Shown piece by piece: positions 1 to 64,000 of a stretch of 64,000 bases of DNA; the first letter of the stretch is position 1; every line of letters starts with the position of its first letter. The notes beneath the pieces are model-generated. The model did not search any database. It saw only the letters and a list, made by a program, of their open reading frames with translations, and was not told the DNA's origin. The translations under genes and the position numbers were made by a program. Location of the stretch: the NCBI GenBank assembly GCA_963712745.1, contig CAVQJC010000010.1, positions 96,001 through 160,000 on the forward strand, read 5' to 3'. This DNA comes from an uncultured Chloroflexia bacterium. Its GTDB lineage: Bacteria; Chloroflexota; Limnocylindria; Limnocylindrales; CSP1-4.

Positions 1-635
1 GGCGTCCAGCCGGGCACCTCGGCACGCGTCGAGTCGGACATCAGGCAGAGAACGCCTTCCTCGCCGAAGCGGGCGATGGCCTGGAAGTCGACCGGCTTGC
101 CGTCGACCGGGGTCTGGTCGAACTTGAAGTCGCCGGTATGGACGATGTCGCCGAAGGGCGTGCGGATGCGCAGGCCCATGGCGTCGGGGATGGAGTGGCC
201 GACGCGGAAGGCCGTGACCTCGAAGTGGCCCAGCTCGACGGTCTCACCGGGGTCGAGTGCCTTGAGCGGATTGTTGCGGAGCTTGTGCTCCTTGATCTTG
301 TTGCCGAGCAGGCCGCGGGCCAGGGTCGAGGCGTAGACCGGCACGCCAGGGAACTCGGGCAGCACGTACGGCAAGGCACCGACGTGGTCTTCGTGAGCAT
401 GGGTGATGACGAAGGCCCTGACCTTCTCGCGCTTCTCGCGCAGATACGAGATATCGGGGATGACGATGTCGATCCCGTACATCTCCTCATCGGGGAAGGC
501 CAGGCCGCAGTCGACCACGATGATCTCGTCGTCGAACTCGAACACGGTCATGTTCTTGCCGATCTCGCCGATGCCACCGAGCGGGGTGACGCGCAAGACG
601 TCCTGGCTCGTGGTCGGAGCACGTTTGACGGTCAT
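1..635 (-). CDS. rnj: Ribonuclease J (5' part; runs off the left edge)
   Basis: Manual translation from ATG at 635: MTVKRAPTTSQDVLRVTPLGGIGEIGKNMTVFE...DCGLAFP...ITHAHEDHVG...VGHSIPD...VHTGDFKFD...MSDST, i.e. metallo-beta-lactamase motifs of RNase J. Not in the ORF track because it is truncated. Confidence 0.95.
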   Translation of the reverse strand, partial: MTVKRAPTTSQDVLRVTPLGGIGEIGKNMTVFEFDDEIIVVDCGLAFPDEEMYGIDIVIPDISYLREKREKVRAFVITHAHEDHVGALPYVLPEFPGVPVYASTLARGLLGNKIKEHKLRNNPLKALDPGETVELGHFEVTAFRVGHSIPDAMGLRIRTPFGDIVHTGDFKFDQTPVDGKPVDFQAIARFGEEGVLCLMSDSTRAEVPGWT

Positions 636-1415
636 CTAGAACAGTCCGATCTGGTCGTTGCTGATGTGCATGGGTTCATCCTCGGGTGGTTCCGGCATCG
701 CTGCCGGTGTGCTGGCTTCGGCGCTGGTCTCCTGGGTAGGCTCGGAACCGGCGACAAACCGATCGCGCTGGGGCGAAGCGGCTGCAGCCGTCACCGTCTG
801 ATCGTCGGCGGCGCTATCGGCACGCCCAGAGCGAGCGCGGATCAGGACTTCGGGTATGGCCGCCATGTCTCGCTGCATCGTCTCCTTGAGCGAGCCCTGC
901 CGCAGGGCGGCCGCGGGGTGGTAGAGGGCGTAGCCGGTGGCCGCGCGGGCACCGGTCGAGGGGTCGATCGGCCGCTCGGTGCCATGGACGCGGCTGATGC
1001 GGTCCCCGGGCATGAACGTCTGCAGGCTGAAACGCCCGAGAGTGACCAGGAGCGCCGGGTCGAGCACCTCCAGCTGACGCTGCAGGAAGGGCTGGCAGGC
1101 GGCGATCTCGTCGGGTTCGGGATCGCGGTTGTTGGGCGGACGGCACTTCACGACGTTGGTGATGAAGATATCCTCGCGGCGCCAACCGATCATGGCCAGC
1201 AGCTCCTCCAGCAGTGCTCCGGCTGCGCCCACGAAGGGACGACCCTGCCGGTCCTCGTTCTGGCCCGGGCCCTCGCCCACGAATACCACCTCGGTATCGG
1301 GGCTCCCCTCCCCCGGGACGGCGTTGTTCCGCCCCTGTGCGAGGCGGCAGCTCGTGCAGGCACGGACCTCGCTGGCGATGTTCTCGAGCGCTGCCTGTCG
1401 TTCCTCGGTCGTCAC
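636..1415 (-). CDS. udg: Family-4 uracil-DNA glycosylase with C-terminal extension
   Basis: CxxC Fe-S ligands, VGEGPG, PFVGAAG, ITNVVKCRPPNNRDP, YHPAAALR. Confidence 0.93.
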   Translation of the reverse strand: MTTEERQAALENIASEVRACTSCRLAQGRNNAVPGEGSPDTEVVFVGEGPGQNEDRQGRPFVGAAGALLEELLAMIGWRREDIFITNVVKCRPPNNRDPEPDEIAACQPFLQRQLEVLDPALLVTLGRFSLQTFMPGDRISRVHGTERPIDPSTGARAATGYALYHPAAALRQGSLKETMQRDMAAIPEVLIRARSGRADSAADDQTVTAAAASPQRDRFVAGSEPTQETSAEASTPAAMPEPPEDEPMHISNDQIGLF

Positions 1416-2479
1416 GCGGCCCCGGCAGCGCGCTCCGACGCCTTCCTCAGCCAGCCGTTCTGGACGACCACCTCGGCGATCTCGACGGCATTGGTGGCGG
1501 CGCCCTTGCGCAGGTTGTCGGAAACGACCCAGAAGGCCAGGCCCTTCCCGGCCGGCAGCGAGGCATCGGCACGGATGCGCCCGACGTAGACCTCATCGCG
1601 GCCGGCGCCCTCGATGGCCAGCGGGTAGACATTCTCAGCGGGGTCGTCGCGGACGAGGACACCGGGCACCTGCGCGAACAGCTCGCGAGCCTGGTCGGGC
1701 GACATCGAGCCGGTCAGCTCGACGTGGACGGCCTCCGAATGCGAGGTGATGACCGGCACGCGCACCGCGGTGCACGAGACGGGAAGGTCTGGCAGATGCA
1801 GGATCTTGCGTGTCTCGACGACGACCTTCCACTCCTCCTTGGTGTAGCCGTTGTCAAGGAAGACGTCGATGTGTGGCAGGACGTTGAATGCGATCTGGTG
1901 CGGGTAGACCGACGCCACCAGCTCCTCACCCGCGACGTGCGCACGGACCTGGTCCTCCAGCTCGACGACGGCCTTGTTGCCGCTGCCGCTGACGGCCTGG
2001 TACGTGTCCACGATGACGCGCTCCATACCCACGCTGTCGCGCAGTGCCTTGAACAGGGGCATCAACTGCATGGTCGAGCAGTTGGGGTTGGCGATGATGC
2101 CCTCGTGATCGGCTGCATCCTCGTCATTGACGCCGGCCACCACCAGCGGCACGCCCGGCTCCATGCGCCACTGGCTGGAGTTGTCGACCACGACCGCGCC
2201 GCGCGCGGCAGCCGCGGGCGCGAACACCTTGGAGGTGCCGCCGCCGGCAGAGAAGATGGCGATGTCGACGCCCTCGAACGCCTCGGGCGTGGTGACCGCC
2301 ACCGGCCAGGCGCGGCCACCGAAGTCGACGGTACGACCGTCCGCGCGGGAGGCCAGCGGGCGGAGTTCGCCGATGGGGAAACCCCGCTCGGCGAGGATCT
2401 CGATCATGGTTCGGCCCACCAGGCCAGTGGCGCCGACGACGGCGACGGTGAGGGGCCGGTGAGAGGACTCGATGGGCAT
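1412..2479 (-). CDS. asd: Aspartate-semialdehyde dehydrogenase
   Basis: VGATGLVG, DNSSQWRM, IIANPNCST, YQAVSGSG, SDNLRKGAATNAV. Confidence 0.97.
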   Translation of the reverse strand: MPIESSHRPLTVAVVGATGLVGRTMIEILAERGFPIGELRPLASRADGRTVDFGGRAWPVAVTTPEAFEGVDIAIFSAGGGTSKVFAPAAAARGAVVVDNSSQWRMEPGVPLVVAGVNDEDAADHEGIIANPNCSTMQLMPLFKALRDSVGMERVIVDTYQAVSGSGNKAVVELEDQVRAHVAGEELVASVYPHQIAFNVLPHIDVFLDNGYTKEEWKVVVETRKILHLPDLPVSCTAVRVPVITSHSEAVHVELTGSMSPDQARELFAQVPGVLVRDDPAENVYPLAIEGAGRDEVYVGRIRADASLPAGKGLAFWVVSDNLRKGAATNAVEIAEVVVQNGWLRKASERAAGAA

Positions 2480-2601
2480 GGTGCTATTCCTATGGGACTT
2501 CCATCGAGGGCACGTGACGATGATACCGCGTCGGTGGCGCGCCCTCGAGCGTGTCTACGCTACCGTGGAATGGTGATTCGTGATCGTCTCTTGCCGACGC
2601 C

Positions 2602-3928
2602 TTGACCTCGACCACCCGCGACCGACCCCGCAGCGGCAGATCCGCGGTTCGACACGCACCCGTGCGCGTGGCCATCCTCATCAACAACACCTACGTCGCC
2701 GACGCGCGCGCCTGGAAGACCGCGGTCTCGCTGGGCAAGGCCGGCTACCACGTGACCGTCATCGCGCGCTGGGGCCCTGGCCTGGCCACCACCGAGCAGC
2801 TCGACCATCACACGGTCACCCGCATCCGTCAGCCCGAGGTGCTGCGCTGGCTGCCCGCTCCGAGCCTGCCCGAGACCGGCGACGACCCACGTGGCCGCAC
2901 CGGCGGCCTGCGACGACGCATCCGTGACACGGCCGGACGAGCGAGCCAGGCCTTGCGCTACCTGCGTATGTCACGCGCCTGGTCGAAGGTCATCGCCAGC
3001 CAGGTCGAGGGCTTCGACGTGTGGCAAGCTGAGAGCGTCATCACGCTCTCGCAGGCCGTGGCCCTGCGCCAGCATTTTGGCGGCGTCGTCATCTACGACG
3101 CCAATGACATCGACAGCGAGGCCGGTCGCATGGCCAGCCTGCCGGGACCGTGGAAGCAGCTGCTGCGCCGGCACGAGCGGCGACTCGCGCGCGCGGCCGA
3201 TGCGGTCGTGACCGTGTCTGACCCCTACGCCCAGATACTCGCGCGCATCCTGGGTCGGCCCGTCGATGCGGTCGTGCGCAACGCCGCGGTCGTCGACGAC
3301 CTGCACGCAGAGCCGCAGGCCAAGGACGTCGAGCGCAGCGACCGCTTCCACGAGCAGTTCGAGCTGCCACCGGAGCGGCGCATCGTGCTCTACATCGGGC
3401 AGGTGATGCGTGGACGCGGGCTGCGCCAGCTCTTCGAGGCCATCGCGCTGGTGGAGGATGCCGACCTCGTGGTGGCCGGCTTCGGACCCGACTACGAGCG
3501 TTACCGCACGATGGCCGCAGCGCTGCCCCATCGTGATCGGTATCCACTTCGCTGGCTCGGTACCGCCTGCGGAGATCGCCGACTGGACACGCGGCGCGGA
3601 CGTCGCCGCGATGCCGGTGCAGCCGGACACGCTCAACCACCGCTTCAACACGCCCACCAAGCTTTACGACGCCATGGGCGTGGGCGTGCCGGTGGTGGCC
3701 AGCAAGCTGCCGGGCATCTCTCCCATCGTGAACGAGACCGGCTGCGGCGTGCTCTGCGACCCGACCGACCCGGCCGACCTGGCACGAGCCATCCGTGACA
3801 TCATCGATGCGCCCGAGGCCGACCGACTGGCGCTGCGACTGCGCTGCCTCGGCGCCGCCCGCCACCGCTACGCGTGGCAGCACCAGGCCCGGGAGTTGCT
3901 GCGTGTCTACGACGACTTGGGGGTCTGA
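2602..3928 (+). CDS. GT4-family glycosyltransferase; +1 frameshift near 3541 (probable sequencing error); alternative start GTG 2662
   Basis: N-part (DARAWK, LYIGQVMRGRGL) is in ORF 2602..3798. C-part (FAGSVPP, NTPTKLYDAMGVGVPVVAS) is in ORF 3410..3928. Deleting one base at ~3541 joins them. Confidence 0.8.
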
Positions 3929-3934
3929 CACGAC

Positions 3935-5023
3935 GTGAAGGTCCTGTTCCTGCCCGACTACTCGGAGGCCAACGCCTACCAGCGCGCACTCAGTGAGGGA
4001 CTCGAAGGACTGGGCGTGACGGTCAGCGGCGACCCCACCCGTGCTCGCCGAATCCTGCCCATCGCAGAGGCGCTGCGGCGCCATGGCCGTCCCGACATCC
4101 TCCATTTCCACTGGACCGAGCCCTACATCGCCGGCGGGAGCAGCCGCGTAAGCCGGCTGAAGGCACGCCGCACGCTGGTCGAGCTGCGTCTGGCCAGGCG
4201 CGCCGGTGTGCGGCTGGTGTGGACGGCCCACGACCTCTTCCGCCACGACCGCCGCGAGGATCCCAACGAGCTTGCCTTCATGCGCTCGCTCTTCGGGCTG
4301 GCGGACACGGTCATCGTGCACTGCCGCGCCGCCGCGGACGGACTGCTCGAGACACTGGCCCTGGGCGAGGCCGGCCGCCACAAGATCGCGGTCATCCCCC
4401 ACGGGCACTACCGCGGGGCCTATCCCGACACCATCAGCCGCCAGGACGCTCGCCGGCGGCTGGGGCTGCCCGCGGAGGGCAAGGTCATCTCGTTCGTCGG
4501 CTGGGTGCGCTCCTACAAGGGCGTGTGGGAGCTGCTGGAGGCCTTCGCCGGACTCGACGAGCCGGAGGCACGCCTGGTCATCGCCGGACGCGCCATCGAC
4601 GGAGCGTACGCAGCACGGTTGACCGCAGCCGCCAAGGGTGACGAGCGCATCCTGCTCGACCTGGACTTCATCCCCGACGAGGACCTGCAGGTATACCTGC
4701 GCGCCGCCGACGTCGTAGCCACGCCCTTCCTCGAGATCTTCACCTCCGGCTCGGTGCTGCTGGCCATGTCCTTCGAGCGTGCCGTCCTGGCACCTCGCCG
4801 CGGCTGTGTCACCGATGTGCTGGACGAGCGTGGGGGCATCCTCTACGACGCAGACGACCCGCAGGGCCTCGAGGGCGCACTGCGGGTCGCGATGACGGCG
4901 GATCTGGAAGCGATGGGCCGCCATAACGGCGACAGCCTTGATCGTTTCGATTGGTCCCGGGTCGCCATGGCGACCCGGGATGCCTACGAGGCCGTCCTCA
5001 CCGAGAGCGACCCCGCCGGCTGA
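3935..5023 (+). CDS. GT4-family glycosyltransferase
   Basis: ANAYQRAL, DILHFHW, VWTAHD, VIPHGHY, FVGWVRSYKG, FTSGSVLLAMSF. Confidence 0.88.
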   Translation: MKVLFLPDYSEANAYQRALSEGLEGLGVTVSGDPTRARRILPIAEALRRHGRPDILHFHWTEPYIAGGSSRVSRLKARRTLVELRLARRAGVRLVWTAHDLFRHDRREDPNELAFMRSLFGLADTVIVHCRAAADGLLETLALGEAGRHKIAVIPHGHYRGAYPDTISRQDARRRLGLPAEGKVISFVGWVRSYKGVWELLEAFAGLDEPEARLVIAGRAIDGAYAARLTAAAKGDERILLDLDFIPDEDLQVYLRAADVVATPFLEIFTSGSVLLAMSFERAVLAPRRGCVTDVLDERGGILYDADDPQGLEGALRVAMTADLEAMGRHNGDSLDRFDWSRVAMATRDAYEAVLTESDPAG

Positions 5024-5033
5024 GCGGTCGAGG

Positions 5034-7631
5034 CTAGCCCTCGCCCCCGTTCTTGGCCAGGTGGCGCTGCATGGCCGCCTTGCGGCTGAGGTTCACACGA
5101 CCCTGGCGATCGATCTCGATGACCACGACCATGATCTCGTCGCCGACCTGCACGACATCCTCGACGGTGGGCACGTGGTAGTCGGCCAGCTCGCCGATGC
5201 GCACGAGGCCCTCCTTGCCCGGCAGGATCTCGACGAACGCGCCGAAGCCCATGATGCGCGTGACCTTGCCCAGGTACAGCGCGCCGACCTCGACCTCGCG
5301 GGTGAGTGACTCGATCCACTGGATGGCCTTGGCGGAGTGCTCCGAGTTGACGGCCGCGATCTCGACGCTGCCATCGTCTTCGACGTTGATCTCCGTGCCG
5401 GTCTCTTCCTGGATCTTGCGGATCGTGGCACCACCCTTGCCGATGATGTCGCGGATCTTCTCAGGGTTGATCTTGATGGTGATGATGCGCGGCGCGAAGT
5501 CGCTGACATCGCCGCGAGCGGACGGCAGGACCTCGGTCATCTTGCCCAGGATGGTCATGCGCGCGGTGTAGGCCTTCTCCAGGCCCTGGCGGATGATGTC
5601 CTCGTTGATGCCCTGGACCTTGATGTCCATCTGCAGGGCCGTGACGCCGTCAGCGGTGCCGGTGACCTTGAAGTCCATGTCACCGAAGAAGTCCTCCTTG
5701 CCGAGGATGTCGGTGAGGACCGTGAAACGGTCGCCATCGGTGACCAGACCCATGGCCGCGCCGGCGACCGGAGCCTTGATGGGCACGCCCGCATCCATGA
5801 GCGCCAGCGTCGAGCCACAGGTCGAGGCCATGGACGTTGAGCCGTTGGACGTGACGCACTCGGAAACGAGACGGATGACGTAGGGGAACTCTTCCTGGTC
5901 GGGCAGGACCGGGACGAGGGCCCGCTCGGCTAGCGCGCCGTGACCGATCTCGCGCCGGCCAGGGCCGCGCATGAACTTGTTCTCACCGGTGCTGTACGGC
6001 GGCATGTTGTAGTGGTGCAGGTAGCGCTTCGATTCTTCGGGGCTGATGGTGTCGATGCGCTGCACATCGCTCGAGGGGCCCAGCGTGGCCACGGTGAGCG
6101 CCTGTGTCTCGCCACGCGTGAACAGGCCCGAGCCGTGGGCGCGTGGCAGCAGACCGACCTCCACCGAGATGGGCCGGATGGTGTCCACGTCGCGACCGTC
6201 GATGCGCAGGCCCTCGTCGAGGACGAGCTCCCGGACGGTCTTCTTGTGCAGCAGCGTGGTCAGGCTCTTGCTCATGCCGGAGGCCACGAGGGCCGCCTCG
6301 AACGCAGCGTCGGCGACATCGGCGTCACCACCACCCTTGCGCATGCGCACCGAGTCGGCCACGGCCGACTTGAAGGCGTTGACGCGGACCGGCAGGTCCT
6401 CGGCCATGCGCTGCAGCAGGGCAGCGGTGGCCTCGGCATCGGCCAGGGCGCGGTGAGTGGGATCGACCGAAAGCTCGAAGAACTCGACCAGGTCGGCCAG
6501 CTTGTGGGCGTCGAGATCGGGGTAGCCGGCCCGTGCGAGCACCAGCGTGTCGAGGTACTGACCGGGTTCGATGCGGGTACCGTCGGCGAGGGCAGCTTCG
6601 ATGAAGCTGATGTCGAAGCCGACGTTGTGGCCAACGAGGATGTCGTCCCCGGCGAAGTCGAGCAGCTGGGCGGCCGCCTCGGATGGACTGGGGGCGCTGG
6701 CCACGTCGGCGTCGGTCAGGCCGTGGATCTGCTTGCCCACGATGCCGCGAGTGGGCTTGACGAGCGTCTCGAAGCGGTCGGTCACATTGCCGCCGGCGAG
6801 TCGCACGGCACCGATCTCGACCAGCTCGCCGGTCCGCGCGTCCTTGCTCGTGGTCTCGGTGTCGAAGACGACGAAGGACTCGCCCGATTCGACCGCGTCG
6901 ACGAAGTCGATGACGGAATCCACGGCAGGTTCGAGATACGGGATCTGCTTGGCCTTGCCGACCATGGCCTGCAGCTCCTCCTGGAGCTCGATCACGGGCA
7001 GCAGGCTCTTGTGGCCGAACATGATGGCGTCGGCCATGACCGACTCCGGCAGGATCTTGGCGCCAGCCTCGACCATCATGATGGCGTCGCGGGTACCGCT
7101 GACGATGAGGTCCAGCTCGGACTCATCCATCTGGCTGGCCGTGGGGTTGACCACGAACTCACCACCGATGCGACCGATGCGCACCGCCGCGATGGGGCCC
7201 AGGAAGGGGATCTCGCTGATGGTCAGCGCGGCCGATGCGGCGATGGTGCCGATGGTGTCAGGGTTGTTCTCCTGGTCGGTGGAGAGGACCGTGAGAACGC
7301 ACTGCACGTCGTCCTTGTAGCCCGTGGGGAAGAGCGGACGAATGGGACGGTCGGTGAGGCGGGCGGCGAGGATGGCTGCCTCCGACGGGCGAGCCTCGCG
7401 CTTGATGAAGCCGCCGGGGATCTTGCCCGCGGCGTACATCCGCTCTTCGAAATCGATGGTGAGCGGGAAGAAGTCGAGACCGGCGCGGGGGTCGGCCCGA
7501 TTGGCCGTACCCAACAGCATGGTGTCGCCGTACTGCACGGTCACGGACCCGCCAGCAAGCCGAGCAAGCTTGCCCGTCTCGATGGTGAGCGTGCGACCGC
7601 CGAATTCGGTCGTGAGAGTGGTTACCGTCAT
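5034..7631 (-). CDS. pnp: Polyribonucleotide nucleotidyltransferase (PNPase) with an inserted DEDDh exonuclease domain
   Basis: PH1 (DFFPLTIDFEERMYAAGKIPGGFIKRE, DRPIRPLFP), PH2 (RIDGR, GRREIGHG, SNGSTSMAS, DILGKEDFFGDMDFK), KH (IIGKGG), S1 (FGAFVEIL). An extra ~165-aa DEDDh domain lies at ~6390-6880. Downstream of rpsO. Confidence 0.97.
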   Translation of the reverse strand: MTVTTLTTEFGGRTLTIETGKLARLAGGSVTVQYGDTMLLGTANRADPRAGLDFFPLTIDFEERMYAAGKIPGGFIKREARPSEAAILAARLTDRPIRPLFPTGYKDDVQCVLTVLSTDQENNPDTIGTIAASAALTISEIPFLGPIAAVRIGRIGGEFVVNPTASQMDESELDLIVSGTRDAIMMVEAGAKILPESVMADAIMFGHKSLLPVIELQEELQAMVGKAKQIPYLEPAVDSVIDFVDAVESGESFVVFDTETTSKDARTGELVEIGAVRLAGGNVTDRFETLVKPTRGIVGKQIHGLTDADVASAPSPSEAAAQLLDFAGDDILVGHNVGFDISFIEAALADGTRIEPGQYLDTLVLARAGYPDLDAHKLADLVEFFELSVDPTHRALADAEATAALLQRMAEDLPVRVNAFKSAVADSVRMRKGGGDADVADAAFEAALVASGMSKSLTTLLHKKTVRELVLDEGLRIDGRDVDTIRPISVEVGLLPRAHGSGLFTRGETQALTVATLGPSSDVQRIDTISPEESKRYLHHYNMPPYSTGENKFMRGPGRREIGHGALAERALVPVLPDQEEFPYVIRLVSECVTSNGSTSMASTCGSTLALMDAGVPIKAPVAGAAMGLVTDGDRFTVLTDILGKEDFFGDMDFKVTGTADGVTALQMDIKVQGINEDIIRQGLEKAYTARMTILGKMTEVLPSARGDVSDFAPRIITIKINPEKIRDIIGKGGATIRKIQEETGTEINVEDDGSVEIAAVNSEHSAKAIQWIESLTREVEVGALYLGKVTRIMGFGAFVEILPGKEGLVRIGELADYHVPTVEDVVQVGDEIMVVVIEIDRQGRVNLSRKAAMQRHLAKNGGEG

Positions 7632-7757
7632 CTGTCCTCCAACGGGACGACCGACGGACCGAGGCGCGTTGGGATGTGTTACGCGGACCTCACCTGAGGT
7701 CTCCTGGCGTATGCGAGTGGTAGTGCGTGCGGGCCGCGCCCGCCGGGGCCATGTCGC

Positions 7758-8027
7758 CTAGCGGCGCAGGCCGAGCCGTTCGATGACGGACTGGTACCGG
7801 GCAGCATCCTTGCGCATGAGATACGCAAGCAGGCGGCGTCGCGTGCCAACGAGCTTGAGCAAGCCGCGGCGCGAGTGGTGATCCTTGGGGTAGCGTCGTA
7901 GATGCTCGGTCAGCCCCGCGATCCGCTCCGTGAGCAGTGCGACCTGGACTTCCGGCGATCCGGTGTCACCTTCCTTGGTGGCGTAATCGGCAACGACGCC
8001 TGCCTTCGTTTCCCGCGTCAGCGGCAA
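7758..8027 (-). CDS. rpsO: 30S ribosomal protein S15
   Basis: [31 protein letters not shown] start at 8027 with GGAGG RBS gives 89 aa. Confidence 0.97.
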
Positions 8028-8071
8028 CTGGTCCTCCAGCCTATCCATATACCTATCTGTTACCGCGCGGC

Positions 8072-8080
8072 AGCATAGCA
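8072..8080 (-). promoter_or_regulatory. Putative extended -10 promoter (TGcTATGCT) for rpsO-pnp
   Basis: TGn+TATGCT about 45 nt upstream of the rpsO start. Confidence 0.55.
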
Positions 8081-8563
8081 CAGTGTCTCAGGATAGGCGT
8101 GCACCTGGACGCGCGATAAGGCGGCGAGCCGCCGCATAGTCTGTGGTTCGCGCGGGCGCCCGTCGCTTGGTTGAAGAGCATTGTGACCTATCAGGCCCCG
8201 CTGCGCAAAGCCGGGGGTCGTTCCAGGATCTGCCAGTGCACGGCTGCTGCCTGGCTCAACTGCCTCACCATCATCAGGCACGAGCGGCGCCGGGCCAGTC
8301 AGGCGCGTCATGTCGAGATCGCGGTTCATCTTGCACTTGCCGGTCATGCCCTCGACCTTGATCGTGCCGGTCATGATCATTGCCTTGACGGCTGCCCTGG
8401 CCAACCAGTCGGCCGTCCGACCGCCTCTCGATCGATCGCTCATCGCGGCTGGGCTTGACCTTGATCCTGGACGCGCCCGCACCTGGCAGGGCTGTGTTGT
8501 CGCCCGGACGCAGAGGCTTGTGGTCGGCCCGCACGCTACCCTGTCCACGACAGGAGGACGAGA

Positions 8564-8680
8564 ATGGCGACCAGCGGCCCGGGCATGGGCGTTGTGCACG
8601 TTGTCGACGCCGACCACGCGTGCGCCGTCGGGGTCGGGCGTGAACGCGAAGCACGCATGCCGGTGCTCGGCGCGCGGTGA
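8564..8680 (+). CDS. Small upstream ORF / putative leader peptide of hutH (38 aa)
   Basis: -10-like TACCCT (8537-8542), AGGAGG (8552-8557), ATG 8564. The TGA stop overlaps the hutH GTG (GTGA). Confidence 0.5.
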   Translation: MATSGPGMGVVHVVDADHACAVGVGREREARMPVLGAR

Positions 8681-10305
8681 CCGACGACCCCCTGGCCTCT
8701 GCGCCAGTCGTGCTCAACGGCGCCGAGCTGACCGTCCCCGACGTGGAGTCGGTGGCACGCGGTGAGCGGGACGCGGTGCTGGCCGACGATGCCCGAGCGC
8801 GCGTGGCCGAGGCGCGCGCGGTCGTCGAGCGTTTGGTCGCCTCCGGTGAGGTCGTCTACGGGGTGACGACCGGTTTTGGCGCCCTGGCCTCGACGTTCGT
8901 GCCCGCAGCGCGGGCTCGCGAGCTGCAGGAGCGGTTGCTGTCGAGCCACGCTGCCGGAGTCGGTGAACCGCTGCCGACAGAGGTAGTGCGCGCGATGTTG
9001 CTGCTGCGTGCCAACACCCTGGCGCTGGGCCACTCCGGCTGTCGGCCGGAACTCATCGATCGTCTGCTGGAGCTGCTGCGTCTTGGCCTCCACCCGGTCG
9101 TGCCGGCCCAGGGCAGCGTCGGCGCATCGGGAGACCTCGCCCCCCTGGCCCATCTGGCACTGCCGGTCATCGGCCGCGGCCGGGTCGAGGTCGAGGGCCA
9201 GGAGTTGCCGGCGGCAGAGGCCCTCGCCGCAGCCGGCCTCGAACCGCTGTCGCTGGAGCCCAAGGAAGGCCTGGCTCTGCTCAACGGCACCCAGATGATG
9301 AGTGCCATCGGCGCGCTCGTACTGGCCGCTGCCGACCGGCTGGCCCGGACCGCGAGCGTGACCGCTGCCATCTCGGTGGAGGCGCTGCGCGGCACCGAGG
9401 TCGCGTACTCCGCCGCGCTCCAGCACACGCGCCCGCACCCCGGCCAGGTCCAGACGGCGGCCGAGCTGCGTTGGCTGCTGCGCGACTCGACCATCCAGTC
9501 GGCTCATCATGGCCACGACCACCGCGTCCAGGACCCCTACTCGCTGCGCTGCGTCCCGCAAGTCCACGGTGCAGCGCGCGATGCGCTCGACAACCTCCGC
9601 CGGGTGCTCGACATCGAGCTCAACTCGGCCACCGACAACCCACTCGTCTTCCCCGAAGGCGGCAACGTGCCCGAGGACGCTCTCGCCACCGGCCGCGGCC
9701 TGGTCATCAGCGGTGGCAACTTCCACGGCGAGCCCATCGCGCTCGCGCTCGACTACGCCAAACTGGCCATCGCCGAGATCGGCTCGATCAGCGAACGACG
9801 GGTGGCCCTGCTACTGGACCCTCGCCTCAACGATGGGCTGCCGGCGTTCCTGGGCACCTCGGCCGGGCTCGACTCGGGCTTGATGATCCTGCAGTACACC
9901 GCGGCTGCCCTCGCCTCCGAGTCCAAGGTGTTGGCCCATCCGGCCTCGGCCGACTCGATACCCACCTCGGCCAACCAGGAGGACCATGTCTCGATGGGCT
10001 CGATCGCCGCGCGCAATGCACAGGCAGTGCTCGAGCACAGCGAACGCATCGTGGCCATCGAACTCATCTGCGCCTCGCAAGGGCTTGACCTGCGACTCGA
10101 CTTGCAGCCGGATACGGCACCAGGCACCGGCGTGGCGCAGGCGCATGCGCGCGTGAGAGCCGTCATCGAGCGCCTCGAGCGCGACCGCGAACCCGGGCCG
10201 GACCTTGAGGCCGCGTTCCGCCTCGTCCACGACGGTGCGCTCGTCGACCTGGCCACCCCGCCAGCGACCGTGGGCACGTCGTGGCTGGGACCCGACCCTC
10301 GATGA
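8677..10305 (+). CDS. hutH: Histidine ammonia-lyase
   Basis: VYGVTTGFG, SSHAAG (His specificity position), GSVGASGDLAPL (ASG MIO), KEGLALLNGTQ, VQDPYSLRC, GGNFHG, SANQEDHVSMG. Confidence 0.93.
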   Translation: MTDDPLASAPVVLNGAELTVPDVESVARGERDAVLADDARARVAEARAVVERLVASGEVVYGVTTGFGALASTFVPAARARELQERLLSSHAAGVGEPLPTEVVRAMLLLRANTLALGHSGCRPELIDRLLELLRLGLHPVVPAQGSVGASGDLAPLAHLALPVIGRGRVEVEGQELPAAEALAAAGLEPLSLEPKEGLALLNGTQMMSAIGALVLAAADRLARTASVTAAISVEALRGTEVAYSAALQHTRPHPGQVQTAAELRWLLRDSTIQSAHHGHDHRVQDPYSLRCVPQVHGAARDALDNLRRVLDIELNSATDNPLVFPEGGNVPEDALATGRGLVISGGNFHGEPIALALDYAKLAIAEIGSISERRVALLLDPRLNDGLPAFLGTSAGLDSGLMILQYTAAALASESKVLAHPASADSIPTSANQEDHVSMGSIAARNAQAVLEHSERIVAIELICASQGLDLRLDLQPDTAPGTGVAQAHARVRAVIERLERDREPGPDLEAAFRLVHDGALVDLATPPATVGTSWLGPDPR

Positions 10306-10337
10306 CGCGAGGCTCTCGCTCGCTACTCCGGTAGCTG

Positions 10338-11304
10338 TCAGTCCGAGGCCGTGCCGGCGGCACGGCGAGTCAGCACCTCGCGTGCGCGCGCCACGTCGTC
10401 GCCCATCTTCTCGACCAGCTCGTCGACCGAGTCGTAGCGTCGCTGGCCGCGGTATCCACTCGCAGAACTGCACCCGCAGACGCTCTCCGTAGAGGTCCTC
10501 CTCCCGGTCGAGCAGGTGCACTTCCATGAGCCGCACGCGCCCGCCGAAGGTGGGCTGCGTCCCGAGGGAGATGACGGCATCGGCGCGGTCTCGCGGCTCG
10601 AGCACCGACGGGCCGCCCCATGAGGCCCTGGCGGCATAGATCCCATCCGGAGGCAGGGCCACCGGTTGGCTGAAGTCGAGATTGGCGGTGGGGTATCCGA
10701 GTTCACGGCCTCGCTGCTCCCCGTGCACCACCGAGCCCACCAGCGCGAAGGGCCGGCCCAGCAACTCTGCCGCCGTGCTCAGCTGACCCTCGGCCACGAG
10801 CTCGCGCGTGCGCGCACTCGAGACACGTGCGCCACCCGATTCGAGCGTCGGCGCCTCCACCAATTCCCAGCCGCCCACCGCGCCCATCTCGCGAAGGACC
10901 GGCAGCGTCCCACCACGGTCCCGCCCGAAGGCGGAGACCCTGGTCATCACCAGCGCCGCCAGGTTGCGTCCGCCACCAAGCCGCTCTACGAACTCCTGCG
11001 CCGTGGTGCGGCGGAAGACCTCGTCGAAGCGTTGCAGCACGACCAGGCCGCCGATCTGTCGGGTGATGCGTTCGATGCGTTCTCGGCGATCCATGAGCAT
11101 GTCCGGTGCGCGCCCGGCCACGACCGCATCAGGGTGCGGGTCGAAGGTGACCACGACCGGCATCGCGCCCAGCCGGCGCGCTGTCTCCTCGAGCACACGA
11201 AAGACCTGTTGGTGGCCGCGATGCACCCCGTCAAAGACGCCGACCGTGACGGCCAGACGCGTGTCCTTCGGCAGGGCGTCGATGCCGAGGAGGTAGTCGA
11301 CCAT
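10338..11304 (-). CDS. ribF: Bifunctional riboflavin kinase/FAD synthetase; +1 frameshift near 10453 (probable sequencing error)
   Basis: GVFDGVHRGH, VTFDPHP, VSSAR, GRELGYPTAN, EVHLLD. The C-terminal RGQRRYDSVDELVEKMGDD is in the adjacent frame. Follows truB. Confidence 0.92.
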
Positions 11305-11306
11305 GC

Positions 11307-12272
11307 CTAGCCCGCGGCCTCCGGCGAGATGAAGACCTTGTCAGGGTAGAGCCGCCCAGCCTCCACGTGCGCCATGGCCACGAGCACCCCGCGCTCGTCG
11401 AGCACGCGCACGATATCGGCCGCCCCGAGCACGCTCGAAGGGTCCAGGGGGCCGGAGACCGTGCCCCGGACGCGGATGATCTGCCCCCGGGCGATGGCCT
11501 CGCGGTCGCGTTCCGGCACCTGCACCATGGGGATGTGGTCGAGCCCGGCGTCGGGCGAGAGCAACAGCGCTTCGATGTTGCCCGCTGCCAGCTCCTGCTT
11601 GAGCCGGTCGAGCGAATGCGCGGCATCGAGGGTGAAGGGACCGCTGGCGGTCCGCGTGAGGGCGCCCAGGTAGCCACCGCAGCCGAGTTCCCGACCCAGG
11701 TCGCGAGCGAGCGAGCGTACGTACGTGCCGGCACTGCAGCGAACCTCGAGCTCGGCCATCGGCCGATAAGGGTCGGCCGTGTCCCAGTCGGTGAGCGTGA
11801 GCTCGTGGATGGTCACGCTGCGCGCTGTCAGCTCCGGCTTCTCCCCGCCCCGCGCCAGCTCGTAGGCTCGCTTGCCTCCCACGTGGACAGCTGAGTGATC
11901 GGGCGGTATCTGTTCGATCTGGCCTCTGAACCCGGCCAGGGCGGCCTCGACGGCCCCGCGACTCGGAGGCGGCCCGTCCGTCGCTGTCATCTCGCCGTCG
12001 ATATCGTCGGTCGTCGAGCTGGCGCCGAAGACGACCGAGGCGCGGTAGCCCTTGGTGTCCCCGCGGTGGTAGTCGACCATGCGCGTGGCGCGGCCGAGGA
12101 ACACCGGCAGCACGCCCATCGCGAACGGATCGAGCGTGCCGCCGTGACCGACGCGCCGAACCCCCGTCAGGCGACGCACCGTATCGATGACGTCGTGGGA
12201 GGTCGGGCCCGCGGGCTTGGAGACGACGATGATGCCGTCGATGCGGGGTCCGTCGTCGCGCCGCCGCCCCAT
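11307..12272 (-). CDS. truB: tRNA pseudouridine(55) synthase
   Basis: KPAGPTSHD, VGHGGTLDPFAMGVL, CSAGTYVRSLARDLG. Confidence 0.96.
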   Translation of the reverse strand: MGRRRDDGPRIDGIIVVSKPAGPTSHDVIDTVRRLTGVRRVGHGGTLDPFAMGVLPVFLGRATRMVDYHRGDTKGYRASVVFGASSTTDDIDGEMTATDGPPPSRGAVEAALAGFRGQIEQIPPDHSAVHVGGKRAYELARGGEKPELTARSVTIHELTLTDWDTADPYRPMAELEVRCSAGTYVRSLARDLGRELGCGGYLGALTRTASGPFTLDAAHSLDRLKQELAAGNIEALLLSPDAGLDHIPMVQVPERDREAIARGQIIRVRGTVSGPLDPSSVLGAADIVRVLDERGVLVAMAHVEAGRLYPDKVFISPEAAG

Positions 12273-13294
12273 CAGCGAGCCGAGAGCTCGTCGAGCAGCT
12301 GCTGTGCCAGGCCCAGGACTGCGGGCACGGCCTCGTCGATGGGGCCGTCGAAGGTGGCCCCCGCGGCACGCGCGTGTCCGCCGCCGCCGTAGACCCCGGC
12401 CAGCCTGGTGGCATCCACGCCTTCGTCACGCGTTCGGACCGAGAGGCGGACCGAGCCGGCGACATCTTTGAACAGGATCGTGACCTCGGCTGTAGCCGAC
12501 TGGGCAAGCAGGTCGATGAGCCCCTCTGACATCTCCTGGGTCGCGCCCGTGACCTGGTAGTCATCCTCGCTCGCCACCGACCAGGTCAGGCGGCCATCGG
12601 CGGAGGTCTCGAGGCGCGCGAGCACCCGCCCGAACAGCCTCAGCTGGGCGTTGGGCTTGGTGCGATAGATGCGCCGCGCGATCATCGGCAGATCGGCACC
12701 GGCGGCCACCAGCTCGGAGGCCACGCGCAGCGTGCGCGGCGTGGTATTGGAGTGGGCGAAGTTGGCAGTGTCGAAGACCAGCCCGGCGGTCAGGTCCTGG
12801 GCGATGTCGCCGCCAGCCGCGTCGTAGCCGAGCCCGAGATGAGGCATCAGCAGCGAGACCTGCTCGCAGGTAGCCGCTGCCTCGGCATCGACCCAGTCGG
12901 TGGTCCCGAACCCCGGGTTCGAGACGTGATGATCGATGTTGACGATGGGCACTCGCGCGAACAGCCCCGCATCCTGGGTCGCGACCGCTCCCACCCGGGC
13001 AAGGTCACCGCAGTCGCAGACGACGATGAGGTCGGGGTCGAGATCAGGCTCGGGCGCCGTGCGGAAGCGCTCGACCTGGGGCATGAAGTCGTACATCTCT
13101 GGGACCGGGTCCGCGCACACGAAGTTCGTGCGCGCGCCGAGCGACTCGAGGGCAAGGCCGATCGCCAGCGCCGAGCCGAGCGCGTCGGCATCGGGGTTCT
13201 CGTGGCACGTGAGCATCACGCGCTTGGCAGCGAGCAATCGCTCCGGCACCTCTGCGGGCACAGCCTCGAGGTCCGACGCAAGCAGGGAGCGCAT
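12272..13294 (-). CDS. nrnA: DHH/DHHA1 phosphoesterase (NrnA-like oligoribonuclease/pAp phosphatase)
   Basis: HENPDADALGS, NIDHH, DTANF, GGGHARAAG; lies between rbfA and truB. Start uncertain (ATG 13294 or GTG 13309). Confidence 0.88.
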   Translation of the reverse strand: MRSLLASDLEAVPAEVPERLLAAKRVMLTCHENPDADALGSALAIGLALESLGARTNFVCADPVPEMYDFMPQVERFRTAPEPDLDPDLIVVCDCGDLARVGAVATQDAGLFARVPIVNIDHHVSNPGFGTTDWVDAEAAATCEQVSLLMPHLGLGYDAAGGDIAQDLTAGLVFDTANFAHSNTTPRTLRVASELVAAGADLPMIARRIYRTKPNAQLRLFGRVLARLETSADGRLTWSVASEDDYQVTGATQEMSEGLIDLLAQSATAEVTILFKDVAGSVRLSVRTRDEGVDATRLAGVYGGGGHARAAGATFDGPIDEAVPAVLGLAQQLLDELSAR

Positions 13295-13298
13295 GCCT

Positions 13299-13814
13299 TC
13301 AGCGACCACGTCGTTTCCTGGCTTTGCGCAAAGACACCCGGTCAACGCGACGGCGGTAGCCCGGAGGCAGAGGTTCCGCTACGACATCGGGATCGGCCGG
13401 GTCGTTGAGCGATGTCGGCGTGGGCAGCGCGGGCACCTCGGGGGCCGGCTCATCCACGTGACCGCCGCTGCCCTCGAACTCCGCTTCGACCTGCTCGAGT
13501 AGCTGCATCACGCGGGTACCCCGCTGGGCGCTGTCATCCTCGCGCAGGTGCAACTCGGGAATGCGCCTGAGGTGCAGCTTGCCCAGGTTGTGGCGCACGA
13601 AGGGCATGGCCCGGCCGAGCGCTGCCATGGTGGCTTTGCGCTGATCGTCATCCCCGATGACCGAGGCGAACACGGTGGCATGTCGCAGGTCGGGCGTGGT
13701 CTCGACGCTGGTGATGGTCACGAAGCCCACCCGCGGATCATGCACCTCGCGCTGGACGATGGCGCTGATCTCTTCCTGCAGGAGGTGGTCGACGCGCCTG
13801 GTGCGCTCGCTCAC
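13299..13814 (-). CDS. rbfA: Ribosome-binding factor A with C-terminal extension
   Basis: RTRRVDHLLQEEIS, DPRVGFVTIT, TPDLRHATV, LRRIPELH. Confidence 0.95.
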   Translation of the reverse strand: MSERTRRVDHLLQEEISAIVQREVHDPRVGFVTITSVETTPDLRHATVFASVIGDDDQRKATMAALGRAMPFVRHNLGKLHLRRIPELHLREDDSAQRGTRVMQLLEQVEAEFEGSGGHVDEPAPEVPALPTPTSLNDPADPDVVAEPLPPGYRRRVDRVSLRKARKRRGR

Positions 13815-13817
13815 GTG

Positions 13818-15705
<1,888 letters not shown>

Positions 15706-15716
<11 letters not shown>

Positions 15717-16026
15717 GGGTGCCTCCTGTGATCATTGCAGGAGCCCCGTGGTCGGCCGCGGTGGCCAGCGCCGCCACGTCACCGTGCTCCAGTCGTGTCC
15801 TCAGTTCATCGGGTAGAGAGGTTCGCAGCGCCCGCTGCAGCGACGAACGCCGCAGGGCCAGCTCCCAGCAGGAGCCGTCGGCGCATAGGTAGGCGCCGCG
15901 TCCTTCGAGCGACCCGGCAGGGTCGAGCTGCACAGCGCCGCTGGGCCGTCGGACGATGCGAACAAGAGCGGCCTTGTCACGGCGCGTTCGGCAGGCGACA
16001 CAGGTTCGCTCCGGAACGTGTCGCAC
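15706..16026 (-). CDS. ylxR: YlxR/RnpM family RNA-binding protein
   Basis: [22 protein letters not shown]; lies between nusA and infB. Confidence 0.92.
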
Positions 16027-16046
16027 CTCCGCGACCGCTGCCCCCG

Positions 16047-17381
16047 CTACTGCTGCACCTCCGCGGTCTCCGTCTGCGCCGCTGCCGCTTCGTCGGCCCC
16101 GGCAGGCTCCTCGGTCTCGGTGGCCTCACCGGTGTCCTCGGTCTCGGTGGCCCCGGCAGGCTCCTCGGCCGGGCTGGGCTCCGGCGTCTCCGTGGCAGGC
16201 TCCTCGGCCTGAGCCTCGTCGGCCTGGGTCTCGTCAGCTGCGTCAGCCGTGGCCGGGCCGGCCGCAGCTGCCCCCGACTCCTCGATGTCCGGCTCTCCGG
16301 GCTCGGCCACCGCTTCGGGCAAGGCCACGCCACCGCCGTTCTCCGGGGTAGTCCCCGACTCGGAGCGGATGTCGATGCGCCAACCGGTCAGCTTGGCGGC
16401 CAGCCGGGCATTCTGGCCCTCCCGGCCGATAGCCAGCGAGAGCATGCGCTCCGGCACGGTCACCGAGGCGATACGTTCATCCTCGTCGATCTCGACGCCC
16501 ACGACCTGGGCCGGGCTGAGCGCGTTGGCCACGAAGACGTCGGCATCGTCAGACCAGGGGATGACGTCGATCTTCTCGCCGCCCAGCTCGGCGACGACGG
16601 CCTGCACCCGGCCGCCGCGCTGGCCGACCGTGGCCCCGACCGGGTCAAGGCCCTCCTGGCGGCTGGCTACGGCCATCTTGCTGCGGCTGCCGGCCTCGCG
16701 CGCGATGGCGCGGATCTCGACCGTGCCGGCCTGGATCTCCGGCACCTCTAGCTCGAAGAGCCGGCGCAGGAAGTTCTTGTGGGTGCGGCTCACGTAGATG
16801 AGCGGCCCGCGGGTGGTCCGGCGGACCTCCAGCACATAGGCCTTGACGTGCTGGCCGATGCGGTAGTGCTCGGTGGCCGACTGGTCGGTGGTGCGCAGGA
16901 TGGCTTCAGCCTTGCCCAGGTCGAGGATCACCCCCGACGGCTCGACGCGTCCCACCGAACCGGTGATGATCTCGCCCTCGCGGTGGGCGAACTCGTCGAA
17001 GAGGGTCTCACGCTCGGCTTCGCGCAGGCGCTGCCGCACGACCTGCCCGGCGACCTGAGCGCCGACTCGGCCGAAGTGGGTGGGCTCCAGCTGCTCATAC
17101 TCGACGAGGTCGCCGAGAACGGCCTTGGGATCGTGCTCCTGGGCCTCGGCGATGGACCACTCGATGGTCTCATCCTCGACCTCTGAGACGACCAGGCGAG
17201 CGCGGTAGATGCGCATCTCGCCGCTTTCGGCATCGAGGCTGACGTAGACGTCCTCGTAGCCCGGCGCCACCCGGCGGTAGGCGCTCTGGATGGCGTCCTC
17301 GACCGTACGGATGAGCTGCTCGCGAGGGACGCCCTTCTCAGCATTGAGCTGCAGGAGCGCGCCGATGAAGTCCCGGCTCAT
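16047..17381 (-). CDS. nusA: Transcription termination/antitermination factor NusA with acidic tail
   Basis: FGRVGAQ, VSRTH, FELEVPEI, AREAGSRSK, LAIGREGQNARLAAKLTGWRIDI. Confidence 0.97.
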   Translation of the reverse strand: MSRDFIGALLQLNAEKGVPREQLIRTVEDAIQSAYRRVAPGYEDVYVSLDAESGEMRIYRARLVVSEVEDETIEWSIAEAQEHDPKAVLGDLVEYEQLEPTHFGRVGAQVAGQVVRQRLREAERETLFDEFAHREGEIITGSVGRVEPSGVILDLGKAEAILRTTDQSATEHYRIGQHVKAYVLEVRRTTRGPLIYVSRTHKNFLRRLFELEVPEIQAGTVEIRAIAREAGSRSKMAVASRQEGLDPVGATVGQRGGRVQAVVAELGGEKIDVIPWSDDADVFVANALSPAQVVGVEIDEDERIASVTVPERMLSLAIGREGQNARLAAKLTGWRIDIRSESGTTPENGGGVALPEAVAEPGEPDIEESGAAAAGPATADAADETQADEAQAEEPATETPEPSPAEEPAGATETEDTGEATETEEPAGADEAAAAQTETAEVQQ

Positions 17382-17422
17382 TCGTCGCCCTCCTTTCAGT
17401 TGGTTCGCTCAACCGCCGTTCA

Positions 17423-17449
17423 CAACAAAACGTGGGGGTCACCCACGTT
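17423..17449 (-). promoter_or_regulatory. Terminator-like leader hairpin upstream of nusA (rimP-leader-like)
   Basis: Minus strand AACGTGGG-TGACC-CCCACGTT-TTGTTG: an 8-bp stem followed by a U-rich run. Confidence 0.6.
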
Positions 17450-17475
17450 CAAGGCGGCCTGGCGGACAGACCGAG

Positions 17476-17484
17476 AGTATATCA
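17476..17484 (-). promoter_or_regulatory. Putative extended -10 (TGaTATACT) of the nusA-infB operon
   Basis: TGn+TATACT upstream of the leader hairpin. Confidence 0.6.
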
Positions 17485-18183
17485 CCCCATCGTCTGCTTT
17501 CCCTCGGTACCGGTCTCGAAGTCGTAGCCATGCTGTTCCAGTTCTCGAGCATACGCTCGAGCCACGATCTCGCGCGAACGTGACGTGTAGATGGTCCGAT
17601 AGTCGCGGTCGCGTCGCGAGGTCGTGGGATTGCGGTGCGGCAGCGGATGCGGCTCGCTCACCCCGACCCTGCGCAGGGCTTCGTCGAGCCCGAGCTGCAT
17701 GGCCTCGAAACGGATGACGTGGTCGGCTCCGGCGGTCCAGTCGAGAGGAACCATCGGCCGGCGTCCGAGGAGCCGGTAGAAGCGGTTCGGCGTGTAACGC
17801 CGGACGACGAAACGCTCGAAGTCAGGTGCGGAGAAGTCGCCGCTGATGCCGGGCAGGCGTCGGATGAAGCGCTGTGAAGCGGAGACCGTGCCCGCCTCGC
17901 GGTTGCGCGCGTACTCGGTCAGGACCAGGTCGAACGGGTTGCGTACGCCGACCACGACGAGCAGGCCTTCGCGCTCCGCCGGCGTGATAAGCCCGGCCTC
18001 GAGCAGCTGGGCCATTGTCTGGTGCTTCTGGCGCAGGACGATGCGACCGCGCGCATCGCGGACTCGATCCTCGAGCAGCTTGACGCCGCCGAATTCCTCG
18101 CGCAAGAGCGTGCCCAGGGAGGTCGACCCGGTATGCGGGGCCTGAAGGAAAAGCAGGCCGATGTCACGACAGAGGATGGCCAC
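17482..18183 (-). CDS. Sulfotransferase-family (Sulfotransfer_2-like) protein
   Basis: LLFLQAPHTGSTS (5'-PSB-like loop), VGVRNPFD (3'-PB), DHVIRFE, YRTIY...ELEQHGYDF C-terminus. Confidence 0.65.
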   Translation of the reverse strand: MAILCRDIGLLFLQAPHTGSTSLGTLLREEFGGVKLLEDRVRDARGRIVLRQKHQTMAQLLEAGLITPAEREGLLVVVGVRNPFDLVLTEYARNREAGTVSASQRFIRRLPGISGDFSAPDFERFVVRRYTPNRFYRLLGRRPMVPLDWTAGADHVIRFEAMQLGLDEALRRVGVSEPHPLPHRNPTTSRRDRDYRTIYTSRSREIVARAYARELEQHGYDFETGTEGKQTMG

Positions 18184-18210
18184 GACCGATCGCGCTCCGG
18201 CGCCCCTGGG

Positions 18211-19671
18211 TCAGTAGGCGCGGGCGAAGAGCACGCGGCGCTCGCTGGGTTCGCCGTCCACGACGCACGTGCCGGGCTCGTCGGGCGAGTCGAACGGGAT
18301 GACCCGGATGGTTGCGCCATTCTCGTTGGAGACCGCCTTCTCGCACGCGGCCGAGCCGCACCACGGCGCGAGCAGGAAGCCACCGGATGCGTCAAGCACT
18401 TCGGTCATCTCGCCGAGCGTGTCCACCGAATGGGTATTCTCCACCTGGAAGTCCCTGGCCCGCTCGAAGACCTCTGCCTGGTAGGCCGCGAGCCGCCTGG
18501 GCAGCTCGTCTGCCAGAGCAGACAGCGGCACGGAGTCCTTGGCCCGGTCGAGGCGGCGGACGAGCATGGCGGACTCGTTGGCTACGTCGCGCGGTCCGAT
18601 CTCGAGACGGAAGGGCACGCCCCGCAGCTCCCAGTGGTTGTACTTGAAGCCAGGCGTCTCCTCGCGCCAGTCGACCTTCAGGCGCAGCGGGCCTGAGACC
18701 GTCGCTACCTCTGCGAGCGAGGCCTGTAGTCGCTCGATGGCGACCGCCACCGCCACACGGTCATCCTCGCTGCGGAAGATGGGTACGACGACGACCTGGG
18801 TGGGCGCCACGTTGGACGGCAAGACCAGGCCCGAGTCGTCGCCGTGGGCCATGATCGTGGCTCCGACCATGCGCGTGGAGAAGCCCCACGAGGTGCCGTA
18901 GGGATGGACCCGCTCGTTCTTCTGGTCAAGGAAGGTGATGCCGGCTGCCTTGGCGAAGTTCTGGCCGAGCATGTGGCTGGTGCCGGCCTGCAGCGCCTTC
19001 TTGTCACGCATCATGGCCTCGACCGCATGCGTGTAGTCGGCCCCGGGGAACGTCTCGGCCGGGCTCTTGCGACCCTGGATGACCGGGATCGCCAGCCACT
19101 CCTCGGAGACCTTGACATAGCCGGCCAGACCGGTGGCCACTTCCTCGGCCGCCTCCTCCTCCGTGGCGTGGAAGGTGTGAGCCTCCTGCCACAGGAACTC
19201 GGCGGTGCGCAGGAACAGGCGCGTGCGCATCTCCCAGCGCACGACGTTGTTCCAGGAGTTCATCAACAGCGGCAGGTCCCGGTAGGACTGGATCCAGTCT
19301 TTCACGACCTCGGCGATGATGGCTTCGCTGGTGGGCCGGATGGCCAGGGGTTCCTCGAGCTCGTTGCCGCCCGCACGGGTGACCCAGGCGACCTGCGGGT
19401 CAAAGCCCTCGACGTGGTCGGCCTCGCGGTCGAGCAGCGACTTGGGCACGAAGAGCGGGAAATAGACGTTGTCGTGCCCGGTGGCCTTGATGTAGCGGTC
19501 CAGCTCGTCGCGCATCGACTCCCAGATGGCGAAACCGTAGGGACGGATGATCATGCAGCCCCGCACCGGCGAGTAGCTGGCCAGCTGCGCCTTCAGGACG
19601 ACGTCGTTGTACCAGCCGGGGAAATCCACCGACTGAGCGGTCAGCTCACTGACGAAACCGGACTTGGACAC
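18211..19671 (-). CDS. proS: Proline--tRNA ligase (archaeal/eukaryotic type)
   Basis: IRPTSEA, VRWEMRTRLFLRTAEFLWQE, LQAGTSHMLGQNF, SWGFSTR, C-terminal FARAY. Confidence 0.97.
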   Translation of the reverse strand: MSKSGFVSELTAQSVDFPGWYNDVVLKAQLASYSPVRGCMIIRPYGFAIWESMRDELDRYIKATGHDNVYFPLFVPKSLLDREADHVEGFDPQVAWVTRAGGNELEEPLAIRPTSEAIIAEVVKDWIQSYRDLPLLMNSWNNVVRWEMRTRLFLRTAEFLWQEAHTFHATEEEAAEEVATGLAGYVKVSEEWLAIPVIQGRKSPAETFPGADYTHAVEAMMRDKKALQAGTSHMLGQNFAKAAGITFLDQKNERVHPYGTSWGFSTRMVGATIMAHGDDSGLVLPSNVAPTQVVVVPIFRSEDDRVAVAVAIERLQASLAEVATVSGPLRLKVDWREETPGFKYNHWELRGVPFRLEIGPRDVANESAMLVRRLDRAKDSVPLSALADELPRRLAAYQAEVFERARDFQVENTHSVDTLGEMTEVLDASGGFLLAPWCGSAACEKAVSNENGATIRVIPFDSPDEPGTCVVDGEPSERRVLFARAY

Positions 19672-19737
19672 AGGGCCTCCTGGTGGGTCGATGGTGCGGG
19701 CGTTGGAGAATCGTAGCGCAGCGGCCCGGCCGCGGCG

Positions 19738-20970
19738 CTACCCGACCGGCGCGCCGTAGCGGCGATCGACGTAGTCCTCGAGGATGCCGATGAACTCGTC
19801 GACCAGGCCATCACCACGGAGCGTCTCGCGGAGCGCGCCGTCGATGAAGACGGGCGCCTTGGGCTCTTCGAACGTGCCTGGCAGGCTGATGCCGATGTCG
19901 GCGTGCTTCGACTCGCCGGGCCCGTTGACCACGCAGCCCATGACCGCCACCGACATGTCCTCCACACCGGGATAGCGCTCGGACCAGGCGGGCATGCGTT
20001 CGGCGATATGAGCCTCGATCGACTGGGCCATCTCCTGGAAGAACGTGCTCGTGGTTCGGCCGCAGCCCGGACAGGCCGAGACTTGCGGGCGGAACGAGCG
20101 CATTCCCAGCGACTGCAGCACCTGCATCGCGACCCGCACCTCCTCGGTGCGATCGCCTCCGGGCTGGGGCGTGAGCGAGACGCGGATGGTGTCGCCGATG
20201 CCCTCGTCGAGCAGGATGGCCAGGCCGGCCGTCGAGGCCACCGTGCCCTTCATGCCCATGCCCGCCTCCGTCAGACCCAGGTGCAACGGGTAGTCACAGC
20301 GGCGGGCCAGCTCGCGGTAGACGTCAACGAGGTCGCGCACGCCGCTGACCTTGGCGCTGATGATGATGCGATCGTGTGCCAGAGCGGTGGCTTCCGCCAG
20401 CTCGGCCGAGCGCAGGGCCGACTGCAGCATGGCCTCGATCATCACCTCGCGCGCCTCCAGCGGCGCGGCGGTGCGGGCGTTGGCGTCCATCAGCTCCGTC
20501 AACAGGTCGGCGTCGAGCGAGCCCCAGTTGACACCGATGCGGACCGGCCGGTCCTGATCGACCGCGACCCGCACGATGGTGGCGAAGTTCTCGTCGCGAC
20601 GCTTGGAGCCGACGTTGCCGGGGTTGATGCGGTACTTGGCCAGGGCCCCCGCCATCTCGGGGTGCTCGACGAGCAGCTGGTGGCCGTTGTAGTGGAAGTC
20701 GCCGATGAGCGGCACGCCGATGCCGAGATCGTCGAGCTTGCGGCGGATGACCGGCACGGCCTGTGCGGCCGCGTCGTTGTTGACGGTGATGCGCACGAGC
20801 TCGGAGCCTGCGTGCGCCAGGGCCGCCACCTGCAGCGCCGTGGCATCGGCGTCGGCGGTATCGGTATTGGTCATCGACTGCACCACCACCGGCTCGCCGG
20901 AACCGATGCCGACGCCGCCGACATCGACCCGGATCGTCTGACGCCGCTGCGGCCGGGCGTCAGGGCTCAT
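19738..20970 (-). CDS. ispG: HMBPP synthase
   Basis: [47 protein letters not shown]. Confidence 0.97.
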
Positions 20971-22236
20971 GCCAGCATCCGTTGGATATCGGAGAACGTG
21001 ACCACCACCAGGAAGACCATCAGGGCTACCCAGCCGGTGAAGTAGACCAGGCGCTCGGTGGCCGGGCTGACGCGGTTGCCGCTGGCCGCCTGCACCACGC
21101 CCATGACCATGCGGCTGCCATCCAGTGGCGGGATGGGCAGCGCGTTGATGACCGCCAGGTTGGCCGAGAGCAGACCCACGAACCAGAGCAGGAAGACCGG
21201 CGGCAGAGAAGTGCGCACGTTGCCGACGACGTCAACGATGCCCACAGGGCCGGCCACATCATCGAGGCCGTCACCGGAGCCGCTGAGCAGCGAGACGAAG
21301 ATGTTGCCGACCGCGCGCAGGATGAGCGTGGAGGTCTCGACGGTCATGCGCACGCCGATGGCCGCCGCATCGAGGAACCCGTTCTGCTGCTCACCGAAGT
21401 CGGCCGGGCCCTGGCGGAAGCCGAGCGCACCCAATCCGGCCTCGATCTCTTCGGCCGAGCGCAGGGTGGCCTCGATCTCATCCACGCTGCCGTCGGCGCG
21501 CTCGATGGTGAGAGCGACGGTCTCGCCCGGCCGGTCGGCCAGGTACTGGATGGGCGTGATGCGGCCGCTGGCGGCCGCATCGGTGCGGGCAAGGTCGTCG
21601 AACACGGGGAAGGTCTGGCCGTCGATGGCCACGATGAGGTCGCCGCTCCGGTCGTACACGGGATACGGGATCGACCTCGCCGGTGGGGTTCCCATCGTCG
21701 TCCAGCACGGTGAACAGGTCGTACTCGATGAGCTGGCCGCCGACGAGGCCAGCCGCGGACGCCGGCGAGTCGGGCATGACCTCGGCCATGCGCACCTTCC
21801 ATGTCGGCTCTGCCATGAAGGCGATCAAGGTGAAGATGATCCAGGCCAGGACGAAGTTCACGAGAACGCCCGCGACGAGGATGAGCAACCGCGTGATGAG
21901 CGGCTGGTTGGAGAACGCGCGCGGATCGAGCGACTCGACGTCGTCGGCCCGCTCGGGCTCGAGCGTCGCCTCCTCGTCGGCCTCGGGAGTGCCGTCGGCG
22001 GGGCTGACCTCCTCCCCTTCCATGCGCACGAAGCCGCCGATGGGCAGCCAGTTGAGCGTGTAGGTGGTGTCCCCGCGCTTGAAGAGAACGCGGGCCCGCG
22101 GCGGGAAGCCGATTCCGAACTCGTGGACCTTGACACCGGCCATGCGTGCCGCCACGAAGTGACCCAGCTCGTGGACCAGCACGAGGCCGGTCAGCAAGGT
22201 CAGCAGGATGACGATGTTGACGAGCATGTCGATCAT
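20967..22236 (-). CDS. rseP: M50 site-2 intramembrane metalloprotease (RseP/RasP) with PDZ domain; +1 frameshift near 21673
   Basis: [22 protein letters not shown] in ORF 21478..22236. AGPVGI and [10 protein letters not shown] in ORF 20967..21695. Lies between dxr and ispG. Confidence 0.92.
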
Positions 22237-23465
22237 GCCGCCGTCCCTTCGGGGGCCGAGCGCGCCCAGGCACGGACCTCGGCGTCGATGGCTTCGAGCT
22301 CTTCGAGCCCGGGAGCGTGGCGGACGCTGAAGCGCTCGACGGCGGTCTCCACCAGGCGGGCCATACCCGGGTAGCTGAGGCTGCCGCCGAGGAAGCGCTC
22401 GACCGCGACGTCATCGGCCGCGATGAGCGCGGCGGTCGCGCCAGGACCGGCCTTGCCCGCAGCGCGTGCGATGGGGACCGCCGGGAAGCGGGCTTCGTCG
22501 GGGGCGGCGAAGGTCATCAGGGGATGCTCCGTGAGATCGAGTCGTGGGGCCGGTCCGGCCGCACGCCGGGGGTAGGTGACGGCGTACTGGATGGGGATGC
22601 GCATGTCGGGCAGGCCCAACTGGGCCTTGAGCGAGCCATCGATGAACTCGACGAAGGAGTGGACCAGGCTCTGGGGGTGGATGATCACGTCGATGTCCTC
22701 GTAGGGCACATCGTATAGCCAGTGCGCCTCGATGACCTCCAGGCCCTTATTCATGAGCGTGGCCGAGTCGATGGTGATCTTGGCGCCCATGACCCAGTTG
22801 GGGTGCTTGAGCGCATCCTCTGGGCGCGCACCGGCCATGCGCTCGGTGCTCCAATCGCGGAACGGGCCGCCGGAAGCGGTGAGGATGAGCCGCGAGACGA
22901 CATCAAGCTCCTCGCCCACGAGGCACTGCCAGATGGCCGAATGCTCGGAGTCGATGGGCCGCAGCCAGGCCAGCGGCGAGGCCTTCGGGTCGGCCGGGTC
23001 ACGGCCCTCGGCTTCGGCTGCGCGGGCGCGGGCCAGGGGCATCACCAGGTGTCCAGCGGATACGAGCGTTTCCTTGTTGGCCGTGGCCACGACCTTGCCC
23101 GCCGCCAGCGCGGCCAGCACCGGACGCAGGCTGACGACACCGCCGGTGGCGATGATGACCAGGTCGACGTCATCTCTGACGGCCATCTGCGTGAGGGCGT
23201 CGTCCGCATCGAGTCGGGCGGTCCCGTCAGGCACATCCAGCCTCGCCGCAGCATCCGGGTCAGCCAGCGAGGCCACGCGTGGACGGAGCAGCGCGGCCTG
23301 TTCGGATAGCTTCGCCGCGTCTCGGCCGGCCGCCAGGGCCACCACGTCGAACGATCCCGCCTCCGCGGACGTCAGCACGTCCACGGTCTGGCGGCCGATG
23401 GAGCCGGTCGAACCCAGCAGAGCCACGCCCGTGCGCTCGTTCCGCTCCCCCGTTGGAGCGTCCAT
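22233..23465 (-). CDS. dxr: 1-deoxy-D-xylulose 5-phosphate reductoisomerase
   Basis: LGSTGSIG, ANKETLV, PIDSEHSAI, HPNWVMGAKITIDSATLMNKGLEVIEA. ATG at 23465 overlaps the cdsA stop. Confidence 0.97.
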   Translation of the reverse strand: MDAPTGERNERTGVALLGSTGSIGRQTVDVLTSAEAGSFDVVALAAGRDAAKLSEQAALLRPRVASLADPDAAARLDVPDGTARLDADDALTQMAVRDDVDLVIIATGGVVSLRPVLAALAAGKVVATANKETLVSAGHLVMPLARARAAEAEGRDPADPKASPLAWLRPIDSEHSAIWQCLVGEELDVVSRLILTASGGPFRDWSTERMAGARPEDALKHPNWVMGAKITIDSATLMNKGLEVIEAHWLYDVPYEDIDVIIHPQSLVHSFVEFIDGSLKAQLGLPDMRIPIQYAVTYPRRAAGPAPRLDLTEHPLMTFAAPDEARFPAVPIARAAGKAGPGATAALIAADDVAVERFLGGSLSYPGMARLVETAVERFSVRHAPGLEELEAIDAEVRAWARSAPEGTAA

Positions 23466-24295
23466 CACGAGCCGACGATGAGCAGGTAGGCGTAGACGAC
23501 CGGTGCGGCGAAGAGGAAGGAGTCGGTGCGGTCGAGGATACCGCCGTGCCCGGGGATGAGGTTGCCCGAATCCTTGGCCCCGGCCGTGCGCTTGAGCATC
23601 GACTCCGCCACGTCCCCGGACTGGCCGGCGATGGCCACCAGCAGGCCCATCAAGAGGCCGCCGACGAGCAGTTGTCCCGCGGCCGAGGCCAGCACGCCAC
23701 CGACGATGACGGCGGCTACCGTCCCGCCGATCACACCACTCCAGGTCTTGTTGGGCGAGATGTGGTTGAGGAATCGCCCCTTCTTGAAGGTGCGACCCGA
23801 GAGGTAGGCGAACGTGTCGAAGGACCAGACTGTCAGCACCAGCACCAGCAGCCAGGTCTGCCCGGCGCTGAAGTAGCCATGTAGCAGGGCGCCTTCGGGG
23901 ATGGCTGGAGCGGCCACCAGGATGGCCGCCATGAACGCCAGCAACGAGGCGTATACGGCCCCGAAGCTGCCGCCGACCCAGGCCAGGAAGCCGTCGCGGA
24001 CCTCCGGGCGACGGAAGGCATCCATGGCGAGGATGACCAGCACAGCGGCCATGTAGACCGCGACCCAGCCGGCGTCGACGACGTCGAGGCCCATGGCCAG
24101 CACCAGCATCGGAGGCAGGACCACGCCGGGCAGGAGTCGCACCGGAAAGCCCGCGGGGGGCAACAGGCGGAAGGCCTCCACTGCAGCGAGCAGGGAGAGC
24201 GCGGCGATGCCCAAGGTGAGCCACGGCTGGCCGGCCACGAAGAAGACGATGACGACGACGGCGATGACTGCCGCGGAGATGGCCCGCTCACGCAT
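23465..24295 (-). CDS. cdsA: Phosphatidate cytidylyltransferase
   Basis: Hydrophobic; DTFAY, ISPNKTWSG, GDVAESMLKR, KDSGNLIPGHGGILDR. Confidence 0.96.
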   Translation of the reverse strand: MRERAISAAVIAVVVIVFFVAGQPWLTLGIAALSLLAAVEAFRLLPPAGFPVRLLPGVVLPPMLVLAMGLDVVDAGWVAVYMAAVLVILAMDAFRRPEVRDGFLAWVGGSFGAVYASLLAFMAAILVAAPAIPEGALLHGYFSAGQTWLLVLVLTVWSFDTFAYLSGRTFKKGRFLNHISPNKTWSGVIGGTVAAVIVGGVLASAAGQLLVGGLLMGLLVAIAGQSGDVAESMLKRTAGAKDSGNLIPGHGGILDRTDSFLFAAPVVYAYLLIVGS

Positions 24296-24306
24296 GGGCT
24301 GAGGTC

Positions 24307-25050
24307 CTAGCGCCCGAAGCGGCGGGCACGGCTGGCGTACTCGGCCACCGCCGCGTCGAGCTCAGCCGGTCCGAAGTCGGGCCAGTAGCGGTCACAGAAG
24401 TAAAGCTCGGCGTAGGCCGCCTGCCACAGCAGGAAGTTGCTCACGCGCTGGTCGCCTCCGGTACGGACGAGCAGGTCCGGATCGGGCAGGCCGGCGGTGT
24501 AGAGGTAGTCGGAGAGGGCCTGCTCGTCGAGATCGGCAAGGTTGTTGCCATCATCGACGTAGGCCCGCACAGCATCGACGATCTCCGAGCGCGACGAGTA
24601 GTTGAAGGCCACGTTGAGGACCATGCGTTGCCCGCCGGCGGTGGCCAGGATGGCCTCCTCGATCGAGGCACGCGTGGCCGGGGGGAGCTCCTCCAGCCGG
24701 CCGGCCAGCCGGACCTGGACACCTTCCTCGATAAGCTTCGGAGTCTCGTCGCGGATGGCGGCCTCCAGCAGGCCGATGAGCGTCTCGATCTCGTGGTTGG
24801 AGCGCCGCCAGTTCTCGCGGCTGAAGGCGTAGATGGTGAGAGCCTCTATGCCCAGCGCGACAGCGTGCTCGACGATGGGCCGGATGGCCTCGACGCCGGC
24901 GGCGTGCCCCTGAGCCTCGGGCACACCGTGCTCGCGAGCCCAGCGGCGATTGCCGTCCATGATGATGGCGACGTGCCGGGGCACACGCCCACCCTGGGCC
25001 GGGCGGACGTTCGCTTCGTCCATGCGCTGCGTCACCGACGGTGCGGCCAC
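24307..25050 (-). CDS. uppS: Polyprenyl diphosphate synthase
   Basis: HVAIIMDGNRRWA, YAFSRENW, DLLVRTGG, SNFLLWQ. Confidence 0.96.
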   Translation of the reverse strand: MAAPSVTQRMDEANVRPAQGGRVPRHVAIIMDGNRRWAREHGVPEAQGHAAGVEAIRPIVEHAVALGIEALTIYAFSRENWRRSNHEIETLIGLLEAAIRDETPKLIEEGVQVRLAGRLEELPPATRASIEEAILATAGGQRMVLNVAFNYSSRSEIVDAVRAYVDDGNNLADLDEQALSDYLYTAGLPDPDLLVRTGGDQRVSNFLLWQAAYAELYFCDRYWPDFGPAELDAAVAEYASRARRFGR

Positions 25051-26974
<1,924 letters not shown>

Positions 26975-27003
26975 GCTCGTGGCTATCCCTTTCGTTGGTG
27001 CTG

Positions 27004-28074
27004 CTAGGAGGCCGCCTCGGCGGTAGCCTCCTCCTTCTCTTCGGTGTCATCGGCCGGGGTCGGCTCGGCGGCAGCCTCCGACACTGCGGCGACCGGAGCT
27101 TCGGCCGCGGGCTCCTGGGCCGCGGGCTCCTCTGCCGCGGGCTCCTCTGCCCTGGCCTCCTGAGCCGCGGGCTCCTCTGCCGCGGGCTCCTGGACCGCGG
27201 GCTCCTGGGCATCGGCAGCGGGGGCGGCCTCAGCGGTCTCTTCGCCCGGCAGGACGGCTTCGTCCTCGTCGGGCTCAGGTGCGAAGCTGTAGGTGCCACC
27301 TGCAGCGACCGCGGCGACCATCTCGTCGCTGGCGGTCTCAGCATCGCTGACCTCGGCGCCCAGCGGCGGCTCCTCGGCGGCACGAGCGGCGCGCTGGCCC
27401 ATGCCCTCGATGGCGGCATCGGCCACGAGCTTGCAGAGCAGTCGGATCGAGCGGATGGCGTCGTCGTTGGCGGGGATGATGAAGTCGATCAAGTCGGGGT
27501 CGACGTTGGTATCACCGGTGGCGATGACCGGGATCTCCAGGCGGCGCGCCTCGGTCACGGCGATCTTCTCGCGCACCGGGTCGACCACGAAGATGGCGCC
27601 CGGCAGGCGACGCATCTTGCGCACGCCGCCGAGCTTCAGCTGCAGACGAGCCATCTCGTCAGTGAGGCGCGAGGCCTCCTTCTTCGACAGCCGGTCGAGA
27701 TCGCCGCTGGTCTGGCGGGCCTCGAGCTGGTCAAGCAGGCCCACGCGCTTGCGGATGGTCACGAAGTTGGTGAGCATGCCGCCCAGCCAGCGGTGGTTGA
27801 CGTAGGGCATCTCGGACCGCGTAGCTTCGTCGCGGACCGGCTCCTGGGCCTGCTTCTTGGTGCCCACGAAGAGGATGTAGTCGCCGTTCGAGACGGTGTC
27901 GCTGACGAAGTCGAGCGCATTCTCGAGAAGCTTGGCGGTCTGGGCCAGGTCGATGATGTGGATGCCGTTGCGCTCCGCGAAGATGTACGGCTTCATCTTG
28001 GGATTCCAGCGGCGAGTCTGGTGCCCGAAGTGGACACCAGCTTCAAGCAGCTGGCGCATCGAGATGGACGGCAT
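27004..28074 (-). CDS. rpsB: 30S ribosomal protein S2 with acidic repeat tail
   Basis: [37 protein letters not shown]. Confidence 0.98.
27104..27208. repeat. 7 imperfect tandem copies of a 15-bp unit (gccgcgggctcctct/gg) encoding (E/Q)EPAA in the S2 tail
   Basis: Units read directly at 27104, 27119, 27134, 27149, 27164, 27179 and 27194. Confidence 0.9.
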
Positions 28075-28094
28075 GGGGCGTGGACCTCCTGTAC

Positions 28095-28183
28095 GGTTCT
28101 GCCTCCGCGTGCCTCATAGTCCGCAGACCGTCGGCCATGATGGGCCGCACGGCACCCCTGCGGGGAGCGGTACGCGTGTGTGA
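28095..28183 (-). ncRNA. rpsB leader (t44-like, S2 autoregulatory RNA)
   Basis: Minus strand CACACAC...GGGGTGCC...GGAGGCAGAACC resembles the conserved rpsB leader motifs. Extended -10 TGaTATCCT at ~28231-28239. Confidence 0.8.
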
Positions 28184-28295
28184 TACGCAGCGGATGCTGC
28201 GCTCCGGACTCGTCAGAGCGAGCCCGCGGGAGGATATCACGAAGGGGCCCGAACCCGTCCCCGATGCCCAAGTGACACCGGCGAGGCAGCCACGT

Positions 28296-28739
28296 TCAGG
28301 GCGGGACCAGACCGCACAGGTGAGACTCGACCGACCAGGCACCTCCGCTGGTTCGGCCGAGCGTGACCAGGTCCACACGCCATCGCGGAGCGCCGACCCG
28401 ATCGATATCGAGCGCACCATGGCCAGCACGACGCAGCCTCATGGTCGCGCGGTAGAGCCGGGCGACCTTGCGCGCATCGACCGATTCGACGGCCTGCCCG
28501 TAGCGGCGACCCGAGCGCGATCGAACCTCCACCACCACGACCGTCTCGCGGGGCCGCGGATCGAGGGCGATGATGTCGAGCTCGTCCTGGCCGACGCGGA
28601 TGTTGCGCGCGAGGATCGTCCAGCCCAGGCTTTGCAGGTAGGCAGCCGCGGCCGCTTCGGCGGCCGCCCCCACGGCCCCCCGCGGTCCGGCCGGCGGCTG
28701 CGCTGAGGGCGCGGGTCGTCCCCGTGGTGGTCGGGCCAT
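28296..28739 (-). CDS. yraN: YraN family (PD-(D/E)XK) protein
   Basis: GAAAEAAAAAYL, ILARN, ELDIIA, VEVRSR, WRVDLV; follows rnhB. Confidence 0.85.
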   Translation of the reverse strand: MARPPRGRPAPSAQPPAGPRGAVGAAAEAAAAAYLQSLGWTILARNIRVGQDELDIIALDPRPRETVVVVEVRSRSGRRYGQAVESVDARKVARLYRATMRLRRAGHGALDIDRVGAPRWRVDLVTLGRTSGGAWSVESHLCGLVPP

Positions 28740-28784
28740 GGGGTGATGGTGAGACCGGGCCCATGGCGGCTGCTTACCTCTTGC

Positions 28785-29492
28785 TTAGCTCTGACTCGAC
28801 CGGCTCTCCCGCGGGTCGTCGTCGCGCTCGGCCAGGGTGCCGTCGAGGTCCAGGCTGAGCTGGTCACCTTCGAGGATGGCGCGGATGCGCTGGTAGGTGC
28901 GCCGGTGGTGGGGGCTGATACCCAGTGTCCGCAGGCCGGTCACATGGTCCCGAGTGGCGTAGCCGGCGTTGTGCTCCCAGCCATAGCCTGGATAGCGCAG
29001 CGCCAGCCGAGCCAGCAACCGGTCACGGGTGACCTTGGCGATGATCGAGGCACAGGCGATGGCATAGGACGAGGCATCACCCTTGACGATGGGCGTATAC
29101 GGCCCGATGTGTTCCTCAATGCCCGTGATCTTCTGGCCATCGATGAGCACATGGTCGTAGGGCGGCAGGCGGCGGAGGGCACGACGCATGGCCAGATGGG
29201 CGGCGTTGCGCACGTTGAGGGTCTCGATCTCGGCGACGGAGGCGGCGCCGATGCCCCAGGCCAGGCTGCGCTGCTTGATCTCGTCCGCGAGGCGCTCCCG
29301 CTGGGCTGCGCTGAGCGTCTTGGAGTCGCGCACGCCCTTGACCTTGCGGGCGTGGGGCCTGACCAGCACGGCAGCGGCCACGACCGGCGCGCAGAGGGCC
29401 CCGGTACCGACCTCATCGACGCCCACGACCAGGCGCGAACCGTCGCGCCAGAGCGCGAACTCGGCCTTGAGGTGGGGCTGACGGGGCGACAC
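28785..29492 (-). CDS. rnhB: Ribonuclease HII
   Basis: GVDEVG, RDSK, LIDG, VKGD, ASIIAKVTRD, GYAT, HHRRTY. Confidence 0.93.
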   Translation of the reverse strand: MSPRQPHLKAEFALWRDGSRLVVGVDEVGTGALCAPVVAAAVLVRPHARKVKGVRDSKTLSAAQRERLADEIKQRSLAWGIGAASVAEIETLNVRNAAHLAMRRALRRLPPYDHVLIDGQKITGIEEHIGPYTPIVKGDASSYAIACASIIAKVTRDRLLARLALRYPGYGWEHNAGYATRDHVTGLRTLGISPHHRRTYQRIRAILEGDQLSLDLDGTLAERDDDPRESRSSQS

Positions 29493-29588
29493 TGCCCGAT
29501 GCTACCGCCGTCCTGGACAGGCAGAGCTCCGGGCGAACCCGATCAGGCGAACGCCGGGAGCGACCGCAGCCCCGCCGCGGCGACGGGA

Positions 29589-29933
29589 CTAGGCGCGGCG
29601 CTCGCGGAGGGTGGCGGCCTTGCCGACGCGCTTGCGCAGGAAGTAGAGCTGCTTGCGGCGGACGACGCCGTGCCGCACGATCTGGATCTTCTCGATGCGC
29701 GGCGAGTTCACCTTGAAGGTGCGCTCCACGCCGACGCCGCTGCGCAGGGCGCGGACGGTGATGGAGCGGGTGATGCCGCCACCACGCATACGCATGACGG
29801 TGCCCTCGAAGACCTGGATGCGCTCGCGATTGCCCTCTACCACCTTCACCGAGACGCGCACGGTGTCACCGGGCTGGATCTCCGGCAGGTCGGTTCGGAT
29901 CTGGTCGGCGACGATCTCGTCGAGAACGGTCAC
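29589..29933 (-). CDS. rplS: 50S ribosomal protein L19
   Basis: [40 protein letters not shown] start inferred. Extended -10 TGcTATACT at 30022-30030. Confidence 0.96.
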
Positions 29934-30065
29934 TTGGGTCACTTCCTGGTGCTGGTGCCACGACCGCATCGAATGCAGTGGGCATGCGTGGGCGGGGTCT
30001 ATCCGGCTGGGTCGATGGCGGAGTATAGCAGGCCCGTCGTCCGACGCGGTCAGCCGTGTGATTGC

Positions 30066-30755
30066 TCAGCCGGCTCGGTCGGCCTCCCCGGGCAGCAGGT
30101 CCGGCCGGTTCCGTCGCGTCCGCTCGAGGGCCTGCTCATGGCGCCACTCGTCCACGGCGCCATGGTTGCCCGACACGAGGATCTCCGGCACCGACACCCC
30201 GCGGAACTCCGGCGGGCGCGTCCACTGCGGGTACTCGAGCAGGCCCCGCGAGAATGACTCCTCCTCGGTTGAAGCTTCGTCGATGGCTCCCGGCAACAGG
30301 CGCAGCACCGCGTCGATGACCGCCAGCGCCGGGATCTCGCCGCCCGACACGACGTAGTCGCCGACGGAGAGCTCCAGGTCGACCATCGCGCGCACACGGT
30401 CGTCCACACCTTCGTAGCGCGGGCAGATGAGAACCAGGTGAGCACGTTCGCTGAGATCCTGGGCGCGTGCCTGGCGGAACACCTCACCGCCAGGGTCGAG
30501 CAGGATGCGGAAAGCAGCGGAGCCCTCGGGTGCGACCGCATCGAGCGCATCGGCGAGCGGTTCAGGGCGCAGGATCATGCCGGCACCACCGCCGTAGGGG
30601 TAGTCGTCGACCGAGCGGTGCTTGCCCAGGCCCCACTGGCGCAGGTCGTGGGCGCACAGCTTGGCGAGCCCGCGCTCGAGGGCGCGGCCCGGGATCGATT
30701 CGGCCAGGGGCCCGGGGAAGATGGCGGGGAATAGCGTGATGACGTCGATGCGCAT
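30066..30755 (-). CDS. trmD: tRNA (guanine-N1)-methyltransferase
   Basis: [41 protein letters not shown]. Confidence 0.97.
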
Positions 30756-31414
30756 CAGGCCGGGTCCTGCGAGCCCGCGGGTTCCTCGGGCACCGCTTCG
30801 GAGGCCGGAGCCCCGGCCTTGGCCTTGCGCGAGGACCTGGCCGCCTTCGCAGCCTTGCGATCGCGGCGAGTGAGCTCGTGGCGGCGGCGGCGACGTGGTG
30901 GCTTGTCGGGCAGGTCCAGTGCGACGGGGTCGATGACGAAGCGGCCGGCCGGGGGGTCGAAGTCGACGACCACGTCCCTGGTGCCAGGCACCAGGATCTC
31001 GCCCAGCGGTCCACCCTGGACCACGTAGACCTCCCCTCCTCCGGCGCGGAAGACGTCGGCCACCTTGCCCAGCGCGTCTCCGGCGGTGGTCACCACCTCG
31101 AGGCCCTGGACCTGGTGCCAGTAGTAGCTTCCCTCGGGCAGCGGCTCGCCCGGTTCGGCCTCCAGGTAGCGGCCGCGCAGGTGTTCGGCCGACTCGCGCG
31201 ATGGCAGCTCCGAGAAACTGACGAGGAGCCCCAGCCTGGCCGGCCCCGTCCAGTCGATGGTCAGCGCCCGGGCGTCGCCCTCGGCGAACACGACGGAGCC
31301 GACGGCGAACCGATCGGGGTCGTCGCTCAGGACCTCGACACGGACGGCGCCTCGAAGCCCGTGGAGTCCGTGCACGAGACCGACCGTGACACGCTCGTCA
31401 GCGGGCGTCGCCAC
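30755..31414 (-). CDS. rimM: 16S rRNA processing protein RimM with basic C-terminal tail
   Basis: [32 protein letters not shown]; lies between the KH gene and trmD. Confidence 0.93.
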
Positions 31415-31420
31415 GTCGCG

Positions 31421-31654
31421 CTAGACGATCTCCAGGGAGATGGGCTGGCCCTCGCGCGTGGCGACGACCTTCAGCAGGGTGCGCAGGGCCTTGGCCACGG
31501 AGCCGTTGCGGCCGATGACTTTGCCCATGTCGTCCTCGGCGACGGTGAGTTCGATGACCTGCCCGCCATCCTCTTCGTGGACCTCGACGCTGACCGCGTC
31601 GGGATCATCGACCAGGGACTTGGCTACGTAGGTGACCAGATCGACTGCTGCCAT
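31421..31654 (-). CDS. khpA: KH-domain RNA-binding protein
   Basis: KSLVDDPDAV, DMGKVIGRNG; follows rpsP. Confidence 0.93.
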   Translation of the reverse strand: MAAVDLVTYVAKSLVDDPDAVSVEVHEEDGGQVIELTVAEDDMGKVIGRNGSVAKALRTLLKVVATREGQPISLEIV

Positions 31655-31656
31655 GG

Positions 31657-31911
31657 CTACTTGAGGTCAGGCAGGATGCCGACCTGTCGGAAGAGCCGCT
31701 CCACGGTGGCGGAGGGCTTGGCGCCCTGTGCCATCCACTTGGTGGCCTTCTCAGCGTCGACGTTGATCTCGACGGGCTCGGCGCGCGGGTTGTAGTGACC
31801 CAGCGTCTCGATGGAGCGACCGTCACGGGCATTGCGGCTATCGGCAACGACGAAGCGGTAGCTGGGCTGCTTCTTCGCGCCGACTCGGGTGAGACGGATT
31901 CGGACTGCCAA
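31657..31911 (-). CDS. rpsP: 30S ribosomal protein S16
   Basis: [40 protein letters not shown] start 31911. Confidence 0.97.
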
Positions 31912-32045
31912 GGTGTTCTCAGAAACCTCCTGTGGGGCGACGGCGTTGCCGCGACGATGAAGTCCCGCGGGCATGGGCACGCCGGGCACCGCTAGGCGAT
32001 GCCCGGAGAATGGTACCGCGTTATGCGACGGTCCGCGTCGGGAGG

Positions 32046-33782
32046 TCAGCCGTCGACGATGACCGATATGCGCGCCCCGGGCCCACCGTCATCGGCGGTG
32101 CTGACGACGACCATGCGGTCGAGGCCTTCCGCGTAGGGCGCGACCTGGGCCCAATCAGGCGACATCGTGGCCAGCATCGGATCGAGAGCCGTCAGCAGCG
32201 AGCTGATGTTCATGTACATCACGCCCGTGTTGGGGGTGTCCTCGCCGATAGCGTCGACGTAGCCCGGACTGGTGGCCAGGGAGTCGGCACCGTCGGCGGC
32301 GAGAGCCGCCTGCACGAAGTCGCCGAGCCCGATGAGCAGGGCCCCGTCGGAGACGGCGACGCTGATGGTGTTCCCCATAGCCAGCGGCACCCCCGACCCG
32401 GCCAACATCTGGTCGATCGGGAGCGTGATGGTGCTGACCTCGACATCACCGACCAAATCGGTCCCGACGCTGACGCCCTGATCCTCCATCATCATCGTGA
32501 ACGTCGTGATCATGCGCATGAGATTATCGACACGCTCCTGTGCCAGCGCCTCGTCCGTGACCTCGCCGGCGATGCCCAGCCACAGCCCATCGGAACTCAG
32601 TCCGACGCCGATGCCGGCGTCTTCGACGAAGTCGAGGAACTCGGGCAGCGTCGCCTCAAGCTGGACCGCGAGAGGGCTGTTCTCACCGAGTAGAACCTCG
32701 ATCTGGGCCGCGGCGCCCATGGCGCCGCTCGGATCGTCGGCCGGCATCTCGGCGGCGGCCATGAAGTCGACCAGCGCGTTGAGGCCGGACTCGACCATTG
32801 CACCCAGTTCACGCATCTCGAAATAGACCTGCGTATCAGCGGGGAAGAGGCTGGCCATGTCGGATTCCCCGACCGCCAGGGACGGTGTCATCTCGCCAGG
32901 GGTGACCGCCGCAGTGAGGGTCATGCGGTCGTCCTCGGCCACCAGTGACATGACCATGTCCTGTGGCAGGAGAGCGGCCAGGTCCGCGGTGGGCAGAGCC
33001 ATGCCGGTCTGCCCTTCGGCCATCATGCCGGCGAGGTCCATGAAGCCAGTGAACGGTGCGAAGTCCATGTAGGCCGCGCCTAGCCGACTCGTCGGCAGCT
33101 GCGACCAGGCAGCCGAGAAGTCCTGGTCGTCGGCGAGGCTCTCAGCGTCGCCCGCGAGGACGTCGATGGAGGCCATGACCTGCGCCGGGTCGTTGCTGAG
33201 CAGCAGCCAACCATCAGTGATGGCCGCGCTGGTGCTTGGATCACTGACGATGGCCACATCGTTGTACATCTCTTCTGTGGTCTCGGTCCCACCGCTGCCG
33301 ATGAGGGAGTCGAAGAGCGAGGCCGCCGCGTCTTGGTCGGCCACGGCCAGGCCGATGATCATGGCCGGGTCCTCGCCCATCATGGCCGCTTCGAAGTCAC
33401 CTGCCGCGAGGCCGATCTCGCCGGTCAACACATCGCCGAAGAGGTCGCCGGCGGGCAGATCCAGGCCCATCTGACTACCGAGGCCGGTCATGACCTCGTC
33501 GATCTTCATCTGGAAGCTGCCGGCATCGGCGAAGCCGGGGAAGGCAGTCATCATCTGCGCCAGCGCCTCGTCCTGACCCGCGGGCATATCCAGCCGCGCT
33601 TCGACGTAGATGGAGCTGCCAGCGGGCACGAACTGCGGACCCTGGGACTCGCCCGCGCCGCTCTGGGCGAAGACGACGAGGCCCGATCCGGAGACGACGA
33701 GCATGACGGTCGCGACGAGTGCGACCGCCCAACGCCACGGGCCGCGGCGCGCGGTCATGGACGTCTCAGCAGAAGTGGACAT
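32046..33782 (-). CDS. Secreted/membrane-anchored Met-rich protein, DUF3352-like
   Basis: RBS GGAGG before MSTSAETS. Signal/TM segment ([19 protein letters not shown]). Internal duplication ([11 protein letters not shown] / [11 protein letters not shown]; GEIGLA / AGIGVG; DGWLLLS / DGALLIG). Family call is by recognition only. Confidence 0.6.
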
Positions 33783-33860
33783 GGATACCTCCGTTGCGTC
33801 GGATCGTATTGATGGACGACTCTGCGCGGCCATTGTCTCACCGATGGCGCTGCATTCACC

Positions 33861-35192
33861 CTAGCCCAGCGGTCCCATCGGCAGGCCGGCGATCTTGCCC
33901 CCCCTGCCGCGCATCATCTTCATCATCTTCTGCATCTCGGCGAACTGCTTCACGAGCCGGTTGACCTCCGGCAGGCTGGTGCCGGAGCCCTTGGCGATGC
34001 GCCGCCTGCGCGAGGCGTTGAGGACGCCCGGGTCGTTGCGCTCCTCGAGCGTCATCGAGCGGATGATGGCCTCGACGTGTGCCAGGTCGCCGCGGTCGAT
34101 GGCCTGCTGTGCCTGCTTGGCCGCCCCGCCCAGCCCAGGGATCATGTCGATGATCGAGCCGAGCGGACCCATCTTCTTGACCTGCTGCATCTGCTCGAGG
34201 AAATCATCGAGCGTGAAGGCGTTCTTCTGTAGCTTCTCGGCGAGCTTCTCCGCTTCCTTGGCGTCGTAGGTCTCCTGCGCTCGCTCGACGAGGCTGACCA
34301 CGTCGCCCATGCCCAGGATGCGTCCGGCCAGGCGGTCGGGGTGGAAGACCTCGAGCGCATCGACCTTCTCGCCGGTGCCCATGAACTTCACCGCCAGGCC
34401 GCTCACCGCCGAGATGGAGAGGGCCGCGCCACCGCGGGCATCGCCGTCGATCTTGGTCAGCACGAGGCCGGTTACCGGCGTGTTCTCGTGGAACGCCTCT
34501 GCTACCGACACAGCCTCCTGCCCGACCATGGCGTCGACCACCAGCAGCGTCTCCCTGGGCTGGACGGCCTCGTGGACCTCGCGAATCTCGGCCATCAGCT
34601 GCTCGTCGATCTGGAGGCGGCCGGCGGTGTCGAGGATGACCACGTCACGGCCAGTCTGCTTGGCCTGGGCCACCGCGCCGGTCGCGATGTCGACTACCCG
34701 CGTGCCGGCCGGAGCGCTGTAGACGGGGATGTCCAGCGAGGCGCCCAGCGTCTTGAGCTGGTCGATGGCAGCGGGCCGGTAGATGTCCGCCGCCACCAGC
34801 ATGGGCTGGCGTCCCTGCCGCACGATCCAGCGTGCCAGCTTGGCCGAGGACGTGGTCTTGCCCGAGCCCTGCAGGCCGACCATGGCGATGACCGCGGGCG
34901 AGCCGTCGAAACGGAACGTACGGTCCCCTGCCCCGAGGATAGCCGTGAGCTCCTCGTGGACGATCTTGACCACCATCTGACCGGCGTTGACGTTCTCGAT
35001 GACGTCAGCCCCGATGGCACGCTCCTTCACGCGCTTGACGAAGTCCTTGACGACCTTGTAGTTGACGTCGGCCTCGAGCAGCGCGAGACGGACCTCGCGC
35101 ATGGCCACGTTGACATCGTCTTCGGTGATGCGGCCATGGCCGGTGAGTCCGGCCAGGGCGGTGCGGAGTCGGTCGGAGAGCGCGTCGAACAT
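33861..35192 (-). CDS. ffh: Signal recognition particle protein
   Basis: ALLEADV, GLQGSGKTT, DTAGR, TKIDGDARGG, M domain SRRRRIAKGSG. Confidence 0.98.
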   Translation of the reverse strand: MFDALSDRLRTALAGLTGHGRITEDDVNVAMREVRLALLEADVNYKVVKDFVKRVKERAIGADVIENVNAGQMVVKIVHEELTAILGAGDRTFRFDGSPAVIAMVGLQGSGKTTSSAKLARWIVRQGRQPMLVAADIYRPAAIDQLKTLGASLDIPVYSAPAGTRVVDIATGAVAQAKQTGRDVVILDTAGRLQIDEQLMAEIREVHEAVQPRETLLVVDAMVGQEAVSVAEAFHENTPVTGLVLTKIDGDARGGAALSISAVSGLAVKFMGTGEKVDALEVFHPDRLAGRILGMGDVVSLVERAQETYDAKEAEKLAEKLQKNAFTLDDFLEQMQQVKKMGPLGSIIDMIPGLGGAAKQAQQAIDRGDLAHVEAIIRSMTLEERNDPGVLNASRRRRIAKGSGTSLPEVNRLVKQFAEMQKMMKMMRGRGGKIAGLPMGPLG

Positions 35193-35336
35193 GGGCGTCA
35201 GTCTAGCGGCGCTTGCGGATGTGGCCGGGACTGCGGCTGAGGCCGAGCCCGGGCTGCGCCGCCGAGCGCACAGCGGAGGCCGCCTCGGGGCCCGGCGCGC
35301 CGGGCCATGGCCTTGGGCTCCCCGCCGTACGCGGGC

Positions 35337-36287
35337 CTATCTGCGCGGGGGTGGATCCCCGTCCACCGCGAACAGGGCGGCCACGAAGGCGTTGGGGTCG
35401 AAGTCACGCAGATCGGTCATCTTCTCGCCCAGGCCCACGAAGAGCACGGGGACGTCCATCGAACGCTCGATGGCGAAGGCCACGCCGCCCTTGGCCGTGG
35501 AGTCGAGCTTGGTCAGCGCGATGGCGGTCAAGCCGGAGGAGCGGTGGAAGGCCTTGGCCTGCATCAACCCGTTCTGGCCGGTGGTGGCGTCGAGCACGAA
35601 GAGCACCTCCGGCTGCGCCTCGGGGATGCGCTTGCTGATGGTGCGGCGGATCTTGGCCAGCTCCTCCATCAGGTTGGCCTTGGTGTGCAGCCGACCGGCG
35701 GTGTCGATGATGACCACGTCCATGCCCCGGGCCTTGGCCGCGTCCATGGCATCGAAGACGACCGCAGAGGGGTCCGCGCCGGCGGCGTGCGAGATGACCG
35801 GTACATCGATACGTCCGGCCCAGTCCGTGAGCTGTTCGATGGCCGCGGCACGGAAGGTATCGGCAGCAGCGAGCAGGACCTTGGCCCCCAGGGACTTGAA
35901 GCGGTAGGCCAGCTTGGCGATGGTGGTGGTCTTGCCCGTACCGTTCACGCCGACCACGAGGATGACCGCGGGGATACCGGGCCCGGGGATTCGCGGCCAG
36001 GGAACCGCCTTGCGCTCGGCGAACAGGTTGAGCAGCTCAAGCTGCAGGGCCTTCTGAGGGCCCACTTCGGTGCGGGCGCGGGCACGGTCGCAGACCTCGA
36101 TGGCCAGCTCGGCACCGAGGTCGGCCGAGATGAGCGCCTCTTCGACCTCCTCCCACGTCTCGTCATCGAGATCGCCGGAGCCGAGCAGGCCGCGGACCCG
36201 TTCGGCGAATCCGAGTCGCGTCGGCTTGAGCGCATCCTGAAGCAGGATCCGCTCGGGCGGCGCTGCACCCGACCCGGGTGCGGTCAC
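35337..36287 (-). CDS. ftsY: SRP receptor
   Basis: GVNGTGKTTT, ADTFRAAA, DTAGRLH, TKLDSTAKGG. Confidence 0.97.
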   Translation of the reverse strand: MTAPGSGAAPPERILLQDALKPTRLGFAERVRGLLGSGDLDDETWEEVEEALISADLGAELAIEVCDRARARTEVGPQKALQLELLNLFAERKAVPWPRIPGPGIPAVILVVGVNGTGKTTTIAKLAYRFKSLGAKVLLAAADTFRAAAIEQLTDWAGRIDVPVISHAAGADPSAVVFDAMDAAKARGMDVVIIDTAGRLHTKANLMEELAKIRRTISKRIPEAQPEVLFVLDATTGQNGLMQAKAFHRSSGLTAIALTKLDSTAKGGVAFAIERSMDVPVLFVGLGEKMTDLRDFDPNAFVAALFAVDGDPPPRR

Positions 36288-39200
36288 GCGAGCGCCCGGC
36301 CCGCGAGGCGCGGGTCGCCCTCGGGCAGGTCCGCCAGCTTCAGCGAGATGACATGGCTGACCGCGTCGTCACCGACCGTGACGCCGTAGAGCGCATCGGC
36401 GGCCTCGATAGTGCCGCGGTTGTGCGTGATGACCACGAACTGGATCTCCTCAGCCAGGGAACGAAGGGCCGATGAGAAGCGCCCGATATTGGCTTCGTCG
36501 AGGGCGGCGTCGACTTCGTCGAGCACGCAGAAGGGCACGGGCCGGACCTCGAGCATGGCCATCAGCAGGGCCACCGCGGTGAGGGCGCGCTCGCCTCCAG
36601 AGAGCATCGCCAGCGGCTGGCGCTTCTTGCCCGGTGGGCGGGCCGTGATCTCGACGCCGGTGGTCGAGAGGTCGTTGGAATCGGTCAGCGAGAGCACCGC
36701 CTCCCCACCGCCGAAGAGCTGATGGAAGCGACGGCTGAAGGCGCCCTCCAGCGCCTCGAAGGTCTGTCGGAACTGCTCGGTCATGAGGTTGCCCAGGCGG
36801 CCGATCAGCTCACGCGTGTCGCGGATGGCCTTCTCCAGGTCTTCGCGCTGGGACTCCAGCGACTCCAGCCGCACCTTGACCTCGGCCAGCTCCTGCACCG
36901 CGAAGGGGTTGCTGGCTCCGACATCGTTGAAACGGCGGCGCAGGGCGGAGATGCGCGCCCGTGAGGGGGGCTCAGCCGCCGGCGCGCCGACGGCTGAGGC
37001 CTCGCGCCAGGCGTCAAGGGCGGCGTCGAGTGCCGTTTCGAGCAGCTCCGGCAGCTCGTCCGCGCCCGGCGTCCCGGACGGTACCGCCTGATCCGCCTGG
37101 GCCAGCAGCGTGGTGAGGCCGTCATCACCGATCGAGGCCAGCTCCACGAGCAGACCTTCCCGGGCCGCGTCGACCTGCATGCGCGCCTCCATCTCGGCCA
37201 CCTCGCTGTGGCGGCTGCGGCCTTCCGCCACCCGCAGGCGCTCGCGAGCAGCACTGGCAGCCGTCTCGGCAGCCAGCAGCTCATCGCGCTCGCCCCGCGC
37301 CGAGGCTATCGAGGACTCGAAGGCTTCGTGCTCGGTGCGCTGGCGCGAGCGGGCCGCGGCCAGTTCGCCGGCCAGTCGTTCGCGCTCGGTGACCAGGTCC
37401 GCCTCGCGGCCACTGAGCCCGACCTCATCACGCTCGAGCTCCTCGATCCGGGCCTCGGCCAGACCAAGGGCGACCTCGGCCCGGCGCCGGTCCTCCATGG
37501 CCCGGTCGCGCGCCGTACGTGCCTCGCCGGCCACCGAGGCAGCCGCGTCTCGCTCCCCGCGCAGGGCAGTCACGCGCGCCTCGAGGGCAGCAAGGGCGTC
37601 GCGGACCTCGTCGCTGGCTCCCTCCCCGGACTGGTGCTCGTCGAAATCCTTGAGCCCGGCCGCCCGTAGCGCCGCCTCCTCGCGGGCCGTCGCCGCATCG
37701 CCCTCGGCGCGCTCCAGCACGGCCTCCTGCCAGGCCAGGTCACGGGTCGCGTTCTCGGCCGCGGAGGCCGCGGAACGGTCGGTCTCATCGGCCACCCGCC
37801 GTTCGCGCCGCGCGGCGTCGAGGGCCTCGCGCGTGCTCTGTGATCGCTCCACTGCCGCCGTGCCGGCCTTCTCGGCCGCGTCCGCGGTCGCTGCGGCCGC
37901 CTGGAGCTCTGTCTCGGTCCGCTCCAGCCGCCGGGCGACCTCGTCGAGAGTGGCGCGCCGCTCGAGCGTTGACGCTCCGGGCGCGGGATGGATGACACCC
38001 ATGTCGTCGATGACCACGCCGTCCCTGGTCACCAACCGCCAGCCGGGGGGTAGATCGACTCGCAGGGAGAGCGCGTCGTCAAGCGTCGGGACCCAGGCAC
38101 AGCGCGAGAGCAGCCGGGCAGCGTGTGACTCAGGGTCGAGCCGGAGCGCTGTCGACAGCGACCCGCCGCCGGCCTCGCCGACCTGCTCAGTAAGCCTGCT
38201 GGCAGCCCGGTCGGCTGCGCGACTGCGACCGTCGCCGCCGTCGCGCAGCACCATCACCGCGGCGGCATCGGCCAGCGCGCGCGCGTCGTCGGGGTCGATC
38301 ACCAGGCCGGTGAGGATGTCGCCCAGGGCGGCTTCGACGGCGGGCCGCAGTTCAGGCTCGACCTCCAGGCCCTCGCTGAAGCGACGTCCTCCCCGTGCGC
38401 GCGCGGAGCGCAGCAGCGACTGATCGAGCCCGGACTCCAACTGCTGCTCGAGCGCTTCACGCCTGGCCTTGAGCCCCTCGAACTCGGCTCGTAGCCGGCT
38501 GAGGGTCTCGTTGGCGGAGGAGGTGGCGGCCTCGGCTTCGTTGACCGCGACGCGGGCCATGGTGGCCTCGGACTCAGCCGCCTGTTCCGCGGCGTGTGCG
38601 GCGGCGCGAGACTCGGCCGCGGCGGCGGCCTTCTCAGCAGCCAGCGCCGCGGTCTCGACCTTGCTAGCGACCTGCTCCTGCTGGGCGCTCAGGCGGCGTT
38701 CAGCCTCGGCCTGGCGGCGGGCGGCTCGTTCCGCGTCGGCGGCGAGGCGGGCGCGGGCAGCGCGGGCGGTGGTGGCCCGCTCCTCGTCGGCGCGCCCGGC
38801 CTGGCGCAGCTCGTCGGCATCGCGTGAGGCTTCGGCCAGGCGCTGCTCGGCCTGCTCAAGAGCATCCTCGGCGGCTCGGTCGGGCTCCGGCAGCACCGCC
38901 GCCATGCGGCGCCGCGCCTCTTCCGCGCGGGCGGCTGTGGCAGCCTTCTCCTCGCCGATGCGGGACCGCTCGCGCACGAGCGCCTCAGCCTCGCTGGCGG
39001 AGCGAGTCTGCGCCAGCTCGATACGCTGGACCACTGTCCTGGCCTCGTCGAGACGCTGGCGCAGGCGCTGCTCGGCATCGGCCCGCTCGGACAGGGCGCG
39101 CGTCAGTGAAGCGGCCCTGTCCTCCGCGTCTCGCAGCGCTCCGAGGGCAGCGTCGGCCTCGTGACGCGACGAGGCCAGTGCTTCAGCGTGACGCTGGGAT

Positions 39201-39925
39201 TCGATCTCGGCCGCGCTCAGGCGCGCCCGGGCCCCGGCCACGAGGGCCTCCGCCAGCTCCGCGCCGGCGGCCATGCGAGCCTCCTGCTGCTCAGCCTGGG
39301 CCGCCAGGCGGCGGGCCTGCGGGCGCAGCTCGGCGAGCACGTCGCGCACGCGCTCGAGGTTGGACTCGGCTTCGCTCAGCTCGTTCTCCGCCTTCTTGCG
39401 CCGTCGCTGGTGCTTGCGGATGCCCGCCGCTTCCTCGAACAGCGGGCGTCGCTCCTCCGGACGCAAGGCCAGCGCCTGGTCGACCATGCCCTGGCCGATG
39501 AAGAGGAAGGCGTTGTCGGCGATATTGGCGTCATCGAGCAGCTCGACCAGGTCGCGCAGACGGATGCGCTGGCGGTTCAGCAGGTACTCGTTCTCGCCGG
39601 AGCGGAAGAGGCGGCGCGAGAGCTCGACCTCGCCGAAGTCGACCGAGAGCAGCCGGTCCTCGTTGTCGATGACGAGGCTGACATCGGCCATGCCCACGGC
39701 TCGTCGGTTGGCCGAACCGGCGAAGATGAGGTCCTCAGCACGGCGGCTGCGCAGCGCCCGGCCTTGCTCCCCCAGAGCCCAGCGCAGGGCGTCGGCGAGG
39801 TTGGACTTGCCGCTGCCGTTGGGACCGACGACCGCCGAGATCCCGGGCCCGAACTCCACCACTGTGCGCTCTGCGAACGACTTGAAGCCGACCATGCGCA
39901 GCTCGCGCAGACGCGCCAGGCTCAC
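36284..39925 (-). CDS. smc: Chromosome segregation protein SMC
   Basis: GFKSFA, GPNGSGKSN, coiled coils, hinge, LSGGE, LDEVDAALD, ITH. Confidence 0.96.
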   Translation of the reverse strand: MSLARLRELRMVGFKSFAERTVVEFGPGISAVVGPNGSGKSNLADALRWALGEQGRALRSRRAEDLIFAGSANRRAVGMADVSLVIDNEDRLLSVDFGEVELSRRLFRSGENEYLLNRQRIRLRDLVELLDDANIADNAFLFIGQGMVDQALALRPEERRPLFEEAAGIRKHQRRRKKAENELSEAESNLERVRDVLAELRPQARRLAAQAEQQEARMAAGAELAEALVAGARARLSAAEIESQRHAEALASSRHEADAALGALRDAEDRAASLTRALSERADAEQRLRQRLDEARTVVQRIELAQTRSASEAEALVRERSRIGEEKAATAARAEEARRRMAAVLPEPDRAAEDALEQAEQRLAEASRDADELRQAGRADEERATTARAARARLAADAERAARRQAEAERRLSAQQEQVASKVETAALAAEKAAAAAESRAAAHAAEQAAESEATMARVAVNEAEAATSSANETLSRLRAEFEGLKARREALEQQLESGLDQSLLRSARARGGRRFSEGLEVEPELRPAVEAALGDILTGLVIDPDDARALADAAAVMVLRDGGDGRSRAADRAASRLTEQVGEAGGGSLSTALRLDPESHAARLLSRCAWVPTLDDALSLRVDLPPGWRLVTRDGVVIDDMGVIHPAPGASTLERRATLDEVARRLERTETELQAAAATADAAEKAGTAAVERSQSTREALDAARRERRVADETDRSAASAAENATRDLAWQEAVLERAEGDAATAREEAALRAAGLKDFDEHQSGEGASDEVRDALAALEARVTALRGERDAAASVAGEARTARDRAMEDRRRAEVALGLAEARIEELERDEVGLSGREADLVTERERLAGELAAARSRQRTEHEAFESSIASARGERDELLAAETAASAARERLRVAEGRSRHSEVAEMEARMQVDAAREGLLVELASIGDDGLTTLLAQADQAVPSGTPGADELPELLETALDAALDAWREASAVGAPAAEPPSRARISALRRRFNDVGASNPFAVQELAEVKVRLESLESQREDLEKAIRDTRELIGRLGNLMTEQFRQTFEALEGAFSRRFHQLFGGGEAVLSLTDSNDLSTTGVEITARPPGKKRQPLAMLSGGERALTAVALLMAMLEVRPVPFCVLDEVDAALDEANIGRFSSALRSLAEEIQFVVITHNRGTIEAADALYGVTVGDDAVSHVISLKLADLPEGDPRLAGRALA

Positions 39926-40653
39926 GTGGCTGCGGCCTCCGCTTCGGCCACCAGGCCATCGGTCGCGCCGATCTGCTCGAGGGCGGCCTCGGCCGCATGG
40001 GTCTCGGCCTCGCGCCGGCTCCGGCCCTCGCCGGTGCCGATGACGTCGCCGTCGACAGCTACCTCGACGATGAAGTGACGGGCGTGGTCGGGGCCTTCGC
40101 TGCTGACGATGCGATAGGCCGGCGCGCGGCCGGTAGACGCGAAGGCGTGTTCCTGCAGCCGGCTCTTTGGCGCCTTGAGGGCGTCGAGCGGCAAGGCGGC
40201 ATCGAGTTCGGGAGCAGCCGCTTCGAGGATGAAGTGGCGGGCGGCATCGAGGCCACGGTCGAGGTAGATGGCCGCGACGATCGATTCGAAGAGACCCGCC
40301 AGCACCGAGCTGCGTCGACGCTCGCCGGAGTTTTCGGCACCCTGGCCCAGGACGAGTGCTTCGCCGATCTCGAGGCGGCGAGCCATCCGGGCCAAGCCAC
40401 GCGTGGACACGATGGCAGCACGCCTGGTGGTCAGCGTTCCCTCGGGCTCGTCGCGATGGCGCTTGAAGAGCGCCTCCGACATGACCAGGGAGAGGACGGC
40501 ATCGCCGAGGAACTCGAGCCGCTCGTTGGACTCGGTGAGGCTCTCAGGATGCTCGTTCACATAGCTGCTATGGACGAGGGCCTCGGTCAGGAGCGCGGGG
40601 TCGTCGAATTCCAGGCCGAGACGGTCGGCGAGCTCGGCGGTGCTCGTGGGCAT
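39922..40653 (-). CDS. rnc: Ribonuclease III
   Basis: NERLEFLGDAVL, C-terminal dsRBD (PKSRLQE, GPDH, GRSRREAE). Confidence 0.97.
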   Translation of the reverse strand: MPTSTAELADRLGLEFDDPALLTEALVHSSYVNEHPESLTESNERLEFLGDAVLSLVMSEALFKRHRDEPEGTLTTRRAAIVSTRGLARMARRLEIGEALVLGQGAENSGERRRSSVLAGLFESIVAAIYLDRGLDAARHFILEAAAPELDAALPLDALKAPKSRLQEHAFASTGRAPAYRIVSSEGPDHARHFIVEVAVDGDVIGTGEGRSRREAETHAAEAALEQIGATDGLVAEAEAAAT

Positions 40654-40670
40654 CGACCCCGGTCGGGGGG

Positions 40671-40913
40671 CTACTGGTTGAGGCGCTCGTCGATGTAGTC
40701 GACAGCGTCCTGGACGGTGCGGATGTTCTCTGCATCCTCGTCCGAGATCTCGGTTCCGAACTCCTCCTCGAGACTCATGACGAGCTCGACGAGGTCAAGG
40801 GAGTCGGCGTTCAGGTCATCCACGAACGAAGCCTCAAGCTTGACATCGGCCTCGTCCACACCGAGCTGCTCGACGATGATCTTCTTGAGTCGCTCGAAGG
40901 TCGAAGCGGTCAC
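40671..40913 (-). CDS. acpP: Acyl carrier protein
   Basis: [21 protein letters not shown]. Confidence 0.97.
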
Positions 40914-41455
40914 TCTCTGGGTCCCTCCCTATGGGCTTGGGTCACTGTATCGGTCACGCTCTCGGGGCCTGCGGGGCTTCCGTCCCGATCGGTCTCCTCT
41001 GCTTTCGCGGCCGCCTCCTGAGCGACACGTCCTAGAGCGCCATTCATGAGCCGCCGGGTGGGCTCTCCGCTGTAGGTTCGAGCGAGCTCGACCCACTCCG
41101 ATATCGCGACCCGGGCTGGCGTCGTCGGGCAGTGTAGCAGTTCGCTAACGCCGCAACGCAGCAGAGCGCGGTCGATGCGCGCAAGCTGGACGACGGGATA
41201 CTGCGTGGCCACCGACTCGATGCGCTCATCGATGGAGTCACGGTAGGTCACGACGGCCTCGGCGATGCGGCGGGCGTGCGTGGCAGCGCGCTCACCGATA
41301 TCGCCCTCCGCGAGCCGACGCTCGAGGGCGGCTCCGGCCGTACGCTGCCCGAACTCGGCCTCGAAGACCGCGGCCAGCGCCAGCTGGCGACCCTCGCGCT
41401 CCGGCCCGTGGACCGTGGGCCCGGTCCTGGCACGAGCAGCGGGGGTGTCAGTCAC
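40910..41455 (-). CDS. nusB: Transcription antitermination factor NusB
   Basis: [40 protein letters not shown] start overlapping the plsX stop is inferred. Confidence 0.9.
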
Positions 41456-42587
41456 CCTCGGCGACCTCGGCCACCTCGGCCGGCTCGGGCGTCGTCCCGG
41501 ACTCTGGATGCAGAGCCGCGGTCTTCTTCTGGGCCGTCGACTTGTCCACGCCCTCGGACACCAGCGTGGCCGTGATGCGCTCGGGGATGTTGGCCCGTGC
41601 CGCGGCGGCCGTGACCTCAACGGCGTAGCCGATCATGCGGCGCTTGGCGCTGCCGTGGGTGATGAGGACCGTGCCGTTGACGCCGAGCAGTGGTGAACCA
41701 CCCAGCTTCTCGTAGTCGAAGCGCGAGCGGATGCGGCGGATGCCGGGACGCATGAAGAAGTAGCCGAGCGGGCCCCAGGGCGGACGGCGGAACTCGGTCT
41801 CGAGCATGCCGAAGATGGTCAGCGACAGACCCTCGAAGAACTTCATCACCACGTTGCCCACCGAGGCGTCGCAGACGACCACATCAGCGGGGTGGTGGGG
41901 CACATCACGGCCTTCGACGTTGCCGATGAAGTTGAGGTGCCCGTCGCGCAGCAGGATGGTCGCGTCCTGCACTCTTGTCTCGCCCTTGCCCTCCTCGCCG
42001 CCGATCGAAAGCAGCGCCACGGTCGGGTCGGTCACGCCCAGCACGCGTTCGCTGAAGAGCGAGCCCATGTGCGCGAACTGGGCCAGGTTGACACCGGTGG
42101 AGTCGGTCGTGGCCCCGATGTCGAGCAGGGTCAGCGGGCCCTTGTCCGTGATCATCTGGACGGCCAGGGCCGGACGATCCACGCCGGGCAGCCGTTTCAG
42201 GTGCAGGATGGCGGAAGCTACGCCGGCGCCGGTGTGACCGGCGGAGACGACGGCATCGGCCTCACCGTCACGCACCAGGCGCATGGCCACGTTGATGCTG
42301 GCGTCCTTCTTGCGCCGGACCGCGACCGCCGGTGCCTCGCCCATGCCCACCGCCTGGCTGGCGTGGACGAGGCGCACATGATCGGGCAAGGCCTCGTCGA
42401 TGAAGGGCGTGATGCGGCCCTCATCGCCCACGAGGATGACCTCCACGTCGGGGTGCTCACGGGCCCACTCGACTGCGCCGCGCACGACTTCTTCGGGGGC
42501 GTGATCGCCGCCCATGGCGTCGACGGCCACGCGTGGTCGTTCGAGGAAGCCGTCACCTGTGCCCTGTTCGAGGGCTGAGACGTCCAC
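41448..42587 (-). CDS. plsX: Phosphate acyltransferase
   Basis: VDAMGGDHAP, VSAGHTGA, RPALA, FIGNVEG, LLGVNG, THGS. Confidence 0.96.
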   Translation of the reverse strand: MDVSALEQGTGDGFLERPRVAVDAMGGDHAPEEVVRGAVEWAREHPDVEVILVGDEGRITPFIDEALPDHVRLVHASQAVGMGEAPAVAVRRKKDASINVAMRLVRDGEADAVVSAGHTGAGVASAILHLKRLPGVDRPALAVQMITDKGPLTLLDIGATTDSTGVNLAQFAHMGSLFSERVLGVTDPTVALLSIGGEEGKGETRVQDATILLRDGHLNFIGNVEGRDVPHHPADVVVCDASVGNVVMKFFEGLSLTIFGMLETEFRRPPWGPLGYFFMRPGIRRIRSRFDYEKLGGSPLLGVNGTVLITHGSAKRRMIGYAVEVTAAAARANIPERITATLVSEGVDKSTAQKKTAALHPESGTTPEPAEVAEVAEGD

Positions 42588-42626
42588 GTCAGGCGGCTCG
42601 GGTCAATGGCTGCGCGTGGGCGACCG

Positions 42627-42827
42627 TCAGGCGCTCTGCTCGGGCGTCTTCTCGCGGATCTTCACCGCCTCACGACCGCCGTACCAGCCGCAATTGGGGC
42701 AGGCATGGTGCGGACGCTTGGGCTGGTGGCAATGCGAGCACGCCTCGAGGCTTGGGACCGTGAGCGCGTGGTGCGAGCGCCGTTCGCGCTTGCGGGTGCT
42801 CGAGACACGTCGCTTGGGGACTCCCAT
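42627..42827 (-). CDS. rpmF: 50S ribosomal protein L32 (Zn-ribbon form)
   Basis: [13 protein letters not shown]...[10 protein letters not shown]. Confidence 0.97.
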
Positions 42828-42881
42828 GGATTACCTCGTTTCCTTCTCTGGGGGGTTGCTGTTCATGCTGACGCTGAAGCG

Positions 42882-43424
42882 TTACTGGAGCTGGTCACGG
42901 ATGCCGGCCAGGGCGGCCAGGCGAGGATCGATCGGATCATCAGGGTGCGCGTGAGCGGGATCATCGGCGAGGTCCGCGCCGCACGTCTCGCACAGGCCGG
43001 GGCAGTCGGGCCGGCACAACGGGGCGATCGGCTCTGCCAGCGAGATGGCGTCGCGGATGACCGGCTCCAAGTCCAGTTCGTGGTGGTCGGACACGCGCAG
43101 CACATCGGCCTCGGCGATGCTCGCAGGAGCTCCGCTCTCGAGGTCGACCGAGGGTAGCGCCTCTTCCTCCAGCTCCACCGCGACCGAAGCCTGGGCCGGC
43201 CGGAGGCAGCGCGAGCAGCGCTCGGCGAGGGCGGTCTGCAGGTGCCCCTGGACCAGCACGCTCCGGCCGGAGTGCGTCAGGCGTACTTCGCCTGTGACCG
43301 GTCGCGCCAGTTCGACCCCGTCTGCCATCGACAGCCCGGAGACCGCGATGTCGAAACGTTCGCTGGTGCCGGGTGCCGAGCGCAGCAGGTCGGCGACGTT
43401 AAAGCTGAGCATGCGTCCGCTCAT
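42882..43424 (-). CDS. yceD: YceD/DUF177 family protein
   Basis: FNVADLL, CSRCL, ELDLEP, LCRPDCPGLCETCG, IDPRLAAL; upstream of rpmF. Confidence 0.92.
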   Translation of the reverse strand: MSGRMLSFNVADLLRSAPGTSERFDIAVSGLSMADGVELARPVTGEVRLTHSGRSVLVQGHLQTALAERCSRCLRPAQASVAVELEEEALPSVDLESGAPASIAEADVLRVSDHHELDLEPVIRDAISLAEPIAPLCRPDCPGLCETCGADLADDPAHAHPDDPIDPRLAALAGIRDQLQ

Positions 43425-43917
43425 CGGTCGCGGACTCGGCGTCGGCTTCGACGGGTTCGCTGCCGTCGGCCGGGTAGCGCTCGTCGAGGGCGGAGAGGCC
43501 GCGGCGGATGGATTGGAGGGCCTTGACGACTTCGCCCTCGAGCTTGACCAGCACGTTGGCGGCGTAGGCGTCGGCGCCTTGCTGGATCTCCTGTGCCTCG
43601 CCCCGGGCCTCCTCGATGATCTCCTCCGAGCGCTGCTCTGCGGCACGCGTGAGCTCGCGCTCCTCGATGAGGAAGGCGGCCTGCTCCTGGGCCCGGGCGA
43701 TGATGCGCTCGGCCTCGTCCTGCGCACGCTCGACGAGACGGCTGGACTCCTCGTTGATTCGCTTGGCCTGGCGGACCTCCTCGGGTACGGCCACACGCAG
43801 CTGCTCGATGAGATCGGTGGCAGCCACCTTGTCGACCATCACGGCATTGGTGCCGGGGAATCGGCGACCTTGCTCGACGAGAGCATCGAGTCGCTCGATG
43901 AGGAACATGAGGTCTAT
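43399..43917 (-). CDS. Conserved coiled-coil protein downstream of coaD (DivIVA/SepIVA-like); start ATA 43917 or ATG 43908
   Basis: LIERLDALV...VMVDK...LRVAVPEEVRQAK...GADAYA; conserved position between coaD and yceD. Confidence 0.75.
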   Translation of the reverse strand: MDLMFLIERLDALVEQGRRFPGTNAVMVDKVAATDLIEQLRVAVPEEVRQAKRINEESSRLVERAQDEAERIIARAQEQAAFLIEERELTRAAEQRSEEIIEEARGEAQEIQQGADAYAANVLVKLEGEVVKALQSIRRGLSALDERYPADGSEPVEADAESATDERTHAQL

Positions 43918-44047
43918 GGCACGGACTCCTGTGGACAGGGAAGGACGACTGAGGATTGTAGCGAACCTTCCATGCTCGCCCTACTGTAGCGGAAGCGTCG
44001 AGAGCCCCGTCGCGGCCGAGCCCCCCGACATCGCCCCCTGGCCTGCC

Positions 44048-44548
44048 CTAGCCGCGGTCGCGGCCCTGCAGCCGGCGCGCGACCGAGTCGGGGACCATGG
44101 CGCTGAGATCTCCGCCGAAGGCGGCGATCTCACGCACCAGACTGGAGCTGAGATAGGCGTGCTCGATGCCGGTCATGAAGAAGACGGTGTCGATCTCCGG
44201 CGCCAGCTGGTGGTTGAGATGCGCGATGGCTTGCTCGCTCTCGAAGTCGGACAGAGCCCGCAGGCCCCGCACGATCGAGGTTGCGCCGCGCTCGCGGGCA
44301 AGATCGACGGTGAGCCCCTCGTAGGTGATGACCTCGATGCCGCTCGCGGCCTCCTCGGTCATCTCCTCGGCGATGGCGGCCCGGATCAACTCCGCGCGCT
44401 CGGCGGCGGGGATGCTCGGCGTCTTGCGAGTATTGACCAGCACGGCCACCACCAGCCGGTCGAAGACCACGGCCGCACGCTCGATGATGTCGACGTGCCC
44501 ACGGGTGATGGGGTCGAACGACCCCGGATAGACGGCCAGGCGCATCAA
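44048..44548 (-). CDS. coaD: Phosphopantetheine adenylyltransferase
   Basis: YPGSFDPITRGH, VRGLR, DFESE, LSSSLVRE. Confidence 0.97.
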   Translation of the reverse strand: MMRLAVYPGSFDPITRGHVDIIERAAVVFDRLVVAVLVNTRKTPSIPAAERAELIRAAIAEEMTEEAASGIEVITYEGLTVDLARERGATSIVRGLRALSDFESEQAIAHLNHQLAPEIDTVFFMTGIEHAYLSSSLVREIAAFGGDLSAMVPDSVARRLQGRDRG

Positions 44549-45153
44549 CGACCTCCCTCGGCGTGTTCTGGATGGCGACGATACACGCTCAGGGCGGTCT
44601 CGCCGAAGCGCCGCTCGCGCATGCGCTCCAGGCTGGCGATGCGTGGCGGCGGCGCGTCCTTCCAGAAATGCTTGGCCACGATGACCACTTCCGGGTCGAT
44701 CCAGCCGGAGCCGGCCCGGGCCAGCAGCTCGAGCGCGGCCAGCAGATCCGCAACCTGCGCATAGGGCGGATCCAGCACGACGCAGCCGAAGGGCGCCTCC
44801 GGTGCTGCCCGGGCGCCATCGGCGAGGAATGCCAGGACGCCGCGACGCACGACCCGAGCGTCATGGCCCAGCTGGGTCCGTTCCAGGTTGCGCTGGATGA
44901 CCGCGGTGGTGCGGCCGTCCTTCTCGACCAGCACGGCCGACGGCGCTCCGCGGCTGAGCGCCTCGATGCCGGCCGCGCCGGAGCCGGCGAAGAGATCGAG
45001 CATGGGCCGGGCCCAGATGTCGGCGCGCTCAGCTTCGGCCATGGAGAAGAGGGCCTGCTTGACCTTGTCGCTCAGGGGCCGAGTGCCCGGTCCCGGGGCC
45101 TCGAGCCGCAGGCCGCCGGCGACGCCGGTGATGACCCGGCCGGCGTCAGGCAC
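44545..45153 (-). CDS. rsmD: 16S rRNA m2G966 methyltransferase
   Basis: RVITG, TRPLSDKVKQALF, LDLFAGSG, LDPPY. GTG start 45153 inferred. Confidence 0.93.
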   Translation of the reverse strand: MPDAGRVITGVAGGLRLEAPGPGTRPLSDKVKQALFSMAEAERADIWARPMLDLFAGSGAAGIEALSRGAPSAVLVEKDGRTTAVIQRNLERTQLGHDARVVRRGVLAFLADGARAAPEAPFGCVVLDPPYAQVADLLAALELLARAGSGWIDPEVVIVAKHFWKDAPPPRIASLERMRERRFGETALSVYRRHPEHAEGGR

Positions 45154-47368
45154 CCACCGCCTCCTCGTCGGCGCCCTCGCCCGCAGCGATAGCCGCCAGC
45201 CAACCCGTCTCAAGCTCGCGCGCCAGGGCCTCGTGCTCCGGGGCCAGACGACCGTGCTCGTCGACGAGTGACTCGGCCACTTCGCGACATAGCACCGCCA
45301 GCTCCCGGTCCTCCTCGTTCGTGAGCGAGGCCAGGCGCATCCGCGGCAGGCCGCTCTGGGTCAACCCCAGCACGTCGCCCTCGCCGCGCAAGCGCCAGTC
45401 TTCCTCGGCCAGCTCGAAGCCATCGTTCGAGTCGTGGATGGCCTTGAGTCGTGCGCGGGCGGTCGTGTCCTCGCCCACCTCGGCCACCAGTACGCAGTAC
45501 GACTGAGCCGTACCCCGACCCACGCGTCCTCGTAGCTGGTGCAGCTGCGACAGCCCGAAGCGGTCGGCATTGAGCACGATCATCAGCGTGGCCTCGGGCA
45601 CGTCGACCCCGACCTCGACCACCGTCGTGCCCACCAGCACATCGAGCTCGCCGTCTCGGAAGCGGCCCATCTCGGCATCGCGATCATCGGCGCGCATACG
45701 GCCGTGGACGAGACCCACCTTCAGCGGCGCCAGTCGTGCCCGCAAGCGGGCGGCCACCTCCTCGGCGCCGCGGGCCTCGTCGTGCCCGTCCGCCGCCGGC
45801 AGCGAGGGCGGTAGCTCGGCGGCATCATCGCCCTCGTCGGAGCCCTGTGGGTCGATGTGCGGTACGACCACGAAGGTGCGGTGTCCCGCCGCGGCTTCCT
45901 TGCGCACCTGGGCCCAGGTGGTCTCAAGATCGTGGGACGGCTTCACGCCCGTCAGGGTGGTGGGACGGCCCGACGGGGCCGAGCGCAGGTCGGAGACATC
46001 GAGATCGGCGTACAGCACCTGACCCAGAGTGCGCGGGATGGGCGTGGCCGTCATCAGCAGCACGTGGGGCGAGATGCCCTTGGCGGCGATGGCCTCACGC
46101 TGGGCCACCCCGAAGCGGTGCTGCTCGTCGACCACCACGAGGTCGAGTCGCGCATACGACACCGACTCCTGTAGCAGCGCGTGCGTGCCCACTACCACCT
46201 GGGCCTGCCCGTTGGCGATGGCTTCGTGGGCGGCCTTGCGTCCGGCTGTGCTCAGGGAGCCGGTCAGCAGCGTGACCGCGATGCCGGCGCGCGCAAGGAG
46301 ATCTCCGATGGTCTCGGCCAGCTGCCGGGCGAGCAGGTCGGTCGGCGCCAGCAGCGCGGCTTGCCCTCCACCGTGCGCAGCGAGGGCGAGGGCATAGGCC
46401 GCTACGGCCGTCTTGCCCGAGCCGACGTCGCCCTGGATGAGCCTCAGCATGGGCACGACCGCAGCCACGTCGGCGCGGACCGCGTCCATCGCTGCCGCCT
46501 GGTCCGGGGTCAGTCCCACTTCGCGGCCGACACGCCCGGACAGCCCTCGTGCGATGCCCCCGCGCAGCGACTGGTCTTCGGCGTCGGTGATCTTGAGGCC
46601 TGCCTTGACCCGCTCTTCGCGGCGCTGACGGCGGCGCTGGACCATGCCCACCTGCAGGGCCAGCAGTTCGTCGTGAGCCAGCCGCCGCACGGCTGCGTCG
46701 CGTTGCGCGAAGTCGTCGGGATAGTGGGCTGCGGTGATGGCTGCGCGGATCGAGGGCTGGCCGCCACGGATGCGCCCCGGCAAGTAGTCCGGCTCGAGCA
46801 GCTGGCCGTAGCGGTCGAGGCCAGCGCGGATGGCGGCGCGCAGGGTGCGCGCGGTGACGCCAGCGGTCAGCCGGTAGATGGGCACGATGCGGCCCGCGTG
46901 CAGCAGGTCGCCGCCGTCGTCGCGCTGGAAATCGGGGTTGTCCAGCTGCGGGCGCCAACCGCGCAGCTTCACCTTGCCGCTGAGCACCAGCCTGTCCCCT
47001 TCGCCGATCTGGCGCTCGATGAACCGACGTCCGAACCACACCGCCTCCACCTCTGCACCGTCCTGCTGCAGGACCGCGATCGTCCGCTGCACGCGGCGAC
47101 GGAAGGTCTTCTCCACGCGCAGCGAGTCGACCGTGGCGCGGACCGTGACGGGCGTCTTCGGATCCAACTGCGGGAGACGCGCCACGGGCGTGAACTCACG
47201 CAGGTCCTCGTAGCGCTTGGGGAACGTGGTGACCAGATCTCGCACGGTCTCGATGCCCATGCGCCGGCCGTGGCGCCGCAGCACACTGGCGCCGGGAAGC
47301 CCGGAGCGGCCGATGGGCGTCTCGAGTCCGGAGCCGGACGGTGCCGCCGCGCCGGAGGCTCGGGCCAC
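45146..47368 (-). CDS. recG: ATP-dependent DNA helicase RecG
   Basis: QGDVGSGKT, DEQHRFG, MTATPIPRTL, LHQLRGRVGRG, RGEGD. Confidence 0.97.
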   Translation of the reverse strand: MARASGAAAPSGSGLETPIGRSGLPGASVLRRHGRRMGIETVRDLVTTFPKRYEDLREFTPVARLPQLDPKTPVTVRATVDSLRVEKTFRRRVQRTIAVLQQDGAEVEAVWFGRRFIERQIGEGDRLVLSGKVKLRGWRPQLDNPDFQRDDGGDLLHAGRIVPIYRLTAGVTARTLRAAIRAGLDRYGQLLEPDYLPGRIRGGQPSIRAAITAAHYPDDFAQRDAAVRRLAHDELLALQVGMVQRRRQRREERVKAGLKITDAEDQSLRGGIARGLSGRVGREVGLTPDQAAAMDAVRADVAAVVPMLRLIQGDVGSGKTAVAAYALALAAHGGGQAALLAPTDLLARQLAETIGDLLARAGIAVTLLTGSLSTAGRKAAHEAIANGQAQVVVGTHALLQESVSYARLDLVVVDEQHRFGVAQREAIAAKGISPHVLLMTATPIPRTLGQVLYADLDVSDLRSAPSGRPTTLTGVKPSHDLETTWAQVRKEAAAGHRTFVVVPHIDPQGSDEGDDAAELPPSLPAADGHDEARGAEEVAARLRARLAPLKVGLVHGRMRADDRDAEMGRFRDGELDVLVGTTVVEVGVDVPEATLMIVLNADRFGLSQLHQLRGRVGRGTAQSYCVLVAEVGEDTTARARLKAIHDSNDGFELAEEDWRLRGEGDVLGLTQSGLPRMRLASLTNEEDRELAVLCREVAESLVDEHGRLAPEHEALARELETGWLAAIAAGEGADEEAVGA

Positions 47369-47371
47369 GCG

Positions 47372-49153
47372 CTATTCGACCGCGACCAGGAGGTGGTCGT
47401 GCGGCTGGCCCCCCTCGACGAGCTCCACCTCGGCGCCGAAACCGGCCAGCTCGATGCGCTCACACAGGTCCATCTGGCGGCCGGGCGTCTCGCCCCGGCC
47501 GCAGTAGAGGGTCACCAGCTCGATGTCCTCGAAGGTGGCCAGGGCCTTGAGCGTCACCGCCTCCACGTCGTCTCCGGCAGCCAGCAGGTGACGGTCAGCG
47601 TCGAGCGCCAGGATCTGGCCTTCGCGCACCGGCTCGCCGTCGACCACCGAGTCCTTGGCCGCGGTGGTGACACGGAAGGAGCGGATCAGGGTCGACTCCG
47701 CGGTCATGCGCTCGAGATTGGCCTCCAGATCGGCGGCGGGATCGAAGGCGATGGCGGCGGCGATGCCCTCGGCAGCGTTGCGGGTGGGGATCACCTGCAC
47801 GCGAACCATCGGCGTCAGCTCGGCCGCCTGGCCCGCGGCCAGTACGGCATCGCGGTCGTTGGGCAGCACGATGACCTGCAAGGCACCGGCAGCCAGGATG
47901 CCCTCGGCGATCTCGCCCACCGACGGTCGAGTGCCGTGGCCGGGACGGACGATGCGGGCACCGAGCGATCGGAGGACCCGGGCCAGTCCGTCCGCGCCGG
48001 TGACGGCCACGATGGCAGTCGTGGCCGCGTCCGTGCGCCCGACCGTGGGGTTCTCCGCTGGACCTTCGGCCTCCGTCGGCCCGGCCGCGGGCTCGGGCGC
48101 AGGCTCGTCCGCCGCGCCGGCGGCCCCGGTCCCCTCGGCGCGGGCAGGGTTGTGGGCGACCTGATCGTCCAGGTCGAGGACCTCGACCTGGCTGAGGCGG
48201 CCCCAGCGCAGGCCGGCCGCGATGGCCAAGTCCGGCCGCTCCCCGTGGACGTGCACGCGCGTGAGGCCCTCGTCGCCGGCCACCACCACCGAGTCCCCCA
48301 CGGCCAGGATGGCTTCGCGCAAGGCGGCCACGTCGATGCCACGTTCGGGTGACGTCAGCATGTACTGCGTCTCGTAGCCGTGTTCATCGGTAACCGCCTG
48401 GCCCTCATGTCCATGAAGGCGAGCGGCACCCTCGCTGGCAGCTGCCGAGGCCTCCCTCGCGGCGGCCACCGGCGTTGGACCGGACGGTGTCGTGGGCGCC
48501 CGCGCCATGCGTCGCGCGAGAGTGGCTCGACGATCCGCCTCGACCTGGAGCATGCCCTCGAGCACGCGATAGAGGCCCTGCCCGCCCGAATCGACGACGC
48601 CGGCGTCCTCCAGGACCGGCAACAGCGTGGGCGTGCGCTGCACCGAGCTGGCGGCAGCCTCGATGACGTCAGCCAGCACCGCCTCCACGTGGGGCTGCCG
48701 TCCGGCCGCCGCCTCGGCCGCGTCAGCGGCGTCACGGATGACCGTCAGGATCGTGCCCTCGACCGGCGTGAGCACCGACTCGTAGGCCACGTCGGAGCCC
48801 TTGCGCAGACCCTGGGCGAACTCGATGCCACTGGCACGCTGGCGCCCATCGGCCCCGTGGGTCATGCCCCGGATGATCTGCGAGAGGATGACCCCGCTGT
48901 TGCCGCGGGCGCCGGTCAGGGCCCCACGGCTGAGGGCCTCCGCCACGGAGTCGAGGTCCCGCCCATCCTCCGGCAACGAGTTGGCCTCGGCCAGGGCGGA
49001 GCGCATGGTGGCCAGCATGTTGGATCCCGTGTCCCCGTCGGGAACAGGAAAGACGTTGAGCGAGTCGATCTCGTCCACGTGCCGCTCGAGGTTGCGGGTG
49101 GCGGCCTCGACCGCGCGAAGGAGCGTCGGCCCGTCGACATAGAGGCGGGTCAT
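47372..49153 (-). CDS. fakA: DAK2-domain fatty acid kinase subunit (FakA/YloV)
   Basis: LNVFPVPDGDTGSNM, GARGNSGVILSQ, PVEGTILTV, VVDSGG, HVH, ILPN-like, GGQP. Confidence 0.9.
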   Translation of the reverse strand: MTRLYVDGPTLLRAVEAATRNLERHVDEIDSLNVFPVPDGDTGSNMLATMRSALAEANSLPEDGRDLDSVAEALSRGALTGARGNSGVILSQIIRGMTHGADGRQRASGIEFAQGLRKGSDVAYESVLTPVEGTILTVIRDAADAAEAAAGRQPHVEAVLADVIEAAASSVQRTPTLLPVLEDAGVVDSGGQGLYRVLEGMLQVEADRRATLARRMARAPTTPSGPTPVAAAREASAAASEGAARLHGHEGQAVTDEHGYETQYMLTSPERGIDVAALREAILAVGDSVVVAGDEGLTRVHVHGERPDLAIAAGLRWGRLSQVEVLDLDDQVAHNPARAEGTGAAGAADEPAPEPAAGPTEAEGPAENPTVGRTDAATTAIVAVTGADGLARVLRSLGARIVRPGHGTRPSVGEIAEGILAAGALQVIVLPNDRDAVLAAGQAAELTPMVRVQVIPTRNAAEGIAAAIAFDPAADLEANLERMTAESTLIRSFRVTTAAKDSVVDGEPVREGQILALDADRHLLAAGDDVEAVTLKALATFEDIELVTLYCGRGETPGRQMDLCERIELAGFGAEVELVEGGQPHDHLLVAVE

Positions 49154-49243
49154 GACAGCGTCTTCAACACCCGCTGCGGGCAACCGGTCAGGGCGTTCCT
49201 AGGGCATGGCACGGGTCGGCTCCCTCCGTTCTCGCGAGGCCGA

Positions 49244-49252
49244 TGGTATAGT
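49244..49252 (+). promoter_or_regulatory. Extended -10 (TGgTATAGT) for rpmB
   Basis: TGn+TATAGT about 60 nt before the rpmB ATG. Confidence 0.6.
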
Positions 49253-49311
49253 ACGCGGCCGTGCGGTCGTCACTCGACCCGCCCCCATTTCATGCATTCC
49301 TGAGGAAGATC

Positions 49312-49509
49312 ATGGCTCGCTCCTGCGCGAAGTGCGGCAAGGCCTCCATGGGCGGCTACAACCCCCAGTCGTCTGGGATGAACCGTGTCCGTGCCCGTCG
49401 TCGCTACAACGTCAACCTGCAGCAGCTCAAGGTCTACGAAGGCGGTCAGGTCACGCGTACGCTCATCTGCACGCGCTGCCGCCGCACGATGATGAAGTCC
49501 GCCTCCTAG
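49312..49509 (+). CDS. rpmB: 50S ribosomal protein L28 (Zn-ribbon form)
   Basis: MARSCAKCGK...RRYNVNLQ...ICTRC; divergent from the DAK2 gene; RBS GAGGA. Confidence 0.93.
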   Translation: MARSCAKCGKASMGGYNPQSSGMNRVRARRRYNVNLQQLKVYEGGQVTRTLICTRCRRTMMKSAS

Positions 49510-49519
49510 GCGCGACCTC

Positions 49520-50392
49520 TCAGGCTTCGTAGCCGAGCTCCCGCAACCGCGGCCCGCAGAGCCGCTCGACCTCGCGCTGCTCGGCCGCATCGAGGTCCGC
49601 GCGCCAGCGCCCCACCGAGGCCCCACTCACGGCACCCTCGTAATCGGGGCGCTTCGTCTGCCCTGCATCAGCATCGTCCTCGCGCCGCCCGGCGCGCGCC
49701 AGCCACTCACCGTCGGGCGCGACGCCGACACCGTCGCAGATGGCCCGCAGCACCGGCCCGGGATCGGCCACCAGGTCCTCGTAGCGGACCTCGACGTAGC
49801 GAGGGTCGTCGCGCCAGGCCATGCCGCTGGCGGTGTCATCCAGCCAGCGCGTTGCGTACCACTCGAGCGAGCGTGGGACCAGCACCTTCTGCCATCGGCC
49901 GTCCACCCAGCGCCAGTCGGGATGCTGGCGCATGGAGCAGATGACGTCACGCCCGTCGCGGACGATGTGGACGACCGATGCCTTCGGCCAGCGGGCCAGG
50001 ATCCAGTCGAGGTGGCGGATGTTCTGGGGTGTCTTCTCGGCCCAGCGCTCCTTGCCCCGGTCGGCTCGGACCCGTGCCGCGAAGTCGTCCACGAAGGCTG
50101 ACTGGGAGCGAGCGGAGCGGCGCATCCCCTCCAGCTCCACGAGCGGGATCTGGTACGACCGAGCCAGCCACTCGAGATTGAAGGCGGCGGGCACGAAGAG
50201 CTTCGTCTCGGCCCCGGAGCAGACCGCGGGGTGCCGGTCGAACAGTCGGCGCAGCACCGTCGTGCCGCTGCGCGGAGCGCCGCCCATGACGATGTGCCGC
50301 TCCTCGGAGCGATGGCCAGCCATCCGCCACCGTCGCTGACGCAAGCGCTCGAGGCGATTGCGCATCCGGGTCCGGACTGGGCTGCCGGCCAC
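49520..50392 (-). CDS. PAPS-dependent sulfotransferase (Sulfotransfer_3-like)
   Basis: GGAPRSGTT, WAEKTP, IVRDGRDV, RYEDLVADP, SVGRWR. Confidence 0.88.
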   Translation of the reverse strand: MAGSPVRTRMRNRLERLRQRRWRMAGHRSEERHIVMGGAPRSGTTVLRRLFDRHPAVCSGAETKLFVPAAFNLEWLARSYQIPLVELEGMRRSARSQSAFVDDFAARVRADRGKERWAEKTPQNIRHLDWILARWPKASVVHIVRDGRDVICSMRQHPDWRWVDGRWQKVLVPRSLEWYATRWLDDTASGMAWRDDPRYVEVRYEDLVADPGPVLRAICDGVGVAPDGEWLARAGRREDDADAGQTKRPDYEGAVSGASVGRWRADLDAAEQREVERLCGPRLRELGYEA

Positions 50393-50393
50393 G

Positions 50394-50837
50394 TCAGGCG
50401 TCGCTGTCGAGCCAGATGGTCATGGGTCCGTCGTTGACCAGCTCCACCTGCATCTCGGCGCCGAACTCGCCGCGACCGACCTCGACGCCGCGCGACTCGA
50501 CCGCTCGCGCGAAGACCTCCACCAGCTCCTCGGCCACATCGGGCGCGGCCGCCTGGATGAACGAGGGCCGCCGGCCCTTGCGCGTGTCGCCGTAGAGGGT
50601 GAACTGGCTGACCACCAGCATCGCGCCGCCGACGTCGGCCAGCGACCTGTTCGTGCGACCCTCGTCGTCGCGGAAGATGCGCAGGTCGACCGATCTGGTG
50701 GCCAGCGCCTGGGCCACCGCCGGGGTGTCGCCCGGTCCGACTCCGACCAGCGTCATGAGGCCCGGGCCGATGGACCCGCGAACCGCATCGGCCACGCTGA
50801 CCTGGGCCCGGGTTACGCGCTGCAGCAGGACCCGCAT
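50394..50837 (-). CDS. dtd: D-aminoacyl-tRNA deacylase
   Basis: LQRV, LRIF, VSQFTLYG, KGRRPSF, NDGPMT. Confidence 0.97.
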   Translation of the reverse strand: MRVLLQRVTRAQVSVADAVRGSIGPGLMTLVGVGPGDTPAVAQALATRSVDLRIFRDDEGRTNRSLADVGGAMLVVSQFTLYGDTRKGRRPSFIQAAAPDVAEELVEVFARAVESRGVEVGRGEFGAEMQVELVNDGPMTIWLDSDA

Positions 50838-50840
50838 CGC

Positions 50841-51617
50841 TCAGCGCGCGGCGGCGGCGTCGTGCGTGGAGGTAGTGAAGGGATCAGCCGGGCCACGGTC
50901 CCGGCTCTCGACTTCGGCCGGACCGGCCTCGAACCCGCGCTGGGCAAGCTCCCTGACCAGCTCGACCTCGTCGGAGGCGTCGCTGCCGCGCTGGAAGAGG
51001 GCGGAGCCGACGATGCACACGTCGATGCCGTGGCTGCCCACGAGCTCGGCCGTCCTGCTATTCACGCCGCCGTCGACATGGACCAGGCCGCCGCGGCCGG
51101 CGGCAGCCAGTTTGGCGCGCGCCTGGGCGATCTTGGGCGCCGTCTCGGGGATGAAACCCTGACCGCCCCAGCCGGGGTACACGCTCATGATCATGATGAC
51201 CTCGAGTTCGTCCAGCCACGGATCGACCGCCGAGACCGGGGTGTCCGGGCTCACGGCCAGGCCGGCTCCCTGCCCGGCCGCGTGGATGGCGGCGATGGCA
51301 GCGCTCTTCTGCTCGGCCGGTTCCTCGCTCTCCACGTGGAAGCTGATCGTCTCTGGGCCGGCCTCGATGAAGCGCTGCATATAGCGGGCCGGCTGGCTGA
51401 TCATGAGATGGACGTCGAGGGGCATGTCGGTGAGCCGCCGGAAGGCCGTCACCACGTCCGGCCCGAAGGTGATGTTGTCGACGAAGTGCCCGTCCATGAC
51501 GTCGAGGTGCAGCCGGTCGGCCCCAGCGCGTTCCATCTTGTGCACGACGCGATCGAGGCGGCTGAAGTCGGCGTTGAGGATGCTGGCCGAGACCTGCACC
51601 TGGTGAGCATCCTTCAT
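50841..51617 (-). CDS. rpe: Ribulose-phosphate 3-epimerase
   Basis: SILNADF, HLDVMDGHFVDNITFG, DVHLM, VDGG. Confidence 0.96.
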   Translation of the reverse strand: MKDAHQVQVSASILNADFSRLDRVVHKMERAGADRLHLDVMDGHFVDNITFGPDVVTAFRRLTDMPLDVHLMISQPARYMQRFIEAGPETISFHVESEEPAEQKSAAIAAIHAAGQGAGLAVSPDTPVSAVDPWLDELEVIMIMSVYPGWGGQGFIPETAPKIAQARAKLAAAGRGGLVHVDGGVNSRTAELVGSHGIDVCIVGSALFQRGSDASDEVELVRELAQRGFEAGPAEVESRDRGPADPFTTSTHDAAAAR

Positions 51618-52882
51618 GCCGGGCTGCCCGACGGCAGGTCGCGATCCACGACGACCAGCGCGGCCGCGCTGCGGCGCTCGATGACGTCGCGGCGCCGCTG
51701 GACCGCCGCCGGCGCCGGCTCTCCCGCCTTCTCCGCGGCCAGCTGACCACAGGCCGCACCGATATCGAGGCCGCGATTGCGGCGGACGGTCGTGTGCAGA
51801 CCTACCGCCCTGAGCGTCGACGCGAAGGCCTCGACACGTTCGGGCGAGGAGGGCTGCCAGGGCGTGTGGGCGACCGGATTCATGGGGATGAGGTTGACGT
51901 GAGCGAGGCGTCCGCGCAGCAGATCGGCCGCGGCACGAGCGTCCGCCGGCGTGTCGTTGATGCGGTCGATCATGACCATCTCGTAGGTCACGCGGCGGCC
52001 GGTCGCGTCAGCGTAGGCCGTGGCCGCGGCCACGACATCATCGAGTGGGTACTTGCGGTTGAGCGGCACGAGCACGTCGCGCAGGTCGGGCCGGGCCGCG
52101 TGCAGGGAGACCGCCAGCTTGTACTGTCGCCGCAGCGAGGTCAGCCGCTCGATGCCCGGGACGACACCGCTGGTGGAGACCGTGATGTGGCGCTGACCAA
52201 GCCCGAACCGGTTGCCGTCGCTGAGCGCCGCGCAGGCCGCCAGCACCGCGTCGGGATTGAGCAGTGGCTCACCCATGCCCATGAAGACGATGTTGGTCAG
52301 GCGCCGGCCTTCGCCCGCCAGCTCGTTGCGCCAGTAACGTGCCTGGTCGATGATCTCCGAGGTGCGCAGGTCCCGCCACAGGCCCAGCTCACCGGTGGCG
52401 CAGAAAGGGCAGCCGACCGCACAGCCGGCCTGGCTGGAGATACACAGCGTGGTGCGCTCACGGCGCGAGCCGCGGGCCGGATAGCGCATGAGCACCGACT
52501 CCACCACGCGGCCGTCGTCGAGCGAGTGCAGGGCCTTGTCGGTAAGGCCGCCGTCTGCCTGCTTGCGCTCGGTACCGGTCAGCGTACAGAAGCGGTATGT
52601 CTCCTCGAGCGCCTGGCGCAGCGGGCCCGGCAGGGTGTGGATGTCATCGAATGACAGGGCCCGGCCTGACCACACGTGGTCGGCCAGCTGGCGAGCACGG
52701 AATGCCGCTTCGCCCCGGTCGGCGAACCACGAGAGCAGCTCCTGCGGCGACGCATCGGCGATGCCCGGTCGTTTGTCCTGGGGACCGCTGGCCGGCAGGT
52801 CGAGCAGCGGCAGGGCAGCGTCGGCGCCGTCCGCCGGGGTCAGGGCGGGTTCGGGCACAACGGCAGGATCGGGCTTGGGCAT
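51614..52882 (-). CDS. rlmN: 23S rRNA m2A2503 methyltransferase (radical SAM)
   Basis: CISSQAGCAVGCPFCATG, FMGMGEP, SLHA, IGAACGQL. Confidence 0.96.
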   Translation of the reverse strand: MPKPDPAVVPEPALTPADGADAALPLLDLPASGPQDKRPGIADASPQELLSWFADRGEAAFRARQLADHVWSGRALSFDDIHTLPGPLRQALEETYRFCTLTGTERKQADGGLTDKALHSLDDGRVVESVLMRYPARGSRRERTTLCISSQAGCAVGCPFCATGELGLWRDLRTSEIIDQARYWRNELAGEGRRLTNIVFMGMGEPLLNPDAVLAACAALSDGNRFGLGQRHITVSTSGVVPGIERLTSLRRQYKLAVSLHAARPDLRDVLVPLNRKYPLDDVVAAATAYADATGRRVTYEMVMIDRINDTPADARAAADLLRGRLAHVNLIPMNPVAHTPWQPSSPERVEAFASTLRAVGLHTTVRRNRGLDIGAACGQLAAEKAGEPAPAAVQRRRDVIERRSAAALVVVDRDLPSGSPA

Positions 52883-52968
52883 CGAGGCGGAATGGTACCC
52901 ACAAAGCGCAGATGTGGCCGTGGAGCGCCTGGGCGCGCTCGAGCCCCGAGGGGCGCAGCGGTCCAGAG

Positions 52969-53883
52969 CTACGTGCGCCGGCCTCGACGATACTCGGCCC
53001 CGCTCATGCGCCGCTTGCCGGCCGGCTGCACCTCGTCGAGGCGCAGCAGCCCCTCGCGCGTGCCCAGCGCCAGCGTGTCGCCGACACGGACCAGCTCACC
53101 GGGCATGGCCATGCCCTCGACCACTGAGGTACGCCACACCTTCAGCCGCACCCCGTCCGCCTCGAGGAAAGCCCCGGGCCAGGGCTGATAGGCGCGCACC
53201 TGCCGCTCGAGCTCCGCGGCCGGCCGCGACGGGTCCAGGCGTCCGTCCTCGCGCCGCAGCTGGCGGGTCAGCGTGGCGCCCTCGTCGGGTTGCGGCCGGG
53301 CGGTGAGGGTGCCCTCGAGCCACGCCGGCAGATGCTGTATGAGCATCTCAGCGCCCAGCTCCGCCAGCCGCGCCTCCAGCTCGGGCGCCACTTCGTCGCC
53401 CTCGAGCGAGACCTCGCGCTGGGCCAGGATGGGCCCGGTGTCGAGACCCTCGTCCATGCGCATGAGCGTCACACCGGTGACGACGTCACCGGCCAGGATG
53501 GCCCCTGCCACGGGCGCGGCGCCGCGGTGCCGCGGCAGCAGCGACGGGTGGATGTTGAGCGCGCCGTGCCGGGGCAGATCGAGCACCGGGCCGGGTACCA
53601 GGCGACCGTAGTCGGCGAGCACGATGAGCTCAGGCCTGGCGGCGGCCAGTTCGGCCACGACCTGCTCGTCGCGCAGCGTCGAGGGCGTACGCACGGGCAG
53701 GTCGCGCGCGGCGGCCCGTTCGGCCACCGGCGTCGGCGTCAGCAGCCGCTTCCGTCCAGCCGGGCGGGGAGGCGCGGTCACGACCGACTCGACCTCCACG
53801 AACTCGCTCTCGAGCAGTCGCTCCAGGGCCGGTAGCGCGACGGGACCGCTGCCGAAGAACGTCGTGCGGGTCGTGGTCCTCAT
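52969..53883 (-). CDS. fmt: Methionyl-tRNA formyltransferase
   Basis: ADYG, NIHPSLLPRHRGAAP, MDEGLDTG, QPWPGA. Confidence 0.96.
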   Translation of the reverse strand: MRTTTRTTFFGSGPVALPALERLLESEFVEVESVVTAPPRPAGRKRLLTPTPVAERAAARDLPVRTPSTLRDEQVVAELAAARPELIVLADYGRLVPGPVLDLPRHGALNIHPSLLPRHRGAAPVAGAILAGDVVTGVTLMRMDEGLDTGPILAQREVSLEGDEVAPELEARLAELGAEMLIQHLPAWLEGTLTARPQPDEGATLTRQLRREDGRLDPSRPAAELERQVRAYQPWPGAFLEADGVRLKVWRTSVVEGMAMPGELVRVGDTLALGTREGLLRLDEVQPAGKRRMSGAEYRRGRRT

Positions 53884-53892
53884 CGATCCGGG

Positions 53893-54408
53893 TCAGCCCA
53901 GGACCGGCATCTCCTGGCCGGACTCGGCCACCTCCTCCTCCAGCCGGGAGACCGGGATGAGGTCATCAAAGGACTCGAGGTAGTCGATGTAGAGGATGCC
54001 CTTGAGGTGGTCAAGCTCATGCTGCATGGCCCGCGCCAGCAGGCCGCTGCCGTTGGTCTTGATGCGGCGGCCATCGCGGTCCTGGGCCTCGACCCAGACC
54101 TTCTCCTTGCGCGGGACGTAGGCCACGTAGCCGGGCACCGAGAGGCAGCCCTCGAGGTCGTTTTCCTCGCCCGACGAGCGGGTGATGACCGGGTTGACCA
54201 GCTCATAGAGCCGGTTCTCGACCTCGATGACACAGACCTGCAGCGGCTCGCCGATCTGCGGGGCCGCCAGCCCGACGCCGGGGGCATCGCGCATGGTGTG
54301 GGTAAGGTCGTCGATGAGTTCGTGGAGGTACTTGCCGAAGCTGTCGACCGGCTCGCCCTTGAGGCGCAGGCGAGGGTCACCGAGGGTAAGGATGGGCTTG
54401 ACGGTCAT
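53893..54408 (-). CDS. def: Peptide deformylase
   Basis: GVGLAAPQIG, EGCLSVP, QHELDHLKG. Confidence 0.97.
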   Translation of the reverse strand: MTVKPILTLGDPRLRLKGEPVDSFGKYLHELIDDLTHTMRDAPGVGLAAPQIGEPLQVCVIEVENRLYELVNPVITRSSGEENDLEGCLSVPGYVAYVPRKEKVWVEAQDRDGRRIKTNGSGLLARAMQHELDHLKGILYIDYLESFDDLIPVSRLEEEVAESGQEMPVLG

Positions 54409-54444
54409 GATCCGAGTATATGCCGGGGCCTGAAACGCCGAGGC

Positions 54445-56875
54445 CTACAACAGGCTCTCGGGATCGACGTCGACCGACCACGGCGCCCCGGGGTCGCCAC
54501 CGAGCACCGCCGCCGGGTCGGGTCCGCGCAGCACCACGTGGAAACGCCAGCGACCGCCGCGACGGGCGATGTAGGCCGGTACCGGGCCCAGGACCGCCAC
54601 TCCTGCCTCAAGCTCGGTGGAGCGGGCGCGCAGGCGAGCCACCATCTCCTTCGCCACCTCCTCGGCCGAGTCGCGCCTGGCCAGCGCCGACCGTGAGCTT
54701 GATGAGCCGTCCGAAGGGTGGCGAGCCGAAGCGCCGCCGCCGAGCCAGCTCGTCCTCCACGAACGAAGTCGCATCGCCGCTCGCGACGGCGCGGATGGCC
54801 GGGTGCTCGGGCTGATAGGTCTGAACGATGGCGCGCCCGGGCCGCTCACCACGACCGGCACGGCCGACCGCTTGCGTCAGCAGCTGCCAGGTGCGCTCGG
54901 CGGCGCGTTCGTCGGGCAGGTTGAGTGCGATATCCGCCGAGACCACGCCGACCAGCGTGACCTCTGGGATGTCGAGGCCCTTGGCCACCAGGCTCGTGCC
55001 CACCAGCACGTCCGAGCCACCGTTGGTGAAGTCGTCGATGACCCGCGCCGCAGCGCCCTTGCGTTCCACCACATCGCGGTCGAGGCGCGAGACCCGCAAC
55101 TGGGGGAATCGCACCCTGAGCTCCTGCTCCACCCGCTCGGTACCGCCACCGAGGTAGCGGATGCGCACTGACTGGCAGGCCGGGCAACGCCGGGCCACGG
55201 GCGCCGAGGCGCCGCAGTGATGGCAGCGCAGGGCCACGACCGAGGCGTGGAATACCAGCGGGCGCTGGCACTCGGGGCAGATCTGGACGTAGCCACAGTC
55301 GCGGCAGAGCACGACGCTGGCGGCACCCCGGCGGTTGATGAGCAGGATGGCCCGGTCGCCCGCGGCGCGATCGAGCTCGTCGAGCGCCGTCGCGAGCGTG
55401 GCCGAGAGCAGGCCGCGATTGCCCTCCGCCAACTCCTCGCGCATGTCCGCGACCTCGACCTTGACTGGTGATCCCGAGCGGCGGCCATGCAGCCGCAGGT
55501 GCCGTAGCCGTCCCTGGCGGGCCAGCCCGACCGAGACGATGTCGGGCGTGGCGGAACCGAGGACCACCGGCACCGAGGCCAGCGAGCCCAGTACCACGGC
55601 CACGTCGCGGGCCTGGTAGCGCGGCGTGCGATCGGACTTGTAGGCGGGATCGTGCTCCTCGTCCACGATGACCACGCCCAACGGGTCCGGCGGCGAGAGG
55701 GCGGCCAGGCGCGTGCCCACCACCACCCGCGCCTCACCGGACGCGATGCGGCGCCACTCGTCGGCTCGTTCGCCGTCGCCCATGGCGCTGTGGAGCATGG
55801 CCACGTCTTCGCCCAGGTCGTGGCGCAGGCGGTCGATGAGCGGCGCGGCCAGGGCGATCTCGGGCACCAGCACGAGGGCCCCACGGCCGGCGGCACGGGC
55901 GCGACCGATGGCCTCCGCGTAGACCGCGGTCTTGCCGCTGGCGGTGTCGCCTTCCAGCAGGACCGTCTCGTGTCGTCGAGCGTCGATGGCCTCGCCCACG
56001 ACACGAAGCACAGCCGACTGCTCGGGGTCGAGGGCCGTGCCGGCCGGCCGGCTGCCGCGTGCCGGCTCGGCCCGTCCGGCCAGCGGGCGCCGGTCCTCGG
56101 TGCGCACGTCCAGCTCGAGCAAGCCACGCTTGACCAGCCCGGTCACGGCCGAGGACCCGTGGCGGTCGGCAAGGCGCGCCGCGACCTCGGCCCCGGGATG
56201 GGCCGGCTCGGCCATCTCAGTCAGCAAGGCCTGTTGCCGTGGACCGAGTGGTGCCCCCGCTGGTCGGTCGTTCCTGGCGAGCACGGCTGCTGCCTGCCGG
56301 CCAGCCTCGGTGAGCACCGCCCAGCGACGCTGCCTGGGCCGTGCGGTCGGTGGCTGCACTTGCCACTCCAGGCGCAATGCGCCATCTGCCTCGAGTGCCC
56401 GTAGTGCTCGTAGGAGCATGGCCCGGCTGCCGGCCTGCGGCAGCTCGTCGACGGAGATGCCGGCCGGCCCGGCCGCGGCCACGGACGCGAGCAGCGGCTC
56501 CACGGCGCTCCCCTCGCCCGCGCTGACCGCGAAGAGCCCGATGCGCTCGAGGGTCCCCCGCGGCAGCATCGCCCGCACCACCATGCCCGGGGGCGCCAGG
56601 TAGTAGCGGGCCACGTGCAGGGCCAGCTCGCGCCAGAGCTGACCCAGCAGGACACCATCCGAGCGTACGCGGGCCAGCAGCGGCTTCGTCTCCATCGCGG
56701 GCTCGGGCGCTTCGGCCAGGACCACACCGACCGCCCGCCGCCGGCCGAACTCGACCATCACCGCCTCGCCTGCTGCGATATCGGCCAGCGCTGCCGGCAC
56801 GCGATACGAGAAGCAGCGGCCGCCGGGTACGCCCGGCGCGTCGACCGCGACCTCGACGAAGCGCGGCTCCGTCAT
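54445..56875 (-). CDS. priA: Primosomal protein N'; +1 frameshift near 54688
   Basis: GDTASGKT, VPEIAL, DEEHD, SATP, Zn CxxC repeats, QAVGRAGR. The C-terminal LGPVPA...VDVDP is in ORF 54445..54861. Confidence 0.95.
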
Positions 56876-56881
56876 GACGGC

Positions 56882-57505
56882 CTAGACGCGGATGCGGCGG
56901 TGGGGGAACCTGCGGTGCTCGGTAGCGATGATGGCCTCGATCTCCTCGGCGGTCTCGTCGACCTTGCCGGTCTGGTTGACCACCACCTGGTCGTACTCGT
57001 CCTTGCGCGCCAGCTCCCGTGCCGCGTTCCGGCGGCGGATCTCCAGGTCCTTCGGCTTCTCGGTGTTGCGTCCGACCAGGCGCGCGTCGAGCTCCTCGAG
57101 CGAGGGTGGGACGACGAAGATGAGCAGCGCATCGGGCACCTTGGCGCGAACCTTGTCCGCCCCCTGCACGTCGATCTTGAGGATGGCGTCGCGGCCCGAC
57201 GTGAGGGCCGCCTGGACCTGGTCGCGCGGGGTGCCGTACTTGTGGCCGTGGACGGGGCTAGCCTCGAGCAGGCCGTCCGCTGCCTCCAGCCGGTCGTAGT
57301 CGTCCCGCGAGAGGAAGTGGTAGCTGACACCGTCGATCTCGTTCGGCCGTCGCTGGCGGGTGGTCACGGTCACCACGTAGTGCCGCGGGTATGCCGGCTC
57401 GCGCCGGGCCATGGCCTCGATGATGGTGTCCTTTCCCACTCCCGACGGCCCGGAGATGATTACCAGCTGCGCACCCGGCCGCCCCTCGATCGCGCGAATC
57501 GTCAG
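56882..57505 (-). CDS. gmk: Guanylate kinase; non-canonical start (CTG 57505 or ATT 57499)
   Basis: IISGPSGVGKDT, TTRQRRPNEIDGVSYHF, YGTP, IDVQGA, PPSLEEL. Confidence 0.95.
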   Translation of the reverse strand: MTIRAIEGRPGAQLVIISGPSGVGKDTIIEAMARREPAYPRHYVVTVTTRQRRPNEIDGVSYHFLSRDDYDRLEAADGLLEASPVHGHKYGTPRDQVQAALTSGRDAILKIDVQGADKVRAKVPDALLIFVVPPSLEELDARLVGRNTEKPKDLEIRRRNAARELARKDEYDQVVVNQTGKVDETAEEIEAIIATEHRRFPHRRIRV

Positions 57506-58446
57506 CTCCTTCTCTCCTCGCTCGCCCGCAACCGCTCGAGCACGGACTCGAGCTCGTTGGGCAATGGTGCCTCACATCGGACCAGCCGTCCGGACCCCGG
57601 TGACACGAACTCCAGCTTCCAGGCGTGCAGGAAGAGGCGCTCGAGCCGGTCGGGCCCGCGGCGCACCGTGCCCGTAGCGTAGACCGGGTCACCGGCCACG
57701 GCGTGCCCGATGGACGCGAGGTGGACACGGATCTGGTGGGTCCGACCTGTCACCAGGTCGAGCTCGAGATACGTCCACTCGGCGAAGCGCTCGCGCACGC
57801 GGTAGCCGGTCACCGCCGGCTTGCCCTCGGCGGTGACGGCCATGCGCATGCGATTGCGTGGATCGCGCCCGACCGGCTTCTCGATGCGGCCAAGCTGGGC
57901 ATTGACCAGTCCTCCCGCCAGCGCCAGGTAGGTCTTGCGCACGCGGCGGGCCTTGAGCTGTGCCTGCAGCGAGGCCTGGGCCGCATCGTTGCGCGCGACC
58001 ACGATGAGCCCGGAGGTGTCGCGGTCGAGACGGTGGACGATGCCCGGGCGTTCGGCCCCACCTCTGGTGGCCAGCCCGCCGCCGCCTCGCTCGAGGGCCA
58101 GCAGCGCGTTGACGAGCGTGCCTCGCTCATGGCCCGGTGCGGGATGCGTGACCAGGCCGGCCGGCTTGTCGATGACGATGACGTCGTCGTCGCGGTAGAC
58201 GACATCGAGCGGGATGTCCTCGGGCAAGAGCGCATCCACCGTGACCTCGGGCACATCGAGGACCAGCACCTGGCCCGGTCGCACCGGGTCGCGGGCACGG
58301 ACGCGCTGGCCCTCGCTGGTCAGACGGCCGTCGCTGATGAGCCGCTGCACGAAGGCCCGGGATAGCCCGGCCGCGTCGGCCATGAAGCGGTCGGCGCGGC
58401 TGCCAGCGGCGCCCTCGGGCACGGTCACGTGCAGGGGTCCGCTCAC
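57502..58446 (-). CDS. rluD: RluA/RluD family pseudouridine synthase
   Basis: S4-like N-terminus, DKPAGL, GIVHRLDRDTSG, TGRTHQIRVH, LFLHA. GTG 58446 overlaps the lspA stop. Confidence 0.93.
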   Translation of the reverse strand: MSGPLHVTVPEGAAGSRADRFMADAAGLSRAFVQRLISDGRLTSEGQRVRARDPVRPGQVLVLDVPEVTVDALLPEDIPLDVVYRDDDVIVIDKPAGLVTHPAPGHERGTLVNALLALERGGGGLATRGGAERPGIVHRLDRDTSGLIVVARNDAAQASLQAQLKARRVRKTYLALAGGLVNAQLGRIEKPVGRDPRNRMRMAVTAEGKPAVTGYRVRERFAEWTYLELDLVTGRTHQIRVHLASIGHAVAGDPVYATGTVRRGPDRLERLFLHAWKLEFVSPGSGRLVRCEAPLPNELESVLERLRASEERRS

Positions 58447-59024
58447 GACGGTGCGTCGCGGCGGAGGGACACGGCCCGGTCCCCGAGCAGGGCCGCGGCG
58501 AAGAGCAGGAGGATACCGATGAAGACCGCGGCATCGCTCACGTTCCAGGCGTACCAGCGCATGTCGCCGATGCCCATGTCCACGAAGTCGATGACATGGC
58601 CGAACCGTAGGCGGTCGATGAGGTTGCCGACCGCGCCACCCGCGAGCAGGCCGAGTCCGACGGTCACCAGCGGACCCAGGCCGGCGCCGTGCCGCCACTC
58701 GTACCAGGTGATGCCGGCGATGACGAAGACCGAGAGGATGGCCATGAGCATGGCCGAGGTGTCGAGGAAGCCGAAGATGGCGCCGTCGTTGTAGGTCTTG
58801 GCGATGCGAACCAGGTCGCCGAGCAGCTCGGTCGGTCCGCCCGGCTGGCCGGCCGGGATGGCCCGGGAGGCGACCTCGAAGGACCCATCGACCCAGGCCT
58901 TGCTGAGCTGATCGAACAGCACCACCGCGCCGGCCGTTCCCAGGAAGAGCGCCCAGCGACGACGCCATCGCGCGGGCGCCTCGCGGGCCCCCTCTTGTTC
59001 GACCGAGGCTGGCGCCTCAGCCAT
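58443..59024 (-). CDS. lspA: Lipoprotein signal peptidase II
   Basis: DQLSK, NDGAIFG, GAVGNLIDR, VIDF, WNVSD. Confidence 0.93.
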   Translation of the reverse strand: MAEAPASVEQEGAREAPARWRRRWALFLGTAGAVVLFDQLSKAWVDGSFEVASRAIPAGQPGGPTELLGDLVRIAKTYNDGAIFGFLDTSAMLMAILSVFVIAGITWYEWRHGAGLGPLVTVGLGLLAGGAVGNLIDRLRFGHVIDFVDMGIGDMRWYAWNVSDAAVFIGILLLFAAALLGDRAVSLRRDAPS

Positions 59025-62000
59025 CGGCCCCCTCCAGGGCGATGCGCACGATGCCGTTGTCGAGCGTCACCTCTACGGCCGTGATGCCGGCAGGTGGCTC
59101 TGCGAGCTCGATGTCGTCGGCGAGGACGTCGGCAGCCACACCGCCAAGGTGTGGTTCCAGGCGGTCGAGCACCGCCGTGGGGCCGCTGAGCCACAGCCGG
59201 ATGCGGGCATCGAGCGCCAGCTCGGCCTGCTTGCGCGATCCCTGCACGGCGCGGGTCAGCTCGCGGGCATCGCCCTCGGCGACGAGCTCCGGCGTGAGCT
59301 CGGTATCGATGACGACCACGATGCCCTCGTCGTGGGCCACGGCGGTGCCCGGGCGCGGGGTGGCCAGGACCTCGACCTCGTCCGGCGCCAGGGTCACACC
59401 ACCGAGCGTGACCGAGCCGTCGTCGTGGTATTCCACCTCGTCGGCGCGAGCGGCGGCCATGATGGCCGGGATGGCCGGGCCGTGCTTCCTGCCGATGACC
59501 GGCAGCAGCGGCTTCACGCGCCTGTCCACGAGCTCCGATTCGTCGCCGATGATCTCTACCGACTTGACGTTGAGCTCATCGGTCAGCAGTGCCAGCAGCT
59601 CGTCGGCAGCACCGGGCGGCAGCCCCTCTGCGAGTGAGCCCGACGGCATCGCCAGCCACAGCCGGCCCAGCGGCTGCCGCACGCGGATACCGGCCCGGCT
59701 GCGCAGGGTGCGGCCCAGCTCGACCGCCCGACGCAGATCCGCCATGGCCGACTCCAGCCGCTCGTCACGGAGCGGCGCCAGGTCGGCGGACGGCCAGCGC
59801 GTGAGGTGGACCGACTCGGGGGCACCCGGCTGAGCCGGGGCGACCAGCACCTGGTGGAACTCCTCGGCCAGGAAGGGCAACAGTGGAGCGAAGGTGCGAG
59901 CCACGCTCACCAGAGCCAGGTGCATCGTGCCGAAGGCGGCGTCGCGGGCGGAGGCGTCGTCGCCTCGCGAGAGGCGACGACGGGAGCGTCGCAACCACCA
60001 CGTGGAGAGGTCATCCACGAAGCTGCTGATGGCACGGGTGGCCCCACGCGTGTCGTACTCGGCCATGGACTCGCCCGCGACCGTGGCAGTGTCCGCCGCG
60101 CGCGAGAGGATCCAGCGGTCGAGCAGGCTGCGACGGGGGTCGACCGACTGCTCACCGACGACGTCACGGGCCGGCTCCCAGCCGCCCAGTCGAGCGTAGG
60201 TCGTGAAGAAGGCCAGCACGTTCCACAGCACCAGCAGCTCACGCCGCGCCTCATCGGCGGTGTGATAGCCGAAGAGGATGTTGTCCTCGGGTCGTGCGCT
60301 CGCGTACATCCAGCGCATGACGTCGACACCCATCCGCTCGGCCGCCTCGTTGAACTCGATGGCGTTGCCCCACGACTTGTGCATGGGCCGGCCGTCCTCG
60401 CCGTAGAGGGTGGCGTAGCCGAAGAGCGACTTGAACGGTGGCACCCCGCGCAGCACGGTGCCCATGGCCAACATCGAGTAGAACCAGTTGCGGAACTGGC
60501 CGGGGAACGACTCGGTCACGAAGTCGGCCGGGAACCACTTCTGCCAATACTCGGGGTCCGTCCGGTAATGCAGCGTGCTGAAGGGCACGATGCCGGCGTC
60601 GAGCCAGGGGTTGCCCACGTCGCGGATGCGGCGCGAGTCCGCCCCGCACCGCTGGCACGGCACGACGACCTCGTCGACCCAGGGTCGATGTGGCGAGCGG
60701 CCTGCCAACTGCTCGAAGCCCGATGACGCCCTTTGCGCCAGCTCCTCGCGGCCACCGATGACCTGGTACCCGTCGCACTCGGTGCACTCCCAGATGGGCA
60801 GGGCCAGGCCCCAGTAGCGTTTCTTGGAGATCGATCCAGTCGCCCATCGTGTAGAGCCAATCGATCTCGCGGTCGTAGCCGAAGCGGGGGTACCACCTGA
60901 TCTGGTCGACGATGTCCATGATCTGGTAGCGCAGGCTGGCGTTCTTCTGCGCCTGCGTCAGCGTCTCGCGCGGCTGCTCGTAGACCTCGCCCATGGAGAT
61001 GTACCACTCGTCGACGACGCGGAAAAGCAGCGCCGTGCCGCAGCGCCAGCAGTGCGGGTAGCGGTGTGTATAGGGCTCGAGGTGGTAGTAGAAGTCGAGC
61101 GCCTCGAGCTCCTCGATGATCTCGGCCGCGATGCCCGCGGCATCCTTGCCGCTGAACTTACCGAACCCCGCGAGGTAGTGGCCGGCCTCGTCGAGGGGCG
61201 CGATGACCGGCAGCTTGAGCTTCTTGCCCAGCGCGAAGTCCTCGGCCCCGCCGCCCGGGGCGATGTGGACGATGGAGGTGCCTTCGTCCTCACCCACCTC
61301 GTCCCATTCGATGACGCGGTGGACATAGGGCGCCTGGCCGTCGACGTCGACACCTTCGGCGAATGCCTCCGCCACCACCGGCAGGTCATCGAAGGCGAAC
61401 CGGTAGTGCCAGCCCAGCAGGTACTCGCCCTTGTGCTCCTCGATGACCTTGAAATCGCCCTGCACAGCGGTCCTGAGCGCGACCTTGCCGACCCAGAAGC
61501 GCTCGTCGCCCTGCTCGATGAGCACGTAGTCGAGGTCGGGGTGAACCGCTGCGGCCACGTTGGCCGTCATCGTCCAGGGGGTCGTCGTCCATACCAGCAG
61601 CGACTCACCAGGGCGGTCGACCAGCTTGAAGCGGACGGTCAGGCCCGGGTCTTCGCGGTCGCTGTAACCCTCGTTCATCTCCATCTGGCTCATGCCCGTG
61701 CCGCAGCGCGCGCACCAGGGCATGGAGTCGATACCGCGGTAGAGCCAGCCGCGACGATCGCACTCGGCGAGGAAGGCCCAGATGAGGTCGTTGTTCTCGT
61801 TGCTGAAGGTGAAGTAGGAGCCACCCAACTCGGGCAGGCCGAGGCGACCCACGATCATCTCGACCGTATCGGTGACCGGTCCGCGGGGGCCCTCTACGGT
61901 GATGACCTGCGAGGGATCCTGCTCCATCAGGTCGCGCAGGCGACGCAGCTCCGCGGGGTCGTTCCAGTCCATCCAGTAGCCCAGTCGGATCGACTGCTCG

Positions 62001-62408
62001 GTCTGGACCGCAGCATAGGTGAGCACGCGCTGCTTGCACAGGCGCACGAAGTCGGCCATGCCGAAGGATTCGATGTCCTTCTTGCTGGTGAAGCCGAGCT
62101 CTCGCTCGACGTTGACCTCCACCCACAGGCCCTGACAGTCGAAACCCTGCTGCCAGCGCAGCTCCTGACCGAGCATGGCGTGGTAGCGGTTGAAGGCGTC
62201 CTTGTATGTCCGGCCCCAGGCGTGGTGCACACCCATGGGATTGTTGGCGGTGATGGGGCCGTCGACGAACGACCAGTCGATCCCCGCCCGCATTCTGCGC
62301 GCGGAGCTGGCTGAAGATGGACCGCTCTCGCCAGAAGTCGAGCGTGCGGTGTTCCTGGGCAGCGAGGTCTGGCTGCGCGGCGACAGCCGGGAATGGGCTT
62401 CGTGACAT
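59017..62408 (-). CDS. ileS: Isoleucine--tRNA ligase (type 2); two +1 frameshifts near 62277 and 60833
   Basis: DGPITANNPMGVHH, GFDCQGL, WTTTPWT, YPHCWRC, (M)ISKKRYWG, PWLDAG, PMHKSWGN, IRVRQPL. Three frames are joined by two single-base deletions. Confidence 0.95.
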
Positions 62409-62515
62409 CGGGATGTGCAGTCTAGCCGAGCGTCCCGCGTTGAAGCGTGGTGCGCCGACGCACCAGCGACATGCGGTCCCGGCACACAACGATGATTGGG
62501 GCTACGATGCCGCCG

Positions 62516-64000
62516 ATGGCCTCCAGCGACGTAGCCGTGCGTCCCAGGCGAAGCGCCTTTGCCGCGGCATTCCTCTCCGCCCTCTTCCCCGGCCTAGGCC
62601 ACGCCTATCTCGGCCGCTGGTTGCGGGCCCTGCTCTGGGCCGCCTTGCCCATCCTCGGCATCGCCGCCATGGCCGGCCTGGCGGCCAGCTCCAGCACCAC
62701 CGACCTCGTCGAGATCTTCGCCGACCCCGACGTGCTCAACGGCATGCTCGTCTTCCTCGTGATCGACGTCATCTACCGGGTGCTCGCGGCCTGGGATGCC
62801 TGGCGGCTGGCGCGTGACCCGGGCGTCGGGTCGGCCGGCTCGCGCATACTCTCGATGGCCGGGCTCGTGGCACTGGTGATCGTGCTCGTGGGCAGCCACG
62901 TCGTCATCGCCCGCCCGGTCTTCTTCGCCACCGACCTCTACACGGACATCGCCGAGAACGCCGGCGACGAGAGCGAGATCATCGACATCGGCGATCTGGC
63001 CGCTGAGGATCCAGACTTCCAGCTGGTGCTCCCCGACGACCCCGAGGCCACGCCCGAACCCAAGGCCTCGCGCAAGCCCGGTGCCGCTGGCGGCTCGGGC
63101 ACGCCCGAGCCCAGCGCCGAGCCCACCCAGGCTCCCGCCACCGAGCAACCGGCGGCCACCGCGGAACCGACACCCGAGCCCCCTCGCGTCGAGTGGGACG
63201 GCAAGGAGCGGCTTAACGTCCTGCTCATCGGCCACGACGGCGGCCGCCAGGGCAAGCTCTCCTCGAGCGCCCTGACCGACACCATGATCACCATCAGCGT
63301 CGATCCGACCACCGGGCGCGTGGCCTTCATCTCGCTGCCCCGTGACACCTCGGGCATCCCACTGCCGCGCGACTGGGCCGCCTACAACAGCTTCGGCGGC
63401 AAGTACAACAACAAGATCAACACGCTCTATACGGTCGCCCGTGGCCGCAGCGACTTCCCCGGCAGCTCCAAGCAGCGTGGCTACAACGCGTTGATGGGCG
63501 CGCTCGGCGAGCTGTACGGCCTCGACATCAAGTACTACGTCTCGGTCGACCTCAACAGCTTCCGCCACGTCGTGAACACGCTCAACGGCGTGGTCGTGGA
63601 CGTGCAGCTGCCGGTCATGGACAAGGACTACTCGGCGGCCGATGGACGTGGAAACCTGAAGCTGTACATCCCCCCCGGCATCGCTCGCATGAACGGCCAG
63701 GACGCGCTGGCCTATGCCCGCTCGCGGCACGGCTCGTCGGACTTCGACCGGGCCGCCAGGCAGCAGCGCGTGATCACCTCGGCCGGCAAGCAGATGGACG
63801 TCGATGAGCTCCTCCAGCCCGGGGTCATCTCCGGCCTCATCGGCCAGCTCAAGCAGGACGTGAAGACCAACATCCCGCCCAAGCTCGTGCCCAAGATGGT
63901 GGCACTGGCCTCCGATATCGACCTCGATCGTCGTGAGAACCTCGTCTTCGACAGCTCCCGCTACGTCGACGAGTGCTACCCGTGTCCGCCCACCGGGCTG
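62516..64000 (+). CDS. LytR-CpsA-Psr (LCP) family protein with N-terminal TM segments (runs off the right edge)
   Basis: Manual translation: MASSD...LFPGLGHAY, TMs, Pro/Glu/Thr linker, LNVLLIGHD, TDTMI, ISLPRD, KINTLY, ALAYARSRH, SDFDRAARQQ. Confidence 0.92.
   Translation, partial: MASSDVAVRPRRSAFAAAFLSALFPGLGHAYLGRWLRALLWAALPILGIAAMAGLAASSSTTDLVEIFADPDVLNGMLVFLVIDVIYRVLAAWDAWRLARDPGVGSAGSRILSMAGLVALVIVLVGSHVVIARPVFFATDLYTDIAENAGDESEIIDIGDLAAEDPDFQLVLPDDPEATPEPKASRKPGAAGGSGTPEPSAEPTQAPATEQPAATAEPTPEPPRVEWDGKERLNVLLIGHDGGRQGKLSSSALTDTMITISVDPTTGRVAFISLPRDTSGIPLPRDWAAYNSFGGKYNNKINTLYTVARGRSDFPGSSKQRGYNALMGALGELYGLDIKYYVSVDLNSFRHVVNTLNGVVVDVQLPVMDKDYSAADGRGNLKLYIPPGIARMNGQDALAYARSRHGSSDFDRAARQQRVITSAGKQMDVDELLQPGVISGLIGQLKQDVKTNIPPKLVPKMVALASDIDLDRRENLVFDSSRYVDECYPCPPTGL

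Follow-up and report, generated by a model that had tools for sequence, protein, structure and literature searches.

PNPase is among the most studied enzymes of RNA decay, and from bacteria to human mitochondria its arrangement of domains is, to our knowledge, taken to be constant. The canonical bacterial enzymes (E. coli, C. crescentus and S. antibioticus) are encoded at an rpsO-pnp locus and combine two RNase PH-like domains (PH1 and PH2), the phosphorolytic site, a complete all-alpha (helical) domain, and KH and S1 domains. In eukaryotes, the exosome with Rrp6 joins an RNase-PH-type ring to a hydrolytic 3'-5' exonuclease of the DEDD superfamily. For Caulobacter, a degradosome is described in which PNPase occurs together with RNase D (PMC4245959). 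In solved PNPases the helical domain is reported to lie on the ring face opposite KH/S1, forming the lining of a pore that leads to the phosphorolytic site and is thought to pass small molecules, and differences in helix packing among these domains have been noted (PMC2723993). Our literature searches found no second nuclease domain in any solved or published PNPase.

A second group of enzymes relevant here is ExoDinG, known from S. aureus, B. subtilis and L. monocytogenes, in which an N-terminal exonuclease is followed by an SF2 helicase. ExoDinG enzymes are described as trimming single-stranded 3' ends of both RNA and DNA, including those of unprocessed rRNA and R-loop RNA (PMC12525004, PMC12774634). 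As presented in PMC12525004, the B. subtilis enzyme degrades ssDNA in the 3'-5' direction as well as the RNA of RNA-DNA hybrids, prefers ssDNA over ssRNA, and cleaves ssRNA solely with Mn2+. The Listeria enzyme is presented as an exoribonuclease that acts on unprocessed rRNA both in vitro and in vivo (PMC12774634).

A PNPase with an exonuclease domain inside its helical domain

The window, by which we mean the whole 64,000-nucleotide stretch of Chloroflexota DNA that was analysed, contains the following features at and near the pnp locus:

5034..7631, minus strand: pnp, a continuous ORF of 865 aa plus stop; the genome's sole PNPase
6948..7631, minus strand: PH1, the first RNase PH-like domain (aa 1-228; TIGR03591 positions 1-232)
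6876..6947, minus strand: linker and one helix preceding the DEDDh insert (aa 229-252)
6414..6875, minus strand: inserted DEDDh domain (RNase_T/DnaQ-like, PolC/ExoDinG type), a predicted 3'-5' exonuclease (aa 253-406)
6855..6863, minus strand: ExoI motif, D257-x-E259, invariant in 126/126 sequences
6612..6614, minus strand: ExoII aspartate D340; H335, F339 and D340 are invariant
6438..6455, minus strand: ExoIII motif, H393-x4-D398; H393, R394 and D398 are invariant
6207..6413, minus strand: residual helical domain (aa 407-475), with a PF03726 match to the last 25 positions only
5517..6206, minus strand: PH2, with the phosphorolytic site (aa 476-705); invariant stretches, N596-S603 and D647...D651-M652-D653-F654-K655
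5310..5483, minus strand: KH domain (KH_1; aa 717-774, E 4.2e-12)
5079..5294, minus strand: S1 domain (aa 780-851, E 3.1e-17)
7758..8081, minus strand: rpsO (ribosomal protein S15), directly upstream of pnp; the S15 model matches aa 23-107 of the frame
12272..13345, minus strand: DHH-family protein whose NrnA-like match is weak (73 bits; cut-off 350)

A first-pass annotation of the window had proposed that this continuous frame at the native rpsO-pnp locus encodes the main PNPase, with PH2, KH and S1 kept and a DEDDh exonuclease domain built in, and each of these points was borne out. By score (947.8 bits for TIGR03591 against an equivalog cut-off of 525.05), by its two matches each to RNase_PH and RNase_PH_C, and by its PH2 site, KH and S1 domains, which are intact in both the Pfam scan and residue conservation, the protein is a PNPase whose variant feature is the all-alpha domain. 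The PH2 residues N596-S603, D647, D651, D653 and K655 are presumably equivalent to the catalytic and phosphate-binding residues of the E. coli enzyme. The motif positions given earlier for DEDDh and PH2 proved exact: VFDTETT starts at aa 255, IHGLTD at 302, GHNVGFD at 334, LDTLVLAR at 360, HRALADA at 393, SNGSTSMAS at 595 and GDMDFK at 650. Scanning the window with Rfam gave no match at gathering thresholds, and therefore no known leader RNA lies upstream of pnp.

The profile matches also locate the insert. RNase_T (PF00929) matches aa 254-406 over its full length (profile positions 1-164 of 164, E 5.5e-29; 102.2 bits, cut-off 24), and the same full-length match was recovered in a whole-genome scan. 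TIGR03591, on the other hand, matches in two stretches (profile positions 1-232 and 289-688) and leaves positions 233-288 unmatched, while the all-alpha domain is incomplete, PF03726 aligning by positions 57-81 of 81 only (aa 457-481) and, with 21.5 bits, missing its cut-off of 24.6. The expected domain order of RNase_PH, RNase_T, partial all-alpha, RNase_PH, KH and S1 was thus found, with the all-alpha match below cut-off, and the Pfam scan found no helicase domain in the protein. The DEDDh insert sits between the first helix and the remainder of the all-alpha domain, such that a domain of ~154 aa, with a short linker and helix, stands in for ~56 helical-domain profile positions, and the C-terminal helices are kept. 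In the structural model the last DEDDh helix (395-430) continues into two more helical-domain helices (437-451 and 455-473). Fused PNPases measure 858-879 aa versus 736-739 aa for the canonical PNPases of sister families, so that the extra ~165 aa first reported should be revised to a net gain of ~125-140 aa. The idea that this architecture was undescribed holds for the literature, where our searches found no description, but not for public protein collections, in which it is already machine-annotated.

The fusion is genuine and, among sampled genomes, confined to one lineage

The source genome is a MAG (84.6% complete) with 5% contamination, which lends some weight to reading the ORF as an assembly or binning chimera in which a DnaQ-like gene was joined into pnp. 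However, base composition is continuous across both insert junctions, and both are bridged, with 0-1 differences each, by contigs from four other public runs (X1, 6855-7166; X17, 6832-7048; X3, 6167-6384; X2, 6075-6264 and 6245-6387). Moreover, the fused architecture recurs in more than 100 independent assemblies, some of whose contigs reach 1-2 Mb. On the strength of this recurrence and of the bridging contigs we reject a chimera, to which we assign a negligible probability. One X2 contig displays a joint that skips 6029-7061 with just 24 letters on its shorter side; joints of this kind often come from other organisms, and we give it no weight. X17 is an RNA-library run, but since it is represented by contigs and may include DNA, depth in it is no sign of transcription.

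The same architecture is shared by three families (f1, f2 and f4) of one Chloroflexota class (Ca. Limnocylindria/Limnocylindrales), which also includes the sister families f3 and f5. Within our class sample the fusion was present in 44/44 f1, 6/6 f2 and 49/50 f4 genomes, and 40 of 41 relatives gave a full-length match across the junctions. Even the f2 genomes of 1.0-1.4 Mb retain it (16/16), whereas a contiguous canonical PNPase was seen in all five f3 and f5 genomes checked. Across the phylum, 44 of 401 sampled genomes carried the fusion, all of them f1, f2, f4 or the source genome, and it occurred in 0 of the 357 other Chloroflexota genomes sampled. In a search of 5.8 billion proteins the best 120 matches (60-89% identity) all combined PF00929 with PNPase domains, and in the ESM Atlas, where PNPase plus RNase_T clusters exist, Chloroflexota is the commonest phylum. 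Within these three families of the class the fusion has been passed on by vertical descent. Four loci on contigs of 2-47 kb, titled Verrucomicrobiia, Patescibacteria group, Ca. Polarisedimenticolia and Anaerolineaceae, also carry a fused PNPase. These proteins are 75-92% identical to those of f1, and we read the loci as mis-binned or loosely named rather than as occurrences outside the lineage.

Fold, conservation and selection

The insert is predicted to adopt a DnaQ-type, RNase H-like alpha/beta fold. An AF2 model of the whole protein as a monomer reached a pLDDT of 85-96 across the DEDDh domain, and a separate model of the domain reached 91.4. In Foldseek, the whole model matched PNPase chains at an E value of about 1e-61, and the domain model matched the PolC exonuclease, S. 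aureus DinG, epsilon (DnaQ), ExoX and RNase T with a probability of 1.00; its top fold match was the PolC exonuclease domain 9qrn, with S. aureus DinG (9ii8/8zef) also matched. By sequence the closest PDB entries were the PolC exonuclease 2p1j (6.8e-24) and DinG 8zef (1.8e-13). PolC shares the DEDDh subtype and likewise carries it as a domain within a domain (inside its PHP domain), but differs in host protein and in biology, its exonuclease serving DNA proofreading.

Catalytic competence of the insert is suggested by its conservation. Across 126 proteins there is no change at D257, E259, D340, H393 or D398, nor in the PH2 site, and T260, T261, H335, F339 and R394 are likewise invariant, even though the inserted domain otherwise shows just 38-55% identity between families. 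In 6 pairs among 4 full-length close relatives the dN/dS of the DEDDh domain is 0.13, similar to PH1 (0.11), with 0.07 for PH2, and the insert is under purifying selection; for KH+S1 the median of 0.43 (range 0.06-0.78) seems to stem from one locus with a faulty alignment or frame and was left unused. Both the invariance and the low dN/dS run against a catalytically silent insert that merely substitutes, structurally or by binding RNA, for what the helical domain has lost. Nothing specific speaks for such a role beyond the fact that PNPases vary most in their helical domain (f1 and f4 share 32% identity there; the least conserved stretch, at 28%, is the linker of aa 229-252), and we give it very little credence. 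The conserved catalytic residues nevertheless indicate capacity, and neither activity nor substrate.

The first-pass annotation had also suggested that the domain finishes the oligonucleotide products of PNPase, in effect a built-in nanoRNase doing the job of Orn by hydrolysing the 2-5-nt limit products. Its position adjoining the helical domain, described as lining the pore to the phosphorolytic site (PMC2723993), would suit that job, and the source genome yielded neither an Orn-type protein, its single PF00929 match being the insert itself, nor a match to PF01612 (RNase D/NrnC-type). However, the DHH-family gene, the genome's sole DHH match, lies 5 kb from pnp in a conserved nusA-infB-DHH-truB-ribF cluster, and its product, weak as the NrnA-like match is, is a candidate nanoRNase. 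In addition, the best family and structure matches of the insert are to PolC, ExoDinG and epsilon rather than to Orn/REXO2: the Orn model is absent among the best 25 of 68 NCBIfam family matches of the protein, and Orn/REXO2 chains are absent among its 11 PDB sequence matches and among Foldseek matches to rank 50. Sister families, too, cope without the fusion. The proposal is weakened because a DHH/NrnA-like gene shares the cluster and the insert is of PolC/ExoDinG and not Orn type, and we consider it rather improbable.

Alternation with ExoDinG and origin of the insert

The most informative fact about the insert is that it alternates with ExoDinG across the class. In f3 and f5 the DEDDh domain is carried on a protein with DEAD and Helicase_C_2 domains (3/3 checked), and full-length ExoDinG was found in 48/49 f3 genomes and in the one f5 genome. 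When ExoDinG was used as query against the fusion families, the exonuclease part alone matched, inside pnp and at 38-52% identity (f1 44/44, f2 6/6, f4 49/50), although all these counts rest on related, non-independent genomes, many of them incomplete MAGs. Helicase_C_2 gave 0 matches in genomes G077, G025, G126 and G049 and in the source genome, versus one match in an f3 control. ExoDinG (DEDDh plus SF2 helicase) is thus present in the sister families and in most of the phylum (183/301 genomes), yet absent from the fusion clade (f1 0/15, f2 0/2, f4 0/15), and within the class the two proteins are mutually exclusive. In the source genome the PNPase insert is the sole DEDDh domain, but this does not hold throughout the clade, where a second, distant PF00929 match occurs in some genomes (5/6 in f2, several in f1). 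Loss of RNase R/II was considered as the specific trigger of fusion and rejected: RNB matches number 0 in the source genome and 0/151 in class genomes, families with canonical PNPase included.

In trees run against DinG, PolC and other DEDDh domains the inserts form one clade (SH-aLRT 99 in a 151-row tree, 100/99 in a 58-row tree) with the topology f4 | (f2, f1), which points to a single origin. The 58-row tree, comprising 12 of 25 PNPase rows, all 16 DinG, 6 PolC, 2 RecJ and every fourth 'short' and 'other' row, nests this clade within ExoDinG-only sets of 22 rows (67/89) and 26 rows (59/81). These UFBoot values (59-67) lend the ExoDinG grouping moderate support, the 151-row tree leaves the sister group of the insert unsettled, and the class's own ExoDinG clade is not its specific sister. 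Although the best tree favours ExoDinG over PolC, an AU test leaves a tree that joins the insert to the PolC exonuclease unrejected (delta lnL 29.15, p 0.086). The best tree thus places the insert, with moderate support, among ExoDinG exonuclease domains; the phylogeny is no proof of that origin. The fused PNPase, moreover, is no member of the ExoDinG family, because it is without an SF2 helicase and its exonuclease domain, although of the same type, is internal; at most it would hold a relocated domain.

A proposed dual exonuclease

We favour the view that the protein is probably the cell's single, functional PNPase with a catalytically competent DEDDh 3'-5' exonuclease of the PolC/ExoDinG lineage inserted into it, a dual phosphorolytic and hydrolytic enzyme that took over the nuclease role of ExoDinG. 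The insert had earlier been placed near the helical domain on the face opposite KH/S1, which agrees with its position within the helical domain and with where solved PNPases are reported to carry that domain (PMC2723993). On this face the trimer would bear three exonuclease sites, hydrolytic and dependent on metal, beside the side pore lined by the helical domain. A 3' end would then be attacked both by phosphorolysis inside the channel, which requires Pi, and by hydrolysis on the outer face, which does not. The insert may have assumed the ExoDinG nuclease job upon loss of the helicase. Given the published trimming of RNA and DNA 3' ends by ExoDinG and a class without RNase R/II, its main substrate would be RNA, namely 3' ends poorly threaded by PNPase, rRNA precursors or short tails, and it may also work on DNA or R-loops.

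PNPase has a DNA-repair role in some bacteria, and the insert might instead perform DinG-like genome maintenance on a PNPase scaffold, trimming ssDNA 3' ends or removing R-loop RNA at stalled forks. The PolC/ExoDinG type of the domain, its alternation with ExoDinG across the class and the described preference of the B. subtilis enzyme for ssDNA over ssRNA (PMC12525004) are all consistent with such work. Yet the domain is joined to an enzyme that threads RNA, has KH and S1 domains and is encoded at the rpsO-pnp locus, the DNA-engaging helicase has been lost, and the Listeria enzyme is described as acting on unprocessed rRNA (PMC12774634); we regard a maintenance role as unlikely.

Building on the dual-enzyme reading, we offer only tentatively a broader proposal: a Chloroflexota lineage may have transferred the ExoDinG exonuclease to PNPase, placing it inside the helical domain, and afterwards dropped the helicase, creating a covalent bacterial counterpart of the exosome-Rrp6 in which one ring would perform both phosphorolysis and phosphate-independent hydrolysis. 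The likeness to the exosome-Rrp6 and to the Caulobacter degradosome is one of working principle only, since in those systems the nuclease is of DEDDy type and joined non-covalently as a separate polypeptide, whereas in the fused PNPase it is of DEDDh type and covalently inserted, and would be present three times per ring.

Implications

What is new here is the confinement of the fusion to one clade among the sampled Chloroflexota, its alternation with ExoDinG, and the grouping of the insert with ExoDinG domains. The alternation links enzymes from separate fields, PNPase from RNA decay and ExoDinG from replication stress, to which rRNA quality control has lately been added, and it suggests that the ExoDinG nuclease, once attached to a ring that threads RNA, can dispense with its helicase. 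Since direct expression and assay of the protein are possible, the question is testable. The hosts are abundant uncultured bacteria of soil, sediment and freshwater. If a clade-wide variant of PNPase does possess a second, hydrolytic site, the helical domain would be able to host a whole catalytic module, and bacteria would have come to combine a PH ring with a DEDD nuclease, as eukaryotes do in the exosome. Should the tentative proposal of a relocated ExoDinG nuclease also be true, the enzyme would be the cell's main machine for 3'-5' RNA decay and rRNA quality control in a class without RNase R/II, and the lineage would constitute a natural experiment on the purpose of the ExoDinG nuclease.

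A DEDDh exonuclease domain lies inside the helical domain of PNPase

The pnp reading frame (window 5034-7631, minus strand) runs for 865 codons without interruption, base composition is uniform along the whole gene, and each motif and residue number that the first-pass annotation had assigned to the encoded PNPase proved exact on checking. Pfam recognized two RNase_PH and two RNase_PH_C domains, which make up the first and second RNase PH-like halves (PH1 and PH2), together with:

aa 254-406, RNase_T (PF00929, the DEDDh exonuclease family), set between PH1 and PH2 and matching the whole profile (positions 1-164 of 164), E 5.5e-29
aa 717-774, KH
aa 780-851, S1

The proposal that the extra segment is a DEDDh domain is thereby borne out by a full-length profile match set within PNPase domains. 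From the all-alpha PNPase model (PF03726) only the last 25 profile positions were matched (aa 457-481, score under cut-off), and the NCBIfam equivalog TIGR03591 scored 947.8 bits against a cut-off of 525, split into profile positions 1-232 and 289-688. Aligned with PNPases of sister families, the insert begins right after a conserved G-K-x-K (about aa 228) and stops at about aa 456. Its top NCBIfam matches were 'DEDD exonuclease domain-containing protein' (PRK07883 models), PolC and DinG, and its closest PDB sequences were the PolC exonuclease 2p1j (6.8e-24), PolC 9qpc and DinG 8zef (1.8e-13). The closest solved folds were PolC exonuclease domains, S. aureus DinG, CRISPR-linked DnaQ, Pol III epsilon, ExoX and RNase T.

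An AlphaFold2 model of the whole PNPase had a mean pLDDT of 78 and a pTM of 0.75, with values of 85-96 in the DEDDh region and weak stretches in loops 48-83 and 521-558 and in the S1 domain; modelled by itself, the DEDDh domain reached a pLDDT of 91.4. The modelled order is PH1, a short linker, a helix (239-248), the DEDDh alpha/beta fold, helices and PH2. The final DEDDh helix, bearing H393 and D398, extends as a long helix (395-430), followed by helices 437-451 and 455-473 and then PH2. The helical domain of E. coli PNPase lies on the torus face opposite S1/KH and forms part of a pore to the active site, distinct from the central channel and thought to admit phosphate and nucleoside diphosphates (PMC2723993). 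By analogy, we infer that three DEDDh domains would sit on the ring face opposite S1/KH.

The fusion is genuine and its catalytic residues are invariant

When residues 200-500 were searched against 5.8 billion proteins, 1122 of the 8000 candidates scored matched at E <= 0.001, and all 120 of the matches listed carried PF00929 together with PNPase domains. The listed proteins are mostly 860-870 aa long and 60-89% identical to the query; NCBI names them 'polyribonucleotide nucleotidyltransferase' (Chloroflexota, Ca. Limnocylindrales) and JGI 'DNA polymerase III epsilon subunit family exonuclease'. Both junctions are bridged, with 0-1 differences, by contigs of four other public sequencing runs:

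6855-7166, run X1
6832-7048, run X17 (RNA library)
6167-6384, run X3
6075-6264 and 6245-6387, run X2

These are contigs, not raw reads, and establish that the joined form exists; they say nothing on transcription, the RNA library included. Together with the many database proteins of the same architecture they exclude an assembly chimera, and the continuity expected at the junctions is confirmed at contig level. Full-text searches of the openly available literature found no description of a PNPase with a DEDD/DnaQ-type domain. The earlier claim that the architecture is undescribed therefore stands for the papers searched, with the reservation that the proteins are already in public databases under automatic names. 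Both component families are well known, and the class that combines them is widespread though uncultured.

The fused proteins belong to three families (f1, f2 and f4, hereafter the fusion clade) of one Chloroflexota class, with f3 and f5 as sister families. In an alignment of 126 of them D257, E259, T260, T261, H335, F339, D340, H393, R394 and D398 are invariant, all five DEDDh residues among them, as is the PH2 site (N596-S603, D647, D651-K655). That the insert is catalytically silent is very unlikely given this invariance of its catalytic residues. Mean identity between f1 and f4 was 77% in PH2, 68% in PH1, 47% in the DEDDh domain, 32% in the remaining helices and 28% in the linker, and dN/dS among four close relatives was 0.07 in PH2, 0.11 in PH1, 0.13 in the DEDDh domain and 0.23 in the helices. 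The inserts form a single clade (SH-aLRT 99 in a 151-row tree; 100/99 in a more careful 58-row tree) in which f4 stands apart from f2 plus f1, a topology consistent with a single insertion that was then passed on vertically.

Gene neighbourhood and exonuclease complement

On the minus strand the genes run nusA, infB, a DHH-family NrnA-like gene, truB, ribF, rpsO and pnp. That rpsO adjoins pnp on the same strand upholds the placement of the gene at the rpsO-pnp locus. Two neighbours call for comment:

8677-10305, plus strand, hutH (histidine ammonia-lyase, 675 bits), between ribF and rpsO, breaking the otherwise conserved nusA-infB-truB-ribF-rpsO-pnp order
12272-13345, minus strand, DHH-family protein between infB and truB, with a weak NrnA match (73 bits against a cut-off of 350)

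The DHH-family protein also touches the model of the A-adding tRNA nucleotidyltransferase; as an NrnA-like candidate it bears on whether the insert itself acts as a nanoRNase. We consider a nanoRNase role a weaker explanation, since pnp shares its cluster with a DHH/NrnA-like gene and the insert is not Orn-like.

The 4.2-Mb genome, in 20 contigs and 84.6% complete, contains a single PF00929 domain, the one within PNPase, and one DHH protein. At that completeness it yielded no second PNPase, in keeping with the suggestion that this is the main PNPase of the cell, and no RNB, PF01612 (RNase D/NrnC type) or Helicase_C_2 domain. RNB (RNase R/II) was found in 0 of 151 genomes of the class, so the absence of these enzymes is a class trait and was rejected as a loss specific to the fusion. 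Among the 3'-5' exoribonuclease families searched for, PNPase and RNase PH alone were found, a set that looks unusually small.

Distribution of the fusion

Whole-genome searches used the junction piece (aa 200-480) as query. Among relatives, 40 of 41 genomes matched (genus g1, 23/24; f2, 16/16), and the f2 genomes retain the fusion throughout although they measure just 1.0-1.4 Mb. In a class sample of 151, whose tallies here and below include unpublished genomes, the full-length junction was present in f1 (44/44), f2 (6/6) and f4 (49/50; one f4 match ends at residue 186). Matches in f3 (47/49) and f5 (1/1) were confined to the DEDDh part and lay in another frame, about 890 aa long; five f3/f5 genomes carry a canonical contiguous PNPase of 736-739 aa. 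At E <= 1e-30 the fusion occurred in 44 of 401 genomes sampled across the phylum, confined to f1 (23/23), f2 (4/4), f4 (16/16) and the window's own genome, and was absent from the remaining 357. The search proposed for related genomes thus found the architecture throughout the sampled f1, f2 and f4 genomes, bar rare exceptions.

A species-representative collection contained 23 loci with the entire insert, titled Chloroflexia, Chloroflexota, Ca. Limnocylindrales or Ca. Limnocylindria. Four contigs under other titles (L057, Verrucomicrobiia; L058, Patescibacteria group; L065, Ca. Polarisedimenticolia; L053, Anaerolineaceae) were rejected as independent occurrences, their PNPases being 75-92% identical to f1 proteins; they are probably mis-binned contigs in public MAGs, or loosely named.

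The fused PNPase alternates with ExoDinG

Most genomes of the class have one PF00929 domain. In all three f3/f5 cases examined it is N-terminal on a DEAD plus Helicase_C_2 protein, an architecture named ExoDinG in a 2025 review (PMC11981726), which mentions neither PNPase nor Chloroflexi. When one such f3/f5 protein was used to search the class, full-length ExoDinG was found in f3 (48/49) and f5 (1/1). Within f1 (44/44), f2 (6/6) and f4 (49/50) the query matched over residues ~5-170 only, at 38-52% identity, inside pnp. Helicase_C_2 was found in an f3 control and in 0 of 4 well-assembled fusion-clade genomes. Across the phylum, in a tally that also includes unpublished genomes, ExoDinG-like proteins occurred in 183 of 301 genomes and in none of the f1 (0/15), f2 (0/2) or f4 (0/15) genomes. 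A single DEDDh domain is not universal in the fusion clade, since a second, distant PF00929 match (27-36% identity to the insert, frames of ~260-320 aa) appears in f2 genomes G025 and G027-G030 and in some f1 genomes.

In the 58-row tree the insert clade is nested in ExoDinG-only exonuclease sets of 22 rows (support 67/89) and 26 rows (support 59/81). The tree does not single out the ExoDinG clade of this class as sister to the inserts. Joining the insert with PolC costs 29 log-likelihood units and is not rejected (p-AU 0.086). The simplest history, which the distribution supports well and the tree moderately, would be that an ancestor had ExoDinG and a plain PNPase, and that the common forebear of f1, f2 and f4 acquired the exonuclease domain within pnp and lost the helicase gene.

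Several further proteins came to light. In the f3 ExoDinG of genome G084 (L045:3898-3984, minus strand) the DEDDh match starts about 22 codons before the first ATG/GTG/TTG of the frame, which may reflect an unusual start codon or an untranslated first strand. Two or three DEDDh domains stand in tandem in six of the insert's nearest relatives (P0131, P0133, P0138, P0142, P0152 and P0209), which are 480-1630 aa long. Two RecJ-like proteins (P0232 and P0249) read DHH - RNase_T - DHHA1 - RecJ_OB, and the DEDDh domain inserted between DHH and DHHA1 makes them a third case, after PolC and the present PNPase, of this subtype inserted within another nuclease or polymerase domain.

Predicted role of the inserted domain

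Published ExoDinG enzymes are described as single-strand 3'-5' exonucleases (PMC12525004, PMC12774634). That of B. subtilis digests ssDNA as well as the RNA strand of hybrids, and ssRNA with Mn2+ only (PMC12525004); that of Listeria breaks down unprocessed rRNA both in vitro and in vivo, and its authors regard RNase R and PNPase as likely to finish that degradation (PMC12774634). The main rival to an RNA role is that the insert serves in DNA or R-loop metabolism. We favour the predicted RNA role because the class is without RNase R/II and has only PNPase and RNase PH among the 3'-5' exoribonuclease families searched. With its DEDDh sites the PNPase ring would then be able to hydrolyse, independently of phosphate, 3' ends with which the channel copes badly, and these sites may also take on the task of ExoDinG in rRNA surveillance. 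It is this alternation with ExoDinG that we consider the most interesting aspect of the fused PNPase.
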